Shown piece by piece: positions 1 to 64,000 of a stretch of 64,000 nucleotides of DNA. The notes under the pieces were generated by a model. That model was not told the origin of the DNA. It made no database searches and saw only the letters and a program-made list of their open reading frames with translations. Position numbers and translations under genes: made by a program. Source of the stretch: an uncultured archaeon. GTDB lineage: Archaea; Asgardarchaeota; Thorarchaeia; Thorarchaeales; Thorarchaeaceae. How positions within the stretch are numbered: position 1 is the stretch's first letter; each line of letters begins with the position of its first letter. The stretch lies in NCBI GenBank assembly GCA_964631415.1, contig CAZVZC010000001.1, positions 119,042 to 183,041 on the forward strand, written 5' to 3'.

Positions 1-1
1 A

Positions 2-292
2 CAGAGTGCCGTGCACGAGATTGACACATACAGCCCGATTAGCAAGACCTATCGCATGTTGCGAATCATCATCATCTTCTCGCGAAAGATGGCCGAGGCA
101 GTCAAAATGGGTGCGCACGTTCGAAGGGTACTTGAGTTCAGCGTACTCGACAACATCGCCCGGATGAAGATTGCGCCTTGGGACACATACAGCAAGACCA
201 TGGATGCCATTGAGAGCAAGATGGAGCGAGAGTTTGATGCACTCTTCAAGGAGCTGACGGCATCCAGTGTGCCTTTGCCAACAGCACCTTGA
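2..292 (+). CDS. atpA: A/V-type ATP synthase subunit A, C-terminal fragment (gene starts before the window)
   Basis: Frame open from the window edge (QSAVHEIDTYSPISKTYRML...IARMK), matching the subunit A C-terminus; subunit B lies 1.3 kb downstream. Confidence 0.85.
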   Translation, partial: QSAVHEIDTYSPISKTYRMLRIIIIFSRKMAEAVKMGAHVRRVLEFSVLDNIARMKIAPWDTYSKTMDAIESKMEREFDALFKELTASSVPLPTAP

Positions 293-371
293 CAAGTCTT
301 GCGGTCGGATGGAACCATACTCTGGTCTGAGTGGCCCTTATCAGACGATATGGATGGCAGACAGATGAGAT

Positions 372-962
372 ATGACGCACCTAGATGAGATACTGGATCT
401 GCATCGAGAGATAGAACGATGCAGGCGATGCCCGCTTTGGAAGACTCGAAGGAATGCGGTCCCGGGCGAGGGTTCAGCAACAGCCAAAGTGATGTTCGTC
501 GGCGAGGCTCCAGGTGCTAGAGAAGACGAGTCTGGTAGGCCGTTTGTAGGACGGTCTGGGGACCTTCTCACAGAGTTGCTCGCAGAGATAGGTCTCTCAA
601 GGAGTGATGTCTTCATCACATCCATCCTGAAATCGCGTCCACCGAGGAACCGTCTCCCGACCAAGTCAGAGATTGATGCCTGTTACCCCTATCTCCAGAA
701 ACAGTTCGAATTAATCGCGCCTTCAGTGATAGTCCTTCTTGGCGGCGTGGCTGTGTCAGCGGTCATAGGTCCGTGGAAGATGTCTGACTGTCATGGCAGA
801 TTCTACGAGGGGGCCGGCAGGGTCTTTTTCATGACCTATCATCCTGCTGCAGCACTCAGATTTCCTAGGGCCAGGGAAGTGATGAGGGCAGACTTCGCGG
901 CCTTGAAGACGCACCTAGACCAAGTGGCAGTTATATCCACAAGCAAAGACTCTCAATCGTGA
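372..962 (+). CDS. udg: Family 4 uracil-DNA glycosylase (4Fe-4S)
   Basis: CxxCxL N-terminus, GEAPG, GRPFVG, RPPxNR and TYHPAA motifs. Confidence 0.93.
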   Translation: MTHLDEILDLHREIERCRRCPLWKTRRNAVPGEGSATAKVMFVGEAPGAREDESGRPFVGRSGDLLTELLAEIGLSRSDVFITSILKSRPPRNRLPTKSEIDACYPYLQKQFELIAPSVIVLLGGVAVSAVIGPWKMSDCHGRFYEGAGRVFFMTYHPAAALRFPRAREVMRADFAALKTHLDQVAVISTSKDSQS

Positions 963-1483
963 AACCCCTGGAAGTATTCCTAACGTCCGTTTCCATGATT
1001 CAAATCCCGCTTCAGTTTCAGCCCTTCCCATCATGGTGGTCTTCTGTGCTGGAAACGGTTCTGAATGCGGCATATGCTATTACCATCAGGGGATACCTGC
1101 TGATTGTCTTGATCGGGCTCATGCTCTATATGACCGGTCTGTGCGATGAACTTGGCAAGATACTCGTAGTCGGGGGTGTCGGTATCTACCTTGTCGGGCC
1201 TTATCTTGTTAGCCTCTTTGCGACTGTAGCTGGCATCGAACCCATCACGCTTGAGAGTGCCACTAGTGCGTGGCTGAGAGTCTTCGCAATGAGTGACAGT
1301 GAGCTAATCGCATTGATTGTGACCTTGGCTGAGGTTCTTGCAGCCATCTGTTGTCTGGCTGGAGCAATAATGTATTTCGTTCCGTCTTCAAACGAACTGA
1401 GGTCTAGGGGGCAGTCGTTGATCGTCAGGGCACTGATTCTTGCCCCGGTGTTAGTCTTCTTTCAAGTATCCCCTTGGATATAG
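959..1483 (+). CDS. Membrane protein with two tandem pilin-like (TrbC/VirB2-like) helical hairpins
   Basis: Four hydrophobic segments with an internal repeat; resembles 43246..43497. Confidence 0.6.
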   Translation: MKPLEVFLTSVSMIQIPLQFQPFPSWWSSVLETVLNAAYAITIRGYLLIVLIGLMLYMTGLCDELGKILVVGGVGIYLVGPYLVSLFATVAGIEPITLESATSAWLRVFAMSDSELIALIVTLAEVLAAICCLAGAIMYFVPSSNELRSRGQSLIVRALILAPVLVFFQVSPWI

Positions 1484-1556
1484 TACATTCACCTCGACAT
1501 AACTCTTAAATGAATGCCACCGCTCCGGCGGGACGTGGATTGACCGTGCACCTTGG

Positions 1557-2969
1557 GTGAGCACACCGATGGCAGACAGGTCCTCTATCGAGTATCGAAC
1601 GGTTTCTGACGTGAGTGGTCCCCTGCTCATTGTGCAGAACACACACAATGTAGGCTATAACGAAGTCGCGAGGATTCGATCCCCCTCAGGGGAGTTGCTG
1701 ACAGGGACTGTGCTTGAAACAGGTCACGGCAAGGCTATCATACAAGTCTTCGAGGGCACCAGCGGGTTGGACACCGACCTGACGTCCGTACGTTTCGTAG
1801 GAGAAACACTGAAACTGCCAGTGTCCACTGAGATTCTTGGACGCGTGTTGGATGGGTCGGGAAACCCACTGGACAAGGGTCCTCCCCTGACGGCAGAGGA
1901 TCACTGGGACATAAACGGCTCGCCAATCAACCCCTACGCCCGTCAATACCCACGACAGCCGATCCAGACAGGTCTTTCAGTAATCGATGGGCTCAATACA
2001 CTTGTCCGTGGTCAGAAGCTGCCGATCTTCTCAGGCTCTGGACTGCCTCACAACCGGATTGCTGCACAGATAGTCAGGCAAGCAAAGATCCCCGGTGAGG
2101 AGGGCCAGTTTGCTATAGTGTTTGCAGCGATGGGGATTACTGCAACTGAGGCCCAGTACTTCATGAACTCCTTTGAGGAAACAGGCGCACTCGAACACAC
2201 AACTCTGTTCTTGAACCTAGCTAATGACCCTGCAATCGAACGCATCATCACACCTAGGGCTGCATTGACAGCGGCCGAGTACTTGGCATATCAAGCGGAC
2301 ATGCACATTCTGGTGATACTGACTGACATGACGAATTACGCAGAGGCTCTACGTGAGATAAGCGCTGCAAGGTCTGAGGTTCCGGGCCGCCGCGGATACC
2401 CGGGGTACTTATACACGGACCTCAGCCTGATCTATGAGCGCGCGGGTCGTATCCACGGCAGAAAGGGAACTATTACACAAATGCCTATACTGTCAATGCC
2501 ACAGGACGACATGACACATCCTATTCCTGACCTGTCCGGATACATCACCGAAGGTCAGCTTCCACTGAGTAGAGGACTGCACAGGCGAGGAATCTACCCG
2601 CCGATAGACCCCGGCCCGTCACTGAGTCGTCTGATGAAGGAGGGTATCGGCGAGGGGATGACTCGTTTCGACCACAAAGAGATACAGGCACAGCTCTACT
2701 ACTGTTACTCTGAAGGCAGGGACTTGAGAGATCTCGTTGCCGTCGTCGGGTCAGAAGCCCTGACAGATCGTGACCAGAAGTACCTGAAGTTCGCTGACAG
2801 GTTCGAGCAGGAATTCATAAACCAAGGAGAGTCTGAAGATAGGTCGTTCGAGCAGACCTTGGACCTAGGGTGGACCCTGCTCTGCGAGTTTCCTGAGAGA
2901 GAACTGAAGAGATGCGACCCGCAAACCATCTCTTGGGCCAAGGAGAAAGGCGTCTACAAGCCTGCATGA
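1557..2969 (+). CDS. atpB: A/V-type ATP synthase subunit B
   Basis: [43 protein letters not shown]; start may be ATG 1569. Confidence 0.97.
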
Positions 2970-3015
2970 TCCTGTCAGATGAACATGACATGTCACACGA
3001 CTAGGTTGCGACGGT

Positions 3016-3354
3016 TCACTCAAGGCCAAAGCGCAAGTAGTGATCCTTTTCCTTCTTCGCCCCGAAGCTTCTGAGACCTTCTGCCCTCAGCTTCTTCTTG
3101 ATCTCTGATGCTTCCGACTCACTGATCTCTCTTCTCTTGACCATGAAGTCGATAATCTCAACTGCTTGGGACTCTGTGTCGCATCTCCGTATGTAGTCCA
3201 CCACATCAGGCATGAATGTTGGTTCAGCACCTGATTCACCGGACTTGTCAGAAACGGTACGGGCTTCTTCCACTTTGTAGACCTTGGTCTTTCCTTCTTC
3301 CAGTTCCTCGCTGAGTGCAGGGAAGTCTTCGCCAAGTTCTTTCTTTCTAGCCAT
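3016..3354 (-). CDS. DUF2095-like conserved archaeal protein
   Basis: PDVVDYIRRCDT...GLRSFG pattern. Confidence 0.75.
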   Translation of the reverse strand: MARKKELGEDFPALSEELEEGKTKVYKVEEARTVSDKSGESGAEPTFMPDVVDYIRRCDTESQAVEIIDFMVKRREISESEASEIKKKLRAEGLRSFGAKKEKDHYLRFGLE

Positions 3355-3459
3355 GGTCCACCACCAGACCCTACGAGATGCTACTGATCCTGGCGTGTCT
3401 GAGAGAACAGTCTGTGAAACGCCTTATGAACATTCGGCTGACGGCTCTCTGCGATTGTT

Positions 3460-5052
3460 TCACTGGTTCTTTATGAAGTTCCAAGGAAGATCCCCATCCA
3501 AGTGCTGTGCGTCACTGGCCATAGATAGGACCGGGACTCCAGTTTCGCTCTGTGCTCTCCTCCATCCGCCGTACCCTCCGTACCTTGCCGCCACTAGTAT
3601 TGCTTTTCCCAGTGATCTGTTGCCGATGGACAGGGCCGCCTGAATGCGTGCGCTTCTGGGATCGAGTGTTTCAAACTCGACACGCTTGGCGCCGCGTAGC
3701 CCCCTCTCAACTATTCTGATTTTGGCACGTATGCTTTCAATTGACGGCTGTGCTTCACGCTCCCAATCTGTGTGTGCCTTCGGTATGAATGGGTTCAAGC
3801 TAACCGTGACTCTCATACCGCTCATCTTGACTAGGCGTTCTACCATCGTCGGGATGGTTCTCACGTCATCGTCAGTTTCACCGGGCAGTCCTATCATGAA
3901 GTAGAGTTTCAGGGCTCCAAAGCCGGCTTTGGCTGCCAGCTGCACCGTGTTCTCAATATCTTCGTCAGACAGCGTCTTCCCTGCTGATTTCCTCAGCTGC
4001 TGCGACCCTGTTTCAGGAGCGATTGTGAATGTCTTCTGTCCTCCTCTCACCAAGATGGATAGCAGTTCTCCACTGACTGAGTCTGCTCTTAGGGAGGGCA
4101 CCGACAGCCCAAGGCCACGGTCCACTATCCATGAGGCCAAGTCCCCCAAGCCGTCGATATCTCCCAGCGAGGAAGCAATGAGTGCAACCTTGTGCACTGG
4201 CGTTTCCTCGATTCCCTTTGTAATGATTTCCTTCAGACGCCCAAGTGATCTTGCTCTCTTGGGTCGGCAGATGTGACCAACTAGACAGAACTTGCAGGAA
4301 TATCCGCATCCTCTTGTTGTTTCGACAAGCAAAGACCTGCCGAACACGGGCTCTAGACTAGAACCTTCCGGAACATCTGGGAGGATTTGAGCGGTTGGGT
4401 GAGGCAGAGAATCCAATTGGCTGAATCTGAGCCTGCGCACTTCGGACTGTCCGGCCGCAGGCACGTACACTCCCTCGATTCCGGCCAGTTCTTTGACAAT
4501 CTCAGAACGCGACGCCAGCGAGGCCGCCGCATCCACAATCTGGCTGATGACAAGATCCCCCTCACCAATCACGAACGCATCCACAAAGTCTGCATAAGGT
4601 TCTGGATTGGCACTAGGTACGGGTCCTCCCACGAGCACAATGGGGTCCGTTTCTGAACGTTGCGCTGCCATAACTGGTATGTTTCCACGGTCAAGCATCT
4701 GAAGGAGATTGAGAATGTCCTCTTCATAGGTAAGTGAGAAGCCCACGATATGATTCTCCTTCAATGGCCTTCCGCTTTCGACGGAGTGGCAGGGAGATGC
4801 GACATCGTACCTGAAGTATCTCTCACACGAAGTGTCTTCTCTGTCGTTCAATATGGAGTAGAAAAGATGTGTTGCGAGACCTGTCATTCCTGCTCGATAG
4901 GTGGACGGATAGGCATACCCAAAGAGCACGTCTACATTTCTCGTGTCCTTGAGAATCGAGTTGAACTCTTTTACACCAGTGGTGGGCAAGGCACAGTCCT
5001 CAGTCGTCTGTTTCGAGGCTAACAACTTTCTTCGGCTCATCGGACAGGACAA
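3460..5052 (-). CDS. B12-binding-like domain radical SAM protein
   Basis: TRGCGYSCKFC (CxxxCxxC), GEGD, TIAPETGS, YFMIGLPGET, PFIPKAHT; start may be ATG 5040. Confidence 0.88.
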   Translation of the reverse strand: MSCPMSRRKLLASKQTTEDCALPTTGVKEFNSILKDTRNVDVLFGYAYPSTYRAGMTGLATHLFYSILNDREDTSCERYFRYDVASPCHSVESGRPLKENHIVGFSLTYEEDILNLLQMLDRGNIPVMAAQRSETDPIVLVGGPVPSANPEPYADFVDAFVIGEGDLVISQIVDAAASLASRSEIVKELAGIEGVYVPAAGQSEVRRLRFSQLDSLPHPTAQILPDVPEGSSLEPVFGRSLLVETTRGCGYSCKFCLVGHICRPKRARSLGRLKEIITKGIEETPVHKVALIASSLGDIDGLGDLASWIVDRGLGLSVPSLRADSVSGELLSILVRGGQKTFTIAPETGSQQLRKSAGKTLSDEDIENTVQLAAKAGFGALKLYFMIGLPGETDDDVRTIPTMVERLVKMSGMRVTVSLNPFIPKAHTDWEREAQPSIESIRAKIRIVERGLRGAKRVEFETLDPRSARIQAALSIGNRSLGKAILVAARYGGYGGWRRAQSETGVPVLSMASDAQHLDGDLPWNFIKNQ

Positions 5053-6286
5053 GCCTCCCTGCCGGGATATCCCTGTCTACAATGACGCCAATACCTGTAC
5101 GTGCACCTTGGTGAACCACTACCCCCGGACTGAGTAGAGTGCCAATGCCAGTCTTCACGTTGTCCCCAATGATGGCCCCCATTTTGCGGCGGCCTGAGTT
5201 CACTCTTTCACCCTTGACAGTCACGTGCACTGGCTGATCATCATGACGTAGATTCGCAGTGATAGTCCCTGCGCCGAAGTTCGACTTACGCCCTATGACT
5301 GAGTCGCCGACATAGGATAGGTGTCCAATATGTGTGTCCTCCATTATGATGCTGTTCTTTATCTCGACCGCATTTCCAACTTTTACACCTCGACTGAGTG
5401 AAGTGCTCGGGCGAATGTAGCAGTTGGGTCCTACAACACAGTCCTCTCCTATACAGGCTGGTCCCTCGATGTATGCACCACTCTTGATGACAGCCCCTCT
5501 CTCCACGATGACATTTCCCTTGACGGTCGCACCATCCTCGACCTCGCCGTCAATCCTTCGTACGGCATCCGCTAAGACGAGTTCATTTGCTCTCAGGAGA
5601 TCCCAAGGCTTTCCTATGTCGAGCCACCAGGAAGGCAGCAAATAGACTCCGACCATTCTCTGTTTTATCAGCATCATGATCGAGTCGGTTATCTCATATT
5701 CGCCGCGCGAAGACAGTCCAGTCTTGTCAATTGCGTGCCACATCTCAGGGCCAGTCGCATAGACTCCAGCATTGACGAGCTTGCTTGTTAGCTGGTCAGC
5801 TTTTGGCTTCTCTATCAACCCCACGGCCCTGTCATCTTGAGCCATGACTATTCCATAAGGAGTGGGGTCTTCGACTGGGGTGACGGAAAGAATCGTCTTG
5901 AATCTGGCATTTTCATAGAGGCTGATTAGACCTGGAATGGTGTTTGGCCCTACCATCACGTCACCATACATCAGGATTAGTGGGTCCTGTTTGGCGAACT
6001 CGCGGGCGTGCGCTGCCGCGTGGGCAGTACCCTTTCTTTCCTTTTGGAGCACGTAAGAAACCTTCATCGGGTCCCAGTTCTGTGAGTCTATGGCCTCGCG
6101 AAGTTCTTCGCCATGGTAGCCGTAGACGACCAGTGTGTCTTGTATTCCTGCGTCCTTCAGGGCTCTAAGAGTATGGAAAATCAACGGCTGCCCCGCTACG
6201 GGCAAGAGGTGTTTGGGCAAGTTCGCAGACAGCGGCTGCATTCTTGTGGAGTCGCCTGCTGCCAGTAGGGCTGCCTTCGCTATCAT
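5000..6286 (-). CDS. glmU: Bifunctional sugar-1-phosphate nucleotidylyltransferase/acetyltransferase (archaeal GlmU)
   Basis: LAAGxxTRMxPL, EKP, GEYEITD, hexapeptide left-handed beta-helix, HLSYVGDS; start trimmed to ATG 6286. Confidence 0.9.
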   Translation of the reverse strand: MIAKAALLAAGDSTRMQPLSANLPKHLLPVAGQPLIFHTLRALKDAGIQDTLVVYGYHGEELREAIDSQNWDPMKVSYVLQKERKGTAHAAAHAREFAKQDPLILMYGDVMVGPNTIPGLISLYENARFKTILSVTPVEDPTPYGIVMAQDDRAVGLIEKPKADQLTSKLVNAGVYATGPEMWHAIDKTGLSSRGEYEITDSIMMLIKQRMVGVYLLPSWWLDIGKPWDLLRANELVLADAVRRIDGEVEDGATVKGNVIVERGAVIKSGAYIEGPACIGEDCVVGPNCYIRPSTSLSRGVKVGNAVEIKNSIIMEDTHIGHLSYVGDSVIGRKSNFGAGTITANLRHDDQPVHVTVKGERVNSGRRKMGAIIGDNVKTGIGTLLSPGVVVHQGARTGIGVIVDRDIPAGRLVLSDEPKKVVSLETDD

Positions 6287-6522
6287 ATGTCGCTGCTGAA
6301 GTGCGAGGGGTGATAAAGAGTTCGCCATTTGGGACTACAGCGGGCCCAACGTCAAGGGATATGGTTTTAACTGGGTCACTGGGACTTATTTCACAGTATA
6401 CGCGCTGGCAATGGGAGAATATCGCGGGCTGCGACCGCGACATTAGTCCTCAGACGGCGATAAGTTAATAAACATTAACGTTAGTTAAGTACTCAATGTG
6501 GAACTGAATCTAGAGCACAATA

Positions 6523-6804
6523 ATGGGTTCCGGATTCACAGCGAGGAGAATGATTGCAATGATGACTGATTCGGAACTGGCCGAAGAACTCAAGGAAATG
6601 AAGCTGACAAAGAGTCAAATGATAGTGTTAGGCATCCTCAGAAAGAGCGGTCGGGATGGAGTTACGCCCAAGCAGCTCTTGGACAAGGTTTCATTTGCTC
6701 CAAGGACTGTGAGGTACGCACTCAGGAAACTACTGAAAAAGAACCTGATCAGACGAGTGCCTTGTCTGCAAGACATGCGTCAGTACATTTACACGCCAGC
6801 ATAG
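6523..6804 (+). CDS. Small basic winged helix-turn-helix protein
   Basis: LTKSQMIVL...APRTVRYALRKL...D.RQYIY wHTH pattern. Confidence 0.8.
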   Translation: MGSGFTARRMIAMMTDSELAEELKEMKLTKSQMIVLGILRKSGRDGVTPKQLLDKVSFAPRTVRYALRKLLKKNLIRRVPCLQDMRQYIYTPA

Positions 6805-6974
6805 TGTTACCAACAGACCCGTGTTTGTCCAGAGTGACTATCACCTGAGTTGGCGGGACTGAGAATGATGCGATCCAAAACATCTTGTTGTCAAACCATG
6901 CTTTGGCTTCAGGGCTGTTATGGACGCTGCAACTAGTCTTAGCAGAACGGCAAGCTGAGTGGAGCGAGAACAAG

Positions 6975-7628
6975 ATGAAGAGCCTAAAGGTCGTGACCGG
7001 CGAGAAAGCGGCTGCAGCAATACATGCGCTGAATGATGAATGCCGAAGGCGTATTCTCGATGCACTCAGGTCGAGAGAGATGCCCACACCAGAGATAGCT
7101 GAGCTACTCTCTGATCAGGGGCATGATCAAGTGAAGCCCCAGACGGTCCGATATCACTTGAAAGAGCTGGAACGCGCCGGACTGATAGAGCAGACAAGAT
7201 GTATGCCTGCTGGTGACGACGACACACACATAATGAAGAAGGTCTGGAGAGCAACAGCCGAGAGCATATTCATAGCCGCCGGGAAAGGAGCTGGGCCCCA
7301 GCAAGAAGGCACGAAAGACCTTGACATACCCGCCGTGATGCGCAAACTGGGATTCGAGCCTCCTAGCGAAGACTTTGTGAAGGAAACCACGACGAGGTAC
7401 CTAGAATGGGACTCACTCTGGCGAAGGGGAAAGGAACTCGCAGAGCAGAGTCTCAGTACAATCCCTGAACTCAGTCCGGCTGAGTACTTGGTGCTCAGGA
7501 GACTTCTGAGCGTTGTACAGCTTCACAACGTGGATTATGCTCGCTACTGGGAAGTCAGCAAGGAAGTGGCTGACATGTTCAGGAAGGCTTACCTAGAGGG
7601 AATCGGGAAGAACCCGGATGTCTACTAG
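6975..7628 (+). CDS. ArsR-family wHTH transcriptional regulator
   Basis: ALNDECRRRILDAL...QTVRYHLKELERAGLI; start trimmed to ATG 6975. Confidence 0.8.
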   Translation: MKSLKVVTGEKAAAAIHALNDECRRRILDALRSREMPTPEIAELLSDQGHDQVKPQTVRYHLKELERAGLIEQTRCMPAGDDDTHIMKKVWRATAESIFIAAGKGAGPQQEGTKDLDIPAVMRKLGFEPPSEDFVKETTTRYLEWDSLWRRGKELAEQSLSTIPELSPAEYLVLRRLLSVVQLHNVDYARYWEVSKEVADMFRKAYLEGIGKNPDVY

Positions 7629-7633
7629 AGCCT

Positions 7634-9955
7634 CTAATCGGTCGTCTTCTCTTCTCGGTATGCTGGATACTCTAGCTCCAGCAGATGCCTTATTCTGCCG
7701 GCCGTCTTTGGTCCCACTCCCTTGACTCTCATCAGCTCGGTTTCATCTGCTGAGAACACCCTCTCCAAGGTGCCGAATTCTGCCAGAATTGCCCTTGATA
7801 TCACAGTGTCAATGCCTGGAAACCCCGAGAGAATGTACTCAAGGGTTTCAGCATCAGTCCCCTTGGTTTCTGGCGATCGAGTACGCAAAATCCTCTTGGA
7901 CTCCACCTGTTCAAGGTATGCAATTCGGTAAAGCAGGTTTGCTGTTTCCTCTGCATTTCTGGTCCAGAGGGTTGGAATCCTAAGCCGTGTCGCTATGGAT
8001 GCAAGAGCACCATATATCGACGCAGGATTCACTGCCCTTAGACCTGTCAGCTGCTCCCCCTCAATAATCAGCACAGGCCTGCGGTAGGTCGAACGCAACG
8101 CACTCAACTGTACGAACAGTCTGCCATCGATTAACGATTGGATGAAGTCGCCAGACTCTTTTCGTTCGATTGCAACCTCCTCAGAGGCAATGTAGTCGCC
8201 GACCTCAAGGCTCTCGCCTGATATCGCGACATCGAGTCTTGCCAGTTCGCGGGCGACGGCAGTGGGGAGTTCCCTTGAGTCAACAATCAGTCGTATGCCA
8301 CCCCTTGGTACAGCGGTTTCTCTTCCTGCATCCCCTGCTGTTTTCAATGTGTGTCCTAGTTCTCCACCGAAGTCCTCTAGGCGCATCTGTTTCTTCTCTG
8401 GCTCCTTTTCTGCTTCTTTGAGGGCTGATGGCATCTTCTTCAATTTGCTGATCACACTCCAATGGTAGTACTCGTCATGTGTGGCTCTGGCCACAAATAT
8501 GACGACGCGGCCAGGTGATCTTCTGCCTGTTCGGCCGCGGCGCTGAATGTATGGGACCACAGATGGAACACAATCGTAGAAAATCACAAGGTTGCACTCA
8601 GGGATATCAAGCCCTTCTTCCCCGACCTGTGTAGCAACCAGTACGTTGAACTCATTGTTACGGAAACCATCCAAGACTTCGATCTGCTTTTTCTGACTGA
8701 AACCCCTGTCAGTCCCTTTCGACGCCTGCCCAACAAAGCGACTGACTCTGACGCCATCGAGTTGCTCAAGTACTTCAACGACTTCAGCAGCCGTATCGCG
8801 AAAACGCGTGAACACCAATACACGCGAGTCGAGGTTCGTCGAAAGCTGTTCGCTTATGATCTCGAGCAATGCGTCAGCCTTTGGATGTCGGTAGCCCTTC
8901 GCAATAAGTGCTTGCAGCAGGTTCTCGAACTGAATGAACTCCGATCTAGAGATCAGGTCCTTGACACCTTTGGAACTCTTCTTGTTACGAGCCTCTTCGT
9001 ACATACCTTGAATGTATCTCAGAGTGGGTGCCAGACCCTGTGTACCGACAAACTCAATCAGGTGAACCACTCTTAGGGCCGCTGTCAGATCGCGCACCAG
9101 CAGGTATAGATGGGGCGGCGGCTTGGTGAACGACCCTATCTCCTTCCTGACCTCACTCTGGACGCGAAGTATCTCCTTCCGGCTCAGTCGTCTACTATCT
9201 GGCAGAGAGTACCCATAGTTGAGCACACGGGAGGTGTAGTCATTCAATAACGCCTGCAGTATGTCTCTAAGTGCTTGGATTTCTGAAGGCAGACTGACAT
9301 AGCGAATGTCTGTCGATATAGCAACCACGTAGTCACGCACGTCAGGACTGCTCTCAGTCCTTACTTCGACTCGTTTGAGTCTCAGGTTTTCACACACTCT
9401 TCTAATGTGCTCAGAGTCGTGGCCTGGAGAAGCAGTGAGACCCATAGACAGCTGTCTCAATCCCTGCTTCTCATACAGCTCTGCAACGAAGGTGTATGCG
9501 TAGTTACCCACGCCACGATGTGCCTCATCATATACCACCAATGAAACATCATTGAGACCATAGCTCCGCTGAACCAAGTCGTTCTGGAGTGCCTGTGGTG
9601 TCATGACGATTACGCGGGCCGCTGACCAGACAAGCCGTCTATGTTCTGGGGGATCGTTACCTGTCAGGCAAATCACCTGACTCTCGTCAATATCGAGTGC
9701 CTGTTTCAGAAAGCGTGCCTGTTGATCTGCAAGAGGACGTGATGGCGCAAGGAAGAGTATCTTCGAGTCGGGGTAATCAACCAACCGTCTGGCGGCTGTG
9801 AGGGCGGCAATCACAGTCTTTCCCAGACCTGTACTCAGCACAATCATAGTGCTCTCTTTGGCAGCGGCCTCTGAGAGATTCGCCTGATATTGCCTGTATT
9901 CTATTGTGTCCTTCCTGATAAGCGGCATCTCAACGAAGGAAGGTGCTGCTGCCAT
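7634..9955 (-). CDS. hef: Hef (FANCM/XPF-like) DEAH helicase-ERCC4 nuclease
   Basis: TGLGKT, DEAH, TAS, QRRGRTGR, then GDY...ERK nuclease motif and tandem HhH; start trimmed to ATG 9955. Confidence 0.95.
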   Translation of the reverse strand: MAAAPSFVEMPLIRKDTIEYRQYQANLSEAAAKESTMIVLSTGLGKTVIAALTAARRLVDYPDSKILFLAPSRPLADQQARFLKQALDIDESQVICLTGNDPPEHRRLVWSAARVIVMTPQALQNDLVQRSYGLNDVSLVVYDEAHRGVGNYAYTFVAELYEKQGLRQLSMGLTASPGHDSEHIRRVCENLRLKRVEVRTESSPDVRDYVVAISTDIRYVSLPSEIQALRDILQALLNDYTSRVLNYGYSLPDSRRLSRKEILRVQSEVRKEIGSFTKPPPHLYLLVRDLTAALRVVHLIEFVGTQGLAPTLRYIQGMYEEARNKKSSKGVKDLISRSEFIQFENLLQALIAKGYRHPKADALLEIISEQLSTNLDSRVLVFTRFRDTAAEVVEVLEQLDGVRVSRFVGQASKGTDRGFSQKKQIEVLDGFRNNEFNVLVATQVGEEGLDIPECNLVIFYDCVPSVVPYIQRRGRTGRRSPGRVVIFVARATHDEYYHWSVISKLKKMPSALKEAEKEPEKKQMRLEDFGGELGHTLKTAGDAGRETAVPRGGIRLIVDSRELPTAVARELARLDVAISGESLEVGDYIASEEVAIERKESGDFIQSLIDGRLFVQLSALRSTYRRPVLIIEGEQLTGLRAVNPASIYGALASIATRLRIPTLWTRNAEETANLLYRIAYLEQVESKRILRTRSPETKGTDAETLEYILSGFPGIDTVISRAILAEFGTLERVFSADETELMRVKGVGPKTAGRIRHLLELEYPAYREEKTTD

Positions 9956-10054
9956 TCCTCTTCTCGTCCGTTTTGACGTCTTGTCAACACACTTTGATAA
10001 TACACACTGTAAAAAGCCTCCTACTTGGAATGAAGCGTAAGGAGTCAGAACCGG

Positions 10055-10390
10055 ATGACTGCGAAAGAGCCGTTGACGAGTGTCGAGGCAGAACTGTATG
10101 AACTCAGCATGCCTGGCCGCCTTCTGGGGAAAGAGGTGCTCGACAACCGAGCGAGGCGAATTGGCATAGTGCGTAGCATAAGAATCGGGCTCAACCCCAC
10201 CCGTTCCGAGCTGATAATCAAAGGTGCAGAGGTGGAGTTTCCGGTTGATTTCTCCAAGGTTGAAACTGTTGGCACTGTGGTGCAACTGAACTCCATGGTC
10301 AAGGATGCCGAAGAGATCGAAGTTCATGATGTGATCAGGCTTCAGAAGGAAGTACTAGACGACATACGCAGTTACTTGGGTGGACACTAG
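10055..10390 (+). CDS. Single PRC-barrel domain protein
   Basis: LLGKEVLD...IGIVRSIRI...FSKVETVGTVVQL PRC pattern. Confidence 0.75.
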   Translation: MTAKEPLTSVEAELYELSMPGRLLGKEVLDNRARRIGIVRSIRIGLNPTRSELIIKGAEVEFPVDFSKVETVGTVVQLNSMVKDAEEIEVHDVIRLQKEVLDDIRSYLGGH

Positions 10391-10443
10391 ACACTGTCGA
10401 TAGGTCCCTTCGAAGACGTTAAGAGCATCAGTCGACGGACCCT

Positions 10444-11283
10444 ATGTCCGGAGCTGTTTTCATGGACCTCACAGTTGAGAAACTGGCCAAGATGATTGAC
10501 CATACAGAGCTCAAGCCGGAGGCGAAACGAGAGAAGATCAAGCAACTCTGTGAGGAGGCGCTTGCTTATCATTTCGCAACAGTATGTATCAATCCAGTTC
10601 ACGTTCAGTATGCCGCTGAGCTGCTCAAGGACTCAGATGTGAAAGTATGCTGCGTGATTGGATTTCCGTTCGGTGCCAGCATGTCGACCGTCAAGGCATT
10701 CGAAGCCCGAGAGGTTGTAAAACTGGGAGCTCAGGAGGTGGACATGGTAATGAACATCGGCGCTCTTCGTGACAAGAACAACGATCTTGTAAGGTCTGAT
10801 ATTGAAACTGTGGTCGGAGCGTCTGGGAGCGCCCACGTCAAGGTCATCTTGGAAACGGGCTTTCTCACTGATGATGAGAAGAAACAGGCCTGTATACTCG
10901 CCAAGGCGGCGGGAGCTCACTTTGTCAAGACCTCCACAGGTTTCGGCCCTATGGGCGCGACTCCTTATGATGTGAAACTCATGCGTGAAACAGTGGGATC
11001 TTCTATGGGTGTCAAGGCGGCAGGCGGCATCCGAAGCTTCAAGGATGCTCTTCAGATGATTGAGGCCGGAGCTGATCGTCTGGGTTCAAGTTCGGGTGTT
11101 GCATTGATTGAGGACTTGCGATGGGCTCAATACAGTGATGCATGGACGCAGCCTGACAAACCCTGCTGGACCTGTCCCAGCCGGCAGGCCAATCTGGCGA
11201 AGCAGCCAAAGGAAGTATATCTCTACTACAAACAGCGCTGCCTGACATGCCCAGACCGGGACCAGAACATCTTCAATGACTAG
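10444..11283 (+). CDS. deoC: Deoxyribose-phosphate aldolase with C-terminal Cys-rich extension
   Basis: IDHTELK, VIGFPFG, EVDMVMN, FVKTSTGF, VKAAGGIR, RLGSSSG. Confidence 0.95.
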   Translation: MSGAVFMDLTVEKLAKMIDHTELKPEAKREKIKQLCEEALAYHFATVCINPVHVQYAAELLKDSDVKVCCVIGFPFGASMSTVKAFEAREVVKLGAQEVDMVMNIGALRDKNNDLVRSDIETVVGASGSAHVKVILETGFLTDDEKKQACILAKAAGAHFVKTSTGFGPMGATPYDVKLMRETVGSSMGVKAAGGIRSFKDALQMIEAGADRLGSSSGVALIEDLRWAQYSDAWTQPDKPCWTCPSRQANLAKQPKEVYLYYKQRCLTCPDRDQNIFND

Positions 11284-11294
11284 AGGGAAACATC

Positions 11295-13091
11295 TTGTCG
11301 AAGTCATCGTCTGATCAGTACTCTGATGCTGGGATTCTGCATGTATCTCTGAGCGACAGAAGCATCCGGAGAGAACCCTTGCCCCCCAGTCTGTTCACTA
11401 ACTTTCTTGGTGGTCGCGGCCTTGGTGTGAAGCTCCTGTATGACCGTCTTGCAGCTCGTGTCGATCCGCTGTCCCCGGACAACCTCTTGGTCTTCGCAGT
11501 GGGTCCTGTGACTGCAACAGCTGTGCCCACTTCAGGGCGTTTTGCAGTCGTCACAAAGTCACCCCTGACGGGCACCATATTCGATTCTAATGCTGGAGGC
11601 TCGTTTGGGGCACACCTGAGGCGCGCAGGATATGCCGCGATCATGTTTGAGGGTCGCTCAACGTCTCCTGTATATCTCTGGCTCAATAACGATCATGCTG
11701 AGATACGCGATGCTTCAAATGTGTGGGGAACTGATACCCGCATCGCGACCCGGCAGCTGCTTGAGGAAACTGACTCCCAAGCGCAGGTAGCCTGTATTGG
11801 TCCTGCGGGAGAAAACCGTGTGAAACTGGCTGCTATCATCACTGATGAACATCGCGCTGCGGGGAGGGGCGGAGTCGGTGCAGTCATGGGATCAAAGAAC
11901 CTGAAGGCTGTAGTAGTGCACGGTACGGGCAATGCTGCAGTCAGCAACGAGCAGGCGTTGAACAAAGCAGTTGAACGCGCGCGTCGACTCATAAAGAAGA
12001 ATGCAGTCACAGACAAGTCACTCCCTGTCTACGGCACAGCCGTGTTGGTGAGTGTCATCAACGAACACGGAATGCTGCCCACGCACAATTTTCAGGAGGG
12101 CACCTTCAATGATGCTGAAGGTGTGTCAGGAGAGAAACTGCTTGAGCGCCTGTTTGTCCGTCAGTATCATTGTCATGGTTGTCCAATTGGCTGTGGGCGC
12201 ATCAGTCGTGTCCATAACGAAGAAGTGGGCGGACCCGAATATGAAACCATATGGGCTCTCGGTCCTCAGTGTGGCATAAACGACTTGGAATGGATTGCCG
12301 CCGCAAATCATCGGTGTAATCTGATGGGTATTGATACCATATCCATGGGGAGCACTATTGGCTGTGCAATGGAGCTGGTCCAGAAAGGTAAACTGAATGC
12401 GCCATTGAGATTCGGTCGGACCGATGGGATCCTCGAGCTTATAGATGATGTAGCACTGAATAGGGGCTTGGGAGCGGAACTAGGAGAGGGTTCTCGAGCA
12501 ACTGCATCGCGTCATGGCGCACCAGAGCTGGCGATGCAGGTCAAGGGTCTTGAGATACCAGCCTATGATCCACGCGGTGTACAGGGCCATGCGCTTGGGT
12601 ATGCGACCTCCAACCGTGGCGGCTGCCATTTGAGATCCTATCTCATCGGGCCAGAGATAATGGGTGTCCCCGTCATCGTGGACCGGGATCGGACAGATGG
12701 TAAGCCCGGTCTAGTGATTCTCTACCAGAACCTGTCGGCCTCGATGGACTCTATGGTTCTTTGCCGATTCACCAATTTCGCTTGGGCAGTGGACGACTAT
12801 GCTGACCTACTAGCTGGTTGTACCGGGCACCAGATTGACGGCCCTGGTCTACTCACACTTGGAGAACGTATCTGGAACTTGGAGCGCTTGTTCAACCTGC
12901 GTGAAGGCCTGTCATCTCGAGATGACAAGCTCCCACCACGCTTTTCGACACCACTACCTGAGGGCGGCTCACGCAATCGCGTTGTCAATCTCGAAGAGAT
13001 GCTTCCGAAGTACTACGCTCTTCGGGGTTGGGACAAAGAAGGTCGACCCACGAAAGAGCGGCTCAAGCGCTTGGGTCTTGCTAAAGTCTAG
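11295..13091 (+). CDS. aor: Tungsten-type aldehyde:ferredoxin oxidoreductase
   Basis: GGRGLG, KSPLTG, AGRGGVGAVMGSKNLKA, CHGCPIGC, EYET, YDPRG, NRGGCH. Confidence 0.95.
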   Translation: MSKSSSDQYSDAGILHVSLSDRSIRREPLPPSLFTNFLGGRGLGVKLLYDRLAARVDPLSPDNLLVFAVGPVTATAVPTSGRFAVVTKSPLTGTIFDSNAGGSFGAHLRRAGYAAIMFEGRSTSPVYLWLNNDHAEIRDASNVWGTDTRIATRQLLEETDSQAQVACIGPAGENRVKLAAIITDEHRAAGRGGVGAVMGSKNLKAVVVHGTGNAAVSNEQALNKAVERARRLIKKNAVTDKSLPVYGTAVLVSVINEHGMLPTHNFQEGTFNDAEGVSGEKLLERLFVRQYHCHGCPIGCGRISRVHNEEVGGPEYETIWALGPQCGINDLEWIAAANHRCNLMGIDTISMGSTIGCAMELVQKGKLNAPLRFGRTDGILELIDDVALNRGLGAELGEGSRATASRHGAPELAMQVKGLEIPAYDPRGVQGHALGYATSNRGGCHLRSYLIGPEIMGVPVIVDRDRTDGKPGLVILYQNLSASMDSMVLCRFTNFAWAVDDYADLLAGCTGHQIDGPGLLTLGERIWNLERLFNLREGLSSRDDKLPPRFSTPLPEGGSRNRVVNLEEMLPKYYALRGWDKEGRPTKERLKRLGLAKV

Positions 13092-13145
13092 GCTGGAAAG
13101 GACTGCTCTCGCAAAACGGACAACAATGGAACTTCAGAACGAGGA

Positions 13146-15107
13146 TTGATTCAGCTGACAACAAGACCGGGTCGAGGAAGGAAGTTTCGGAGAGGGCACG
13201 CACCGTTCCTGACGAGAATTAGGTTCTACTGGTGTGACAGGTGCAATGTGCCTCGAATCGCGAACAGCAAGTGTTCGGTATGCACAACCCTGCCAAGACC
13301 CGTTGGGTTGTCTCCTCCTGGCGATCCGTTCCCGGCAATGGACGGCCATCTCGATCAAGCCATAAGGGCTGTCAATCGGCAATTCGGAGAAGGTGTAGGT
13401 CAGGTACTACTACCTCGCAATAAGACGATAGTCATGAACAAGGTATCGTCTCTAGATGCCATGTATGAGGTGGTTGTGGATGGATGTGTGATAGGACGAC
13501 TAAGATTTGACATTCCCAAGCTTGACTACACTTTTGTCCTGTCTCTGGAGGGCGGTAGGAGGATTGCCAGCGTCTGCAAGCAGAAGTGGGTTTCTTGTCA
13601 TGAGGGGATTCTAGAGTATCTCAAGAAGGGGTCGAACTTGCTGGTCCCGGGAATTGCAGACTGCGACATCGGCATTGATGTCGGTGATGATGTTTGGGTG
13701 ATAGACTCCGAGAAGCATGTGATTGCAGTTGGAGTGGCCCGCATGACAGGACCGGAAATGACCAAGTCAGAGAAAGGGTATGCAATCAAGATACGCGAGG
13801 TTGACGATCCACTGGAGGCGTCTGTGAACGACCAAGAGTCTTCTTGGAACAAAGCCGTGGAGGCGAACTCCAAGGACCTGCAGGCAATCGAAGCAGAGGC
13901 CATCGGATTCATCAGACATACCATTGAAACCCACAGCGCTCAAGTGGTCGTGGGCTTCAGTGGCGGAAAGGACTCCCTTGTCACATATCTCCTGACTGAG
14001 AAGGCTCTGAACAGGAGTCCTCCCATCTTCTTCACAGACACGGGCTTGGAGCTCCCTGAAACAATCTCGTATGTGAGGGAGTTTGCACAGAGCCGTAATG
14101 TCGGGATAATCGGAAGAAGCGCTGGTGATCGGTTCTGGGAGTCAGTTGATGTCTTCGGCCCACCTGCTCGTGACTTCCGCTGGTGCTGCAAAGTATTGAA
14201 ACTTGGCCCGGCTGCGAAGTCCATATCTGATGACTTGGGTGGAGATGCGCTGGTCCTCATGGGACAGAGGAGGCTGGAATCGTTTCAGCGTTCTCTTGAA
14301 CCCAGGGTGACCTCCAACCCGTGGGTCCCGGGGCAAGTTTCTGCGAGTCCGATTCAAAACTGGAATGCTCTTGAGGTGTGGCTCTACATATTCAGAGAGA
14401 GAGTTCAGTTCAACCCGATGTACAACAGGGGGTATCACCGGATGGGCTGCTACCTCTGTCCCGCCACTCCACTCGCCGAGCTGGAAAGCCTGAAGGACAC
14501 GCACCCAGTCCTCTATGAGCGATGGTATTCAAAACTGCTTGAGTGGACAGGAAGGTATGCCTATCCTGAGGAGTGGGCCAAGCTTGGATTCTGGCGGTGG
14601 AAAAAGCTGCCAAGTGGTCAGATGAGTCTGATTGAGGAGTTGGGTCTGAAGATCAAGACTGATCGAGAAGCGCCATCCGAAGCACTTGAGCTGAATGTTG
14701 TGAAGGGTGTATCGCCATGCACATCTTCCGGATTCAGCATGGAAGGTCAGTTCTCCATGGGTTTGGACCTGAACAGGATTGCCAGGATCATGACAGTCTT
14801 TGGCAAGACACAAATGTCTGATGAACTGGGCGCATTGAGAACGCAAGCCGGTGGTATCAGTATTACCCTGTTCAGCTCAGGATCATTGGTGGTACGAGGA
14901 GAGAGCGAAGCCGCTGTCGACCGAGTCGTGAACCAGCTGCAGCGAGCAATCAGGCGGGTCGTCTTCTGTCAAGCATGTGGTTCTTGTGTCCCTCAATGTG
15001 AACAGGGGGCACTGGACTTGGAAGACGGCAGGATATCGGTTGATGAGAACAGATGCACTCACTGTCTTAAGTGTGATAACTGGCCCTGTCCCACATATCT
15101 TGAATGA
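13146..15107 (+). CDS. PAPS-reductase-family protein with Zn ribbon, PUA domain and C-terminal ferredoxin
   Basis: WCDRCNVP, PUA region, SGGKDS PP-loop, RWCCKVLK, RMGCYLCP, C-terminal CxxCxxCxxxC. Confidence 0.88.
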   Translation: MIQLTTRPGRGRKFRRGHAPFLTRIRFYWCDRCNVPRIANSKCSVCTTLPRPVGLSPPGDPFPAMDGHLDQAIRAVNRQFGEGVGQVLLPRNKTIVMNKVSSLDAMYEVVVDGCVIGRLRFDIPKLDYTFVLSLEGGRRIASVCKQKWVSCHEGILEYLKKGSNLLVPGIADCDIGIDVGDDVWVIDSEKHVIAVGVARMTGPEMTKSEKGYAIKIREVDDPLEASVNDQESSWNKAVEANSKDLQAIEAEAIGFIRHTIETHSAQVVVGFSGGKDSLVTYLLTEKALNRSPPIFFTDTGLELPETISYVREFAQSRNVGIIGRSAGDRFWESVDVFGPPARDFRWCCKVLKLGPAAKSISDDLGGDALVLMGQRRLESFQRSLEPRVTSNPWVPGQVSASPIQNWNALEVWLYIFRERVQFNPMYNRGYHRMGCYLCPATPLAELESLKDTHPVLYERWYSKLLEWTGRYAYPEEWAKLGFWRWKKLPSGQMSLIEELGLKIKTDREAPSEALELNVVKGVSPCTSSGFSMEGQFSMGLDLNRIARIMTVFGKTQMSDELGALRTQAGGISITLFSSGSLVVRGESEAAVDRVVNQLQRAIRRVVFCQACGSCVPQCEQGALDLEDGRISVDENRCTHCLKCDNWPCPTYLE

Positions 15108-15309
15108 TCGTGTGTCATGCCTTCTCGATGAAGGAGAGGTTTGACTTCCCCCTCCTGCTACTACGCTTCGACCGCTTCTGTAACAACAGGATTTGACAAA
15201 AGGTTAATTACAGCGTCGGTTGTGGAAACGGACTCAGTGCTTTCTAGACAGCGGCGAAACATGGCGGTCTTTAGGAATGCTCACTGCTATCTCATACAAG
15301 ATATACGAG

Positions 15310-16623
15310 ATGCGCAAGTATCTAGTCCTTAGTCTGCTTATCTCTATAATCGCCATACCTATCGCCGACTCCTTTGTCATTGAACGAGACCGCAATCGAA
15401 ATGAGATGTATGGGGAGGCATTCTGGATCTACGGTTTCGGCATCTACAACATGACAGACTCTCAACTGGCCAATGCACTTCCTCCGGAGTGGGGGTTTAA
15501 TGATGGTCTGCACACTCTACCTGACTACTTGGGCAATATCACGTACGAATACCCTGTCTTCGGTCTCATATTCTTCGCAATCGCTGTATGGCTATACCCG
15601 GGCGTAGGTGGACTGCAACACTGGTGGTTGAACTTCCTTCTTATTCTGGTGTTCAACCTCAATCTGATTCTAGTAGCCATCCTGTTGCGGGACAAGATCT
15701 ACAAGGTGCCTTGGGCACGTTTCCTGTTCGGTGGCTACTTTGTATATGGCCTCATAATGTCTGCTGGTGGGGGCAAGAACGAGCCTATCGCTGACTGCCT
15801 CATGCTGATGGCGCTCGTTCTCAGGAAGGAAGGTCAGATGAGAAAAGCCATGTTCACTCTCGGCTTGGCTGTGCAGGCCAAAATATACCCTGCAGTGATC
15901 TTTCCGATACTGTTTTTGGAGGCCCCTATTTCGGCTGTCTGGTTCTTAGTTTCCACACTCTTGACAGTGATACCATTTGCTTTTCTTGGGGCCAATTTCG
16001 GTTCACTGATCTCGCACTTCCTCAACGCTGCGAGCTATTCGCTCTACATAGTCAACCCAATGTACTACGAGCTCTTTTTCGCGACTCCAAACCTAGGTAC
16101 CAACCCGCTCACGTACTACATGTGGCCTCCTGCATTGGTTCCTCTTATTATCTACGTTACATTCATGGCCTATACAATACCACTGTACCTTCCATCGAGG
16201 CAGCAGTTCCAAGGTAGAACAATAGTCCAGAAGCTGCTGGTCCTCAAGCCCTTGTATGTTTATCTTCTCCCTGCCATACTCTTCCTGTACCGCTGGGTCA
16301 TGCCGTGGTACCTGTTTTGGCTCGGAATCACGATTTTCCTATTCGACGATGACAAACAGGCCATAGGGTATCTAAAGCAGCTTACCTTAGTCGGTGTGGT
16401 CTACACATATGGTTTGTTGTGCAATGCGCCCTATTTCCTGAACGGCCCACTTCCTGATTTCATGGGGAATTTCACGTCTGGCTGGTACACTCTACTAGGG
16501 CTGTCTCTCATGGTCGGACTTACCGCTTTGTCGTACTTCGCGTGGAAGTGGACCTTTGAGCGTAGGGAACAAAAAGCGCGTTTCATCCGGGAGGCTGAGG
16601 CGCGCGGTGAGCTTGTGATCTGA
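15310..16623 (+). CDS. GT-C fold multi-TM glycosyltransferase (GT87/PIG-M-like)
   Basis: EYPVFG loop, NEPIA, AKIYPAV and PWYLFW motifs, about 10 TM segments; start trimmed to ATG 15310. Confidence 0.7.
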   Translation: MRKYLVLSLLISIIAIPIADSFVIERDRNRNEMYGEAFWIYGFGIYNMTDSQLANALPPEWGFNDGLHTLPDYLGNITYEYPVFGLIFFAIAVWLYPGVGGLQHWWLNFLLILVFNLNLILVAILLRDKIYKVPWARFLFGGYFVYGLIMSAGGGKNEPIADCLMLMALVLRKEGQMRKAMFTLGLAVQAKIYPAVIFPILFLEAPISAVWFLVSTLLTVIPFAFLGANFGSLISHFLNAASYSLYIVNPMYYELFFATPNLGTNPLTYYMWPPALVPLIIYVTFMAYTIPLYLPSRQQFQGRTIVQKLLVLKPLYVYLLPAILFLYRWVMPWYLFWLGITIFLFDDDKQAIGYLKQLTLVGVVYTYGLLCNAPYFLNGPLPDFMGNFTSGWYTLLGLSLMVGLTALSYFAWKWTFERREQKARFIREAEARGELVI

Positions 16624-17086
16624 CCTGACGTTCGCTGCCGTTGTTCCCATAGAAATCAATAATCCGCTTCCTTATCATTGTCGAGGAGTACAACCCCCCA
16701 ACGTTCCCTTTTGCGAGCCTTACTATCTTCGTGCTCAAGCCATGTTCCCTGAGGCGTTTCTCAAGCCCCTCAATGTCGGTTTCTTGATCATAGCCCAGCG
16801 CTACTACATCAGGTCTATTGTCAATCACAATCGATGTATGATCATCAGTGTCATAGCCCAAGATTGCTTTGTCGACGACTTTCAAGGACTCAATCAACCG
16901 CCGTCTCTGTTCCTCGGGGAAGACAGGAGGCGCTCCTCTCTCCCTCTCAATCGTCTTGTCAAGTGCGATTACGGCAATCAGTTCGCCATCTGGTCCGGCC
17001 AATGCCCTTGCCTGCTCCAGATATGCAATATGACCAAGGTGGAGAATGTCAAACTTGCCAGCCACTAGCACTCTCTTGCCGGTCAT
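16583..17086 (-). CDS. ribL: Archaeal FAD synthase / cytidylyltransferase family
   Basis: GKFDILHLGH (HIGH-like), RPDVVALGYDQ, SSTMI. Confidence 0.8.
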   Translation of the reverse strand: MTGKRVLVAGKFDILHLGHIAYLEQARALAGPDGELIAVIALDKTIERERGAPPVFPEEQRRRLIESLKVVDKAILGYDTDDHTSIVIDNRPDVVALGYDQETDIEGLEKRLREHGLSTKIVRLAKGNVGGLYSSTMIRKRIIDFYGNNGSERQVRSQAHRAPQPPG

Positions 17087-17114
17087 CTGCCGCTTGCCTC
17101 CGCGTAGAACACAA

Positions 17115-17393
17115 CTAGTCCTCGTCCACTGCTAGGAATTCGCTACCCTCAGCGATCATCTCGATACGTCGCCTAGTCTTCGTTATCTGACTGACATGAA
17201 TGATGCCATTGATCTCAAGCTGCATCAGGGCCGAGTTCAGTTCAGCCTCGCTCGGTTCACCACCAAGTTCCTTCTTCAGAGCGCGCAGCAGTTCGTCATC
17301 CAATGCCACACCGTGGCGCTTCTTCAGAATGTTGACTACAAGGTTCCTGAGCGGTACAGCACTCCAAGTTGACATCTCTTCAGCACTCTCCAC
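17115..17393 (-). CDS. Small winged-helix protein downstream of cdc48
   Basis: ELNSALMQLEINGIIHV wHTH recognition helix plus wing; acidic tail. Confidence 0.7.
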   Translation of the reverse strand: MESAEEMSTWSAVPLRNLVVNILKKRHGVALDDELLRALKKELGGEPSEAELNSALMQLEINGIIHVSQITKTRRRIEMIAEGSEFLAVDED

Positions 17394-17396
17394 TCT

Positions 17397-19589
17397 TCAT
17401 ATGTATCCAGGAGGTCCGACCGAAACAACCGTGGTCCTGCGCATATCTTGGTTCAGCTTCTGGAAGCGTTCAAGGTCTTCGGCTCTGACCGATGGATGAA
17501 TCGACTTCAATGCGTCCTCAAAATGCCTCCAAGACACCTTCTCGGCCTGCATGTTTTCTCTGAGTGCACGCATCCCAGCCTCCCTGCAGAGGGCTTCGAT
17601 GTCACCTCCGACGAAGTACGGAGTAGCTTGGACAAGCTTTTGGACGTCGACATCTGAATCAAGGGGCATGTTGGCCATGTAGATTCGGAAGATCTCCTCA
17701 CGACTCTTTTCGTCGGGTGCACCGATGTAGACGAACCTGTCGAATCGGCCCGTGCGGAGCAGAGCAGGGTCAATCAGGTCTGGCCTGTTGGTTGCGGCCA
17801 ATACGAGTATGTCCTTAGTGGTTTCAAGACCGTCCATTTCAGTCAGTAGCTGGCTGATGACTCTCTCAGTCACGTGACTGTCGCCAGCGGCCATGCCTCT
17901 GGTCGGAGCAAGAGCGTCAATCTCGTCGAAGAATATAATGGCAGGAGCCGCAGTCCTAGCCTTCCGGAAGACCTCGCGGATAGCTTTCTCGCTTTCGCCA
18001 ACCCACTTCGACAAGAGTTCTGGTCCCTTCACGCTGATGAAGTTCGCTTCGCTCTCGGTGGCGACAGCCCTAGCAAGAAGAGTCTTTCCACAACCTGGGG
18101 GCCCAAAGATCAGGACTCCCTTGGGTGGAGTTATACCTATCCGACGGAACGCCTCGGGTTTCTTGAGCGGCCACTCGACAACCTCAATCAGTTCCTGTTT
18201 CTCATTTGCCAGCCCGCCAATCTCTTCCCATCTGACATTCGGTATCTCCACAAAGACCTCTCTGATTGCGGATGGCTGTACCTCCCTGAGTGCCCCAAGA
18301 AAGTCCTCCGCATTCACTTCCAGTTTGTCTAGAACCTCTTGAGGGATTTCTTCCTCCTCGAGGTTGATCTGGGGCAGATACCTTCTCAGTGCCTTCATTG
18401 CAGCCTCTCTGCACAATGCTTGGAGGTCTGCACCAACGAAGCCATGAGTGACTTTGGCAAGATACTGCAGGTCGACTATGTTATCTCCCTCGGTTGTCAG
18501 CGGCATGCCTCTGGAGTGGATATGAAGAACCTCCAATCTGCCTGCTTCGTTGGGGACACCAATCTCAATCTCGCGATCAAACCGTCCGGGTCGTCTCAGA
18601 GCAGGATCGAGTGCGTTCAGCCTGTTGGTGGCTCCAATCACGACGACCTGCCCTCTTGACTTGAGGCCGTCCATCGTAGCAAGAAGCTGGGCAACCACGC
18701 GTCGCTCGACCTCTCCTTGGACATCTTCACGCTTTGGTGCTATCGCATCTAGCTCGTCAATGAATATGATACTGGGGGCATTCTCTTCAGCATCCTCGAA
18801 TATCTTCCGAAGCTTCTGCTCGGACTCGCCGTAGAACTTCGACATGATCTCTGGGCCGTTGATGTGAGTGAAGTTAGCCTCCGACTCGCTTGCCACCGCC
18901 TTGGCCAAGAGAGTCTTCCCTGTGCCAGGTGGTCCATGGAGTATCAGTCCCCGCGGGGGGTCAATCCCGAGCCGCTTGAAAATCTCGGGATGACGCATCG
19001 GCAGTTCTACCATCTCACGAATCCTCTGAATTGGCTCTGCCAGCCCTCCAATCTCCTCGTATGTGACCTGAGAGGCACCGATGGTTTCGCCAGTGGGCTT
19101 CTCTGCTATCACCAGTATGGTCGAGTGTTGGACCACTACCGTGCCCACAGGCTTGATTGCGGTGACCTTGAATGGTATCGCTCGTCCGAGGATGGGGATG
19201 AAGACAGTGTCTTGGACTGTGACCGGGCAGTTCAGAAGCTTCCTCTTCACGAATTCCTCGAACCTCGGTTCCGGACGGATTGGTACTGAGGTCGGGGCCA
19301 GTGTGACATTCCTAGCTGGCTCTTCATTCGCCTTCGTAACAGTGACCTTCTCACTGAGGCTGACGCCAGCATTTCTTCTTATCCTGCCATCCATCCGAAT
19401 GATTTCGTGGCCCTTGTCCCCTTGATAAGCAGGCCATGCTATGGCTGCAGTGGCTCTCTTTCCCTTAATTTCTATGATGTCGCCGGTCCTGACACCAAGC
19501 TTCTCCATAGACACGGTGTCGATTCTTACGATGAACCTGCCTATGTCTCTGTGTTCGGCTTCGGCCACTTTGAGTATTATTTCGACCAC
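17397..19589 (-). CDS. cdc48: Cdc48/VCP/p97 AAA+ ATPase
   Basis: N domain, two AAA modules ([16 protein letters not shown]; [13 protein letters not shown]), C-terminal GYI tail. Confidence 0.97.
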
Positions 19590-19695
19590 TGCCTAAACCC
19601 ATCCTCCAGACTGGAAGTCCCATGGTTCAGAAACCGTAACGCCCCGCTTCTACGTCGTCAGACGCCCTGTTCCATGTTCTTTCGGTTTCCGCTCT

Positions 19696-19723
19696 TGAGC
19701 ATTTCTCTACCTACAAATGCTCA
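19696..19723. promoter_or_regulatory. Perfect 9-bp inverted repeat in the cdc48 leader
   Basis: TGAGCATTT-N10-AAATGCTCA, downstream of a minus-strand TTTATAT box near 19768-19774. Confidence 0.45.
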
Positions 19724-19802
19724 CCTACATGCATGTGGCGTTCTCACTCGCCCCGACAGCAATCAGAATATAAACTCTCACTTGGAGAGCTGCTTGTTTC
19801 CA

Positions 19803-20069
19803 TCACACTCTGGAAACCATCTCGACCTCGACCTGTGCAACCCCTTTCAGAGAGCTTATCGCCGTTTCTATGTCATCAGTTCCTCCGAGTGACTCATCTC
19901 TTACGACATTCATCCTGAGCGCCTTCAGGCCGAATGCCACTGGGATGATCTCTGTGGCTCTGATGTCAGTCCCCTTTGGAATAGCCTTCTTGATTCGCTT
20001 GAGAAGGCTGTCAAGGTTGACGTCGACATCCTCTGGCATGACTTTCAGTGTGACTATGACTCTAGCCAT
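19803..20069 (-). CDS. ef1b: Translation elongation factor aEF-1beta
   Basis: VTLKVMPED...PVAFGLKAL...GGTD. Confidence 0.95.
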   Translation of the reverse strand: MARVIVTLKVMPEDVDVNLDSLLKRIKKAIPKGTDIRATEIIPVAFGLKALRMNVVRDESLGGTDDIETAISSLKGVAQVEVEMVSRV

Positions 20070-20087
20070 TCTGTATAGCCCCCAAAT

Positions 20088-20276
20088 CTATGGTCCGTCA
20101 AACCCACAACTAGGGCACTTGTACCTGTTTGAGAAACGCCTGCATGATTCGCAGCGCCAGATTGTGAATCCGCCGCAGGATGGACACTGGAACTTGACGC
20201 AGTTCTCTCTTGGCGAGATAGAGCTGTGACACGAAGTACATCTGATTGCTTTCATGACGGCCAAGACTATCACCAA
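20088..20276 (-). CDS. Zn-ribbon protein (DUF1610/HVO_2753 family)
   Basis: CTSC...FQCPSCG...WRCESCR...[11 protein letters not shown], in its usual position before aEF-1beta; start may be ATG 20255. Confidence 0.9.
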
Positions 20277-20318
20277 AGAATCTTAGAAGGTGCTGGTCTT
20301 GGGGGCCCATCGGGGGAC

Positions 20319-20328
20319 TTTTTATAAA
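20319..20328. promoter_or_regulatory. Probable TATA box in the divergent zf/ef1b-fen region
   Basis: TTTTTATAAA between divergent genes. Confidence 0.55.
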
Positions 20329-20448
20329 TCTACCGAACTGGAGCTGTCGTCTATTGTCCTACGACGCTGGATGTATAGTCCTGCATTGGCCAAGCCATAT
20401 ATAGACAGCCTGATGTAGACATCTCAGAGCGATGCTGGGGATGGTCTG

Positions 20449-21483
20449 TTGGGAACAAAGCTCGGCGATATAGTGAAGGCAGAAACAATCTCGCTGGGTC
20501 AGCTGAAAGGGCGGGCGATTGCCATAGATGCCTACAACACTCTCTATGCTTTCCTGTCGACCATACGCCAGCCTGACGGGACTCCATTGATGGACAAGAA
20601 AGGCCGTGTGACGAGTCATCTCAGTGGGCTGTTCTACAGAAACCTAAACTTGCTTGAGGCCGGCGTGCGTCCTGTCTACGTCTTTGATGGCGCCCCTCCA
20701 GTGCTCAAGGCCGATGAGATTCAGCGCCGACGAAGTCAGCGGGATGCCGCATTCAAAGCTTGGGAGATAGCCAGAGAAGAAGGCAGGATTGAAGATGCCC
20801 GACGAGCGGCTCAGGCAAGCTCACGACTCACATCAGAGATGGTTGAGGAGGGCAAGAAGGTGATTTCGGCGTTGGGGATTCCCATCGTCCAAGCGCCATC
20901 AGAGGGCGAGGCTGCTGCCGCGAAGATGGCGAGGGAAGGGCTTGTGTGGGCCAGCGCAAGTCAAGACAACGACTCGCTCCTCTATAACTGCCCTCGAATG
21001 ATACGCAACCTTACGATTAGCGGCAGGCGTCGTGTGGCGCGTTCGAAGTCGTACAAGACCATTGAGCCGGAGCTGATAGATTTAGACCTGAACCTGAAGC
21101 ACTTGGGTGTGACAAGGGAGCAGCTGATCGACATAGCCATCTTGGTGGGAACTGACTACAATCCCGGAGTAAAGGGTGTAGGTCAAAAGACTGCTCTGAA
21201 ACTGGTTCTGAAGCACGGTTCACTGGAGGGCATAATTGCTCAGACAGATACAACCCTTGACTTCCCATTCCTAGAGATTCGCAGCATCTTCCTGAACCCA
21301 CCTGCTGTAGACCTGAAGCCCTTGAAGTGGACTGTCTTGGATCCGGATCAGCTGACTCGGGTTCTGTGCGACGAGCATGACTTCAGTACGGAGAGAGTGC
21401 AGAGTTCAATCAAGAAGCTTCAGGAAAACCTAGAAGAAACTCTCGGTTCGACAGAGCAGAGTGCGTTGAGTGACTTCCTATGA
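20449..21483 (+). CDS. fen: Flap endonuclease 1
   Basis: AIDAYN, TSHLSGLFYR, VFDG, APSEGEA, GTDYN, C-terminal PIP box QSALSDFL. Confidence 0.97.
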   Translation: MGTKLGDIVKAETISLGQLKGRAIAIDAYNTLYAFLSTIRQPDGTPLMDKKGRVTSHLSGLFYRNLNLLEAGVRPVYVFDGAPPVLKADEIQRRRSQRDAAFKAWEIAREEGRIEDARRAAQASSRLTSEMVEEGKKVISALGIPIVQAPSEGEAAAAKMAREGLVWASASQDNDSLLYNCPRMIRNLTISGRRRVARSKSYKTIEPELIDLDLNLKHLGVTREQLIDIAILVGTDYNPGVKGVGQKTALKLVLKHGSLEGIIAQTDTTLDFPFLEIRSIFLNPPAVDLKPLKWTVLDPDQLTRVLCDEHDFSTERVQSSIKKLQENLEETLGSTEQSALSDFL

Positions 21484-21582
21484 TTGTCTGGCCTGAAACC
21501 GAGTAGGTGTTTGCCTGATAGTAGATTCCGAGAATGATAAATACCGACCTGTGCATCAAAAGATGCGGAAAGGGACCCACGA

Positions 21583-22272
21583 ATGCGTGACAGAATGACT
21601 GCAGTCCGTGCGTCTGTCGCTGACATAGTGAACGGTGAATACACCGAGGATGAGGGGGCTAAGGTGGTGTCTCCCTTCGGTGTTGAACTGAGGCGCGTGG
21701 TGCTGGTCGGCCTAGTGGTCAACAGGTACTCTGGACAGGGCTTTTCCAGTATCACCATAGATGATGGATCTCAGACGATTCGGGTAAAGGCCTGGCGAGA
21801 AGATGCTAGTTCCCTCGAGAAGATCAGTTCCGGTTCGCTTGTTCTTGTTGTCGGGAAGATACGGAAGTACAACGAAGAGATACACATTGCACCTGAGATC
21901 GTTCGTGAGCTGAACGACCCAAACTCCATGACTCTTCACACACTCGAGCGTCTTAGGGGTGTCATGACTCTAAGCGGAGTGTCAACTCCAGAAAGCTCTG
22001 GTCTTGAGGACGAGGAGATGGGCGCGGTCATCTCGGTGCAGAAGGAGTCAGGCCCTGTGGAAGATTCATCATCGGGGCTAAAGTTGAAACACATTCTGCA
22101 GTACATCCAGCAGAATGCACGGCCTGATGGCGTGCCAATCGAAGACATTGTCACGTTCTTTGGGACAAGAGGTCATGCAAAGACTGACATTCAGCTCAAG
22201 GTCATTGACCTTCAGGGGGAAGAGAAGATCAGAGAGGTCAAGGCCGGGCGCTACGTTCTAACCGAGCCGTGA
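21583..22272 (+). CDS. RPA32/Rpa2-like OB-fold protein with C-terminal winged helix
   Basis: ITIDDGSQTIRVKAW...VVGKIRKY OB fold, acidic linker, wH-like C-terminus. Confidence 0.8.
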   Translation: MRDRMTAVRASVADIVNGEYTEDEGAKVVSPFGVELRRVVLVGLVVNRYSGQGFSSITIDDGSQTIRVKAWREDASSLEKISSGSLVLVVGKIRKYNEEIHIAPEIVRELNDPNSMTLHTLERLRGVMTLSGVSTPESSGLEDEEMGAVISVQKESGPVEDSSSGLKLKHILQYIQQNARPDGVPIEDIVTFFGTRGHAKTDIQLKVIDLQGEEKIREVKAGRYVLTEP

Positions 22273-22357
22273 CCAATGCCATAATTCCGAGTCCTTTGCC
22301 CGACAGATACACTGCCCGAGCAGAAGCTTCAATAGTGCAAGCAACTTGCCCTCAAGC

Positions 22358-22771
22358 ATGGACAACTACGAGGAGATGCTCCAGAGGGCAAGGTCTCAAG
22401 TCCCTGTTGATGCGTTCAAGAGATCCGGCGAGCGGTTTCAAGTGCCCAAGGCTCAGCTTATGGTTCAGGGCAACAGAAGCCTCTGGCAGAACTTCCACGA
22501 GATTGTCGGCGTTGTGAATCGACCGGGAAAGGAGGTCCTCAAGTACATCTCCGGACAGCTTGCAACGGCAGGGACTTTCGAGGGCAGCAATGCCGTCTTC
22601 CAAGGCAAATTCACTTCCGATGCAGTCGATGATGTGCTGGCGCACTACATAGACTACTATGTCACGTGTCCTGTCTGCGGACGTCCTGACACAGCCGAAA
22701 TCAAGGACGAGAATGCATACTGGCTCCAGTGTTCGGCATGTGGTGCACGGACTTCCATAAGACCCGTCTAG
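22358..22771 (+). CDS. eif2b: Translation initiation factor aIF-2 beta
   Basis: YEEMLQRA, YVTCPVCGRPDT...CSACGA. Confidence 0.95.
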   Translation: MDNYEEMLQRARSQVPVDAFKRSGERFQVPKAQLMVQGNRSLWQNFHEIVGVVNRPGKEVLKYISGQLATAGTFEGSNAVFQGKFTSDAVDDVLAHYIDYYVTCPVCGRPDTAEIKDENAYWLQCSACGARTSIRPV

Positions 22772-23027
22772 ATCCCGTGTGGCACGGGCTGCTTGTTGCT
22801 CTGCAGACTCAGATGGTTTCTCGAAGCTGCGATGCAACGTGCGTCGTTGCTGAGTACGTCATTGCCGGTGCAATCCTTATGGCCACATAATCCTTTATAG
22901 CCCACAAGGGTACTGAGGGCTACTGGTGCTCTCAGAATCACAGTCATCAAAGAAACTCGAGGTCCACTTGCGAATTCCACAGCGGCAGTGTGAGTCGTTT
23001 CAGAGGTCTAAGCCTGGAGGTAATTGG

Positions 23028-23327
23028 TTGGTCGCCGTATACATGCGGGTGCGGAAAACACTCGAACACTACCTCGTGGCCATATGTGATGAGGCTCTGC
23101 TTGGTCAGACTCTAGTCCAAGGCAAGATTCGATTCAAGGTGAGCAAGGAGTTCTATGGGGGCGAACTCGTCGACATGGAGAAGTGTCTTGAACACCTAAA
23201 GAGAGCGACGATAGTGAACATGATCGGAAACAACACAGTGAAGGCCGCAATCGAAGCCGGAATTGTCCACAAGGGGGCCGTGCTGTACATCGACGGCCAT
23301 CCTCATGCACAGTGGGTCAGACTCTGA
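23028..23327 (+). CDS. DUF424 family protein
   Basis: LVAICDEALLG...FYGG...ATIVNMIG; TTG start after GGAGG. Confidence 0.85.
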   Translation: MVAVYMRVRKTLEHYLVAICDEALLGQTLVQGKIRFKVSKEFYGGELVDMEKCLEHLKRATIVNMIGNNTVKAAIEAGIVHKGAVLYIDGHPHAQWVRL

Positions 23328-23461
23328 TAGGCTGGTTCTTCTAGGCTGAGCCGGTCCGTGCGAACGACGGATGCCTTTCTCTCTGCTGACTCGAACTCGG
23401 ACGGGCCGCATAATACGTCCACGTTTTAAGCAGAGTACATGATGGAGCACTGGCGATCGCC

Positions 23462-24568
23462 TTGAAGGCACCATGTTATCTCTGTGGCAAGGATGCCGTG
23501 TTAGATGGTCTGTGCGCCGAATGCTACGACAAAGAGCATCCTCTGATACGAGTTACTTCCCCATTGGAGATAGTTGCCTGTAAGCGATGCGGTTCCGTCA
23601 AGATACCCGGTGGCTGGAGGACAGTACCACTCTCGTCCTCGGAGTCAGACGAGCTAGTACGCAGACAGATAGATATTCTACTCTCGCGAGAGATTGAACG
23701 TTTCACGAATGACGTCGAAATCACTTATGATATCGAGAACCGGCTCGACAGGGTCGTGTACATCAGGGTCAAAGCCGCCGGTAGGTCTCATGCATCCCTA
23801 GAACCTCATACTGAAGAGTATCCTGTCGAGGTACGTCAGAGCTACCTGACATGTGACACCTGCGGCTTGATGAGTGGCGGCTATCACGAGGCCATTCTTC
23901 AGATCAGGGCGGACGGCCGCGATGTGACCGACATAGAGGAAGAGGAGATTCTTTCCATCGTCACCCAGATTGCTGAGAAGGAGTATGGAAAGGACGCCAA
24001 GGCCTTCGCAGCTGAAACCAAGAGGACGAGGCTTGGTTTTGACTTCAAGATGGGCTCTGATCATATGTGCCGGCTCGTAGCAGACGAATTGCAGTCTAGA
24101 TACCTTGCTGATAGGAAAGAGAACTACAAGCTGATCGGGCAAGAACATGGAGGGAAAGGAAAGTATCGCGTGACAATACTGCTAAGACTGCCGCGATGGG
24201 TCGTAGGTGATTTCGTGAGGGTTGCAGGCAGACCTTGCCAAGTGACATCAATCAACCGGAACGGTGCGACCTGTCAAGACCTGGCTGATGGTCAGAGATC
24301 CACAATAAACCCCAAGAGTTCGAAGTGGCGCACACTGGAATTCTTGGCACCCCAGTCTGTTAAACGCGAGTACATGGTTCTATCTCGAGCGTACGGGCAG
24401 TCTGTTCAGCTTATGGATGCAAAGACATTCGCAATGGTAGAAGTTGAGGAAACCCCGCTGAGTTCGGAGTGGCGCTCAGGAATCAAGGTGTTTCTGGCTG
24501 AGATAGATGGTGCCCTCTACCCCCTGCCCGAGTCGGCTGCCCTTGAATCCGACACCGGGGAGGAATGA
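23462..24568 (+). CDS. nmd3: NMD3 family large-subunit maturation factor
   Basis: Four CxxC pairs, GGYHEAILQIRA. Confidence 0.9.
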   Translation: MKAPCYLCGKDAVLDGLCAECYDKEHPLIRVTSPLEIVACKRCGSVKIPGGWRTVPLSSSESDELVRRQIDILLSREIERFTNDVEITYDIENRLDRVVYIRVKAAGRSHASLEPHTEEYPVEVRQSYLTCDTCGLMSGGYHEAILQIRADGRDVTDIEEEEILSIVTQIAEKEYGKDAKAFAAETKRTRLGFDFKMGSDHMCRLVADELQSRYLADRKENYKLIGQEHGGKGKYRVTILLRLPRWVVGDFVRVAGRPCQVTSINRNGATCQDLADGQRSTINPKSSKWRTLEFLAPQSVKREYMVLSRAYGQSVQLMDAKTFAMVEVEETPLSSEWRSGIKVFLAEIDGALYPLPESAALESDTGEE

Positions 24569-24735
24569 TGGCTGTTCCCGTCGTACGAAATGTCTTAGCA
24601 CGGATGTGACAGAAACCACTCGACCAATCTCTGTGCGAGGCCTGAGCTGCCAAAGATGAATTGAATGGATTTGTGTCGCTACGCTTAAATGCCAACGGAC
24701 CCACCCGATGAGAAAGGCCCCCGATACCCCACCGT

Positions 24736-25092
24736 ATGGCCGCTCAATGGATGATCACATTGTCTGACGACAAAGGCGTAGCTCATGACTCTGACTCCTC
24801 GTCTGAGGAACTGATAAGGGTGAGAGTACCCAAGCGGAACGAGGGAGAGATGTTTGGAGTAATAGTGCAGATGCTTGGCTTCGACAGGGTCAGAGTCAGG
24901 TGTGAAGACGGAGAAGTTCGCGTTGGCCGGATTCCGGGTCGTATGAAGAAGCGTGTCTGGATGCGAGTTGGGGACACGGTGTTGGTCGTGCCGTGGGACT
25001 TCCAGTCAGATCAGAAGTGTGACGTGATCTGGCGATACCGTGATAATGAGCTTGACTGGCTGAAGAAGAAAGGCATTCTCAAGATGTTCTGA
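24736..25092 (+). CDS. eif1a: Translation initiation factor aIF-1A
   Basis: GRIPGRMKKRVWMRVGDTVLVVPWDFQ; start uncertain. Confidence 0.95.
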   Translation: MAAQWMITLSDDKGVAHDSDSSSEELIRVRVPKRNEGEMFGVIVQMLGFDRVRVRCEDGEVRVGRIPGRMKKRVWMRVGDTVLVVPWDFQSDQKCDVIWRYRDNELDWLKKKGILKMF

Positions 25093-25145
25093 AGTCGTAA
25101 CTTCTCATTCATCCGAACCTTACGTGACATTGTGCAGGGCCCGGA

Positions 25146-25955
25146 TTGCGAGGACTGAGCCGCGAGTTGAAACGTGTCGATACCAAATACAGGGAGATAG
25201 AGTCAGACATTGAGCGCCGGAGGACAAAACGGCGCAAGGATGATGACGAGCTGAAGGTTGTAGAGGGCGTAATAGATCCCCCAACACTCAAGGCAGTATA
25301 TCGACTACTCAGTCGTGGCACGCTTCATGCGCTCTACGGTGCAATCAGCACAGGCAAGGAGGCCAATGTATACAGGGGTGTGGATTCTGATGGCAAGTCT
25401 CTGGCCGTGAAGATATACCGGGTGACCACGGCAGAGTCTGACTTCATGCTAGAGTATATCGTTGGTGATCCCCGGTTCAAGAACGTCAAACGTAGGCATA
25501 GATCGTTGATTCCTATGTGGGCTATGAAGGAATACAAGAATCTCCAGCGCTACCATGAGGCAGGAGTGCGAGTACCACGACCGATTGCCATACAGCGGAA
25601 TGTGCTGGTAATGGAGTTCATAGGTGACGTTGATGAGGGTGTGCCTGCACCTTTGTTGAAAAACGTTACAATCCCATCGCCGGCCGATACTTTCGACGAG
25701 GTAATAGGGATGATTGACTTGGCATACAAGAAGGCTGGCTTAGTGCACGCAGACCTAAGTGAGTACAACATCCTGTGGTACAATGGACCCGTCTTCATTG
25801 ACGTGTCGCAGTCTGTACTCACGAATCATGAAAATGCAGAGCGGTATCTCTATCGAGACCTTGAAAACGTCACTGCATACTTCCAGAAGCTGGGCGTAGA
25901 AACCGAGGACCCCAAGGTCATAATGAAATACATCGTTACCCCTGGTGAAGCATGA
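25146..25955 (+). CDS. rio1: Rio1 atypical Ser/Thr kinase
   Basis: ISTGKEANVY, AVKIY, VHADLSEYNIL, IDVSQSV. Confidence 0.95.
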   Translation: MRGLSRELKRVDTKYREIESDIERRRTKRRKDDDELKVVEGVIDPPTLKAVYRLLSRGTLHALYGAISTGKEANVYRGVDSDGKSLAVKIYRVTTAESDFMLEYIVGDPRFKNVKRRHRSLIPMWAMKEYKNLQRYHEAGVRVPRPIAIQRNVLVMEFIGDVDEGVPAPLLKNVTIPSPADTFDEVIGMIDLAYKKAGLVHADLSEYNILWYNGPVFIDVSQSVLTNHENAERYLYRDLENVTAYFQKLGVETEDPKVIMKYIVTPGEA

Positions 25956-26517
25956 GATGGCGTTTCAGGAAACTATCAGAGTGCCGGCAGACAGGGTTGG
26001 CGTGATTGTCGGTCGTGACGGTAGAGTCAAGAGAAGAGTCGAGCAGTTGACGAACGCGCGGATAGAAGTCACTCCAGACGGAGTTGTCACTATAACAGGT
26101 TCTACCGAAACCGCCAACCCGGTCCTCACTTGGAAGGCTCGTGACATTGTCCGTGCAATGGCGAGAGGGTTCAGCCCCAGGAACGCGTTGACTCTCATCG
26201 ACGAGGATGCGAGGCTCGTCGTAATATCACTACGTGACAGTGTCGGGTCGTCTCCAGACCAGCTGAAGAGAGTGGCAGGTAGAATAATAGGAGAGAGCGG
26301 CCGGACTAGGAGGGTGGTTGAGGAGATCACTGAAACCAAAGTCTGTGTCTACGGTCGGACCGTTTCCATGATTGGGACTGACCCCGGGCTAGAGTATGCC
26401 ACACGAGCACTCACTATGTTAGTTGAGGGTGCACCCCATGCAGTGGTCTACAAGTATCTTGAGAAGATGCGCCGAGAGATGAACCGTCAGAAGGCCGAGC
26501 TTTGGGATACGGCCTGA
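25945..26517 (+). CDS. dim2: KH-domain pre-rRNA processing protein (Dim2/Pno1/Krr1 family)
   Basis: Two GxxG KH loops, RGFSP, GAPHAVVY. Confidence 0.9.
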   Translation: MKHEMAFQETIRVPADRVGVIVGRDGRVKRRVEQLTNARIEVTPDGVVTITGSTETANPVLTWKARDIVRAMARGFSPRNALTLIDEDARLVVISLRDSVGSSPDQLKRVAGRIIGESGRTRRVVEEITETKVCVYGRTVSMIGTDPGLEYATRALTMLVEGAPHAVVYKYLEKMRREMNRQKAELWDTA

Positions 26518-26585
26518 ACGTGATGAGCACGTCAATGTAATACCCGGCTCTAATAGGGCTCGCCCTTATCTGCGACCTGAGCAGC

Positions 26586-28100
26586 ATGAGCCAACAGATA
26601 TCTGGCGGAGAGGCATTCACAAGCATTTCTCCTGCCGAGTTCTTCTACCGGAACCGTCAGATGGCAGGTTTCGGCAACTCAACACTCGCAGTCTACTCGA
26701 CGGTGAGAGAGCTCGTTGAGAACAGCCTCGATGCATGCGATGACTCTGGACGTCTTCCTATCGTGACTGTTGACATTACCACAAAGGATTCGGACTTAGT
26801 TTCGGTCACCGTTTCGGACAATGGCACAGGAGTTCCGTACGAGCATGTTGCAGAGGCCTTTGGGAAAGTGCTCTTTGGCAACAAGTACAGCGCAAGACAG
26901 AGGCGTGGGACTTTCGGTCTTGGTGCCACGATGGCTGCCTTGTATGGGCAAGTGACCACCGATTGTCCTTTGGAGGTGCACACTCAAACAGGAGAGTCTA
27001 CAGGCAAAGCATACCGGTTGTTCATTGATATAGAACAAAATGTACCCGTCGTAGACACAATAACAGATCTCAGTAGGGACGGCCCGGGTACATCTGTCAC
27101 AGTCCATCTGAAAGGTGACTTCAAGCGTGCACAGGACCGTGTCCTCGAGTACCTTCGAATGACTAGTGTTACCAGTCCTCATGCAAGATTACTGCTCCGA
27201 GTCAATGCAGTCACACAGGCTGAATTCGGCCACTGGACTGATACTCTGCCGAAGCCAACCACGGCTTCGAAGCCTCATCCTAGGGCCGCAGATGTTGAGC
27301 TACTGAAAAGGATGATTGCAGACAACAATGAGAAGCGGCTGAAGGACTTCCTAACAAGCTCATTCCAGCAGATTGGAGATCGCACGGTGTCAAGATTGCT
27401 CAAGTACGTGTTCCTTGACCCTCGCAAGAATGTTGGATCGTTCACACGTGAGGAGGTATCCCATCTGAGCGCGGCGCTCCGCAGCTTCGATGGCTTCGGC
27501 CGTCCCGAGGCTGACTGCCTGAGCCCGCTGGGCAAGGAGGTCTTTATGACGTCAGTAGGCGCGACGTTCGAAGTGTCGTTCAGCGCATACTCAAAAAGAG
27601 AGCCGTCTGAATGGGATGGAAATCCCTTCATCATCGAAGGGGTCTTGGCAATCGGACCTAGATTTCCTCCGTCTGAGGTCCCGACCCTCTACAGGTTCGC
27701 CAACAGGGTTCCTCTGCTCTACGACTCGAGCGAGGACGTCTTCATGAGAGTACTGAAGAAGATTGACTGGACTCGATATGGTCTGACCGTTCCTCAGTCA
27801 GTTTCGGTGTTTGTTCATTTGTGCTCTACGCGAGTACCCTATAGAGCCGCTGGAAAACAGTCGATAGCTCCAATTCCCGAGATTGAGGCAGAAGCACTCC
27901 CTTTCTTTAGAGAGCTGGGAAGGGCTTTATCCAAATCGGCGGAGAGGGTAGCGCGTTCGGCCCACGATATCAAGAAACGCCGGGAGTTCATCAAGTCCTT
28001 TGGAATGGTGGCAGGATTCGGAGCAGCTCTAGCCGAGTCAGAACCCCCACCTACTGACCATCTTGTAGCTTCTCTCTTCGAGGTGAACGATGATGTCTGA
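26586..28100 (+). CDS. top6B: DNA topoisomerase VI subunit B
   Basis: ISPAEFF, ELVENSLDA, DNGTG, RGxFGLG GHKL motifs, RFANRVPL. Confidence 0.95.
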   Translation: MSQQISGGEAFTSISPAEFFYRNRQMAGFGNSTLAVYSTVRELVENSLDACDDSGRLPIVTVDITTKDSDLVSVTVSDNGTGVPYEHVAEAFGKVLFGNKYSARQRRGTFGLGATMAALYGQVTTDCPLEVHTQTGESTGKAYRLFIDIEQNVPVVDTITDLSRDGPGTSVTVHLKGDFKRAQDRVLEYLRMTSVTSPHARLLLRVNAVTQAEFGHWTDTLPKPTTASKPHPRAADVELLKRMIADNNEKRLKDFLTSSFQQIGDRTVSRLLKYVFLDPRKNVGSFTREEVSHLSAALRSFDGFGRPEADCLSPLGKEVFMTSVGATFEVSFSAYSKREPSEWDGNPFIIEGVLAIGPRFPPSEVPTLYRFANRVPLLYDSSEDVFMRVLKKIDWTRYGLTVPQSVSVFVHLCSTRVPYRAAGKQSIAPIPEIEAEALPFFRELGRALSKSAERVARSAHDIKKRREFIKSFGMVAGFGAALAESEPPPTDHLVASLFEVNDDV

Positions 28101-29145
28101 TGTCACTGCCCCTCAAAATGCTCTCACGCTACTGGGAAGACGAGTCGTCCAGAGCATCATTGAAGGCAGCTTTCCCACGCTAGAGATACCAGATCGAAGT
28201 ACTGAGAACATAGTTTTCGACCCAGATCAGCGTCAGTTCGTCCTTGGTGGTTCTCGAGTGGTAAGGGACTCGAGCAACATCAGGCATGTCAAGAGCTTCG
28301 CGCAGCTGCTCTGGACTGCATACTTCGCGAAGGAACTGCTAAAGGCCTCTCGCACTAGCACGCTCAGAGACCTGTACTACTCAAGTGAGGCCTTCGGCGT
28401 GAAGTTCACAGACCAATCCGAGTCGGACCGTGTTGTTACCGATCTAGAGTCCCTGACTGGTCTCGCTCGAGAAGACTTTGGTGTGTTCCCAGAGGAGCAC
28501 TCATCGGTCTATGGGCAGGTGACGATGCGCTACACGGTGCCAGGTTATGATGGGCGCGAGGTGGAACTGACTGTTAGCCCCGATGGGCTGCCTATTGGCC
28601 CTGCACTGATGACAGCAGAGCCTGTCAGAACCGACGCTGAGATTGTACTGGCAGTTGAGTCCGGTGGGATGTTTGGGCGATTGATAGAAACGCGGGCTTG
28701 GGAGCGGTTCAGGGCGGTTCTAGTTCAGCTCGGAGGACAGCCACCAAGGTCTACGCGCCGGCTGATGCGTCGTCTTCACGAGGCGCTAGGACTGCCGGTT
28801 TACATATTCACAGATGGCGACCCTTGGGGTATGCATATTGCCCAAGTCATCATCACCGGCAGTGCAAATGCCGCTCATGTCAGAGGGCTCACTGTGCCGG
28901 ATGCCAAGTGGATAGGAGTCACTCCTGCTGATATCAGCAACTATTCCCTTCCGACCGAACAAATGAACGATGCCGATCTCAAGAGATTGGATGAGTTGAC
29001 CCAAGACCTGAGATACGCGGACAGTGCTTGGCAGGAACACATTCGGGGTTTCAGAGAGCTACGACGAAAGGCGGAACAACAGGCTTTCAGCAGGTATGGC
29101 ATGGACTATGTCGTTGATACATATCTGCCAGACAAGCTACACTAG
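28090..29145 (+). CDS. top6A: DNA topoisomerase VI subunit A (Spo11-like)
   Basis: TLRDLYY catalytic Tyr, TOPRIM Glu and DGDPWG, KAEQQA. Confidence 0.95.
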   Translation: MMSDVTAPQNALTLLGRRVVQSIIEGSFPTLEIPDRSTENIVFDPDQRQFVLGGSRVVRDSSNIRHVKSFAQLLWTAYFAKELLKASRTSTLRDLYYSSEAFGVKFTDQSESDRVVTDLESLTGLAREDFGVFPEEHSSVYGQVTMRYTVPGYDGREVELTVSPDGLPIGPALMTAEPVRTDAEIVLAVESGGMFGRLIETRAWERFRAVLVQLGGQPPRSTRRLMRRLHEALGLPVYIFTDGDPWGMHIAQVIITGSANAAHVRGLTVPDAKWIGVTPADISNYSLPTEQMNDADLKRLDELTQDLRYADSAWQEHIRGFRELRRKAEQQAFSRYGMDYVVDTYLPDKLH

Positions 29146-30179
29146 AGCCATCCAATCCCCAACGGGTATGCCAACAGAAGCAAGAGGACGCCTGAGTAGG
29201 CAAGCACTGCTTGGAGCAGGACAAGCAGCATGACGTTCTTCTTCTCAGTCATTCTCTTGGAGAGATACGGCAGTAACCAGTACATCGTGAATGGTCCGGC
29301 TACTTCCAGCGTTCCGTCAGGACGCGGCGATGCGAACTTTGCATACTTCGCACCAGAACGTTTGACATGTATTCTGTATATGATATACATCACGAAGTTC
29401 GCAAGGTAAGTAATGAAGAGTATCGCAGCCAGCCTGTCCATGTTGCCGAGTATGAGTGCAGCGGCCATCGTTGCTCCCAGTGGCAGAATGCCGACGTCGC
29501 CTGACAACACCCTTGCGGGATACCAATTGAAAACCAAGAACGCAACGGATGCCCCAAGTAGTGCACCTGCGATGGTTGCTGCGTCAATCTGCGCCTGTGC
29601 GGTGCTCCCTGGTGTGAAGAATGGTGACAGAACCACATAGACCACCAGTGCTGAGGAATTCACACTGGCTAGTCCCGCCTCAAGACCGTTCATGCCGGCA
29701 TACATATTGGTGGCATCGATTATGAAGGTCGTCATGAGAGGTACTACGACGAGCGGGTACAGTATGCCTAGATTCACTGTGCCTATCAGCGGCAACGAAA
29801 AGGTCGGAGTGCCTACACTCATAGCAACCATGGGAATCGACGCGAGCAGAGGGAGGGCGATCTTTGTCCTGTTTCTGAAGTCCAAGTTGTCATCAAGCAA
29901 CCCAATCAGCCCTGCCATCAGGATAGACACCAGCGCCGCCATGAGCGATGGAGCAACAACCTCTTGCTCCTCAAACGTGGTGATTCCGATGACAATCAGC
30001 AGCGCTGTCACTACCGCAAAGAGCACGATGATGCCGCCCCCCTTTGGTATCACTGGTCTTTCCGGTTTATGGACATCAATCCCCGTCTTACCTTTCTCGA
30101 TGAGCATCCTGATAGTGCTAGGCATAGCTATTATCACGAACACGAATGCAATCACAATGGCAACCAGAATCATGAGCAT
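29142..30179 (-). CDS. aglH: UDP-GlcNAc:polyprenyl-phosphate GlcNAc-1-P transferase (AglH/Alg7/GPT, MraY-like)
   Basis: GIDVHKP...PKGGG, GLLDD, NMYAGMNGLEAG, FNWYPARVLSGDVG; about 10 TM. Confidence 0.85.
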   Translation of the reverse strand: MLMILVAIVIAFVFVIIAMPSTIRMLIEKGKTGIDVHKPERPVIPKGGGIIVLFAVVTALLIVIGITTFEEQEVVAPSLMAALVSILMAGLIGLLDDNLDFRNRTKIALPLLASIPMVAMSVGTPTFSLPLIGTVNLGILYPLVVVPLMTTFIIDATNMYAGMNGLEAGLASVNSSALVVYVVLSPFFTPGSTAQAQIDAATIAGALLGASVAFLVFNWYPARVLSGDVGILPLGATMAAALILGNMDRLAAILFITYLANFVMYIIYRIHVKRSGAKYAKFASPRPDGTLEVAGPFTMYWLLPYLSKRMTEKKNVMLLVLLQAVLAYSGVLLLLLAYPLGIGWL

Positions 30180-30276
30180 GCTAGAGTCTTCCGGGTCGGG
30201 CTGACTCTGGCTGGGTTTTACACTTTTCGGATAATGACTGCTCTGCCATGCTATTCTTTCTGATGTCGAAGGTACA

Positions 30277-30303
30277 TTTCGTGTATGTACGAAACGTATT
30301 TAA
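30277..30303. promoter_or_regulatory. Inverted repeat abutting a TATA-like box in the aglH / ribophorin-like divergent promoter
   Basis: TTTCGT-N6-ACGAAA (30277-30294) followed by TATTTAA. Confidence 0.4.
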
Positions 30304-30390
30304 CGACTCCAGAAACTCGACCGCATCGTTTGCGACTGGGCCAGCCCAGAGGCGACAAGTCGCTGAGAACCTCGTCTGCGGTGACAAGTC

Positions 30391-33348
30391 TTGAGCCTGC
30401 TCCATACAAGAATAGTGCCTCTTGCTCTTTTCATGCTGCTCTTCACAAGCAGTCTGGCGGTACTTGCTCCATCGGTGATGACGCCGGTACTGAGAACGCC
30501 GGTCCAGGACTCACAAGGATACACCGTGGCAGGGTTGGCTTCGAATGCATCTATTCCCTATATGGATTGCCACTATGGTCTTGCGGATGGCATAGTCGAT
30601 CCGAGGGAGTACTCCTACAACTACACAGACCCGGTCAGCGGGATCACAGTCTACCTTGAGCACAACTCTACAGTCCTGTTCGTTGGGCTCACTGCTCACA
30701 CATCAGGCTGGATTGGTCTTGCTTGGATGAACTACACTGAAGGCTTCACTACAGACGGCATCAATGGCAGTGACCTGATTCTTGGCTATGCCCCGGACAC
30801 TCCCCATGAAGTCGTTCAGAGGGTCACAGGTTCAGAGGCTGTCACCGTGCATTACAGACTGTTCCTGAGAAACGGAACGCTACTCCAAGAGGGTAATGTA
30901 CCTGATGACACCTCTACAACAGCAATTCGTGATGAAAGCCTTCTTGATGGCTACAAGCGCCAAGTGTATGGCATGAGGATTGGGGAAACACGGCACTTCA
31001 TGATTCCCGCCGCTGAGGGGTACACGACATCTACCGATTCTCTGTATGGTCAAGACTTGGAATATGTCATAACACTCACCCGGATTGGCACTGATTTCAA
31101 CAACCCCGCCCGGTCAAGCCGCATCACGTACAGTGATTGTCATGGAATCAGCACCTTCCAACACCTCGCTGACGCCAATCGGAGTCAGATACTCGCAGCA
31201 AATGCCAGCGACGATGGCACAACAACGCAGCTTGAATACTTTATCAGAATGAACAGCACCGATACTAACGACATTCCACTGCTGAACGCCACGGATGTCT
31301 GGTATCCTTTCGCATTCATGTTCGGTGCAACAGAGGACTTCAACACTCTTCCTGTTCAGCATAGCGACTGGTCGAGCCCTCTTCTAGTCAAGCTGATGCC
31401 CAATGAGGCACCCACAATCGTTGTCAAGAGCCCTGGGGAAGACGAGCCCGTTGCATGGGTGACCAATGTCAAGGTCAATGCAACGGACAACACTTTTGTC
31501 AGGCGTGTTTTCTATCGCATAGACGATGAAAACTGGACAGAACTAGACTATAACTTCCAGACGCTTCTGTGGGAGTCCATCCTTGACCTCTCTAAGTATG
31601 AGAATGGCACACATGTATTCCGTTTCAATGGGACTGACCCATCAAACGTGACCACCGTCATCTCGACGAACGTGACAATCAGCCGACCCTACGTTCCGTT
31701 ACTGGGAATGAGACTTAGTGTAACAAGGACAGTGACCACACTTCTGTTTCACGGCACACAGGTGACAGACGAGTTCACAGTCCGGAACAACGGCTCGGCC
31801 CCGATTGGAGCCATCGAGCTGTTCCTGCCGCAACCTTTCACCTCGCATTTCCTCTCATTGACAGCAGAGGACGGCTCGGCGAAACAACTCAGGGTCGTGC
31901 AACTTGATGATGTCGGAGGCATGATGCACTGGAGAGTCCACTTCGCTGAAACCGTTGGCTTTCAGGAGTCTTACGTCGTGAAGATGGTGATGTTCCTTCA
32001 CTCATTGCACACTCTGACCAACTTCGATTCAAACCTCTACGAACTCAGGTTTCTGAAGTATCCAGTTGTCCCTTATGTCCTCAGCTCCGCATCGCTCAGC
32101 ATGGGTCTTAGGAGTGGCGACACCGCTCAAGGGGTGTCACCAGAGGGCAGAGCCAGCAATCTTCCACCAATGAAGATCGAGGAGTTCACGCTCCCGCTGA
32201 AGTCATACACGCCGCTGATAGTGGCGACGCGTGTCACTACAGTGACTGTAGACCCTTGGGGTTGGTTGACATATCACGAAACGATTTCGATTGAGAACAT
32301 AGGACCTGCGAAGGAGAGCACTTTTGCGTTCACGTTCCCAACGTACTCGACGGACATCAAGGTCTATGATGAGGTGGGAATACTACAGAAGTCACAGAAG
32401 ACTATAGAGGGCGACCTGTGGAACCAAACGATCCGATTGGACGTCAATCTGAATGAGCGTTTTGGGGAAGTCCAGTCATTCTGGCCCGGCTTTCGCTACA
32501 CATTCCAGATAGACTACAAGGTCTTGGCCTCTAGTCACCAGAGCCCGGCCAGCGGAGCGAGTCTTCTGACGATTCCGATGGGCACATTGGGATATATGAC
32601 AGTCACGACGCATACTGTTGATGTGGTCCTACCTGCCTCAGTCTATGTCTTGGAGGTGTCTAAAAGCTACAGACTTCTATACGGCGTCTTTGATGACACG
32701 CTGAGATTCGTGAGCACGAACACAACTGAGAATAACCCACCGACCGTTACGTTACTCTATCGCACCTCCCTGTGGGTCGCGATGAGGCCTCTTGCCTTCT
32801 CACTCATCTTCGGACTCTTTGCTTTCGCCTACGTTGCGTACAGGAAACTTAAGCTACCCGCGGCGATGGTCACGATCGCAACTTCAGAGGAAATAGCTGC
32901 AGAGGCCCAGCAGACTGGTGCACCTCCCGAGCTTCTCAGAAGGTTTGCGAGCACCTATTCGAAGAAGACCTCACTGGATCTTGACTTGGAGAATCTGGAG
33001 GCAGCATTGAAGCGAGGAAAAGTGAAGAAGAGAGAATTCACGATTCGCGAGGGCGACATAAAGACTCAGCTTGAAAAGATTGACAAAGAGCTAAGTGGTC
33101 TCAAGGATGAGGTTATGTCCCATGGACCCAAGTATAGGGACATGGTCGCACAGCTTGAGCTGCACGAAGAGCGAATTGCTGGTGCAAAGGCCGGTCTCAA
33201 TCAGCTACTTATCCGGAAGAAGAAGCAGAGAATCAGTGCCGGGGCCTTCGAGAAGACGCGCCAGGACTATCTCAAGGCTATCAAGAAGGCGATAGCTGCC
33301 ACAGACCGCATCCTCCTGTCAATCGAAGAAGAAGCTGGAGAGTTCTGA
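30391..33348 (+). CDS. Ribophorin I (Ost1)-like type I membrane protein with N-terminal DOMON[FKBP insert]-Ig module and cytoplasmic coiled coil
   Basis: Signal peptide; DOMON halves; FKBP-like aa ~145-233; Ig-like aa ~338-430; ribophorin-like VDPWGWLTYHETISIENIG, VYDEVG, VVLP, RPL+TM; helical tail. Confidence 0.75.
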   Translation: MSLLHTRIVPLALFMLLFTSSLAVLAPSVMTPVLRTPVQDSQGYTVAGLASNASIPYMDCHYGLADGIVDPREYSYNYTDPVSGITVYLEHNSTVLFVGLTAHTSGWIGLAWMNYTEGFTTDGINGSDLILGYAPDTPHEVVQRVTGSEAVTVHYRLFLRNGTLLQEGNVPDDTSTTAIRDESLLDGYKRQVYGMRIGETRHFMIPAAEGYTTSTDSLYGQDLEYVITLTRIGTDFNNPARSSRITYSDCHGISTFQHLADANRSQILAANASDDGTTTQLEYFIRMNSTDTNDIPLLNATDVWYPFAFMFGATEDFNTLPVQHSDWSSPLLVKLMPNEAPTIVVKSPGEDEPVAWVTNVKVNATDNTFVRRVFYRIDDENWTELDYNFQTLLWESILDLSKYENGTHVFRFNGTDPSNVTTVISTNVTISRPYVPLLGMRLSVTRTVTTLLFHGTQVTDEFTVRNNGSAPIGAIELFLPQPFTSHFLSLTAEDGSAKQLRVVQLDDVGGMMHWRVHFAETVGFQESYVVKMVMFLHSLHTLTNFDSNLYELRFLKYPVVPYVLSSASLSMGLRSGDTAQGVSPEGRASNLPPMKIEEFTLPLKSYTPLIVATRVTTVTVDPWGWLTYHETISIENIGPAKESTFAFTFPTYSTDIKVYDEVGILQKSQKTIEGDLWNQTIRLDVNLNERFGEVQSFWPGFRYTFQIDYKVLASSHQSPASGASLLTIPMGTLGYMTVTTHTVDVVLPASVYVLEVSKSYRLLYGVFDDTLRFVSTNTTENNPPTVTLLYRTSLWVAMRPLAFSLIFGLFAFAYVAYRKLKLPAAMVTIATSEEIAAEAQQTGAPPELLRRFASTYSKKTSLDLDLENLEAALKRGKVKKREFTIREGDIKTQLEKIDKELSGLKDEVMSHGPKYRDMVAQLELHEERIAGAKAGLNQLLIRKKKQRISAGAFEKTRQDYLKAIKKAIAATDRILLSIEEEAGEF

Positions 33349-33380
33349 TTTCCAGTCCCATTTAGCAAGTCTTATCACAT

Positions 33381-34274
33381 ATGAAGAGGACAAGAGATGC
33401 CCTAATGGGGGATGCCGTTATGGCCAGAAGTACACCCTTTGACAGAGAGAAAGTCAGCGTGCGCAAGACTTTGGGTTCGGGCACCAAGTCCCTAGAGATG
33501 TATCAATACTTGAGCAGATCCCCGAAGGTCCAGTCTTATCTTCGCAGTGCCAACCGTATGGCAGTGTCCCGGCTGGGATACACAGACCATGGTCCGGTTC
33601 ATGCTGAGGTGGCCACGTGGAATGCACTCACAGCCTTTGATATCCTTGTTCAGACATTCCGCCCCAATGTTGTTGCAGAGGGGATTGGTGACACGGATGA
33701 CGCACGCATGGTCGTGCTGGCATCCACTTATCTACATGACATAGGCATGGTCGTTCACCGCAATGAGCATCCCCAAGCCGCAGTTCCTCTTGCCAGTGTG
33801 ATTCTAGATGAGAAGCTCGCAGAGCTCTATGAGGATCCCGGAAAGGCGACGGACATTCTGTCATTCATGCTCCATGGAATATACGCACACGATGATGACA
33901 CACAGTGTCTGACTTTCGAAGCCGGTGTCACCAAGCTGGGTGACGGTTGTGACATGACAAAGGGTAGGACTACCATTCCATTTCAGAAAGGCAAGGTGGA
34001 CATCCATTCACTGAGCGCCATGGCAATAAACGACGTCATACTTGAGCGTGGTACTGAGAAGCCTCTTCAGATAACGGTCGATATGGACAATCCAGCCGGC
34101 GTATTCCAAGTCCAAGCCGTTCTTGAAAAGAAGATATCAACGTCGGGACTGAGTGACTATGTTTCTATAGAGGCTCTGGTGAACGGTGACCGATTGGTCT
34201 TGTCTCAAGTCAAGAGGCTCTTCAGAGTTGAGATGGCAGACTCTCCGCCTTCAATAAGCGTCAAAGAGAAATGA
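33381..34274 (+). CDS. HD-domain phosphohydrolase
   Basis: RLGYTDHGPVH, YLHDIG, HD, DGCDM, DIHSLSA. Confidence 0.85.
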   Translation: MKRTRDALMGDAVMARSTPFDREKVSVRKTLGSGTKSLEMYQYLSRSPKVQSYLRSANRMAVSRLGYTDHGPVHAEVATWNALTAFDILVQTFRPNVVAEGIGDTDDARMVVLASTYLHDIGMVVHRNEHPQAAVPLASVILDEKLAELYEDPGKATDILSFMLHGIYAHDDDTQCLTFEAGVTKLGDGCDMTKGRTTIPFQKGKVDIHSLSAMAINDVILERGTEKPLQITVDMDNPAGVFQVQAVLEKKISTSGLSDYVSIEALVNGDRLVLSQVKRLFRVEMADSPPSISVKEK

Positions 34275-34278
34275 TGTA

Positions 34279-34387
34279 TGGTAGCCCCGCCAGGGTTCGA
34301 ACCTGGGTCGGCGAGGGTCTTCACCCCATAGGCTCGAGGCTATGTGGTTCCAAAACCCGCCATGCTGGACCACTACACCACGGGGCT
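34279..34387 (-). tRNA. tRNA-Gln(TTG) with 33-nt intron at 37/38 (34317..34349)
   Basis: Cloverleaf AGCCCCG...TTCGAAC...CGGGGCT-A-CCA; bulge-helix-bulge junctions. Confidence 0.92.
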
Positions 34388-34419
34388 GTTTCTATCAGAT
34401 GATGACTTTGATGAGCATA

Positions 34420-34740
34420 TCAGGTTTCGGATGTGAGGCCAAAGGGCACTCCATTCTTGAGTATGTCGACAGGGATGCGGTCCTTCCACCTCTCCAGAAA
34501 GGCGTTCTCCTCTTTCCTCTGTCGTCCATCCAGTCTCAAGTCATCCGGCAGCATACAGGGGATTCCCTCAATGACCGGATACCATCGGCCGCATTTGGGG
34601 CATGTGATCAGCGCCTCATCGATTTCCTCCACTGCCTTTTCCTCTGCCTCCACACTGTGTGCTTCATATACTTCAAGATGGAGTTCGTTCCTGCAGTCAC
34701 TACGAGGACAGACCAAGATTTCCATCAGCCAGCGCTTCAT
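34420..34740 (-). CDS. trm112: Trm112 family methyltransferase activator
   Basis: MKRWLMEILVCP...CPKCGRWYPVIEGIPCML. Confidence 0.9.
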   Translation of the reverse strand: MKRWLMEILVCPRSDCRNELHLEVYEAHSVEAEEKAVEEIDEALITCPKCGRWYPVIEGIPCMLPDDLRLDGRQRKEENAFLERWKDRIPVDILKNGVPFGLTSET

Positions 34741-34884
34741 TCACATTCTCTCCCTGACCTGTTCTGGTTCAACTGTAGCAGTTTAAAAACAATTCTGGAA
34801 GGCCGTGCCCCTGACCAATCCAAAAGCGTATTTGGCGGACATGTCGCGCCTTGAGTCGCACCAAGTGCAGGCCGGTGTACTGTC

Positions 34885-36288
34885 ATGGAGTCCAGACACC
34901 CATACCTTCCAATCACAAAAGAAGCTGAAGAAGAGATGCTCAAATCGATTGGACGCAAGTCGCTCGAAGAGCTATTCTCTACCATTCCCGCGAAGTTCAG
35001 ACTGAAGCGTGAACTGAAGATACCTGATTCACACAGTGAGCTTGAGGTCACACGCCGGATTCAGGAACTGGCTGGCAGGAACCGATCCAGAGAGGATGGC
35101 CGCATCTTCCTAGGATCCGGGGTTGGATTGCATTACATCCCAGCAGCAGTCCGTGCCCTAGCAGGGCGCTCTGAGTTCGTGACGGCGTATACAAGCTACC
35201 AACCCGAGATAAGTCAAGGAATGCTTCAGACACTCTTTGAGTACCAGAGTCTCGTGGCGGAGCTCTTGAGCATTGATGTTGTTAACAGCAGCATGTACGA
35301 CATGGCCAGTGCTCTTGCGGAAGCCGCAAGGATGACGGTCCGCGTTGGTGCGCGGCGATCACGCTTCTTGGTGCCCAGTACAATCAATCCAATGCACTAC
35401 AGAGTACTGTCTACATACGCCGAACCTGCTGGTATTGAAATACAGAAGGTGGCGTACAATCACGTCACCGGACTGATGTCGATGGCCGATCTCAAGTCGA
35501 GAGTAGATGACACAGTCGCAGGAGTCTATGTTGAGAACCCGAGCTATCTGGGATTCATAGAAACTCAAGTCGACGAAATCAGTAAGGTCGTACACGATGC
35601 AGGTGCATTCCTCGTTGCCGGCGTAGACCTGCTGTCGCTAGGTGTCATGCGTCCTCCGGGCAGCTATGGTGCCGATATAGTCATAGGTGAGGGACAGGAG
35701 CTGGGATCGCCCGTGTCCTACGGCGGTCCGCTTCTGGGAGTATTCGGATGCAAAATGGACAGACGGCTTGTCTATCAGATGCCTGGGCGGCTCGTAGGCA
35801 TGACAAGGACCACTGCAGAGCCCTACGAACGGGGTTTTGTCCTGACTCTGAGTCCGCGTGAACAGCATATCCGAAGGGAGAAGGCAACAAGCAACATATG
35901 CTCGAATGAAGCCCTGCTTGCAGTCACTGCCGCCATCTACCTATCACTTTTGGGTCCTGCTGGCCTGAAGCAGATTGGCGAAGCAATAGCCTACAGGTCA
36001 AACTATGCTGCAAAGGAGCTCAGTACAATACCTGGAGTAATAGCCCCGGCGATTGGCAAGTCTGTCTGGAAGGAGTTTGTGGTTCGATTCGAGAAGGGTG
36101 TGTCTGCTAAAGTTGTGCATGATGGTCTTCTGGCCCGCAACATGCACGGTGGTCTATCACTGACCAAAGAGTTTCCTGCTCTTGGTGAGTCAATGCTACT
36201 CAGCGTGACAGAAGTCCACACCAAGGCCATGATAGATGACCTTGTGAAAGCAGTGAGAAACACTGTCACACGAGGAGGTAGCCGCTGA
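34885..36288 (+). CDS. gcvPA: Glycine dehydrogenase (decarboxylating) subunit 1
   Basis: YTSYQPEISQG, NSSMYD, REQHIRREKATSNICSN. Confidence 0.96.
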   Translation: MESRHPYLPITKEAEEEMLKSIGRKSLEELFSTIPAKFRLKRELKIPDSHSELEVTRRIQELAGRNRSREDGRIFLGSGVGLHYIPAAVRALAGRSEFVTAYTSYQPEISQGMLQTLFEYQSLVAELLSIDVVNSSMYDMASALAEAARMTVRVGARRSRFLVPSTINPMHYRVLSTYAEPAGIEIQKVAYNHVTGLMSMADLKSRVDDTVAGVYVENPSYLGFIETQVDEISKVVHDAGAFLVAGVDLLSLGVMRPPGSYGADIVIGEGQELGSPVSYGGPLLGVFGCKMDRRLVYQMPGRLVGMTRTTAEPYERGFVLTLSPREQHIRREKATSNICSNEALLAVTAAIYLSLLGPAGLKQIGEAIAYRSNYAAKELSTIPGVIAPAIGKSVWKEFVVRFEKGVSAKVVHDGLLARNMHGGLSLTKEFPALGESMLLSVTEVHTKAMIDDLVKAVRNTVTRGGSR

Positions 36289-37856
36289 TGGTAACTCGAG
36301 CCATTGATGATAGCAAGGTCCACCAAGCCAAGTGGGACGAGCCATTGATTTTCGAGCGTTCCACTCCTGGAGTGGTAGGACACGTGTTACCCGCTGTTGA
36401 GGATGGTATAAGGAAGGCAGTAGGTCCGATGGAGTCTCTTCTACCCGAGCAGATGCGACGCATGCAGCCGCCAAAACTCCCTGAGGTTTCGGAACTGCAA
36501 GTCATACGCCACTTCACACGCTTGTCCCAGATGAACTTCGGAGTCAACTTGGGGACCTATCCACTGGGCAGTTGCACCATGAAGTACAACCCAGCAGTGA
36601 ATGAGTGGGCTGCTGCACTACCTGCGTTTGCATCCTTGCACCCACTGCAGGATGTGTCAACTGCACAGGGTTCATTGGAGATGATGTGGGAACTCGAGCA
36701 GTGGCTGGGTGAGATAACTGGCATGGATGCAGTGACACTACAGCCCGCAGCGGGAGCCCATGGAGAGCTGACTGGTGTGCTCATCATGCGGCAATACCAT
36801 AAGTGTGTCACAGGAGAGTGCACTCAGCGGAACGAGATGCTGATTCCCGATGCTGCACATGGCACGAATCCCGCATCAGCAGCCATGGCCGGTTATGAAG
36901 TGGTTGTGATACCTTCCAACAAGGAAGGGTTTGTTGATACTGATGCGCTCAAGAGCGCAGCCGGTCCTCACACAGCTGGTCTGATGTTGACAAACCCGAA
37001 CACAATCGGCCTGTTCGAGAAGAACATAGAGGAGATTGCAGGGATAGTACACGACGCGGGCGGCCTACTGTACTATGACGGCGCGAACTTCAACGCAATT
37101 GTGGGTGTGGTTCGCCCTGGTGACATGGGGTTCGATGTGGTGCACATGAACCTCCACAAGACTTTCTCGACGCCACACGGCGGGGGCGGCCCCGGCTCAG
37201 GTCCAGTCGGTGTGAAGCAGAATCTTGCTGAGTTCCTGCCGGTCCCTCGGGTCGTGAAGAAGAAGAATGGCAGCTTCGACTTGGACTATGATCTACCGCG
37301 GTCGATTGGCAAGGTCCATGGCTTCTATGGCAATTTCGGGATTCTGCTCAGAGCCTATGCATACATATACGCACTGGGCCGACAAGGACTCAAGAGAGCA
37401 TCTGAAACCGCAGTCCTCAACGCAAACTACTGTGGGTATCACGTTAGTCGAATTCCGGGCTTCAGTCTGCCATACTCCCAAGACGCTCCGCGGATGCATG
37501 AGTGTGTTGTCTCAGCAGAGGACCTAAAGGCCAAGACGGGCGTGGCGGCTATGAACGTGGCAAAGCGTCTTCTCGATTTGGGAGTTCATGCTCCAACTAT
37601 ATACTTCCCGGTGATAGTGCCTGAAGCACTCATGATCGAACCTACTGAGTCTGAGTCAAAACAGGAGCTGGACGCGCTTATTGAAGCAGTGCGACGGGTT
37701 TCTGACGAGGCGTTTCAGGACCCTGACAGAGTCACTAGCGCTCCGCACAACACCGCTCGTGGTCGTCTTGATGAATACAGAGCTGCCCATCCGAAGACAC
37801 TTACTCTCTCGTGGAGAATGCACTTGGAGCGGGAAGCCGAAGAAGGCGAAAACTAG
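36288..37856 (+). CDS. gcvPB: Glycine dehydrogenase (decarboxylating) subunit 2
   Basis: PLGSCTMKYN, HGTNPASA, NLHKTFSTPHGGGGPG (PLP Lys). Confidence 0.96.
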   Translation: MVTRAIDDSKVHQAKWDEPLIFERSTPGVVGHVLPAVEDGIRKAVGPMESLLPEQMRRMQPPKLPEVSELQVIRHFTRLSQMNFGVNLGTYPLGSCTMKYNPAVNEWAAALPAFASLHPLQDVSTAQGSLEMMWELEQWLGEITGMDAVTLQPAAGAHGELTGVLIMRQYHKCVTGECTQRNEMLIPDAAHGTNPASAAMAGYEVVVIPSNKEGFVDTDALKSAAGPHTAGLMLTNPNTIGLFEKNIEEIAGIVHDAGGLLYYDGANFNAIVGVVRPGDMGFDVVHMNLHKTFSTPHGGGGPGSGPVGVKQNLAEFLPVPRVVKKKNGSFDLDYDLPRSIGKVHGFYGNFGILLRAYAYIYALGRQGLKRASETAVLNANYCGYHVSRIPGFSLPYSQDAPRMHECVVSAEDLKAKTGVAAMNVAKRLLDLGVHAPTIYFPVIVPEALMIEPTESESKQELDALIEAVRRVSDEAFQDPDRVTSAPHNTARGRLDEYRAAHPKTLTLSWRMHLEREAEEGEN

Positions 37857-37925
37857 GCGAAACTGAGCTCGACCAACGCCCTACCAAAAACATTAGAGCG
37901 TTTCGAGGAAGACAACGAAACAGCG

Positions 37926-38297
37926 ATGATGATTCAGAAGAGAGTCGGTCGCCACAATATCGTTCTGGACGCTAGGCCTGTCGGGAACGACTTGCTGGTG
38001 GTGATTTACGGTGGCGATGAACACCACATTGGCGCCGTCGCGGTGGCCTATCCTACAATGAGTCACTACAGAGAAAAAGGCACTGTCAGTCTAAACTCCT
38101 TGACGCTACCTGGGCACAGTGACTACGTCGTGGCAAACTCCGCAGCAGAGAAGATATGTAAGGCCCTACGGATCACCACAGTAGTGACTGTCGGTATTCA
38201 CATGGAAAACGCGTCAAAAGAGGAGATTGAGGGAGCAGTCAAAGCCGCCGACCTGATGGTGGATGAGATGATTGCCCACCACAAAAGGCCGCCGTAA
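37926..38297 (+). CDS. LpdD / proteasome-assembly-chaperone (PAC4)-like fold protein
   Basis: DLLVVIYGG..HIGAV...PGHxD...VTVGIH pattern. Confidence 0.7.
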   Translation: MMIQKRVGRHNIVLDARPVGNDLLVVIYGGDEHHIGAVAVAYPTMSHYREKGTVSLNSLTLPGHSDYVVANSAAEKICKALRITTVVTVGIHMENASKEEIEGAVKAADLMVDEMIAHHKRPP

Positions 38298-38315
38298 CGA
38301 TTGGAGGTGTGTCGG

Positions 38316-38600
38316 TTGCGAATTGTGTTCAAGTCCTTTGGTCAGCTGCGGAAAGTGCTCGGTAGTCAGTCGATTGAGATAGATGTGCCAGAGCAGTCAA
38401 CGATACGTGATGTCATTGACAGGGTGATAGCCATTGGTGGTGCAAGCGTGAAACGGCAGGTTATGGAGGGTGACCGAATCAGTGGGAGTCTGATAGTGTT
38501 GCTCAACAAGAGGGACATTGACACGCTCCAAGGGGCCAACACTATTCTGAACAAAGACGATGAGGTGGCTATACTCCCGCACGTTCAAGGGGGCACATGA
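38316..38600 (+). CDS. MoaD/ThiS/SAMP ubiquitin-like protein ending GG-T
   Basis: FGQLRKVLG, IVLLNKRDI, DEVAILPHVQGGT; TTG start after GGAGGTG. Confidence 0.85.
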   Translation: MRIVFKSFGQLRKVLGSQSIEIDVPEQSTIRDVIDRVIAIGGASVKRQVMEGDRISGSLIVLLNKRDIDTLQGANTILNKDDEVAILPHVQGGT

Positions 38601-38633
38601 CAGTCGCTCAGAGGTAAGGCAATCTTGGACGCA

Positions 38634-39635
38634 TTAGCTCTTGCCCTGAACGGTGATATCGATGATCTTTCCAGTCTTTGCGCTGGCTCTAGCCGCGTCT
38701 ACTATACGAAGGGCTCCAACGCCATCATCAAGACCCACTTTTGGGGTTCCCCCGGTTTCTATGCATTTCAGGAAGTCGTTTATGACCTCCTGAACTGGTT
38801 CCCCATAGACCTTGATCGTCGCACCTCTCTCAGGCAGATTGATAGTCCTGTTGTCTGCTGACGGTTCCTGGTCCAAATCCTGCACCTTTATGATCTGACC
38901 AAACAGGTCCAGAAGCAGAGTTCCTTTAGTCCCGGAGATGTCCATCTCCCTTCTTCTGCCTGCATACTGTCTAGACAGATGAAAGACGTGTTGAGTACCC
39001 GTTTCGAACTTGACGAGCACGGTGGCTGAGTTGAGGACGCCTCTCTCGGAATCACACTGTGCATACAGCTTTGCACGGCCACTGCTTATCCTTGCCATTA
39101 TGTCAAAGTCGTGGACTCCTATGTCCTCGAAGACATCACCGAGTGAAGCGATTCTCGAAGGTTGGACGAAGCCCCTCCTGTCATGAATGACTGTCCGAGG
39201 GGTGCCAATGGCCCCGGCCTTTATCAGAGCGATTGCTCTCTCGACCACGGGGTTGTAGATCTCGGAGTGGGAAACGATGGTGACTAGCTTCTTTGCACGG
39301 AGTACGCCCGCAACCCTATTCGCATCTTCGAGCGTGCTGGCCAACGGTTTCTCTATCAAGATTCCCTTGAGCTTGTCATAGCTCTTGGCGATCTTTTCTG
39401 CAATACTGGCGTGTGTGAATGTTGGCGTTGATATGATAACCCCATCCAATGGGGTTTCTGCGATCATCGATTCGAAGTTGCTGTATGCCTTCACACCGTA
39501 GATGGCGGCGATTTTCTGTGCTCTCTCGAAGTCGGTGTCTGCCAGAGCGGCCAATGCACGCATATTGCCGAGTATCCTCGCGTGTATTTGCCCCATGTTG
39601 CCAACACCGATTATCCCTATCCTTGGAATCGCCAT
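38634..39635 (-). CDS. Gfo/Idh/MocA family NAD(P)-dependent oxidoreductase
   Basis: GIIGVGNMG, TPTFTH, IEKP, DIGVHDFD. Confidence 0.9.
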   Translation of the reverse strand: MAIPRIGIIGVGNMGQIHARILGNMRALAALADTDFERAQKIAAIYGVKAYSNFESMIAETPLDGVIISTPTFTHASIAEKIAKSYDKLKGILIEKPLASTLEDANRVAGVLRAKKLVTIVSHSEIYNPVVERAIALIKAGAIGTPRTVIHDRRGFVQPSRIASLGDVFEDIGVHDFDIMARISSGRAKLYAQCDSERGVLNSATVLVKFETGTQHVFHLSRQYAGRRREMDISGTKGTLLLDLFGQIIKVQDLDQEPSADNRTINLPERGATIKVYGEPVQEVINDFLKCIETGGTPKVGLDDGVGALRIVDAARASAKTGKIIDITVQGKS

Positions 39636-39732
39636 CTTTGAGAACCCCTGTGGTTTCGCCTCTGTCGAGCCCCAGATTCCCTTATAGGTTGCTCTCTTGC
39701 ATGGAACAACAGAGCTGTTTCAAGAAGCATGA

Positions 39733-39850
39733 TGGTGCGGAGGGAGGGATTTGAACCCTCGATTCGAGCGCTCAAGCAAGAGCTAGGAGCGTACCCCTAC
39801 GAGACAGGCGCCTCAGGCCTGCGCCTTTGACCTAGCTTGGCAACCTCCGC
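39733..39850 (-). tRNA. tRNA-Leu(GAG) with 30-nt non-canonical intron between variable arm and T-stem (39763..39792)
   Basis: GCGGAGG acceptor, CAGGC-CTGAGGC-GCCTG anticodon arm, TTCAAAT T-loop, CCA. Confidence 0.88.
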
Positions 39851-40022
39851 AGTTTCCTCGCAATTCCTGTGCAAACCAATGATAAGGATTACTATGGGCT
39901 TGCCAACTCATTCTGTCAGAGGTCTGGCCGACCATCAGTTGGAGCCAACATGCACAAAGACGGATTCATGTGTAGGTGAAACCATACTTGTCCGACGTCC
40001 TGTTGACACCAGTAGAATGAGA

Positions 40023-40131
40023 TGGAGCCTCGGGCGGGATTTGAACCCGCGACCTTCCGCTTTGACGGCCTGTGAGGGTGTGGCTCACAGAGCTTACGAG
40101 GCGGATGCTATAGCCTCTAAGCCACCGAGGC
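40023..40131 (-). tRNA. tRNA-Thr(CGT) with 33-nt intron at 37/38 (40062..40094)
   Basis: GCCTCGG acceptor, TCCGC/GCGGA anticodon stem, TTCAAAT, T-CCA. Confidence 0.9.
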
Positions 40132-40209
40132 CCGACTGGAGGGCAACGCCTCTCAGGGCGCTAAAAGGTTTATCATTGTTGTGGACAGAGAACAGTAGAG
40201 GTACGACTC

Positions 40210-41202
40210 ATGACCCTCCATGACATCGGCGAACGCGGCTTTCTAGCAAGCATACAGAGTATGGTGAAACAAGTACCAGGTGCCCGGCTAGCGTTCGATG
40301 ACGATGCTTCCGACATTCCGCTCGCCGGAGGCAAGCACATGGTAATCAAGGTTGATACTTTCAACAGTGGTTCCGACTGGCTGCCAGGCATGACGGAGGC
40401 CCAAGTCGGTAGGAAAACCGCAGTCTTGGCAATGAGCGATCTGGCCGCTAAGGGGGCGGCACCCATTGCCAGCATGTTGTCCCTTTGTGTGCCAAAGGAC
40501 CGAGAGGTGAACTCGGTCAGGGAAATGATTAGAGGTTACTCGCAGTATTGCATGATGAATGGAGCCAGCTTCATAGGCGGTGACATGGGCACCTCATGTG
40601 AAACGGTGCTCACGGCTGTCATGCTCGGCACTGCAGTAGGAGATCGAATCGTAGCCAGAAATGGCGCAATGAGTGGTGACATCGTCGCTGTGACAGGTGT
40701 GTTCGGACTAACATCTGTCGCTTTCAGAATACTTCTCGACGGGTTGAGTTCTTCAGACACACTAAGGAGTCGAGCTCTGACTGCAGTCTACAGGCCAGAG
40801 ATCAACTTGCGCCTTGTTCCAGCGCTTGCTCAGGCAAAGGCCGTCACAGCGAGCATGGACAGTAGCGATGGTCTGGCAATCACACTCAACACCATAGCGT
40901 CGCAGAGCAATCTTGCATTCAGTATCGACAACCTTCCCGTGGCAGAAGGTGTCGCCGAGTTCGCAGAATCACACGGCTTCAATCTCCTCGATGTGGTGGC
41001 GAGAGGAGGCGAGGAGTTCTCGCTCGTTCTCACGGTTCCCGCAGACAAATGGGACAAAGCCATGTCGATAGCGCGTCAGAGCCATGCCGAGCTGATTCCC
41101 ATTGGCCATTCGCACGAGGGCAATGGCGTCCTGTGGGAGAGTCCTGAGGGACCTGTCGTCATACCCCCTGTAGGCTATGATGACTTCAAGGAGTGGAGTT
41201 AG
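40210..41202 (+). CDS. thiL: Thiamine-monophosphate kinase
   Basis: IGERG, DDA, SDLAAKG, IGGD, MDSSDGL, GGEEF. Confidence 0.92.
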   Translation: MTLHDIGERGFLASIQSMVKQVPGARLAFDDDASDIPLAGGKHMVIKVDTFNSGSDWLPGMTEAQVGRKTAVLAMSDLAAKGAAPIASMLSLCVPKDREVNSVREMIRGYSQYCMMNGASFIGGDMGTSCETVLTAVMLGTAVGDRIVARNGAMSGDIVAVTGVFGLTSVAFRILLDGLSSSDTLRSRALTAVYRPEINLRLVPALAQAKAVTASMDSSDGLAITLNTIASQSNLAFSIDNLPVAEGVAEFAESHGFNLLDVVARGGEEFSLVLTVPADKWDKAMSIARQSHAELIPIGHSHEGNGVLWESPEGPVVIPPVGYDDFKEWS

Positions 41203-42921
41203 CTGGCCCGCATTGTCATTGTAGATGGATATGTGGATGAACCGACTTGCCTTGGAGTCCCGCCTTACATCAGCCCATATCCCCGATACATTGCTGGAGC
41301 CATTTGGACACATGATCCTCATGCAGACGTAGTCTACGAAACAATCGACCAAGTCAGAATCAATGTTGATGCTGCCCGGTCTGTCTGGATGCGTGCACAG
41401 GCACTGATCCTTATTGCAGGCATGATTGTGCCAGGAAAGTACTTGGGCGGTACTCCAATCTCCGTCAGGGAGGCCAAGGAGTTCTTCTCGACAAACGCTC
41501 TTGTTGATGTACCAAAGCTCCTGGTCGGTCCATGGGCACGTTTCGGATGTGGACTTGACGGAGGCAGGCTTGCACTGAGTTCCGACGTTCTCTCCCCTCC
41601 CTTCGACTACATTGTTCGGGGGGATGCAGAAGTGGTGATTGCAGGTCTCGCCCAAAACAGCTGGGACTTTTCGTCTGTCGATTTCAATCAGGTCAGGGCA
41701 GGGCCTCAGGAGATTGAAGAGTATGCGCTCAGAGGGAGTGCCATTGTCAATCAGCATCCTGGTCATTCAAAGAAGCACCTGATATGTGAAATCGAAACCT
41801 ACCGAGGCTGTCCTCGATACATCACTGGTGGTTGTTCCTTCTGTGTTGAACCCCTTTATGGTCCCCCTGCACAACGGGAGCCAGATGGCATAGCGAGAGA
41901 AGTCGGGGCGCTCTATGAGCACGGAGTCAGGGCCTTCCGTATCGGACGACAGGCAGACTTGTTCACTTATGGATCAAAGGAGATGGGCGAAACAGAGTTT
42001 CCAACGCCTGCGCCGCAAGTCATTGAGTTACTCTTCTCCAAGATACGGAAGGCCGCGCCAGATCTTGAAGTTCTGCACATAGACAACGTCAACCCGGGCA
42101 CAGTCGCAAGGCATCCAGAAGAGAGCAAAGCTGTGACCCGAGCAATCATGAAGCACCACACCCTGGGTGATGTGGCCGCCTTCGGACTGGAATCACTAGA
42201 CCCCGAGGTGAAGAAACGTAACAACCTCAAGGTGACCGCCGAAGAGGCCATGACGGCGATAAGGATTCTAAACGAAGTGGGAGGCCAGAGACCGCCATGG
42301 GAGTTGCCACATCTGCTCCCGGGCATCAACCTTCTGTATGGCTTGCCGGGCGAGAGCCGAAGGACCATGCAGTACAATATGGACTTCCTGAAGGAGGTGC
42401 TGGACCAAGGACTGATTGTCAGGCGAATCAATATAAGACAGGTTGTCAGGTTCCCGAATACGCGGATATTCACGGATGAGAAAGGCGGACTGAAGCATAA
42501 CGAGTTCATACGACACAAGGAAGAGATCAGGCAGCAGATTGACCAAGTCATGATCAAAAGGGTGGCCCCATATGGAACGGTGATTCGTTCAACATACGTC
42601 GAGGGGCGCGAAGGAAACCTGCACCTGATGCGTCAACTCGGTACATACCCTCTGCTTTGCCACATGCCTATGGGTCCGGACATTCCACCTTTATGCAACG
42701 TGTTCGTTGTGGATCACGGCCCAAGATCACTGACCGTTCTTCCGTTTCCATTCTTGGCCAACCACGCCAGCTTGGCGCAGTGGAGAGTCATTCCAGGAAT
42801 TGGAGCTAAGAGGGCCGCAAGGATGAAGAGTGCTGGTCCATGGAGCAATTTGAACCAAGTAGAGGAACGGCTCTCCATGGAGCTGACAGACTGGTTCAAG
42901 AGATGTGTGGTTTTCGAATAG
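41203..42921 (+). CDS. Radical SAM protein with CX7CX2C motif and C-terminal HhH (COG1031-like)
   Basis: IVDGYVDEPTCLGVPPY, ETYRGCPRYITGGCSFC, IPGIGAKRA; start placed at CTG 41203 rather than GTG 41233. Confidence 0.85.
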   Translation: MARIVIVDGYVDEPTCLGVPPYISPYPRYIAGAIWTHDPHADVVYETIDQVRINVDAARSVWMRAQALILIAGMIVPGKYLGGTPISVREAKEFFSTNALVDVPKLLVGPWARFGCGLDGGRLALSSDVLSPPFDYIVRGDAEVVIAGLAQNSWDFSSVDFNQVRAGPQEIEEYALRGSAIVNQHPGHSKKHLICEIETYRGCPRYITGGCSFCVEPLYGPPAQREPDGIAREVGALYEHGVRAFRIGRQADLFTYGSKEMGETEFPTPAPQVIELLFSKIRKAAPDLEVLHIDNVNPGTVARHPEESKAVTRAIMKHHTLGDVAAFGLESLDPEVKKRNNLKVTAEEAMTAIRILNEVGGQRPPWELPHLLPGINLLYGLPGESRRTMQYNMDFLKEVLDQGLIVRRINIRQVVRFPNTRIFTDEKGGLKHNEFIRHKEEIRQQIDQVMIKRVAPYGTVIRSTYVEGREGNLHLMRQLGTYPLLCHMPMGPDIPPLCNVFVVDHGPRSLTVLPFPFLANHASLAQWRVIPGIGAKRAARMKSAGPWSNLNQVEERLSMELTDWFKRCVVFE

Positions 42922-42988
42922 GACCATCTCATCCGACATCAGCCATTTCTTGGAACACTGACCGATACATGGAGCATTGAGAAGGCTT

Positions 42989-43125
42989 TGGCGGGCCCGG
43001 TGGGACTTTCGACCGCCATGCGACATGAACGGTTTTCGAACCCACGACTTCTAGCTTTCATCAGGCCTGCGATTTGGCATGACCTCTAGAGGGCTAGCGC
43101 CCTGTCCTGGCTGGGCAACGGGCCC
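42989..43125 (-). tRNA. tRNA-Arg(TCT) with two introns: 37/38 (43057..43086) and T-loop 59/60 (43006..43034)
   Basis: GGGCCCG acceptor, CTAGC/GCTAG and GTGGG/CCCAC stems, BHB motifs at both introns, G-CCA. Confidence 0.9.
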
Positions 43126-43245
43126 ACTCATGACCCCTCTCACAAGAAGGGTGCAAAAACACTCGCGAGAGGCTCGTCTTATAGACACTTCGGTGTACAG
43201 TAGACCACGACAGGGTTTCTCACCCCACAGAAATCGGTTGCACAC

Positions 43246-43497
43246 CTAGCTGAGAACAAACTCCGGGGGAAACATGACAAAGTACTCTATGACTACTGCG
43301 AGGATTATGCCACTTAACACGAGAGCCTTTCCCTTGGTCTGATTCACATCTGTATGCCAGAGTATCGCCCCCGCCAGCACGACAATCGCAGACGATGCTG
43401 TACCGATGAAGATCAAGAAGTCCCAGATCTCAGCAAGATAGACTGCGATCATCTGTATGAAGTTGGCCAGTGGACTAAGACTCTCGAAGAATAGCAT
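43246..43497 (-). CDS. Small two-TM pilin-like (TrbC/VirB2-like) protein
   Basis: IVVLAGAILW...KGKALVLSGIILAVV helical hairpin; resembles 959..1483. Confidence 0.6.
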   Translation of the reverse strand: MLFFESLSPLANFIQMIAVYLAEIWDFLIFIGTASSAIVVLAGAILWHTDVNQTKGKALVLSGIILAVVIEYFVMFPPEFVLS

Positions 43498-43558
43498 CCG
43501 TCATCCCGGCAGCTTGTCATGTGCACTCAATATAAACTCCTGAATGGGAAATCGCCGC

Positions 43559-44341
43559 CTACCGGCCCCGAAGCCCCTCGCAGAAAGCCAACACATTCTT
43601 TCCTAGGTCCTGATGATTATAACCTCCTTCAAGTAGTCCGAAACGTCGTCCATCGCACTGACTCTCTGCGAAATCGTACATCAACCGACCTATCTTTCGG
43701 AATGCCTCTGTGGACAGGTTCTGTCCCCAACAATGCTCGTACTCGTCGAATCCCGCCGATGCAGCAATCATGTCCACGCTGGGGCATCCGTCCAGTGCAC
43801 TCTTGACGTCTGCCAAGTAATCGCCATCTCCATGTGCATGTGGGTTGTAGATGTGGAAGTCCTCCTCGCGTCCGAGGATGTCGATAGTGCCGTCTCCAAC
43901 GTGCAGGTCGAAGTCCAGTATGAGAGCGGACTTGATGATGTGTTTCGAACGTAGGTGGAGAAGGGCTACAGCCATGTTGTTGAAGTAACAGAATCCCCAG
44001 TAGTTGCGGGCAGAGGCGTGGTGGCCAGGTGGTCGAATCAACCCAAATGCCGGCTCCCCCATTGCGGCGAATTTGGCTGTCAGAATGGCACCGCCTGCTG
44101 CTAATGCGGCCATCTCGTAGACCCGTTTGGTGTTCGATGAGGCGTCTTCATCTTTCACTCTCTCCAATACGCATCGGTCGTGTGCGCGCAGCAGGTCCTC
44201 CTCAGGCGCATAGTCTGGCAGGATCAGGTCGTAATCAGAATTGTTATGGAATGCCTCGATTGCCGTATCGAGTCTCCCGGGTGCTCCCGCAGGCGTGTTG
44301 TCGTAAGACTCTCTCATGCGAGGATGGAACACTATCTCCAC
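43559..44341 (-). CDS. Histone deacetylase-family Zn amidohydrolase
   Basis: RPPGHHA, GFCYFNN, DFDLHVGDG, SAGFD, LEGGY. Confidence 0.93.
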   Translation of the reverse strand: MEIVFHPRMRESYDNTPAGAPGRLDTAIEAFHNNSDYDLILPDYAPEEDLLRAHDRCVLERVKDEDASSNTKRVYEMAALAAGGAILTAKFAAMGEPAFGLIRPPGHHASARNYWGFCYFNNMAVALLHLRSKHIIKSALILDFDLHVGDGTIDILGREEDFHIYNPHAHGDGDYLADVKSALDGCPSVDMIAASAGFDEYEHCWGQNLSTEAFRKIGRLMYDFAESQCDGRRFGLLEGGYNHQDLGKNVLAFCEGLRGR

Positions 44342-44583
44342 GGCTTGCCATCTCTTGAATACGTATGGAAACTATGCCATCTCTTTAGCCTTCATGGGGT
44401 GAGAAATACTCGGTCCTGAGTTCCTGCCTTAGCACCTGACGAGTAAGTTTGAGTCAACAAAAATCGTGTGAGAGCGCTAGCTCCTCTAATAGTCCTCACG
44501 GCTTGACTGGTCCGAGCCTTCCGGAACCTGTGCCGTGAATATAGGCGTCGTCGGTTCTCTCTGAATATAGCAGTGTGAGAAAT

Positions 44584-44628
44584 ACAAAAGACAGACTTGG
44601 ACAGACAGGCTCGCGACCTGCCTGCCCA
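44584..44628 (-). terminator. Stem-loop plus U-rich tract after the r-protein operon
   Basis: 13-bp stem TGGGCAGGCAGGT-CGCGA-GCCTGTCTGTCCA followed by GTCTTTTGT on the minus strand. Confidence 0.55.
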
Positions 44629-44667
44629 GATGACACTAAAGAGGATGCAACAACATGGAGATCACTC

Positions 44668-44979
44668 TTAGCCAAAGAGACTCCCCAAGCCTGCAGTGAA
44701 CTCTTCCTCTTTCTTCTCTTCCTTCTTCTCTTCCTTCTTCTCCGCAACTGCAGGAGCTCCCGCTGCGGCTGCTGGCCCAGCGGCACCCGCGGCTGCTACA
44801 GGCATGGCAACGCTCTTCAGAGCATCATCAATGTTCACACCCTCAAGAGCTGCAAGCAGAGCCTTGACTCTGTTCTTGTCAGTCTTCACACCTGCGGCGG
44901 TGAGAACGGCTTCCATGTTCTTCTCATTGATTGCCTGGCCTGCCTTGTGGAGCAGTAGTGCAGAGTACACATATTCCAT
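44668..44979 (-). CDS. rpl12: Ribosomal stalk protein P1 (aL12)
   Basis: [11 protein letters not shown], Ala-rich hinge, acidic GLGSLFG end. Confidence 0.97.
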
Positions 44980-45002
44980 GTTTCATTACCTCGGTTTTTC
45001 AC

Positions 45003-46022
45003 TCATCCAAACAGACTTCCAATGCTCGGCGCTCCTTCCTCCTCCTTCTTCTCCTCTTTCTCAGGCTTCTTCTTCTTGGAGGTGCTGGGAGCAGGAGCAG
45101 TCGCTGCAGCTGCTACAGGAGTCCGGAATCTTGCCAGAATCTCCGGTGGCACTGCTTCCGGGTTCTTGCCTGAAAGCACAGCGGCCAGAGCAAAAGCCCC
45201 TGAGTCTGCCTTTACCAAGAACTCTCTCACCATCTCTGGCACGAAGAAGCCAACATTGATGGCCAAGGTCTTGGCGTCTAGGTCCGCCCTCGCAATTATC
45301 ATCGGGATCGTGTCTGCTGTCGGATAGCTGACATTGACTGACAGGTTCACGGCGTACTGATGTCCTAGGATGACTTCTTCGAGCAGTTTCTTCAAGTCTA
45401 CCTCAAAAGCGTCAGAAGTAAACACTGCACCGTCTGTGTATACCGCCACGAGCTTCAGTTGGAGCTCCATTGGCTCAATACCAAGTCTCCCAAGCATCTG
45501 CGCCAGCGCATTTGATATGACCTCCCCCTGCTTAGCTACGACCGTATCATCGGTGATGTATATAACACCGGTCTTCACACGTGCCGGGATCTTCAATGCT
45601 GCCAGTTCGCTGATGAAGGGCCCCGGTGCCACGCCAGTGTTCATTGCGGGGACTATGATGTCATTTGGTGCCATCTGTCCTCCCTTGGCTGGGGCCTTTG
45701 TCTTGTTTTCACGTAGGAACTTGCTGAGCGAGAACGGGTCCTGATTGCTGAAGATGAGCGCAACAGGTCCAAGGACGTGTCCTGAAAGGTCATCGATGCC
45801 CTTGACCTTCGAGCTCTCTATCGCCCTGATCATGAGGGTGTTGCGAGCCATCCGCAAGACTGCAGAGCCTCGCAGGCTGTCCCTGATTCCTTGTAGCTGC
45901 TTGGCTCCAACACCACCTACGTCAACAAGACCCACCATCTTGCTCTTCTTGATCATTGAGATCAGATGATCGACCTCTTCCCTCTTCCATTGCGGTACGA
46001 CATGCTCGGATGCTGCCATCAA
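45003..46022 (-). CDS. rplP0: Ribosomal protein P0 (uL10)
   Basis: PQWK, RNTL, APGP, GSLFG end. Confidence 0.96.
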   Translation of the reverse strand: MMAASEHVVPQWKREEVDHLISMIKKSKMVGLVDVGGVGAKQLQGIRDSLRGSAVLRMARNTLMIRAIESSKVKGIDDLSGHVLGPVALIFSNQDPFSLSKFLRENKTKAPAKGGQMAPNDIIVPAMNTGVAPGPFISELAALKIPARVKTGVIYITDDTVVAKQGEVISNALAQMLGRLGIEPMELQLKLVAVYTDGAVFTSDAFEVDLKKLLEEVILGHQYAVNLSVNVSYPTADTIPMIIARADLDAKTLAINVGFFVPEMVREFLVKADSGAFALAAVLSGKNPEAVPPEILARFRTPVAAAATAPAPSTSKKKKPEKEEKKEEEGAPSIGSLFG

Positions 46023-46032
46023 CTATCACTCC

Positions 46033-46689
46033 TTACTCGCTTATCTGGACGGGCGGGCCCATCGTTGTCTTGACAAGCACACTGCTCACCTTGCCCGCAT
46101 GCCCTTTGCTCTCGACGAAGCGGAGCACAGCGGCTATGTTTTCCGCTATCTCCTTATCACTCATCTTGATGTGACCGACCTTCACGTGGAAGGTGGGCGT
46201 GTTCTTCATCCTCACTCGCACAGTCCGACGATACTGGCCGACCACCGCTTTCAGGTCTGCCTGTGGAGGGTATGGTTTCGGCATCTTGCCCCTAGTACCC
46301 AAGGCTTGGCCTAGATAGCGGCCCACTAGCGGCATCGTGTCAGTCGATGCAATGAAGAAGTCATAGGTCTTGGCCAGCGACCTCTTAGTGGCCTTTGCCT
46401 CACCCATCTTTGGGATTTCGTCCTTTGAAACTACTCGCTCGGCGCCTGCAGCAGAGGCTTTCTCTGCAAACTCACCTTCGCCAAATGCACAGACCTTGGC
46501 AGGGGGGTACAGAGTATAAGGTATCGTGACCTCCTGATTCAGCCTGTTCTCAGGCTTTGAGGTGTCCATCTCCTTTCTCCTGAAGTTCACTGCAATGTCA
46601 AAGCTCTGCTCGAACTTGACGCCCTTCTCCATGCCTTTAGCTCTAGCCTCAGCCACAGCCGCCTCGATTCTCTCAGTGCTGAATGACAT
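46033..46689 (-). CDS. rpl1: Ribosomal protein uL1
   Basis: FEQSFD, LGTRGKMPKP, KTTMGPP. Confidence 0.96.
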   Translation of the reverse strand: MSFSTERIEAAVAEARAKGMEKGVKFEQSFDIAVNFRRKEMDTSKPENRLNQEVTIPYTLYPPAKVCAFGEGEFAEKASAAGAERVVSKDEIPKMGEAKATKRSLAKTYDFFIASTDTMPLVGRYLGQALGTRGKMPKPYPPQADLKAVVGQYRRTVRVRMKNTPTFHVKVGHIKMSDKEIAENIAAVLRFVESKGHAGKVSSVLVKTTMGPPVQISE

Positions 46690-46692
46690 CTC

Positions 46693-47205
46693 TCACCCCT
46701 CCCTTAAGGGCACATTGAGCTGGTTGTCCCACTTGCCATCTCTGATCTCTTGTTGGAACTCCTTGGCGGGCTTGCCCTCGATGGTCACGCCCATCGATAC
46801 GCACGTACCCGTAATTATCATTGCAGCCGACTTCATTGTCAGTGCAGTCAACTCTCCGGCCTTCATCTTGGCAATGGACTTGATTTGATCAATCGAAAGA
46901 TTGCCAACGATCTGAGTCTTCGGCGTTGCAGACCCCTTCGGAGCGCCTATTTCCTTGAGAATCAGTGCGCTTGTTGGAGGGATACCCACCTGCACCTCAA
47001 AGGTCTTGGTGACCGCATCCACGATTATTGTCACAGGCACCTTCAGCCCGGCAAAGGGCTGTGTGACTTCGTTAATCTTCTGTACTACTTGAAACACGTT
47101 CACACCAGTTGGTCCTAGGGCTGGTCCGATTGGTGGCCCTCCCGAGGCCTTACCGCCTTCGACCATAGTGGACACTTTGGTCTTCTGTTCACTCAAATGA
47201 ATCAC
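46693..47205 (-). CDS. rpl11: Ribosomal protein uL11
   Basis: GGKASGGPPIGPALG, PPTSAL, GTCVSMG; start uncertain. Confidence 0.96.
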   Translation of the reverse strand: MIHLSEQKTKVSTMVEGGKASGGPPIGPALGPTGVNVFQVVQKINEVTQPFAGLKVPVTIIVDAVTKTFEVQVGIPPTSALILKEIGAPKGSATPKTQIVGNLSIDQIKSIAKMKAGELTALTMKSAAMIITGTCVSMGVTIEGKPAKEFQQEIRDGKWDNQLNVPLREG

Positions 47206-47460
47206 AACTCCTGATGCAGTGCAACTGATGCATCAATGACGCGTCAGCAAGGTCGACCCGCCAGACACAAGAAGAAGGACATCCAGCAAAGTCTACTGCA
47301 TTCTCAGTCATCTGTTATCACCCCTGACACGACGTCAATGCGTCTGTGTCCGATTAAGGAGTAAGGCTCTCGACCCAACAGTCCGTTTTTAAGGCTTGCG
47401 ACCAAGCCCCAAGTGAAAGTAGCTGAGTGCACGGAACAACAGTTGATGCGGACTAGGCTC

Positions 47461-48126
47461 TCAATGAGACCAGAATGAGTCCTCTTCCTCCTCAGGACTC
47501 GGAGTTTCAGCCTCCTCCTTCTCCTCTTTCTTCTCGGCAGCCTTCCCTTTCTCCACAATCTTGGCGAAATCGGCATGAACTCGCAAGGGGATGGTGTGTG
47601 GGCTGTCGAGCAGCTCGAGTATGAGTTCCTCCTTGGAAGTGTCCACTCTTGACACTCTGGCTCTTTCACCCTTGAATGGACCCGATATGATCTCGACAAC
47701 ATCACCTGTCGATATGCCTTCGGCCGCAGGTGGTGGGACAAGGAATTTGTCGATTTCTTCCAGACTCACTTTTCCACTAACACGACCCCGCACATGTGGC
47801 ACACCAGAAATGGCAATCTCGACATCCCTGAATTCAGTGGTTTCGAGAAACACATAACCACGGAGAGTTTCCGGGACTAGTATCGCCATGACCCTGCCAA
47901 GAAGCTGATTCTTCGACACCAGCTTTGGCTCGCCTTTCTTCTTACCTGCCTTCTTGCATTCTTTCATATGCTTGGTAGTGCTCTGTTCCGACGAGAACTG
48001 CTCACCACAGAACGGGCACTCCCACAGATCGGTTTCTCCCGTAACAGCAGTCGTAATCAGGTCTGCGACTGATCTCTCTTGGCTTATCGTTGTTCTTATG
48101 GCATAGATGCTGGTCTTCGCCTGCAA
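47461..48126 (-). CDS. spt5: Transcription elongation factor Spt5/NusG with inserted C2HC zinc finger
   Basis: NGN (YAIRTT..QE, LRGYVFLE), KOW (GDVVEIISGPFKGE), and position between secE and rpl11. Confidence 0.93.
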   Translation of the reverse strand: MQAKTSIYAIRTTISQERSVADLITTAVTGETDLWECPFCGEQFSSEQSTTKHMKECKKAGKKKGEPKLVSKNQLLGRVMAILVPETLRGYVFLETTEFRDVEIAISGVPHVRGRVSGKVSLEEIDKFLVPPPAAEGISTGDVVEIISGPFKGERARVSRVDTSKEELILELLDSPHTIPLRVHADFAKIVEKGKAAEKKEEKEEAETPSPEEEEDSFWSH

Positions 48127-48165
48127 GTGGAACCCTCCGTTGTTGGTCTTGGTCGGGACTGCCCT

Positions 48166-48348
48166 CTACTGTCCCAACCACCCCGACGTCAGGGTTGTCA
48201 TCAGGACCTGCACTATGAAGCTGAGTAGTCCGACAAGTACCATTGCGAGCAGACTTATCTTTGTACTTGACCACATCTCACCTCTTGTTGGTTTCGTGGC
48301 AAGTTTCAAGATACGCCTGCTATCTCTGAGAAATTCTCCAACACCCAT
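48166..48348 (-). CDS. secE: Preprotein translocase SecE/Sec61-gamma
   Basis: RILKLATKPT.EMW plus TM; conserved synteny. Confidence 0.92.
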   Translation of the reverse strand: MGVGEFLRDSRRILKLATKPTRGEMWSSTKISLLAMVLVGLLSFIVQVLMTTLTSGWLGQ

Positions 48349-48442
48349 TGCTGTCGCACATCCTAGGGTGCTCTGTATCACCGGAAACAGCAGCAGTCAC
48401 CTGTGGTGCTCTTTTAACCCTTGCTGAGTGCCCAACCACATA

Positions 48443-49573
48443 CTAACCAAGTCGTGAGAGTCCGAGGTCTCTCTTCAGGTCATCTGCGAGGGAAGTGCTT
48501 CGTGTTGAGTCGGAGTCGAATATGTACGGTGAGTTCACACCCGAGGCGATTATTGTCACCCTGATTCGGTCCTCAAGCTCTGGCATGATTATCGCTCCAT
48601 AGATGATCTCAGCACCTGGGTTTACCTGCTCAGTCACAAGCTCCACAACCCGCTTTGCCTCTCTGAGCTGGAGATCAGTACTGCCGCTGACGTTGATGAG
48701 CAGGTGGTGTGCGTTCTCTATTGAGATATCGATGAGTGGATTCCGTAGTGCGTTGTTAACAGCTTCTTCTGCTCTATTCTCGCCTTGACCCTCTCCCAAA
48801 GCGATTATGGACACACCACCATTCTTCATAGTAGTACGAACATCGGCGAAGTCCAAGTTGACGAGCCCAGGCCGTGATATGAGTTCAGCGATGCCCTTGA
48901 CAGCGCGCACTAACACTTCGTCAGCGACCATGAAGGCTTCGGGCATAGAGAGGTCTGGAGCAATCTCAAGAAGCTTCTCGTTCGGAATCGCTATCAGAGT
49001 GTCCACGTGTTCCATCAGCGCCCTGAGACCCCTCATGGCATTCTTCTTCCTAGTCGCGCCCTCCACTTCGAACGGTAGACAGACTATCGCCACTGTCAGT
49101 GCTCCATTCTCTTTAGCGGCTCTGGCAACATGTGCGGCGGCACCGGTGCCAGTACCACCACCCATGCCTGCTGTAATGAACACAAGGTCCGCTTTCACGG
49201 CATCTTTGATTTGGTCATAGGTTTCGAGAGCTGCCTTCTCACCGACATCCGGATTGTTGCCTGCTCCAAGACCTCCACAGGTTTCTCTGCCAAGCAACAG
49301 CTTGTGATGTGAATTGCAGTAGTACAGGTCTTGGGCATCTGTATTGATTGCAAGGGTTTCTGCCCCTTCGACACCGACTTCCATCAGACGTGTTACGGCG
49401 TTGTTTCCCGCGCCCCCAATGCCCACAACGAGTATCTTGGCGGTCACAGACTCTAGAATGGCGGCTAGTTCATCATCTGTAATGGCCCCTTTTGTGACCC
49501 GCTTGGATGTCTTCGGCTGCGCCTCACGTCTTGAAGTGGATCCGCTTAGTGCTTCCTCTAGCAATGGATGCAA
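48443..49573 (-). CDS. ftsZ: Cell division GTPase FtsZ (FtsZ1-type context)
   Basis: GGAGNN, GMGGGTGTG, NLDFAD. Confidence 0.97.
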   Translation of the reverse strand: MHPLLEEALSGSTSRREAQPKTSKRVTKGAITDDELAAILESVTAKILVVGIGGAGNNAVTRLMEVGVEGAETLAINTDAQDLYYCNSHHKLLLGRETCGGLGAGNNPDVGEKAALETYDQIKDAVKADLVFITAGMGGGTGTGAAAHVARAAKENGALTVAIVCLPFEVEGATRKKNAMRGLRALMEHVDTLIAIPNEKLLEIAPDLSMPEAFMVADEVLVRAVKGIAELISRPGLVNLDFADVRTTMKNGGVSIIALGEGQGENRAEEAVNNALRNPLIDISIENAHHLLINVSGSTDLQLREAKRVVELVTEQVNPGAEIIYGAIIMPELEDRIRVTIIASGVNSPYIFDSDSTRSTSLADDLKRDLGLSRLG

Positions 49574-49656
49574 CTCTCAAACACCTTCTGGCTTCTACTA
49601 ATACGCAGATATCGCATGAACAAAAAGTGGAATACTCCCCCGGTATTACTCGGGTG

Positions 49657-50628
49657 CTACCGTTTCTGTCTGCCTTTACTCTGCCTGTCCGTCCTGAAGG
49701 TCCTTAACACAGGGTCAATGGATATTCCGTTCTTGTTGAGCAGCCGAAACGCCTCGTCCAAGGTCGGCTGTCCATTCTGTGCCCCTTGTTTCGTGATTTT
49801 CAACGCTGCCGTTGCATTGGCCATGTGGAGTGCCTGTTCTATCTTCTCAGACCTAGTCCACGCTGTCACAAAACCTGCTGCGAATGCGTCGCCCGCGCCA
49901 GTTGTGTCCACAACCGGGACATCAAAAGCTTGTGACGAACAAAACTCGAACCCGTCTGTGGCGACAGCCCCGTCCTTTCCTTTTTTCACAATAACGATGC
50001 CTGGTATCGACCTTGCAAACCCTCTCAGGGCGCTCTCTGAGGGCTCCACTCCGAAGTAGTGCTGAAGTTCTTGCTCATTCACAAATAGCAGGTCGACAGA
50101 ACGTAGAACAGCAGGATAGTTGAGCGACTCGGCTGCCTTACCGGGGTCGAGGGAGAGAATCATACCTTCGGTAGTGGCTATATCTATCGCTCTATCCGTG
50201 GTCATGGGAAAGCCGCCAGCCACATGCACTGTCCTCGCTCTACTGACATATTCTTCATCAAGTAGGTTTTTCTCCAAGAACCTGTTCGCACCCGGCTCCA
50301 CCATGACGACCCTGTGGTCTTGAGAGTCCGTTGCGATGACAAAGATGCCTGTTGGCTGGTTCTCAAGGACAGCTACCGAATGAGTATCGACACCAACTCG
50401 AGAGAGCTCTCTCAGGTATGTCTGGCCGTGGATGTCGTTGCCTATGCAGCTGATCAGACCTGTCTTGACCCCTAGGCGCGCTGACTGCGTGGCAAAGTTC
50501 GCGGCAGAGCCTCCAAACGAGAGATGGCCTTGCTGACAGATGACGTGTTCGCCCTGAGCCGGAATCTTATCGACCCTGAGAATCAAATCGATATTGACTC
50601 CACCTATGGCAACTACCTCGAGGGACAA
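49657..50628 (-). CDS. PfkB/ribokinase-family carbohydrate or nucleoside kinase
   Basis: GGSAAN, DTTGAGDAF. Confidence 0.92.
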   Translation of the reverse strand: MSLEVVAIGGVNIDLILRVDKIPAQGEHVICQQGHLSFGGSAANFATQSARLGVKTGLISCIGNDIHGQTYLRELSRVGVDTHSVAVLENQPTGIFVIATDSQDHRVVMVEPGANRFLEKNLLDEEYVSRARTVHVAGGFPMTTDRAIDIATTEGMILSLDPGKAAESLNYPAVLRSVDLLFVNEQELQHYFGVEPSESALRGFARSIPGIVIVKKGKDGAVATDGFEFCSSQAFDVPVVDTTGAGDAFAAGFVTAWTRSEKIEQALHMANATAALKITKQGAQNGQPTLDEAFRLLNKNGISIDPVLRTFRTDRQSKGRQKR

Positions 50629-50640
50629 TTTCCACGCCTC

Positions 50641-51573
50641 TCAGACGATGAGAGCAAGTATGGCCTTCTGCGCGTGTAGACGGTTCTCAGCTTGGTCATA
50701 CACTACTGAGTGTGGGCCGTCCATGGTCTCACTGGCTATCTCCTCGTCGCGATGTGCTGGCAAGCAGTGCATGACGATCACATCGCGTTTGGCAGCATCG
50801 ACAAGTGTCTTGTTCACCTGGAAGGGCATGAGAGCGGCCTCTTTCTCCTTCGTTCTCTCCTGCCCCATGCTGAAGAAAGTGTCAGTATATATCACATCGG
50901 CCCCTTCGACTGCCTTGAGGGGGCTGTTCTTGACCTCAAGTGTCGTTCCATACCTCTGACTCAGCTCAGTAGTCCTCTTCAGGACTTCTGCAGTTGGGGT
51001 GTATCCTTTCGGTGAGCCAATGGTGACGTCCATTCCCATTATGGTGCACCCATCCATGATGGAGTTGCTCACGTTGTTCGAGTCGCCAACGTAAGCTATC
51101 TTGAGTCCCTTGAGCTTTCCCTTGTGTTCTTCGATAGTCATCATGTCAGCCATAATCTGACATGGGTGCGATGTGTCGGAGAGACCGTTGATCACAGGCA
51201 CTGAGGAGTACTTTGCCAAGTCAATCAGGTCACTATGTGCGAACACCCGCGCCATGATCACATCACAGTATCTGCATAGCACTTTGGCCGTGTCAGCAAT
51301 CGTTTCTCCACGGGCCAGTTGCATTCCACTCTGCTCGAGGTAGAGTGCATGGCCACCCAGTTGCGCCATTCCCACCTCGAAGGAAACTCTCGTGCGTGTG
51401 GATGACTTCATGAATATCATGGCAAGCGATTTTCCTTTGAGCAGCTCGTGCGACTCTCCGCGTTTCTGCTTCCGCTTGAGATCGTATGCCGTGTCCAGTA
51501 TTGTCCTAAGTTCCTGCCTCTGGAAATCAGCAAGATCAATGAAGTCCCGGCCTTTCAGACTCATCCTCATCAC
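50641..51573 (-). CDS. argF: Ornithine carbamoyltransferase
   Basis: STRTR, HPCQ, SMG, HCLP. Confidence 0.95.
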   Translation of the reverse strand: MMRMSLKGRDFIDLADFQRQELRTILDTAYDLKRKQKRGESHELLKGKSLAMIFMKSSTRTRVSFEVGMAQLGGHALYLEQSGMQLARGETIADTAKVLCRYCDVIMARVFAHSDLIDLAKYSSVPVINGLSDTSHPCQIMADMMTIEEHKGKLKGLKIAYVGDSNNVSNSIMDGCTIMGMDVTIGSPKGYTPTAEVLKRTTELSQRYGTTLEVKNSPLKAVEGADVIYTDTFFSMGQERTKEKEAALMPFQVNKTLVDAAKRDVIVMHCLPAHRDEEIASETMDGPHSVVYDQAENRLHAQKAILALIV

Positions 51574-51632
51574 CTTTGAGAAAGATGTCTAGGGCGGATT
51601 CGTAGGCACCATGTAATAAAACTGCCCACCGG

Positions 51633-52544
51633 TCACGACTCTCCGAGAAGCCTTCGAGCAAACCACTGGGGGTCGAAGCGTTGCAGGTCATCATAACCTT
51701 GTCCTGTGCCCACGTAGACCACTGGTCGACCCGTCACGTAGGCAATGGAGAGGGCCGCTCCGCCTGATGGATCCGCGTCGATTTTTGTGAGTATCGCCCC
51801 ATCGATGCCGATTGTGTCATTGAACTCCTTGGCCTGTGATAGGGCATCATTGCCTGCAAGAGCATCTCCGACAAACAGCTTGAGGTCCGGTTCTGCGACC
51901 CTAGCAATCTTAGCCATCTCGGCGAGCAAGTTCTTGTTGCTCTGCATCCTCCCAGCTGTGTCTACAAGTACAATGTCAATGTGTTTGGCCTTTGCATGGG
52001 CTACTGCATCAAACGCTATGGCTGCAGCATCAGCACCATAGTCCTGTTTGATGATCTTGACTCCAAGCTTTTGTGCATGTAGCTCTATCTGTTCTATGCT
52101 GCCTGCACGGAACGTGTCACTGGCCGCTATCACAATAGAGAATCCGTTCTTCTTGAAGAGGTGTGCCACCTTGGCCAAGGTCGTAGTCTTTCCTGTTCCG
52201 TTCACGCCGACAAACATGATTGTCGTGGGTTCACCCCTACTTCTTCTCTCTGAGGCAAACTGAAGGGGGTCCAGTGGGTGTTCTGGAGTGAGGATCTCAA
52301 GGATTGACTCGTAGATAGCGTTCCTGAATCGTTTGCTAACGCTCTCAAGGCGACCCGCTCTTGTGCCAATCAGTTTCTTCTTCGTGAGTTCGCAGATGTG
52401 TTCTGCAGCCTCCACTGCGACATCATTCTGAATCAGGACAAGCTGGAGTTGCCACACTGCTTCAGAGAGGTTCTTCTCACTCAACTCCTTTGTCACTGTC
52501 TTGGTCACTGCAGCATCTAGGGCCCCATGGAGCCTCTCAAACAA
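51633..52544 (-). CDS. ftsY: SRP receptor GTPase FtsY
   Basis: GVNGTGKTT, DTFRA, DTAGR, TKID, GTGQ. Confidence 0.96.
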   Translation of the reverse strand: MFERLHGALDAAVTKTVTKELSEKNLSEAVWQLQLVLIQNDVAVEAAEHICELTKKKLIGTRAGRLESVSKRFRNAIYESILEILTPEHPLDPLQFASERRSRGEPTTIMFVGVNGTGKTTTLAKVAHLFKKNGFSIVIAASDTFRAGSIEQIELHAQKLGVKIIKQDYGADAAAIAFDAVAHAKAKHIDIVLVDTAGRMQSNKNLLAEMAKIARVAEPDLKLFVGDALAGNDALSQAKEFNDTIGIDGAILTKIDADPSGGAALSIAYVTGRPVVYVGTGQGYDDLQRFDPQWFARRLLGES

Positions 52545-52557
52545 TGGTCTGCTCCCC

Positions 52558-52986
52558 CTAACCCTGCATCTGCTTTACTAGGTCATTAAGACGCCCGCCG
52601 ACATCGGCCGCCTGATTGGATATGGCTTCATGCTGTTGAGCGAGCTGCGCATAGTGTTGTTCGAGAGATGCAATGGTTTCTTCGACACTCTTCTTAGCGT
52701 CTTCGAGCTTCTGTACTATTCTCACACCACTGCCGATGTCTCTCGTGACTCTGTCCGGGTTTGCCAGTTGTACGTCAATGAATATGTTGCCGCCCACACT
52801 AATCAGCATCTTCTCGCCCTCCTTCTTACCCTCAGACTCTTGGAGGACTCCCAGACCTCTCCTATGGCTGTTCAGGCTTGCTTGGACCAGTTCCATACGT
52901 TCCTGAACGATCTCCATGCCCGACTCGGTGGCTTTCTGTTGGGCATACAGTTGCTGCAAGAGTTTCTGCTGGTCCTCGGTCATCAC
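52558..52986 (-). CDS. pfdA: Prefoldin alpha subunit
   Basis: Coiled coils flanking VGGNIFI...DIGSG hairpins; synteny. Confidence 0.9.
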   Translation of the reverse strand: MMTEDQQKLLQQLYAQQKATESGMEIVQERMELVQASLNSHRRGLGVLQESEGKKEGEKMLISVGGNIFIDVQLANPDRVTRDIGSGVRIVQKLEDAKKSVEETIASLEQHYAQLAQQHEAISNQAADVGGRLNDLVKQMQG

Positions 52987-53225
52987 TGGCCGCTCTCCAC
53001 ACCAAGGCGTCTTCTCAGGTCTAGGCTCAAAACCTCGTTGGGCTTGATCTCCTTGATCTCAGATATCTGTATGTCTCTCCTCTTGAGATGATGTCGGCTT
53101 CCGAGGTCCGACAGGATCCTCTCCCTCACATGGGACTCCTTCAGAGCTATCAGCTCCTTGTGGAAGCTGACTACTCGTCTATTCTTCTTGTACGCTCCAG
53201 TGACTAACCAGACCTTTGTGTCCAT
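52983..53225 (-). CDS. rplX: Ribosomal protein eL20 (LX/L18a)
   Basis: FHKEL...LGSRHHLKRRDIQI; synteny. Confidence 0.9.
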   Translation of the reverse strand: MDTKVWLVTGAYKKNRRVVSFHKELIALKESHVRERILSDLGSRHHLKRRDIQISEIKEIKPNEVLSLDLRRRLGVESGQ

Positions 53226-53239
53226 CGACGAACACCTCA

Positions 53240-53905
53240 CTACACAAATCCAAGTACCTGGCTGATGTGCGCCAGTTCGACACCCGTGGTGTCAGTTCCA
53301 GCTATCATCCCGTTTCGGTTGGCCAATACTCCGAGTCTAGTATACGGGCTTCCTCTGTTGACAGTGCCGACCTCTACTTCCACTCTTAACAACTGTGCTA
53401 TCTGCTCGATTTCCTCGCTCGTAGCTAGAGGATGGACAACAGCGCCTCTGCTAGTGGCAACCGTGTTTGCTCCAACAATAGGTAGCTGTGCGACGGTCCC
53501 CGGTACGACCTCCACTCCCAAGGTGTCAGATATCTTCTGCCGCGCTTTGGCATCGAAGTCTGGATGACAGATTGCCCCACTGTCGTTTGCGATGATTATG
53601 TTGCCCAAGGCGGTCATTTTGCTGTCAACCCAGTCAATCCTGACATCCTCGAATCCTTTGAGCCGGAGTAGCTCGTCATCATTCACAGTGTATGGCACTA
53701 GGAGACCATTCGAGTTTGCGACGGACATTATTCCCACCACATCAAGCGTTGCCACTGTCGACTGTACCAGCGGCAAATCGAACGCGCGTTCAATCGTCTG
53801 AAGTGACTTCTCTGACATGTTCATGGAAACGAACACGAACCTGTCAGTGGCGATTCCAAAGGCCCCAACATTCGAATCGCCCTCAAAGTCTGTACGGGCG
53901 ATCAC
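53240..53905 (-). CDS. eif6: Translation initiation factor aIF-6
   Basis: ANSNG, GNIIIAND, GTVNRGS. Confidence 0.95.
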   Translation of the reverse strand: MIARTDFEGDSNVGAFGIATDRFVFVSMNMSEKSLQTIERAFDLPLVQSTVATLDVVGIMSVANSNGLLVPYTVNDDELLRLKGFEDVRIDWVDSKMTALGNIIIANDSGAICHPDFDAKARQKISDTLGVEVVPGTVAQLPIVGANTVATSRGAVVHPLATSEEIEQIAQLLRVEVEVGTVNRGSPYTRLGVLANRNGMIAGTDTTGVELAHISQVLGFV

Positions 53906-53911
53906 GGAGGG

Positions 53912-54307
53912 TTATCCCTCCGCAAGATACACTCGCACTAGATTCTCAGAGTTCTTTGTCGCCCTGATTCTCAGCTTCCTAGGAGGGTTCTGAATGCCAT
54001 GGGCCCATAGCCGTTCATTGACCTCGGGCTGTATCAGCAGCTGCTCCGGCTTCATGTGCCTGCTGACGAACTCCTTCAGGGTTCTGACAGCTCTGTTTGC
54101 TCTCTTGCGGCGGTTGCCAGTCCAGAAGACTCTTCGAAGAGGAACGGTATAGATCCTCTCATCAACGATTTCCTCCTCGGGCGCTGCCTCAGCCGGTGCT
54201 GCGGTCTCCTTCTCCACCTTCTCAGCGGATGAAGCCGCCTCGCCCGTCTTGGCCTCTACGACTTCCTCTGAGGCTTTCTGCTCTGTCTTCTCTTGTTCAG
54301 TCATCAA
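53912..54307 (-). CDS. rpl31e: Ribosomal protein eL31 with acidic N-terminal extension
   Basis: ERIYTVPLR...RA...W..GIQNPP. Confidence 0.95.
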   Translation of the reverse strand: MMTEQEKTEQKASEEVVEAKTGEAASSAEKVEKETAAPAEAAPEEEIVDERIYTVPLRRVFWTGNRRKRANRAVRTLKEFVSRHMKPEQLLIQPEVNERLWAHGIQNPPRKLRIRATKNSENLVRVYLAEG

Positions 54308-54318
54308 TGCTCACCTGA

Positions 54319-54474
54319 TTAGGCCTTGATCTTTGCGTCACGCCAGTGTCGCTGCGCTGGTGTCCTTCTGACCTTTCCACCTGTCTTCATCACTACCCAA
54401 GTTGGCACACTGCTGTTGCTACTCAATTCCTTTGCCAGCCTGAGCTTCTTTCCGAGTGGCTTGTTTCTTGCCAT
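54319..54474 (-). CDS. rpl39e: Ribosomal protein eL39 (51 aa; absent from the supplied ORF track)
   Basis: Manual translation [51 protein letters not shown]; synteny. Confidence 0.95.
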
Positions 54475-54497
54475 GCAATTCACCTCATGAAGCAGTC

Positions 54498-54830
54498 CTA
54501 CCTGAACGTGACCTTTCTCTCTCTTTCACGACCTTGGATCTGCTGAAGCAGCATCCTGAGCTGTTCATCTGTCACCTGCCCTTTGAGTTTTCCAGAACCT
54601 GCAAGCTGGATCAGCTGCATCTCAATCTGCTGGGCGAACTGGGGTTTGACCATCTTGACATTGGCCAACCGTGATCGGGCTTCGGGAGTGAGAATCTGGC
54701 GCAGGATGGCGTCCTTTCTGGCCTCGGCCTCTTCCATCTGCTGCTCTTGAATCCGCTCTTGGACCGCCTCATCCCTCATGGCGGCGAGTTTCTTCTGGCG
54801 GATTGCATCGAGTTCCTCATCATCACTCAT
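54498..54830 (-). CDS. PDCD5-like DNA-binding protein
   Basis: [10 protein letters not shown]...[12 protein letters not shown]. Confidence 0.93.
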
Positions 54831-54846
54831 CGATATCAGTCCTTGA

Positions 54847-55299
54847 CTAATACTTCTCAAGCCCTGGAATCGCTTTTGTCAGTTCACCCTTCAGAGAACC
54901 TGAGAGCTTGTCCATGTATGACCTGCCGATGTCTGTCATCTCTCTGCCCTTGTTGCCGCGTTTCCTGATGAAACCTGCCCTCTCAAGCTGCTGAAGTGAG
55001 AGCCTGACTATCGCTCCTCCGCCTCTTCTCTGCCTAGGGGGCTTGTCACCTCGTCCTATTCTTCCACCATAGTCGATTCTCAGTCTCTGAGTTCCAATTG
55101 GCCCCTTCACGTAGATCTTCCTGAGGACACTTGCACATCTGACAAACCACCAGTCTGGATCATCAGGTGCCCTGTCCTTGTGTACCCCTGTCTTGACGAA
55201 TGGGGCCCAATCAGGGGGCTGGATGTCCTTTCGAGACCTGAGTTCCTGCGCAAGACGACGGATAAGGATGTTCGCGGGTATATCGTACACAGTGGGCAT
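54847..55299 (-). CDS. rps19e: Ribosomal protein eS19
   Basis: PDWAPFVKTG..K.RAP..PDWW. Confidence 0.96.
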   Translation of the reverse strand: MPTVYDIPANILIRRLAQELRSRKDIQPPDWAPFVKTGVHKDRAPDDPDWWFVRCASVLRKIYVKGPIGTQRLRIDYGGRIGRGDKPPRQRRGGGAIVRLSLQQLERAGFIRKRGNKGREMTDIGRSYMDKLSGSLKGELTKAIPGLEKY

Positions 55300-55464
55300 G
55301 AGTCTGTCACCACATCAATCTGGGAAACGGCTACCGCACCCGGACTGGGCGGATTGCCTACCTCAGAAGGCTGGGACCCCAACTTAGTGACCCCATAAAA
55401 GCATTACCATAAACCCACATCTTGCCGACTTCTACCGGCTGTCATACAGGCACATCAGTCGACG

Positions 55465-55761
55465 TCAATTGCTCTTGCTCTTCGCCTTTGAATGGGGTTT
55501 GAAAATGACGGCCGTATTACCCCTGACACCAATCAGTCGAGCGCCCGTGCGCTCACACAACATCTCAAACACACTCCGCTTGGAGTCTTCTTCTCCAATG
55601 GAGCTATGCAGGAGCCTCACCTTCATGTATCGGTGCTTTTTCAGTAGTCGTTTCGTTTCACCGACAACTCCCTCTGTGATCCCGGACTTGCCTACCTGCA
55701 TAATAGCTGGATCCTGCCATGCTATTCCCACTTTTACCGGGTCTGGCTCAATTCCCGTCAT
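55465..55761 (-). CDS. YhbY/CRM RNA-binding protein
   Basis: QVGKSGIT, MKVR, GNTAVIF. Confidence 0.88.
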   Translation of the reverse strand: MTGIEPDPVKVGIAWQDPAIMQVGKSGITEGVVGETKRLLKKHRYMKVRLLHSSIGEEDSKRSVFEMLCERTGARLIGVRGNTAVIFKPHSKAKSKSN

Positions 55762-55794
55762 CTTAATTCACTCCGAACACCAGAGGCGAGTCCA

Positions 55795-56139
55795 TTAAAC
55801 CTGTTGTCTGACTGCAAACCGCTTGACTGTCCCGCATCCCAAGCACGTCACTGACAGGTGGGTCGACCTGTTGTGACGCAAGCGGACCCTGCAGTTCTGC
55901 CCTGGCACAAGGACAGCACCACACCCCTTACAGATTCGTTTCGTCATGTAGCGCGGAATCTTGATCCGTGTCCTTCGTGCGACAGCTCTCGCAATACACA
56001 TCCAGCGGCGCGCCCGATCGGGCTTGGTCGCAGCAGCACTCAGTGACGCCTCCCAAAGCATGTCAATTCTCTCCTGTGCCAGCCTTCGGGCCTCTGCCTT
56101 CGGAGCCGCCTTTCTGACCACGCCAATAGAGAGGGTCAT
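55795..56139 (-). CDS. rnp4: RNase P protein Rpp21
   Basis: ERI..L, ICKGC..LVPG, CLGCG..KR. Confidence 0.9.
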   Translation of the reverse strand: MTLSIGVVRKAAPKAEARRLAQERIDMLWEASLSAAATKPDRARRWMCIARAVARRTRIKIPRYMTKRICKGCGAVLVPGQNCRVRLRHNRSTHLSVTCLGCGTVKRFAVRQQV

Positions 56140-56183
56140 ACTGCTTAAATCGTTCGCGGCGGTCCTTCGATGGGGTTCATACA

Positions 56184-56915
56184 ATGCTGCACATGCTGCT
56201 ACTGGAGTGTGCACTCGAGCTGGTCCCTTCGGAGATCACTAGTCTGAAGGAGATACAGAGATACGCCGCACTCCGCAAGAAACGGCCACAAGAGGTCCTG
56301 CTTGACCAGACTCACCACGGTCGGTCGATGACACGTCTCATCGAGGCTGAACGACGGGGTCGTCCGGATATCGTCTTCATCAGTCTGATGTCCATGCTTG
56401 AGTCTCCCCTGTGCAAGGCTGGTCTGCTGACTGTCCATATGCATCTTCGTGACGGCCGCATCATTGAGGTAAACCCGGAGGTACGTTTGCCGCGCAACTA
56501 TGATCGGTTTGTCGGGCTAGTAGAACAACTGCTCGTATCAGGCTCGGTCCCTCAAGATGGCCCCCCACTCATGAGGGTGATTCGGAAGACTCTGCCCGAG
56601 CTCGTGAGTGAGTTTGGCCTGGGGCAGGCGAACGCGTTGTCGATCCTGACCACTGAGAATGGGAGTGCTACCACGATTGACTCTCTTGGAACTCTTCTGC
56701 CCACAGTCCCAAGCGTGCCGGTGATTGTCGGTGTCGGCGCGTTCCCGTATGGCGATTTCAAGGAGTCCACGTCAAGGCTGTTCACGAATCAGGTCAAACT
56801 CGACAATGAGGTGATGATGGCATGGCATGTCTGTGCAGAGGTGCTCTGGACCTACTCCTGGAGAATCGGGGTGTCGCGGGGCCGCGTTGCGGGAACGTCA
56901 GTTGGTGCTCGATGA
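56184..56915 (+). CDS. nep1: Nep1/Emg1 SSU rRNA pseudouridine N1-methyltransferase
   Basis: RGRPDI, RLPRNYDRF.GL, GAFP.GDF. Confidence 0.93.
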   Translation: MLHMLLLECALELVPSEITSLKEIQRYAALRKKRPQEVLLDQTHHGRSMTRLIEAERRGRPDIVFISLMSMLESPLCKAGLLTVHMHLRDGRIIEVNPEVRLPRNYDRFVGLVEQLLVSGSVPQDGPPLMRVIRKTLPELVSEFGLGQANALSILTTENGSATTIDSLGTLLPTVPSVPVIVGVGAFPYGDFKESTSRLFTNQVKLDNEVMMAWHVCAEVLWTYSWRIGVSRGRVAGTSVGAR

Positions 56916-57027
56916 ACGGGACATGTGAACATTCCTGAACGCCTTCCAACGATTCTGGTTCATGGTCTGGTCGCCGCAAGTAGCGATGCGTTTAAAACAA
57001 CGCCACAGGCACCGTTGCCGAAAGCGC

Positions 57028-57101
57028 GCGCCTGTTGTCTAATGGAATGATCCAAGCCCTCCAAGCTTGGGGCCCGGGTTCGATTCCCGGCAGGCGCACC
57101 A
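57028..57101 (+). tRNA. tRNA-Gly(TCC)
   Basis: GCGCCTG acceptor, CAAGC-CCTCCAA-GCTTG, TTCGATT, A-CCA; upstream TTTAAA box. Confidence 0.95.
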
Positions 57102-57246
57102 CACTTCTTGTATTCCGATTTGTTGTTTGAGTCCATGTCTACACAATCCTTTTGTTTATCACCTTCTGACGGCGCCCCTAGTCAACGAGGAAGTGCTCCT
57201 GTGGAGGCTTCTCATGCTCCAAGCTATGTTATGACGAGGACTTTGC

Positions 57247-59283
57247 ATGGACTCGCTACGACACAATGGCATCTATGTACTTAGACCGCCAGACCCCCAT
57301 AATCTGACCATTCGTGTCCGCGGCAAGGACATGATACTGGACAGGCTCCAAGAAGAGATGGCAGTCGCCTGGGTGAAGAAGATCGGCACTCCATACGTAG
57401 ACGACCCGGTGTTCAAGAGCAACTTCTCAAGGGACTTCAGTAGACAGCTAGGTGTCAACCCACCTCTCCGGCTTGATGACGTCAGAGAAATAGACCTTGC
57501 TCAGGTGACTGCATTTGTCGAGGCCCAGCGCAAGAGAAAGGAGATCATGACTAGGGACGAGAAGAAGGCTGACCTAGAACGTAGAAAGGTAGAGAGGGAG
57601 CAACTCAAGGAGCGCTATGGCTACGCCGCAGTTGACGGTCAAAAGATGGAACTGGCCAACTACCAGACAGAACCATCGGGAATATTCATGGGACGTGGCC
57701 AGCATCCTCTGAGGGGCAGATGGAAGCAAGGGGCATCTGAGAGAGACATCACACTGAATCTCGACCATGGTGCAGTGCGGCCTGAGGGGAGCTGGAAGAA
57801 GATAATATGGGCACCGGACTGCATGTGGACTGCAAAGTGGGTCGACAAGCTAACGCGGAAAGAGAAGTACATCTGGTTACATGATTCGACACCAATCAAA
57901 CAGGAGCGGGAGGAGGCGAAGTTTGACAGGGCTCTCAGAATGGAGGAGAAGACGGAGCAGATTCGTTCGCATATCATGAACGGCCTTCACTCGTTGGATG
58001 CCATGCGAAGAGAGATAGCCGCCGCATGCTACCTGATAGACGGACTGAGCCTGCGAGTCGGCGACGAGAAGGACCCAGATGAGGCAGACACGGTCGGTGC
58101 CACTACACTAAGGGTTGAACACCTGACTCTCAAGAAAGACTCCGTAGTCTTCGATTTCCTAGGAAAAGATAGTGTCCCATGGCATAAGGAGCTGGATCTC
58201 CCACCTGACATATTTGAAGTCTTCAAGGAGCTCTATCAGAGGGCATCTGAGAAGGTCGAGTCGTTCAAAGCCCGAGCGAGCCCAAAGACTTCTGCAGACC
58301 CCAAGAAGATTGCACTGATATTCCCTGATGTCAGAAGCACTCACGTCAACAAGTTCCTGAGTGAAGTCGATTCGGATTTGACTGCAAAGGTATTCAGAAC
58401 CCTGCACGCCACTGTGAAGATCCGGGACGAATTGGACCAGAGCAAGGTGAGAAGGACAGATCTAGAGTCTGCGAAGAGGGCAGCGTTCAAGCGTGCGAAC
58501 CTCGAGGTCGCCAGAGTCATGAATCATACGAAGCAGGCCCCGAAGGGTTGGGCTAATACAGCCCAGCGTTACGAATCAAGGATTAGGACTGCAGAACAGA
58601 AGCTGGCTGTGACGAGAAAGCAGCTGACCAGCATGAGAGCACGGCTGAGAGAGGTCAAGAAGAAGGAGGAAGCCGCACTGGCGAAGTTCGAAGAATCGGT
58701 CCAGAGACAGAAGCAGATTGTCGAGAAGAACTGGCAGTCCGTGATTGCATGGCGGGAGCGCCGTGACAAGGTGAAAGTTGCTTGGGACAACTCGAGGGAT
58801 AGAAGACGCCGAACACGGACGAGCAGACGCAAGGCTCTAACCACCAAGAAGGAGCGCCTCGACGAGACAAAGGTTAGAATAGACAACGCAAGAAGCCGGC
58901 TTGACAAGATTGAAGCTGGTCTCGTCAATGCACGCGTGCGGTACGAGAAGAGCCGTGATGTCCTCGACAAGAGGGCGGCCGCGCTTGCAACCCTGAAGGG
59001 AAGGTCTGCAGAGAGGATTGACCGTGTCCAGAGGGCAGTCGAAGCTCAGAAAGACCGGGTAAAGAAGGCCGAAGCAACTAAGCAGAGGCTCGAGACAGAC
59101 TACGAGTTGGCAAATGCCAGCCGAACATGGAACCTCGGTACCTCTCTCAAGTCGTATGTCCATCCACGTGCAGTACACAGATGGTGCCAGAGAGTGGACT
59201 TGGATTGGCGATCACTCTATTCCAGGACGCTCCAGAGGAAGTTCGCCTGGGTGGAGATGTCCTCATCATCGGGTCAGAAGTAG
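57247..59283 (+). CDS. top1: Eukaryote-type (large) DNA topoisomerase IB with long coiled-coil linker
   Basis: SLRHNG, EPSGIFMGRGQHPLRG, LRVGDEKD, FLGKDS, AKVFRT, NH427, GTSLKSY637. Confidence 0.95.
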   Translation: MDSLRHNGIYVLRPPDPHNLTIRVRGKDMILDRLQEEMAVAWVKKIGTPYVDDPVFKSNFSRDFSRQLGVNPPLRLDDVREIDLAQVTAFVEAQRKRKEIMTRDEKKADLERRKVEREQLKERYGYAAVDGQKMELANYQTEPSGIFMGRGQHPLRGRWKQGASERDITLNLDHGAVRPEGSWKKIIWAPDCMWTAKWVDKLTRKEKYIWLHDSTPIKQEREEAKFDRALRMEEKTEQIRSHIMNGLHSLDAMRREIAAACYLIDGLSLRVGDEKDPDEADTVGATTLRVEHLTLKKDSVVFDFLGKDSVPWHKELDLPPDIFEVFKELYQRASEKVESFKARASPKTSADPKKIALIFPDVRSTHVNKFLSEVDSDLTAKVFRTLHATVKIRDELDQSKVRRTDLESAKRAAFKRANLEVARVMNHTKQAPKGWANTAQRYESRIRTAEQKLAVTRKQLTSMRARLREVKKKEEAALAKFEESVQRQKQIVEKNWQSVIAWRERRDKVKVAWDNSRDRRRRTRTSRRKALTTKKERLDETKVRIDNARSRLDKIEAGLVNARVRYEKSRDVLDKRAAALATLKGRSAERIDRVQRAVEAQKDRVKKAEATKQRLETDYELANASRTWNLGTSLKSYVHPRAVHRWCQRVDLDWRSLYSRTLQRKFAWVEMSSSSGQK

Positions 59284-59285
59284 TG

Positions 59286-59360
59286 TGGTGCGCCCGCCGG
59301 GACTCGAACCCGGGCCGGATCCGTGGCAGGGATCCATCATAGCCCCTAGACAACGGGCGC
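59286..59360 (-). tRNA. tRNA-Gly(GCC)
   Basis: GCGCCCG acceptor, GATCC-CTGCCAC-GGATC, TTCGAGT, A-CCA. Confidence 0.95.
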
Positions 59361-59425
59361 AGTGACAGAGACCGCGATGGAGAGTGTTAAAAAGCTTGTC
59401 GAAGGCGGGGCGCGTGGAATGCGGT

Positions 59426-60538
59426 TTGGTGGTCACAGATCAAGTCCACTCGGGTGAACCAGTAGCCCAAGAGCGCCTAGATTGGATTGAGATGGCTAAG
59501 GGCATTGGCGTGACGTTTGTAGTTCTCGTACACTCTATCATTCCCCTGATAGACCCTGTGACCACCCATCTTAGCAGCTTCACGATTCCTATCTTCTTTG
59601 TATTGACAGGACTGACTTACAACAATGAGAAACACAGAACACATCTGAGGAATCTGGCCACATCACGAGCACGCCAGCTTCTCATTCCGTACCTCTCACT
59701 CTACGTTATCATGATGATTCTGTTCATTCCCTTGTCACCAAGCATCGAAACCTATCTGACTCCGGACCAGCTAGTCTTTTGGTTTCTCTACGGCAGTGGC
59801 CCTCCAAACTCCGCGACGCATCTATGGTTCCTGCCAGTGCTCTTTCTTGGAATGATGGTCTTTGTGACCATTGACAGGATCACATACAGCCTGCCGAGAG
59901 CATTCAGGTGGATTACGTTGATCCTGCTGGTGCTTGCTGCGGACGTAATCTGGTCTCTCTTCCGCCCCGTTCTAGTCCCATGGCGAATCAGCTCAGTCCT
60001 CGTCGCTGCATCATTGATGATTATTGGCAATGAGATGCGTCGACTGAGAGGTCTGAAACGTTGGGCCTATGGGTCTCGTATCAGAAACACAATCGGTGTC
60101 TTACTGGTTACGACTATCTTGTTGACATTGTCCCAGCTCAACGGGTTCACTGACATGGCAGTCGACAGGTATGGGGTGAGCCTCTGGCTCTACATTCCAG
60201 CAGGAGTTCTGGGCTCAGTACTTGTGTTTCAGGTTTCGAGTCTGCTCGACAGATTCACTGCCCCAAAGAGGGTCTTCGTCGCTCTTGGCGGCGCATCACA
60301 AGAGGTGTACGAGGTGCATCCCGTGGCCTTCTTGTTGGTACCAATAGCTGCCTATGCGTTCGGCATCACCCTAGCGAACGATGCCGACCTAAGTTATTCC
60401 CTATGGCCGGCGCGGTTCATACTCGGCATCGGGTTATCCCTTATGCTAGTGAATCGTCTGATCAGGAGAAACCGGTTTCTCTCATTAGTCTTCAGCGGCA
60501 CACCTCTGCACAGAGTATCCAACAGCTCCGGGAGTTGA
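59426..60538 (+). CDS. Acyltransferase-3 (OafA-like) multi-TM acyltransferase
   Basis: RLDWIEMAKG...VVLVH, PIFFVLTG, LLIPY, LWFL; start uncertain. Confidence 0.85.
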   Translation: MVVTDQVHSGEPVAQERLDWIEMAKGIGVTFVVLVHSIIPLIDPVTTHLSSFTIPIFFVLTGLTYNNEKHRTHLRNLATSRARQLLIPYLSLYVIMMILFIPLSPSIETYLTPDQLVFWFLYGSGPPNSATHLWFLPVLFLGMMVFVTIDRITYSLPRAFRWITLILLVLAADVIWSLFRPVLVPWRISSVLVAASLMIIGNEMRRLRGLKRWAYGSRIRNTIGVLLVTTILLTLSQLNGFTDMAVDRYGVSLWLYIPAGVLGSVLVFQVSSLLDRFTAPKRVFVALGGASQEVYEVHPVAFLLVPIAAYAFGITLANDADLSYSLWPARFILGIGLSLMLVNRLIRRNRFLSLVFSGTPLHRVSNSSGS

Positions 60539-60594
60539 ACAGGATTGACATCACAGTTAAGAGATGCCTGCGACCTGTTGCTTTGGGGTGCGCC

Positions 60595-61308
60595 ATGACC
60601 GAGAGCAAGCTCCTGAAGAACCAGAAACGGCAGATCATGCGTGAGATCTACGAGAATCACATGCTGTTGACTGCGAAGCGCGACCGTCCTGAAGGGTGGA
60701 AGCTGCTTTCCGGACTATGGAGCCCGTTCTACATTCAGCTTCGAATCCTCAGTTCATTTCCAGGCACTCTGAAGAAAGTAGGGAAAGCCATGTCGTTGAT
60801 GCTGAAGGAGGAGGCTCCACATGTCAACAGACTGGTTGGAGTTGCATTTGCAGGAGTGCCAATTGCCACGGCTGTGTCCATCGAGTCAGGTCTTCCTGCA
60901 TGCCATACCCGAAAGTTTGTGGGAGTGACTTCCGAGGAGGACCTTCAGAAGGCACTGGCCCAGTATGGCCAGCATTCGATGCTAGAAGGGGATGTCCAAG
61001 AGGGCGATGTCCTCTGTCTGGTTGACGACCTTGTAACACAGATGGATGCAAAGATCATGGCACGGGCTCAAGTCCTTTCTGAGCTGGAGCGACGAGGAAT
61101 CAAGAATGTGAAATGCGATGATGTGGCAGTCCTGATAGACCGTCAGCAGGGAGCGGCTGAGCGCGCGAAGACTTCCGGGGTGCGTCTGTTCTCGTTGGTC
61201 AAACTCGTTGACGAGGGGCTCCCCATGATAAAGGATCTCATGTCGGTGGATGACTACAATCAGATTAGAACCTACTTGGCCGACCCCGGCAAGTTCCAAG
61301 GCCGCTGA
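60595..61308 (+). CDS. Orotate phosphoribosyltransferase-like type I PRTase with atypical PRPP loop
   Basis: LLSGLWSPFYI, AGVPIA, LVDDLVT, LIDRQQG; start trimmed to ATG 60595. Confidence 0.75.
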   Translation: MTESKLLKNQKRQIMREIYENHMLLTAKRDRPEGWKLLSGLWSPFYIQLRILSSFPGTLKKVGKAMSLMLKEEAPHVNRLVGVAFAGVPIATAVSIESGLPACHTRKFVGVTSEEDLQKALAQYGQHSMLEGDVQEGDVLCLVDDLVTQMDAKIMARAQVLSELERRGIKNVKCDDVAVLIDRQQGAAERAKTSGVRLFSLVKLVDEGLPMIKDLMSVDDYNQIRTYLADPGKFQGR

Positions 61309-61366
61309 AGGATGTGGGATATACCAGCACTCTTAGAAAGGACTCCTATTCTCGACGCGATAGGTT

Positions 61367-61828
61367 GTGCCGAGTCCGATGAATGAACAGAAGAGCCCAA
61401 TTGACCAGATGCTGAACTTGGCGCTTGCGACAGCAATGAACCAATATCAGTTCTACCTTGATATCTCGTCGAAGGTGGAAACTACCAAGGTCAAGGAGTT
61501 ACTCTTGTCCTTGGCAAGGTCAGAAGAGGCACTTATTGTCAAGATTGAGTCGATGATGGCGTCCGGGGTTCTCGATGCTGTCGAGAGAGCGCGCACAATG
61601 GATGAGGACGAACCTGACGACACTCCGTTCGATCTAGTGCAAGCAGAAACTGATCCCCGTCTGTATGTCTGCAACAGGGCATTGAAGATGACGATGAAGG
61701 GCTACACATTCTATCTGTCAATAGCTGCCAGAGCGAAGTCTGAGGTCATCAGTCGGATGTTCCGGTACTTCGCACACATGAAAGCCGAACAGATTCGGCA
61801 GATTCGCTTCATTTGTGAGAGCCTCTGA
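61367..61828 (+). CDS. Rubrerythrin/ferritin-like four-helix protein lacking most diiron ligands
   Basis: Duplicated A(L)..x..FY...F/L..LA pattern. Confidence 0.65.
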   Translation: MPSPMNEQKSPIDQMLNLALATAMNQYQFYLDISSKVETTKVKELLLSLARSEEALIVKIESMMASGVLDAVERARTMDEDEPDDTPFDLVQAETDPRLYVCNRALKMTMKGYTFYLSIAARAKSEVISRMFRYFAHMKAEQIRQIRFICESL

Positions 61829-62042
61829 ACACAGAACTTGGCACTGTGTTTGTGAGAACACGTGTTCCAAAGACATGGAGATCAGGTAACGCGCTCTTGG
61901 AACTTTTCACCAATAGATTTATATGCATTTATTCAAATGACAAAACAGAGGTCCGTAGAAGACTTAGTCGGCTGTGTGGCTCCAGTGACTCCACCGGAAA
62001 CAGTGGGGTGCGGGGGCAAAGCCCGGGAACGAGAGATGATAG

Positions 62043-62426
62043 ATGATGAAGAACGAAGCCGCTGTGTTCATCCCTGCAGTGCTGCTGAACAGCTACGAGG
62101 AGTTCAAGACGTTCGCCAAGCAGGCTGCTCTGGTCGTGTATACTCCTGAGCACTTCCACAGTCCATTCTTGGATGATGCGAAGCGACTGCGAAGGGTCAC
62201 ACTGACAGCACTTGGAGTGCGAGTCAGAGGAATGGCACTGACATTCAAGTATGTCCTTGACTACGATACTCTCTCAGACGCATCTAGGACATGGGATGAG
62301 CAAGTGGCAGAGGCCGACGATCTCATGAAGGGAATCTTGGCAAGTCTTGAGACCGACTGCAACTTGGTGCGTGGGACAGTAGAGACCGAGCCCACAATCG
62401 GAGAGACTCTGATGGCACGTCCTTGA
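62043..62426 (+). CDS. Hypothetical protein
   Basis: Clean ORF with upstream TATA box and no recognised motif. Confidence 0.65.
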   Translation: MMKNEAAVFIPAVLLNSYEEFKTFAKQAALVVYTPEHFHSPFLDDAKRLRRVTLTALGVRVRGMALTFKYVLDYDTLSDASRTWDEQVAEADDLMKGILASLETDCNLVRGTVETEPTIGETLMARP

Positions 62427-62519
62427 ATATCACCGGATTATGTCATCACTCCTCTCAGTTTCGCAGGGCAAGACCGACAATGATATGAGGCTTCAACTCA
62501 AGAAAGCACGCGACAGACT

Positions 62520-63041
62520 GTGACAGAAACCGAGCCGGCCGAGGGTCTTGTACAGCGCATTCTCCAGCAGTACTCAGACCGACCTAGGGGCTGGAGGGTC
62601 ATGAGCACTCCAAGAGGGGAGATGCTCGTGATCGGACCCGAGTCTGCCTTTCAGTTGAAGCTCATTCCTCTCAATCCCTTTGAGTTTACCGGCGCAGGAG
62701 CTGAAATACCAAACCCAAGCGGAGTGCTCAGTTCAATCAAGAGGACTCCTGAGTTCGGCCTGAGGGCCCTTAGTGACGATGACGTCAAAGGGCTGTTCGA
62801 TGCGCTGAGCGACCCGCAGGGCAGTCGACTATCGCTAGAGTCAATCATCAAGAGGGCTCCACTCACTCCTGACGACCTGAACAGCGCTCGGGCAAGTCAT
62901 TTTCTAAGCGGCCCTGTCTTGACAAGGCCTGAGCTCGGTTCGCTCGGACCTGATTTCCTCAAGACGCAGTTGTCCCTTGATAGTGCTGCAGACGACATCT
63001 TCAGAAAACGCTATCCTCTGCGTGCTGGCATGTACGTGTGA
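62520..63041 (+). CDS. Hypothetical archaeal protein with C-terminal HbYX-like tail (MYV)
   Basis: Clean ORF filling the gap before tRNA-Val; ends RAGMYV. Confidence 0.7.
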   Translation: MTETEPAEGLVQRILQQYSDRPRGWRVMSTPRGEMLVIGPESAFQLKLIPLNPFEFTGAGAEIPNPSGVLSSIKRTPEFGLRALSDDDVKGLFDALSDPQGSRLSLESIIKRAPLTPDDLNSARASHFLSGPVLTRPELGSLGPDFLKTQLSLDSAADDIFRKRYPLRAGMYV

Positions 63042-63051
63042 ACAGAAGGAG

Positions 63052-63129
63052 TGGTGGGTCGGGCCGGATTTGAACCGGCGGCCACTGCACTGTCAATGCA
63101 GTATCATAACCGATCTAGACTACCGACCC
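63052..63129 (-). tRNA. tRNA-Val(GAC)
   Basis: GGGTCGG acceptor, CTGCA-TTGACAG-TGCAG, TTCAAAT, A-CCA. Confidence 0.95.
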
Positions 63130-63217
63130 ATTCCGATGACCCACGACTGCGGTCGATTAAAAACGTTGCGACATTAAGTTCTACTGCATCGATTGTACAT
63201 GGACAGGAGCGACCGTT

Positions 63218-63676
63218 TCAATCATCTAGGAGTCCACTACTTCCAAAACCTCTCTCGCCTCTCTCTGAGGACGCAAGAGTCTCAGTTTTTACCAGTCGGA
63301 CATCCGGCACGCGCCTGATTGCAAGCTGGCAGATTCTCATTCCTTTCATGATTTTGAAAGGTTCCCTGCTCAAGTTCACCATTATCGACTTGACCTCACC
63401 CCTATATCCACTATCGACAGTGCCCGGGGCGTTGAGGACTGTCACTCCATACTGCAGAGCCAATCCGCTTCTGGGTCTGACTTCTCCCTCATATCCACGT
63501 GGTATCTCCACAGAGATTCCTGTTGGCACCGCCGAACGTTGACCCGGCTCCAGATCAAGGTCAATGGTCGAGTAGAGGTCGAAGGCAACATCTCCCTCGG
63601 TTGCGAGAACAGGCATCTTGGAATCGGGAGTCAACAGCTTCACACGTACTGTCACACTGTCCAGCTTCATAGACAT
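63218..63676 (-). CDS. dut: Trimeric dUTPase
   Basis: AFDL, RSGLA, GTVDSGYRGE, RICQL, RGERGFGSSG. Confidence 0.96.
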   Translation of the reverse strand: MSMKLDSVTVRVKLLTPDSKMPVLATEGDVAFDLYSTIDLDLEPGQRSAVPTGISVEIPRGYEGEVRPRSGLALQYGVTVLNAPGTVDSGYRGEVKSIMVNLSREPFKIMKGMRICQLAIRRVPDVRLVKTETLASSERGERGFGSSGLLDD

Positions 63677-63723
63677 CCAGTCCTTTTCGCATATCGCTGG
63701 TCAAATCTGATTGAAAAAGGAGT

Positions 63724-63858
63724 TGGTGCCGCGGACCGGATTTCTTGGCCCAGGACTGGCAGTCAGTCCCGGCGAACCAGTGACAGCAGGATGAATGCCA
63801 ACAACAGGAAACTGTCGTTGTCTTCAGTCCTGCGCTCTCCCAGCTAAGCTACCGCGGC
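63724..63858 (-). tRNA. tRNA-Phe(GAA) with two introns: 37/38 (63793..63821) and T-loop 56/57 (63744..63773)
   Basis: GCCGCGG acceptor, CAGGA/TCCTG and ACTGG/CCGGT stems; excising both inserts restores CTGAAGA and TTCAAAT loops; A-CCA. Confidence 0.9.
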
Positions 63859-64000
63859 AGTCTGTCCGGGCAACTTAAGAGCCCATGAGTCGTCACGTTG
63901 CGCATCGCCTAGTTTTCTCCATATAAGTATGATGCTAACCAGCTCGTGGATGTCAACTTAAGCCCTCGGAGAGTCGCTTGATATGATAACAGCTGACGAA

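What the first reader, a model, noticed from the sequence alone, without database searches (positions are those of the whole stretch)
30391..33348. Ribophorin I/Ost1 homologue fused to a DOMON domain with a nested FKBP domain: candidate glycosylation-coupled folding module
Seen, N- to C-terminal: signal peptide; DOMON N-half (VGLTAHTSGWIGLAW...NGSDLILGY); FKBP-like insert aa ~145-233 (VTVHYRLFLRNGT...LLDGY...GMRIGETRHFMIPAAEGY...LYGQDLEYVITL); DOMON C-half (DDGTTTQLEY...DTND...FMFG...QH); Ig-like domain; ribophorin-like luminal region (VTVDPWGWLTYHETISIENIG vs eukaryotic IEVSHWGNIAVEE; VYDEVG vs YRDxIG; VVLP; RPL before the TM vs EPL); one TM at ~aa 800-817; about 165-aa cytoplasmic helical tail. 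There are about 19 N-x-S/T sequons, mostly in the N-terminal module. The FKBP keeps Tyr26/Tyr82 equivalents but Asp37 appears replaced, and the DOMON heme-ligand Met appears to be Ile. Known: ribophorin I is a non-catalytic OST subunit that presents substrates, and homologues are reported in Asgard archaea; eukaryotic ones lack these domains. Inference: an archaeal OST accessory subunit carrying its own prolyl isomerase/chaperone and a possible sugar-binding DOMON, analogous to ER glycoprotein quality control. I know of no description of this fusion but could not search.
Basis: partly seen in the sequence, partly recalled or inferred. Interest (0 to 1): 0.85.

Follow-up and report, generated by a model that had tools for sequence, protein, structure and literature searches.

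The report
Thorarchaeal ribophorin I with built-in FKBP
This Asgard archaeal gene is the only copy found of ribophorin I, a helper subunit of the protein-glycosylating machine shared with eukaryotes; throughout the Thorarchaeota it carries an extra outward-facing folding-helper (FKBP) domain set inside a DOMON domain, which suggests folding help built in where secreted proteins emerge.

Summary
Observation confirmed. The 985-aa ORF (30391-33348, +) is Thorarchaeota OST1/ribophorin I. Residues 437-985 match human RPN1 by profile (E 1e-27) and fold (E 8e-30), and the tail matches the ribosome-binding domain of MK-D1 OST1 (8WHN). It is the only copy found here; OST1 is essentially single-copy across Asgard (88 of 89 good genomes). 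Only the Thor order has the long form: a DOMON sandwich with an FKBP inserted in a hairpin, then an Ig domain. The FKBP is under purifying selection (dN/dS 0.10) and keeps the Tyr26, Ile56, Trp59, Tyr82 and Phe99 positions. Asp37 is Gln/Glu and there is no SlyD chaperone insert, so activity is plausible but unproven. The DOMON lost the heme-ligand Met (0 of 119); sugar binding is untested. Thor AglB carries its own DOMON-like tail with the same Thor-only spread. The insert tentatively groups with exported membrane-anchored Heimdallarchaeota FKBPs. Best reading: a tethered prolyl isomerase or peptide-binding module at the translocon/OST exit, like human FKBP11 (about 50%); an adaptor role is the main rival. 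I found no paper on it. This scan found the fusion and the AglB tail before, on other genomes.

The parts
30380..30384 (+). GGTGA Shine-Dalgarno-like motif before the TTG start
   Evidence: present before the start in 23 of 24 orthologues
30391..33348 (+). whole gene: 985-aa Thorarchaeota OST1/ribophorin I with N-terminal DOMON[FKBP]-Ig module
30391..30468 (+). signal peptide (aa 1 to about 26; cleavage after Ala23 or Ala26 inferred by eye, no SignalP available)
   Evidence: hydropathy; similar N-termini in orthologues
30538..30819 (+). DOMON N-half (aa 50-143): invariant D66-G67-x-x-D70-x-x-E73-Y74; Ile124 in place of the heme-ligand Met; conserved D59-x-H61-Y62-G63 not seen in stand-alone relatives
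30820..31089 (+). FKBP domain (aa 144-233) inserted at a DOMON beta-hairpin; no insert-in-flap domain
   Evidence: Pfam FKBP_C over cut-off; VIA Z 12.3, rmsd 1.8 over 86 residues to SlyD 3CGM; residue counts; dN/dS 0.097
31108..31404 (+). DOMON C-half (aa 240-338), with His324 at the heme-ligand His position (His in 100 of 119, Arg in 18)
31405..31698 (+). Ig-like linker domain (aa 339-436)
   Evidence: Big_7; VIA Z 14.0, rmsd 1.6 over 90 residues
31699..32769 (+). two ribophorin I luminal beta-sandwich lobes (aa 437-793)
   Evidence: profile hit to human RPN1 E 1e-27; Foldseek top eight hits all RPN1/Ost1, E 8e-30 to 1e-18
32773..32850 (+). single transmembrane helix (aa 795-820) after R799-P800
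32917..33345 (+). cytoplasmic four-helix bundle (aa 843-985), homologous to the ribosome-binding domain of MK-D1 OST1; most conserved part
   Evidence: 8WHN E 1.8e-5 by single sequence, 3.5e-26 by profile; 70% mean identity, dN/dS 0.057; PMC11417166
29142..30179 (-). head-to-head neighbour: Glycos_transf_4 (Alg7/AglH/MraY-type) HexNAc-1-phosphate transferase
   Evidence: Pfam E 1.8e-29; adjacent in 29 of 32 Thor loci, the other three cut by contig ends; within about 6 kb of OST1 in 5 of 11 non-Thor Asgard loci
33381..34274 (+). downstream HD-domain-like gene (weak Pfam HD hit, E 0.16); conserved neighbour in Thor, no known link to OST

Best explanation
The protein is the Thorarchaeota OST1 subunit. 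It is a type I membrane protein. Its cytoplasmic four-helix bundle docks the ribosome, and its two luminal lobes sit on AglB next to the SecY/Sec61 exit (inferred from homology to MK-D1 OST1 and eukaryotic RPN1). In the ancestor of the Thor order it gained an exported head: a DOMON sandwich that lost its heme ligand and now serves as a rigid, glycosylated scaffold, carrying an FKBP on one hairpin and held out by an Ig domain. The FKBP binds X-Pro segments of nascent secreted or surface proteins as they emerge, isomerising or briefly holding them, so that folding is timed with N-glycosylation. Shown here: architecture, orthology, distribution, purifying selection, pocket residues, loss of the Met. 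Inferred: membership of the OST complex, ribosome binding by this orthologue, catalysis, and client binding.
For: OST1 identity. One copy per genome, long form only in Thor families f1 and f2 (58 of 59 and 1 of 1), while other listed Asgard frames are 712 codons or shorter. The head is found in 73 of 76 f1 genomes plus f2, and the full head was not found elsewhere among 301 Asgard genomes; two of the three misses also lack the neighbouring transferase and the third is cut at a contig end. FKBP pocket in 119 orthologues (numbering through the FKBP2 alignment): Y155 (Tyr26) 119, L157 119, L185 (Ile56) 119, Y188 (Trp59) 118, Y211 (Tyr82) 119, L223 119, Y225 (Phe99) Tyr 115 / Phe 4, H216 83. In TtSlyD the Asp37-equivalent D23A keeps 78% activity, whereas Y63A keeps 21% and F128A 30-40% (PMC5034536), so the positions that matter most are kept. 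The deepest Thor orthologue keeps Phe-Asp and Phe99. FKBP dN/dS 0.097 against 0.133 for the ribophorin lobes. It is the only exported PPIase found in this 85%-complete genome: the other FKBP has no signal peptide, and no parvulin or cyclophilin was found. Heimdallarchaeota encode separate signal-peptide/FKBP/TM proteins that tentatively group with the insert. Human FKBP11 is recruited to OST-A translocons making long luminal segments (PMC12804085).
Against: No activity data. Asp37 is Gln (94) or Glu (23) and Phe36 is mostly Ile/Leu/Val. The conserved aromatics also form the FKBP core, so their conservation may reflect the fold alone. There is no insert-in-flap domain, whose loss lowers SlyD affinity and activity. 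In the one structure of an FKBP at a translocon, the FKBP11 site is buried by CCDC134 and the authors argue against nascent-chain isomerisation. Stand-alone DOMON[FKBP]-Ig-TM paralogues exist in some Thor genomes, so the module can work away from OST1. I had no coordinates to check whether the pocket is open.
Confidence: 0.5

Rival explanations
1. The protein is OST1, but the FKBP is a catalytically weak or dead docking module. Like human FKBP11 with CCDC134, its pocket binds a fixed partner (another translocon factor, or the DOMON-like tail of AglB) and helps assemble or regulate the Thor OST complex.
For: Asp37, Phe36 and Phe99 have drifted in family f1 relative to the deepest orthologue, yet the domain stays under purifying selection. 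FKBP11 precedent. AglB gained a DOMON-like tail with the same spread (42 of 43 f1 genomes, 1 of 1 f2; elsewhere only weak hits to short stand-alone proteins in f14).
Against: The two positions most important for SlyD catalysis are kept as aromatics, and losing the Asp costs little. No partner has been identified.
Confidence: 0.27
2. The important part is the DOMON. The OST1 and AglB DOMON domains are glycan-binding or structural luminal modules that stand in for the Wbp1/Swp1 subunits Thor lacks, or tie the complex to the surface layer. The FKBP is secondary.
For: Both subunits gained DOMON-like domains in the same lineage. No Wbp1/OST48 match over the cut-off in 38 Thor genomes, while two other Asgard genomes have one (agrees with PMC10307638). 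CBM9 is among the fold matches (Z 12.2, rmsd 3.6 over 153 residues). DOMON-N is the most conserved extracellular part (62% identity).
Against: The closest relatives by sequence and fold are heme-type DOMONs, not lectins. Wbp1 is reported absent from most Asgard classes, whose OST1 lacks this head, so a replacement is not generally needed. The FKBP is as constrained as the DOMON (dN/dS 0.097 vs 0.126).
Confidence: 0.15
3. The DOMON still binds heme or another redox cofactor with a changed ligand set (for example His258/His324 or Met310/His324) and gives OST a redox function.
For: Best fold matches are heme-binding DOMON subunits (2IVF_C Z 15.9, 7B04_C Z 15.2). H258 (114 of 119), M310 (104) and H324 (100) are conserved in family f1.
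Against: The canonical Met is Leu/Ile in all 119 orthologues. H324 is Arg in 18. H258 and M310 are not kept in the deepest orthologue or in the paralogues. No redox genes are among the conserved neighbours.
Confidence: 0.05
4. The fusion is an assembly chimera, a read-through, or a decaying accessory paralogue.
For: The window's own protein has no Pfam Ribophorin_I or DOMON hit.
Against: Stop-free full-length frames in dozens of independent assemblies from 17 genera. Only copy found. Purifying selection in every domain.
Confidence: 0.01

Closest known systems
OST1/ribophorin I of 'Ca. Prometheoarchaeum syntrophicum' MK-D1 (607 aa; cytosolic domain PDB 8WHN; Carilo et al. 2024, PMC11417166)
   Same: Signal peptide, luminal lobes, one TM, four-helix cytosolic bundle (profile E 3.5e-26). 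The MK-D1 bundle pulls down human ribosomes.
   Different: MK-D1 OST1 and the other non-Thor Asgard OST1s listed (about 560-710 aa) lack the roughly 390-aa DOMON[FKBP]-Ig head.
Eukaryotic RPN1/Ost1 (human 8B6L_O, 6S7O_E; yeast 6EZN_A)
   Same: Same two-lobe luminal fold, WG motif, proline before the TM.
   Different: About 13% identity; no N-terminal head. Works with Wbp1/Swp1; Wbp1 was not found over the cut-off in the Thor genomes searched.
Human FKBP11 at the secretory translocon (PDB 9N9J, 9YGY; PMC12804085)
   Same: A lumen-facing FKBP tethered at the OST-containing translocon through a TM and a ribosome-binding cytosolic element. Fold match Z 10.8, rmsd 2.2 over 92 residues.
   Different: A separate, dynamically recruited protein whose site is buried by CCDC134. 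It matches the insert profile no better than other FKBPs (E 0.003). I did not test orthology; convergence is more likely.
SlyD and short archaeal FKBPs (TtSlyD 3CGM/4ODP, MjFKBP26 3PRB)
   Same: Best FKBP fold match (Z 12.3); H-x-L-x-G-x-x-L-x-aromatic C-terminal motif; pocket Tyr/Leu residues.
   Different: Cytoplasmic, with an insert-in-flap chaperone domain and Asp37. Here the FKBP is exported, lacks the insert, and is itself inserted in another domain.
Heme-type DOMON domains (ethylbenzene dehydrogenase gamma 2IVF_C, CDH cytochrome 1D7C; archaeal DOMON-Ig-TM proteins beside 4Fe-4S and NrfD genes, P0125/P0126) and the heme-less DOMON of dopamine beta-hydroxylase (4ZEL)
   Same: Same beta-sandwich (Z 12.6-15.9; hhalign 99.9%).
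   Different: Met ligand lost, FKBP inserted, heavy sequon load. DBH is a precedent for a DOMON without heme ligands (PMC4846438).

Membership tests
Ribophorin I / OST1 | Two luminal beta-sandwich lobes homologous to RPN1 | tested here: met
   Profile E 1e-27 to 6S7O_E; Foldseek E 8e-30. Pfam Ribophorin_I hits 6 of 25 orthologues (best E 1.4e-7) but not this protein itself.
Ribophorin I / OST1 | Type I topology: signal peptide, one TM, cytoplasmic helical bundle | tested here: met
   (signal peptide judged by hydropathy only)
Ribophorin I / OST1 | Is the genome's orthologue and co-occurs with AglB/STT3 | tested here: met
   Only copy found; AglB and Ost3/6-like genes on the same contig; neighbours shared with plain Asgard OST1s
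Ribophorin I / OST1 | Physical subunit of the OST complex; tail binds ribosomes | not testable with these tools
   Needs pull-down or cryo-EM; ribosome binding is shown only for the MK-D1 homologue
FKBP-type peptidyl-prolyl isomerase | FKBP fold and Pfam FKBP_C over cut-off | tested here: met
   (24 of 25 members hit)
FKBP-type peptidyl-prolyl isomerase | Active-site set Tyr26, Phe36, Asp37, Phe46, Val55, Ile56, Trp59, Tyr82, Phe99 | tested here: inconclusive
   Tyr26 and Tyr82 invariant; Ile56 is Leu, Trp59 is Tyr, Phe99 is Tyr; Asp37 is Gln/Glu; Phe36 aliphatic; Phe46 region polar
FKBP-type peptidyl-prolyl isomerase | PPIase activity | not testable with these tools
   needs an enzyme assay
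SlyD-type chaperone-PPIase | Insert-in-flap chaperone domain between the Tyr82-equivalent and the His of the H-x-L-x-G motif | tested here: not met
   4 residues between Y211 and H216 against Y63 to H119 in TtSlyD
DOMON superfamily | DOMON beta-sandwich fold and sequence profile | tested here: met
   VIA Z 15.9, rmsd 2.8 over 167 residues; hhalign 99.9%; Atlas rmsd 1.8 over 163 residues to a PF03351 cluster
Heme-binding DOMON | Axial Met plus His ligand pair | tested here: not met
   Met kept in at least 90% and His in all of 19 uninterrupted relatives; Met in 0 of 119 fusion orthologues, His in 100
Sugar-binding DOMON (CBM9-like) | Paired tryptophans stacking on sugar in the concave pocket | tested here: inconclusive
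   W107, W112 and W327 are conserved, but no coordinates were available to place them; CBM9 ranks below heme-type DOMONs

The most novel reading that the evidence does not exclude
Asgard archaea have a family of exported, membrane-tethered FKBPs that act at the translocon/OST exit: fused into OST1 in Thorarchaeota and free-standing (signal peptide, FKBP, TM, cytosolic tail) in Heimdallarchaeota. This would be an archaeal forerunner or parallel of ER FKBP11, with co-translocational folding coupled to N-glycosylation. In Thor, both OST1 and AglB gained DOMON-type heads that form a lineage-specific luminal sub-complex.
Probability: 0.3. Interest if true: 0.8.

Novelty: new variant of a known kind. 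Interest (0 to 1): 0.58.

Why it matters
How secreted proteins fold outside an archaeal membrane is poorly known. A survey of MK-D1 and other Asgard genomes concluded that their homologues of ER chaperones are cytoplasmic (PMC11417166; I did not check whether FKBPs were on its list). A conserved fusion that places an FKBP on a core OST subunit is a natural pointer that prolyl isomerisation or peptide holding belongs at the translocon/OST exit. That matches the recent finding of FKBP11 on human OST-A translocons, whose general role is still open. The soluble 390-aa head models at pLDDT 95 and can be expressed and assayed, so the idea is directly testable. It also corrects databases: NCBI names many of these proteins 'FKBP-type isomerase' or 'Ig-like domain protein', which hides the Thor OST1. 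Limits: it is one order's elaboration of a known subunit, Thor is not the closest Asgard lineage to eukaryotes, and function is untested.

Tried and rejected
Complex prediction of the head (aa 50-436) with the AglB luminal region (aa 512-930): no verdict, score 0.00, controls not folded; not used as evidence either way. Foldseek of the whole head against the PDB gave only Ig-repeat matches and missed DOMON and FKBP; VIA-align found them. Pfam DOMON as a genome query rang nowhere, controls included, so it is uninformative. Atlas feature searches scored under 0.9 and are leads only; the Atlas shape search showed no cluster with the whole head, which does not prove absence. Direct profile comparison of the AglB tail with the OST1 head was weak (42%); the tail matches the uninterrupted DOMON profile instead (96.7%). 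The FKBP tree did not finish its careful search; the quick tree on 130 columns gives only SH-aLRT 90 for insert plus Heimdall exported FKBPs, no eukaryotic FKBPs were included, and the sample was biased by the query, so I claim no donor. The FKBP12 mutagenesis paper was not held. Paper searches for the fusion found nothing relevant; subscription journals are mostly not covered. The sigma-70 promoter scan found nothing and does not suit archaea. Rejected: chimera, a later ATG start, heme-type membership, SlyD-type chaperone membership. I treat the head-to-head transferase as inherited gene order with possible co-regulation, not as proof of function, because the HD and Trm112 neighbours are about as well conserved.
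Full report
The observation. Window 30391-33348 (+) is one 985-codon frame starting at TTG. The start is supported by a GGTGA motif 6 nt upstream and by the same arrangement in 23 of 24 orthologues. Hydropathy gives an N-terminal signal-like stretch and one TM. There are 19 sequons, 16 in the N-terminal head. Across orthologues the DOMON and Ig domains carry three to five times the sequon density of shuffles, and the tail almost none, which fits an exported head and a cytoplasmic tail. Named database relatives are mostly Thorarchaeota.

The C-terminal 550 residues are ribophorin I. A profile of this region hits human RPN1 at E 1e-27 and the MK-D1 OST1 cytosolic domain (8WHN) at 3.5e-26, with nothing else below 0.1. 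The predicted structure (pLDDT 91) has two beta lobes, a TM helix, a disordered linker and four helices, and its top eight Foldseek hits are all RPN1/Ost1 chains. The MK-D1 tail pulls down human ribosomes (PMC11417166); here the tail is the most conserved part. The gene is the only OST1 found in this genome, which also has AglB and an Ost3/6-like gene. OST1 was found in 88 of 89 high-quality Asgard genomes, almost always once; complete Thor frames are about 980-1030 codons and the other listed ones 712 or fewer.

The head. The model of aa 50-436 has pLDDT 95 and pTM 0.89, so the three domains are placed with confidence. VIA-align matches residues 50-338 to DOMON sandwiches (2IVF_C Z 15.9, rmsd 2.8 over 167; DBH Z 13.9; CBM9 Z 12.2), residues 143-234 to FKBPs (SlyD Z 12.3, rmsd 1.8 over 86), and residues 339-433 to Ig domains. 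Profile comparison with uninterrupted DOMON relatives places the insertion between two adjacent strands. The full head occurs in 73 of 76 genomes of this family and in the one genome of the sister family; other Asgard families gave only single-domain matches. The three misses look like assembly gaps. The fusion therefore dates at least to the common ancestor of the two Thor families sampled.

Is the FKBP active? In 119 orthologues the Tyr26, Ile56, Trp59, Tyr82 and Phe99 positions are held as Tyr, Leu, Tyr, Tyr and Tyr with at most four exceptions each, while Asp37 is Gln or Glu and Phe36 is mostly aliphatic. In TtSlyD the Asp mutant keeps 78% activity and the Tyr82- and Phe99-equivalent alanine mutants keep 21% and 30-40% (PMC5034536). 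The changes are therefore compatible with activity but do not show it. The SlyD chaperone insert is absent. Pooled over eight close pairs, dN/dS is 0.097 for the FKBP, 0.126 for the DOMON, 0.133 for the ribophorin lobes and 0.057 for the tail, so the FKBP is not decaying. No other exported PPIase was found in this 85%-complete genome.

What does the DOMON do? Its nearest uninterrupted relatives keep the heme Met and His, and two sit before 4Fe-4S and NrfD genes. The fusion has Leu or Ile at the Met position in all 119 orthologues and Arg at the His position in 18. It is best read as a former cytochrome domain turned scaffold; DBH is a precedent for a DOMON without heme ligands. The invariant D66, D70, E73 cluster may bind a metal ion (inference from my knowledge of CBM9-like domains, not tested). 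Sugar binding could not be tested.

Context. A Glycos_transf_4 gene, the family that makes the first lipid-linked HexNAc, lies head-to-head 211 nt away in every Thor locus with DNA available (29 of 32) and near plain OST1 in 5 of 11 other Asgard loci. This supports orthology; other neighbours are about as well conserved, so it is weak evidence of function. Two further observations bear on mechanism. First, Thor AglB has a C-terminal DOMON-like domain (hhalign 96.7%) with the same Thor-only spread, and no Wbp1 over the cut-off was found in the Thor genomes searched. Second, Heimdallarchaeota have separate exported, membrane-anchored FKBPs that are among the best scorers against the insert profile and fall on the same side of a moderately supported branch (SH-aLRT 90, quick tree).

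Mechanism. The most likely reading (0.5) is that OST1 anchors the complex to the ribosome-translocon and holds an FKBP outside the membrane, where it binds and isomerises X-Pro segments of emerging chains while AglB glycosylates them. The nearest known case is human FKBP11, recruited to OST-A translocons that make long luminal segments (PMC12804085). The same paper supplies the main rival (0.27): there the FKBP site is buried by CCDC134 and acts as an adaptor. A DOMON-centred scaffold or lectin role gets 0.15, a residual redox role 0.05, and an artefact 0.01.

Novelty and score. Each domain is known and Asgard OST1 is published. I found no paper describing the fusion, an FKBP inserted in a DOMON, or the AglB tail, with limited journal coverage. 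Earlier notes of this scan report the fusion and the AglB tail on other genomes. I reached the architecture and the AglB observation before reading them; one note's wording that the tail may stand in for a luminal subunit preceded my Wbp1 search. Verdict: a real, order-wide new variant of a known subunit, with a plausible and testable but unproven folding role. Interest 0.58.

Noticed in passing
L087:8458-11247 (G000:C1, about 46455-49244; outside the window, same contig): AglB/STT3 (930 aa) ends in a domain of about 185 aa that matches the DOMON profile (hhalign 96.7%, E 4.6e-10). It is found in 42 of 43 f1 genomes and the one f2 genome; in 25 other Asgard families this query gave only three weak hits to short stand-alone proteins in f14. 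No structure was predicted for it alone.
   Followed up: partly
L045:4510-5136, L089:79-705, L090:4356-4991, L092:3435-4076, L094, L098, L099, L101: Heimdallarchaeota (family f14) encode 210-220-aa proteins with signal peptide, FKBP, TM and a cytosolic Cys-rich zinc-finger-like tail. They share the flap motif of the Thor insert, and some also lack Asp37. Their topology resembles FKBP11.
   Followed up: partly
L032:4130-5887 and L033:4534-6318 (also P0131, P0132): Stand-alone paralogues of the head (DOMON[FKBP]-Ig-Ig-TM, 570-600 aa, no ribophorin part) in a few Thor genomes that also have the fusion; the two placed in the FKBP tree nest among the fused inserts.
   Followed up: partly
L043:2457-5973 and L044:3890-7226 (genome G060): Uninterrupted DOMON-Ig-TM proteins with Met and His heme ligands lie directly before 4Fe-4S dicluster and NrfD genes, a likely membrane redox module and the nearest relatives of the fused DOMON.
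   Followed up: partly
L054 (G000:C1:42188-42502): Ost3/6-like match about 4 kb upstream of aglB on the same contig.
   Followed up: no
window:33381-37856: HD-like gene, Trm112-like gene (34420-34740, minus) and two genes that read as glycine-cleavage P subunits follow the fusion. Trm112 or GcvP also neighbour plain OST1 in several other Asgard classes.
   Followed up: partly
window:24736-29145: By eye: eIF1A-like, Rio kinase, KH-domain (Dim2-like), and topoisomerase VI B and A genes lie upstream of the transferase; the same order is seen in L031, L047 and L048.
   Followed up: no
window:39837-40223: Sequence looked tRNA-like by eye, but ARAGORN found no tRNA in 20000-45000.
   Followed up: partly
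literature: PMC11284389 states that Ost1 is absent from P. syntrophicum, whereas PMC11417166 solved the cytosolic domain of its OST1. Divergent Asgard OST1s are easy to miss.
   Followed up: no

Follow-up and report, generated by a model that had tools for sequence, protein, structure and literature searches.

Spt5/NusG is, to our knowledge, the sole transcription factor common to all cellular life. Archaeal Spt5 is usually a minimal protein of two domains. The canonical archaeal complex (TIGR00405), which has been solved for M. jannaschii (4ZN1, 3LPE), P. furiosus (3P8B, 8P2I) and T. kodakarensis (9BCT), consists of Spt5, with one NGN and one KOW domain, and Spt4, a separate Cys4 protein. The usual archaeal arrangement of the locus is ftsZ-secE-spt5-L11-L1 (PMC10833476). 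The upstream DNA leaves along Spt4, NGN and KOW1, which form an exit tunnel in eukaryotes, and the archaeal tunnel is predicted to be open (PMC6150629). Furthermore, the P. furiosus NGN residues H12, R64, H65 and R67 touch the upstream DNA and contribute to activity (PMC11162788).

Elaborated forms of this factor are known outside the Archaea. In eukaryotes, an insertion in the KOW1 domain of Spt5 closes the DNA-exit tunnel (PMC6150629). In Bacteria, NusG of Thermotoga maritima and Aquifex aeolicus (2XHC, 1M1G) contains domain II (DII), an extra, independently folding domain of 192 residues (aa 42-233) that lies inside the NGN domain and does not contain zinc. The DII of Thermotoga NusG binds dsDNA non-specifically at 0.04 uM, shows RNA polymerase subunit binding and has been modelled beside the upstream DNA (PMC5224480).

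The Spt5 described here is encoded in a window of 64,000 nucleotides, the whole stretch of DNA that was analysed, from an archaeon of the Asgard family Thorarchaeaceae. It carries a putative zinc finger within its NGN domain. The relevant features are the following:

48166..48381 (-), secE, upstream neighbour (Pfam SecE, 5.7e-09)
47461..48126 (-), spt5, 221 aa plus stop, TTG start; a 95% identical relative (P0002) has M at the same position
48040..48111 (-), NGN strand 1 and helix 1, aa 6-29 (Pfam NGN positions 1-22; M. jannaschii Spt5 residues 2-22; modelled strand 6-12 and helix 17-30)
47911..48039 (-), family-specific insertion, aa 30-72, comprising finger, linker and return strand
47956..48024 (-), putative C2HC finger core, W35-C57, with C37, C40, H53 and C57 as presumed ligands and F44 in the core
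47935..47955 (-), Lys-rich linker, aa 58-64
47911..47934 (-), return segment G-E-P-K-L-V-S-K, aa 65-72, with a predicted third strand at 68-71
47734..47910 (-), rest of NGN, aa 73-131, with the predicted Spt4-pairing strand 2 (aa 79-86), E95 and the H111/R113 loop
47551..47715 (-), KOW domain, aa 138-192 (Pfam KOW; aligned to solved Spt5 KOW domains)
47464..47544 (-), acidic tail, predicted to be disordered (pLDDT <50), aa 195-221, ending D-S-F-W-S-H, with the F-W pair at 47470-47475
46693..47205 (-), ribosomal protein L11, downstream neighbour (Pfam Ribosomal_L11 and L11_N)

The encoded protein is almost certainly the single, functional Spt5 of this genome, and the anatomy given above, with a zinc-finger module, shares that degree of confidence. 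It scores well above the cut-off of TIGR00405, the NCBIfam Spt5 equivalog (145.4 vs 69.95 bits), and also above those of Pfam Spt5-NGN (PF03439, 62.2 vs 22.4 bits), whose match is broken into two stretches by the insertion, and of KOW (PF00467, 31 vs 22.3 bits), which is present as one C-terminal motif. Identity to solved archaeal Spt5 proteins amounts to 30-36%, and a structure search with the complete model matches solved Spt5 chains with an E of 3e-15. Like the canonical systems, the protein combines NGN and KOW, and its gene lies in the standard neighbourhood, the same-strand order at the locus being ftsZ, secE, spt5, L11 and L1. The reading frame, the translation and the acidic C-terminus, which reads EEEEDSFWSH, had been given correctly in the first-pass annotation, whose interval for the insertion (47890-48035) corresponds to residues ~31-79. 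Close relatives of the protein begin with M at the position of the TTG start. A second, finger-less Spt5 paralogue was considered and rejected, as a PF03439 search of the genome (85% complete) identifies spt5 as the only gene with an NGN domain.

The insertion is located between NGN helix 1 and strand 2. In a phmmer alignment against the PDB, residues 2-22 of M. jannaschii Spt5 correspond to residues 7-27 of the query and residues 30-146 to residues 79-195, so that 51 query residues stand opposite 7, a net insertion of 44. This is close to the ~43 extra residues given in the first-pass annotation. The segment reads W35-E-C37-P-F-C40-G-E-Q-F44-...-H53-M-K-E-C57, followed by K-K-A-G-K-K-K-G-E-P, and the finger follows the pattern W-x-C-x2-C-x3-F-x8-H-x3-C. 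Profile matches and AlphaFold2 both agree with the original description of a bona fide Spt5 onto which a beta-beta-alpha C2HC finger is grafted between these two elements.

AlphaFold2, run on the full protein with a 130-sequence alignment, yields a model with a mean pLDDT of 82, and of 82-88 for the insertion. The predicted elements are two strands at 34-36 and 43-44 and a helix at 47-56, all three with a pLDDT of 82-91, and an extra strand at 68-71. The isolated insertion is predicted to adopt the same fold (pLDDT 83), and because strand 68-71 forms there as well, this third strand is considered part of the module. In the model it draws the two ends of the module together, as expected of an inserted domain. 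The sequence has the ligand spacing C-x2-C-x12-H-x3-(H/C) and the aromatic core of a beta-beta-alpha finger, and the model supplies its beta-hairpin and helix; we infer that the module binds zinc.

Among solved fingers, the family profile matches INSM1 (4.3e-6), B-129 of an archaeal virus (1e-4), a designed six-finger protein (1.2e-4) and ZBTB20, the C2H2 matches spanning 4.3e-6 to 1e-3, and it reaches a MYST finger at 0.038. The Pfam finger models stay below their cut-offs, with 18-21 vs 27 bits for zf-C2H2_4, 16.5-17.9 vs 27 bits for zf-C2HC_2 and 15.8-18.5 vs 25.2 bits for zf-C2H2. A Foldseek search with the isolated module, which is a very small domain, returned no significant match (best E 0.78); its top rows, none of them significant, are classical C2H2 and MYST C2HC fingers with 0.5-1.1 A rmsd over 24-25 residues. 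The module resembles classical C2H2/C2HC fingers (INSM1, 2LV2; B-129, 2WBT; MYST, 1M36/6BA4) in the spacing aromatic-x-C-x2-C-x3-F-x8-H-x3-ligand and in its predicted fold. However, it differs from classical C2H2 fingers in being a single finger inside another domain and in using Cys as its last ligand, in having Thr in place of the core Leu, in its unconserved base-contact positions and in the Glu at the phosphate-contact position. The source of the finger was also looked for within the genome, where no second copy of the module was found and the best other C2H2 match has an E of 0.055.

The spacing C-x2-C-x12-H-x3-C is common to UBZ4-type fingers as well, and weak matches to the UBZ fingers of SLX4 (E 0.11), FAAP20 (E 0.71) and WRNIP1 (Foldseek rank 37) could point to the finger as a reader of ubiquitin, or of some ubiquitin-like protein, in the Asgard host. 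Such a function is highly improbable, since classical C2H2 fingers score far better than these matches and the helix Asp that contacts ubiquitin is absent, the corresponding positions being variable. The lack of this Asp had been noticed from the single sequence, and it extends to the family, in which the C-terminal part of the helix reads H-M-(K/S/G)-x-C.

Spt5 with the module is found in 84 of 85 family genomes (species representatives), all full-length bar one gene that is split over two contig ends. The best 120 database clusters are all Thorarchaeal Spt5 proteins, of 220-241 residues and 73-95% identity, and 116 of them contain the exact finger motif. A chance pattern or an assembly artefact was rejected on the basis of this count and of the full-length matches across the independent assemblies of the family. 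With a profile of the insertion only, 74 of 76 sampled family genomes are matched (E 1e-8 to 1e-31), and 224 other Asgard genomes gave no strong match, the weak ones (E at least 4.9e-4) being to unrelated ORFs in six genomes. The sister family, from the same order and represented by a single genome (G025; L021), has an Spt5 that is matched only from residue 76 on and shows the short canonical loop, and the canonical spacing is also found in 13 other Asgard genomes. Among the Asgard lineages sampled, the comparison of Spt5 proteins that had been proposed as a check confines the insertion to the Thorarchaeaceae. The distance between R-T-T-x-G-Q-E and G-Y-V-F was further compared in 150 representatives at 50% identity, drawn from 1.8 billion proteins. 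It is ~36 residues in most of them, and 80 solely in two Thorarchaeal representatives. Papers found on the Spt5 of Asgard archaea or Thorarchaeota do not describe the insertion, and neither does a 2026 survey that covers elongation-factor domains in 218 Asgard proteomes.

The same helix 1-strand 2 loop holds unrelated insertions of 45-150 residues in other archaeal Spt5 proteins (P0136, P0125, P0223, P0231, P0242, P0157, P0268). These include a second KOW/SH3-like domain (P0136), helical segments (P0125, P0223) and large domains (P0157, P0268). Because other archaeal lineages have such insertions there, the loop is regarded as a permissive site, and to judge from these alignments it is an insertion hot spot of archaeal Spt5. 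The segment of P0231 at this loop contains Cys and His residues.

Conservation was assessed in 26 distinct family sequences that represent all 16 sampled genera. C37, P38, C40, F44 and H53 are invariant, and W35, C57, D33 and P67 each occur in 25 of the 26. Loss of the Cys and His residues in relatives, which the first-pass annotation had named as grounds for refuting a finger, is therefore not what is seen, with three presumed ligands invariant and the fourth kept in 25 of 26 genomes. In the return segment, P67 is accompanied by L69 (23/26) and S71 (24/26), and the core Leu position of the classical finger is Thr in 22/26. The helix positions that read DNA in classical fingers (-1, 2, 3 and 6; aa 46, 48, 49 and 52) differ between sequences and are often acidic, and in 22/26 genomes Glu occupies the strand position at which Lys or Arg is the norm. 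The net charge of the finger proper ranges from -4 to +2. For the linker, the closest 116 clusters give +2 to +7; genus g12 has an acidic linker, and that of g11, g14 and g16 is close to neutral. The lysine patch noted earlier is accordingly a real feature of this protein, but it does not hold for the family as a whole.

By these comparisons, the fold core of the module is conserved and its surface is not. Canonical zinc-finger DNA reading is unlikely because the contact positions are variable and often acidic and because several genera lack the Lys run; non-specific DNA contacts by the module are possible. In one genus (g11; L059, G013) the fourth Cys is replaced by Glu with the remaining finger kept, and the same replacement occurs in the protein P0104. 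These fingers could be three-ligand or degenerate forms.

Within genera, dN/dS where dS is unsaturated is 0.03-0.15 for the insertion, against 0.004-0.02 for the NGN/KOW core, as estimated from few codons, and dN is 3-10 times greater in the insertion than in the core. These rates indicate that the module is under purifying selection and is constrained less than the NGN/KOW core. The module could be structural or nearly neutral, i.e. a self-folding zinc module that is tolerated at a permissive loop and at most stabilises the Spt4/5 heterodimer. The raised dN, the restriction of conservation to the fold core and the unrelated insertions at the same loop of other archaeal Spt5 proteins would all be in line with this. 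It is nevertheless considered unlikely: the module is kept in every genus of the family with its ligands intact, save the fourth in one genus, dN/dS is low, and 44 residues without use in an essential factor would presumably have degenerated or vanished in some lineages.

The partner protein is retained. Spt4 (PF06093) is encoded on another contig of this genome (G000 C37 17837-18037 (+); locus L041:301-501) and was detected in 24 of 24 family genomes searched, which rules out the finger as an Spt4 replacement. The earlier suggestion of an altered Spt4 dependence fails in that sense, the canonical strand-strand interface being predicted as well. In all Thorarchaeal sequences, however, Spt4 differs from its homologues by an 8-residue loop insertion with the consensus P-G-R-D-P-H-E, ahead of the conserved D-P-x-x-S-x-I-A; this insertion is found in none of seven others (the sister family, five other Asgard lineages and one methanogen-type). 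It is positioned directly after the Spt5-pairing strand, and the length of the Spt4 match is 198-201 nt in 24/24 family genomes vs 174-186 nt elsewhere.

A complex of Spt5 residues 1-135 with Spt4 was predicted with a score of 0.69 vs 0.01 for the best control, a contact agreement of at least 88% between runs and a partner pLDDT of at least 82. Of 80 solved complexes, 58 reach this mark, as do 2 of 110 mismatched pairs; a pass denotes likeness, not binding, and may reflect the solved Spt4/5 complexes already known to the predictor. In the model, Spt5 79-86 runs antiparallel to Spt4 29-38, the same predicted strand-strand interface as in the canonical complexes, and E95 contacts Spt4 49-50. The flanks of the insertion (28-29 and 76-77) belong to the predicted interface, in keeping with the original remark that the insertion is close to the Spt4-binding face. 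The contacts also include Spt4 36-38 and 44, at the edges of the Spt4 loop. Since the Spt5 flanks and these Spt4 residues are both among the predicted contacts, the model has the Spt5 finger and the Spt4 loop insertion emerge at the same corner of the heterodimer. The confident contacts name the flanks and not the finger itself, which for this tool signifies uncertainty, not absence.

A further family-specific element is found at the C-terminus of Spt5. F218 and W219 are present in 26/26 family genomes and DSFW in 119 of the 120 clusters; the ending is D-S-F-W in most genera and G-G-F-W in genus g12. The acidic F-W tail is absent from the sister family (L021), and several other Asgard Spt5 proteins (e.g. 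L025, L031, P0125) have acidic tails with different aromatic endings. Taken together with the 44-residue module and the 8-residue Spt4 insertion, the tail sets the Thorarchaeal complex apart from the sister family and from the solved archaeal Spt4/5 complexes. An acidic tail with an invariant F-W pair resembles a short linear motif. Mimicry of the ribosomal stalk tail was considered and dismissed, as the aP1 protein encoded in the window ends in the dissimilar G-L-G-S-L-F-G. The genome gave no sign of a shared C-terminal motif family, one other ORF having an acidic tail that ends in two aromatic/Leu residues. This ORF, on contig C2 (G000, 44188-44601 (+)), is small and Cys-rich, with several C-x2-C-like pairs and a very long polyacidic tail ending D-D-D-W-L.

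Many single beta-beta-alpha fingers bind proteins, and the finger, alone or with the Spt4 loop, could be a docking module for the surface of RNA polymerase or for a lineage-specific factor recruited to the elongating polymerase. The neutral to acidic finger with Glu at its phosphate-contact position fits a protein better than DNA, the Spt4 loop insertion co-occurs at the same corner, and the gain of the invariant acidic F-W tail indicates that Spt5 was remodelled at several points in the family. However, the exposed face of the helix varies among genera, as would not be expected if it bound a single conserved protein; the genes next to spt5 are standard and yielded no candidate partner. In addition, no family-specific indels of at least 3 residues were found in Rpo2 (10 genomes) or Rpo1N (8 genomes) when 4 family genomes were compared with 4-6 other Asgard genomes. 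Docking of this kind is possible, though doubtful.

The reading that is tentatively preferred, at somewhat less than an even chance, is that of a rigid add-on that touches DNA or the elongation complex without sequence specificity; both the DNA contact and the orientation of the module in the complex are conjectural parts of it. A zinc-stabilised module of 43-44 residues would have been spliced into the helix 1-strand 2 loop of NGN at the origin of the Thorarchaeaceae. It would project from the Spt4-docking corner of NGN, at which the 8-residue extension of the Spt4 loop co-occurs, and would enlarge the Spt4/5 cap over the RNA polymerase cleft as a rigid structural element. It is viewed as a rigid structural add-on because its fold core is conserved and its surface is not. 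The most likely action of such an element would be non-sequence-specific contact with upstream DNA or with the elongation complex, through the basic linker in most genera. The DNA-contacting residues H65 and R67 of P. furiosus align with H111 and R113 here. However, the RRM-like topology of NGN would, by reasoning rather than computation, put the loop that carries the insertion at one end of the sheet and the loops that contact DNA in P. furiosus at the other. Judging from the alignments, the DNA-contact positions of the finger are furthermore unconserved, the finger is acidic in many cases, and g12, g11, g14 and g16 have an acidic or near-neutral linker in place of the Lys run, which likewise argues against this mechanism.

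The best functional analogy is offered by NusG DII, which shares with the Thorarchaeal module the character of an extra, independently folding domain inside NGN. DII differs in its far greater size, its bacterial origin and its lack of zinc, and the two have no similarity in sequence or fold: 2XHC and 1M1G were matched through NGN/KOW alone, and the insertion profile finds no NusG chain among the solved chains. The site of insertion presumably differs as well, as DII, judged by E. coli NusG, is probably part of the strand 2-strand 3 hairpin. The eukaryotic KOW1 insertion likewise elaborates Spt4/5 in one lineage and on the side of the cleft where the upstream DNA lies, and the role of the Thorarchaeal finger may be analogous. 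It differs from the finger in belonging to another domain (KOW1, not NGN), in its fold and in its independent origin.

A broader, decidedly unlikely proposal is that the finger, the extended Spt4 loop and the F-W tail form one coordinated, family-specific remodelling, which would create a DSIF-like platform with a DNA-exit or chromatin-facing element and a factor-recruiting motif. If true, this would be an independent archaeal parallel to the elaboration of eukaryotic Spt5 by its KOW1 insertion, acidic regions and C-terminal repeat region.

Irrespective of mechanism, a whole Asgard family has a eukaryote-style finger in the polymerase-binding domain of Spt5, an altered Spt4 corner and a new tail motif, and a core elongation factor was being elaborated in Archaea. 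The Thorarchaeal complex offers a compact natural system for the role of extra modules of the Spt4/5 cap in DNA-exit control, complex stability and factor recruitment. As the other Asgard lineages sampled lack the feature, which occurs in a single family, the picture of eukaryogenesis is unchanged. New in this analysis are the co-occurring Spt4 insertion, the pattern of conservation that speaks against canonical DNA reading, the exceptions in g11 and g12, the dN/dS values, the lack of family-specific indels in the polymerase subunits compared, the invariant F-W tail and the hot spot at the NGN loop.

The comparisons also brought up observations outside the module. Many archaeal Spt5 proteins (e.g. 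P0168, P0210, P0228, P0258) extend N-terminally of NGN by 130-250 residues, and a motif of approximately C-P-x-G-A-R-Y-G-D recurs in this extension. Among the polymerase genes of two other Asgard genomes, the rpoB and rpoA1 ORFs of G036 (L068), of 1660 and 1420 aa, and the rpoA1 ORF of G031 (L067), of 1303 aa, are much longer than those of their relatives, and inteins are a likely cause of these long frames.
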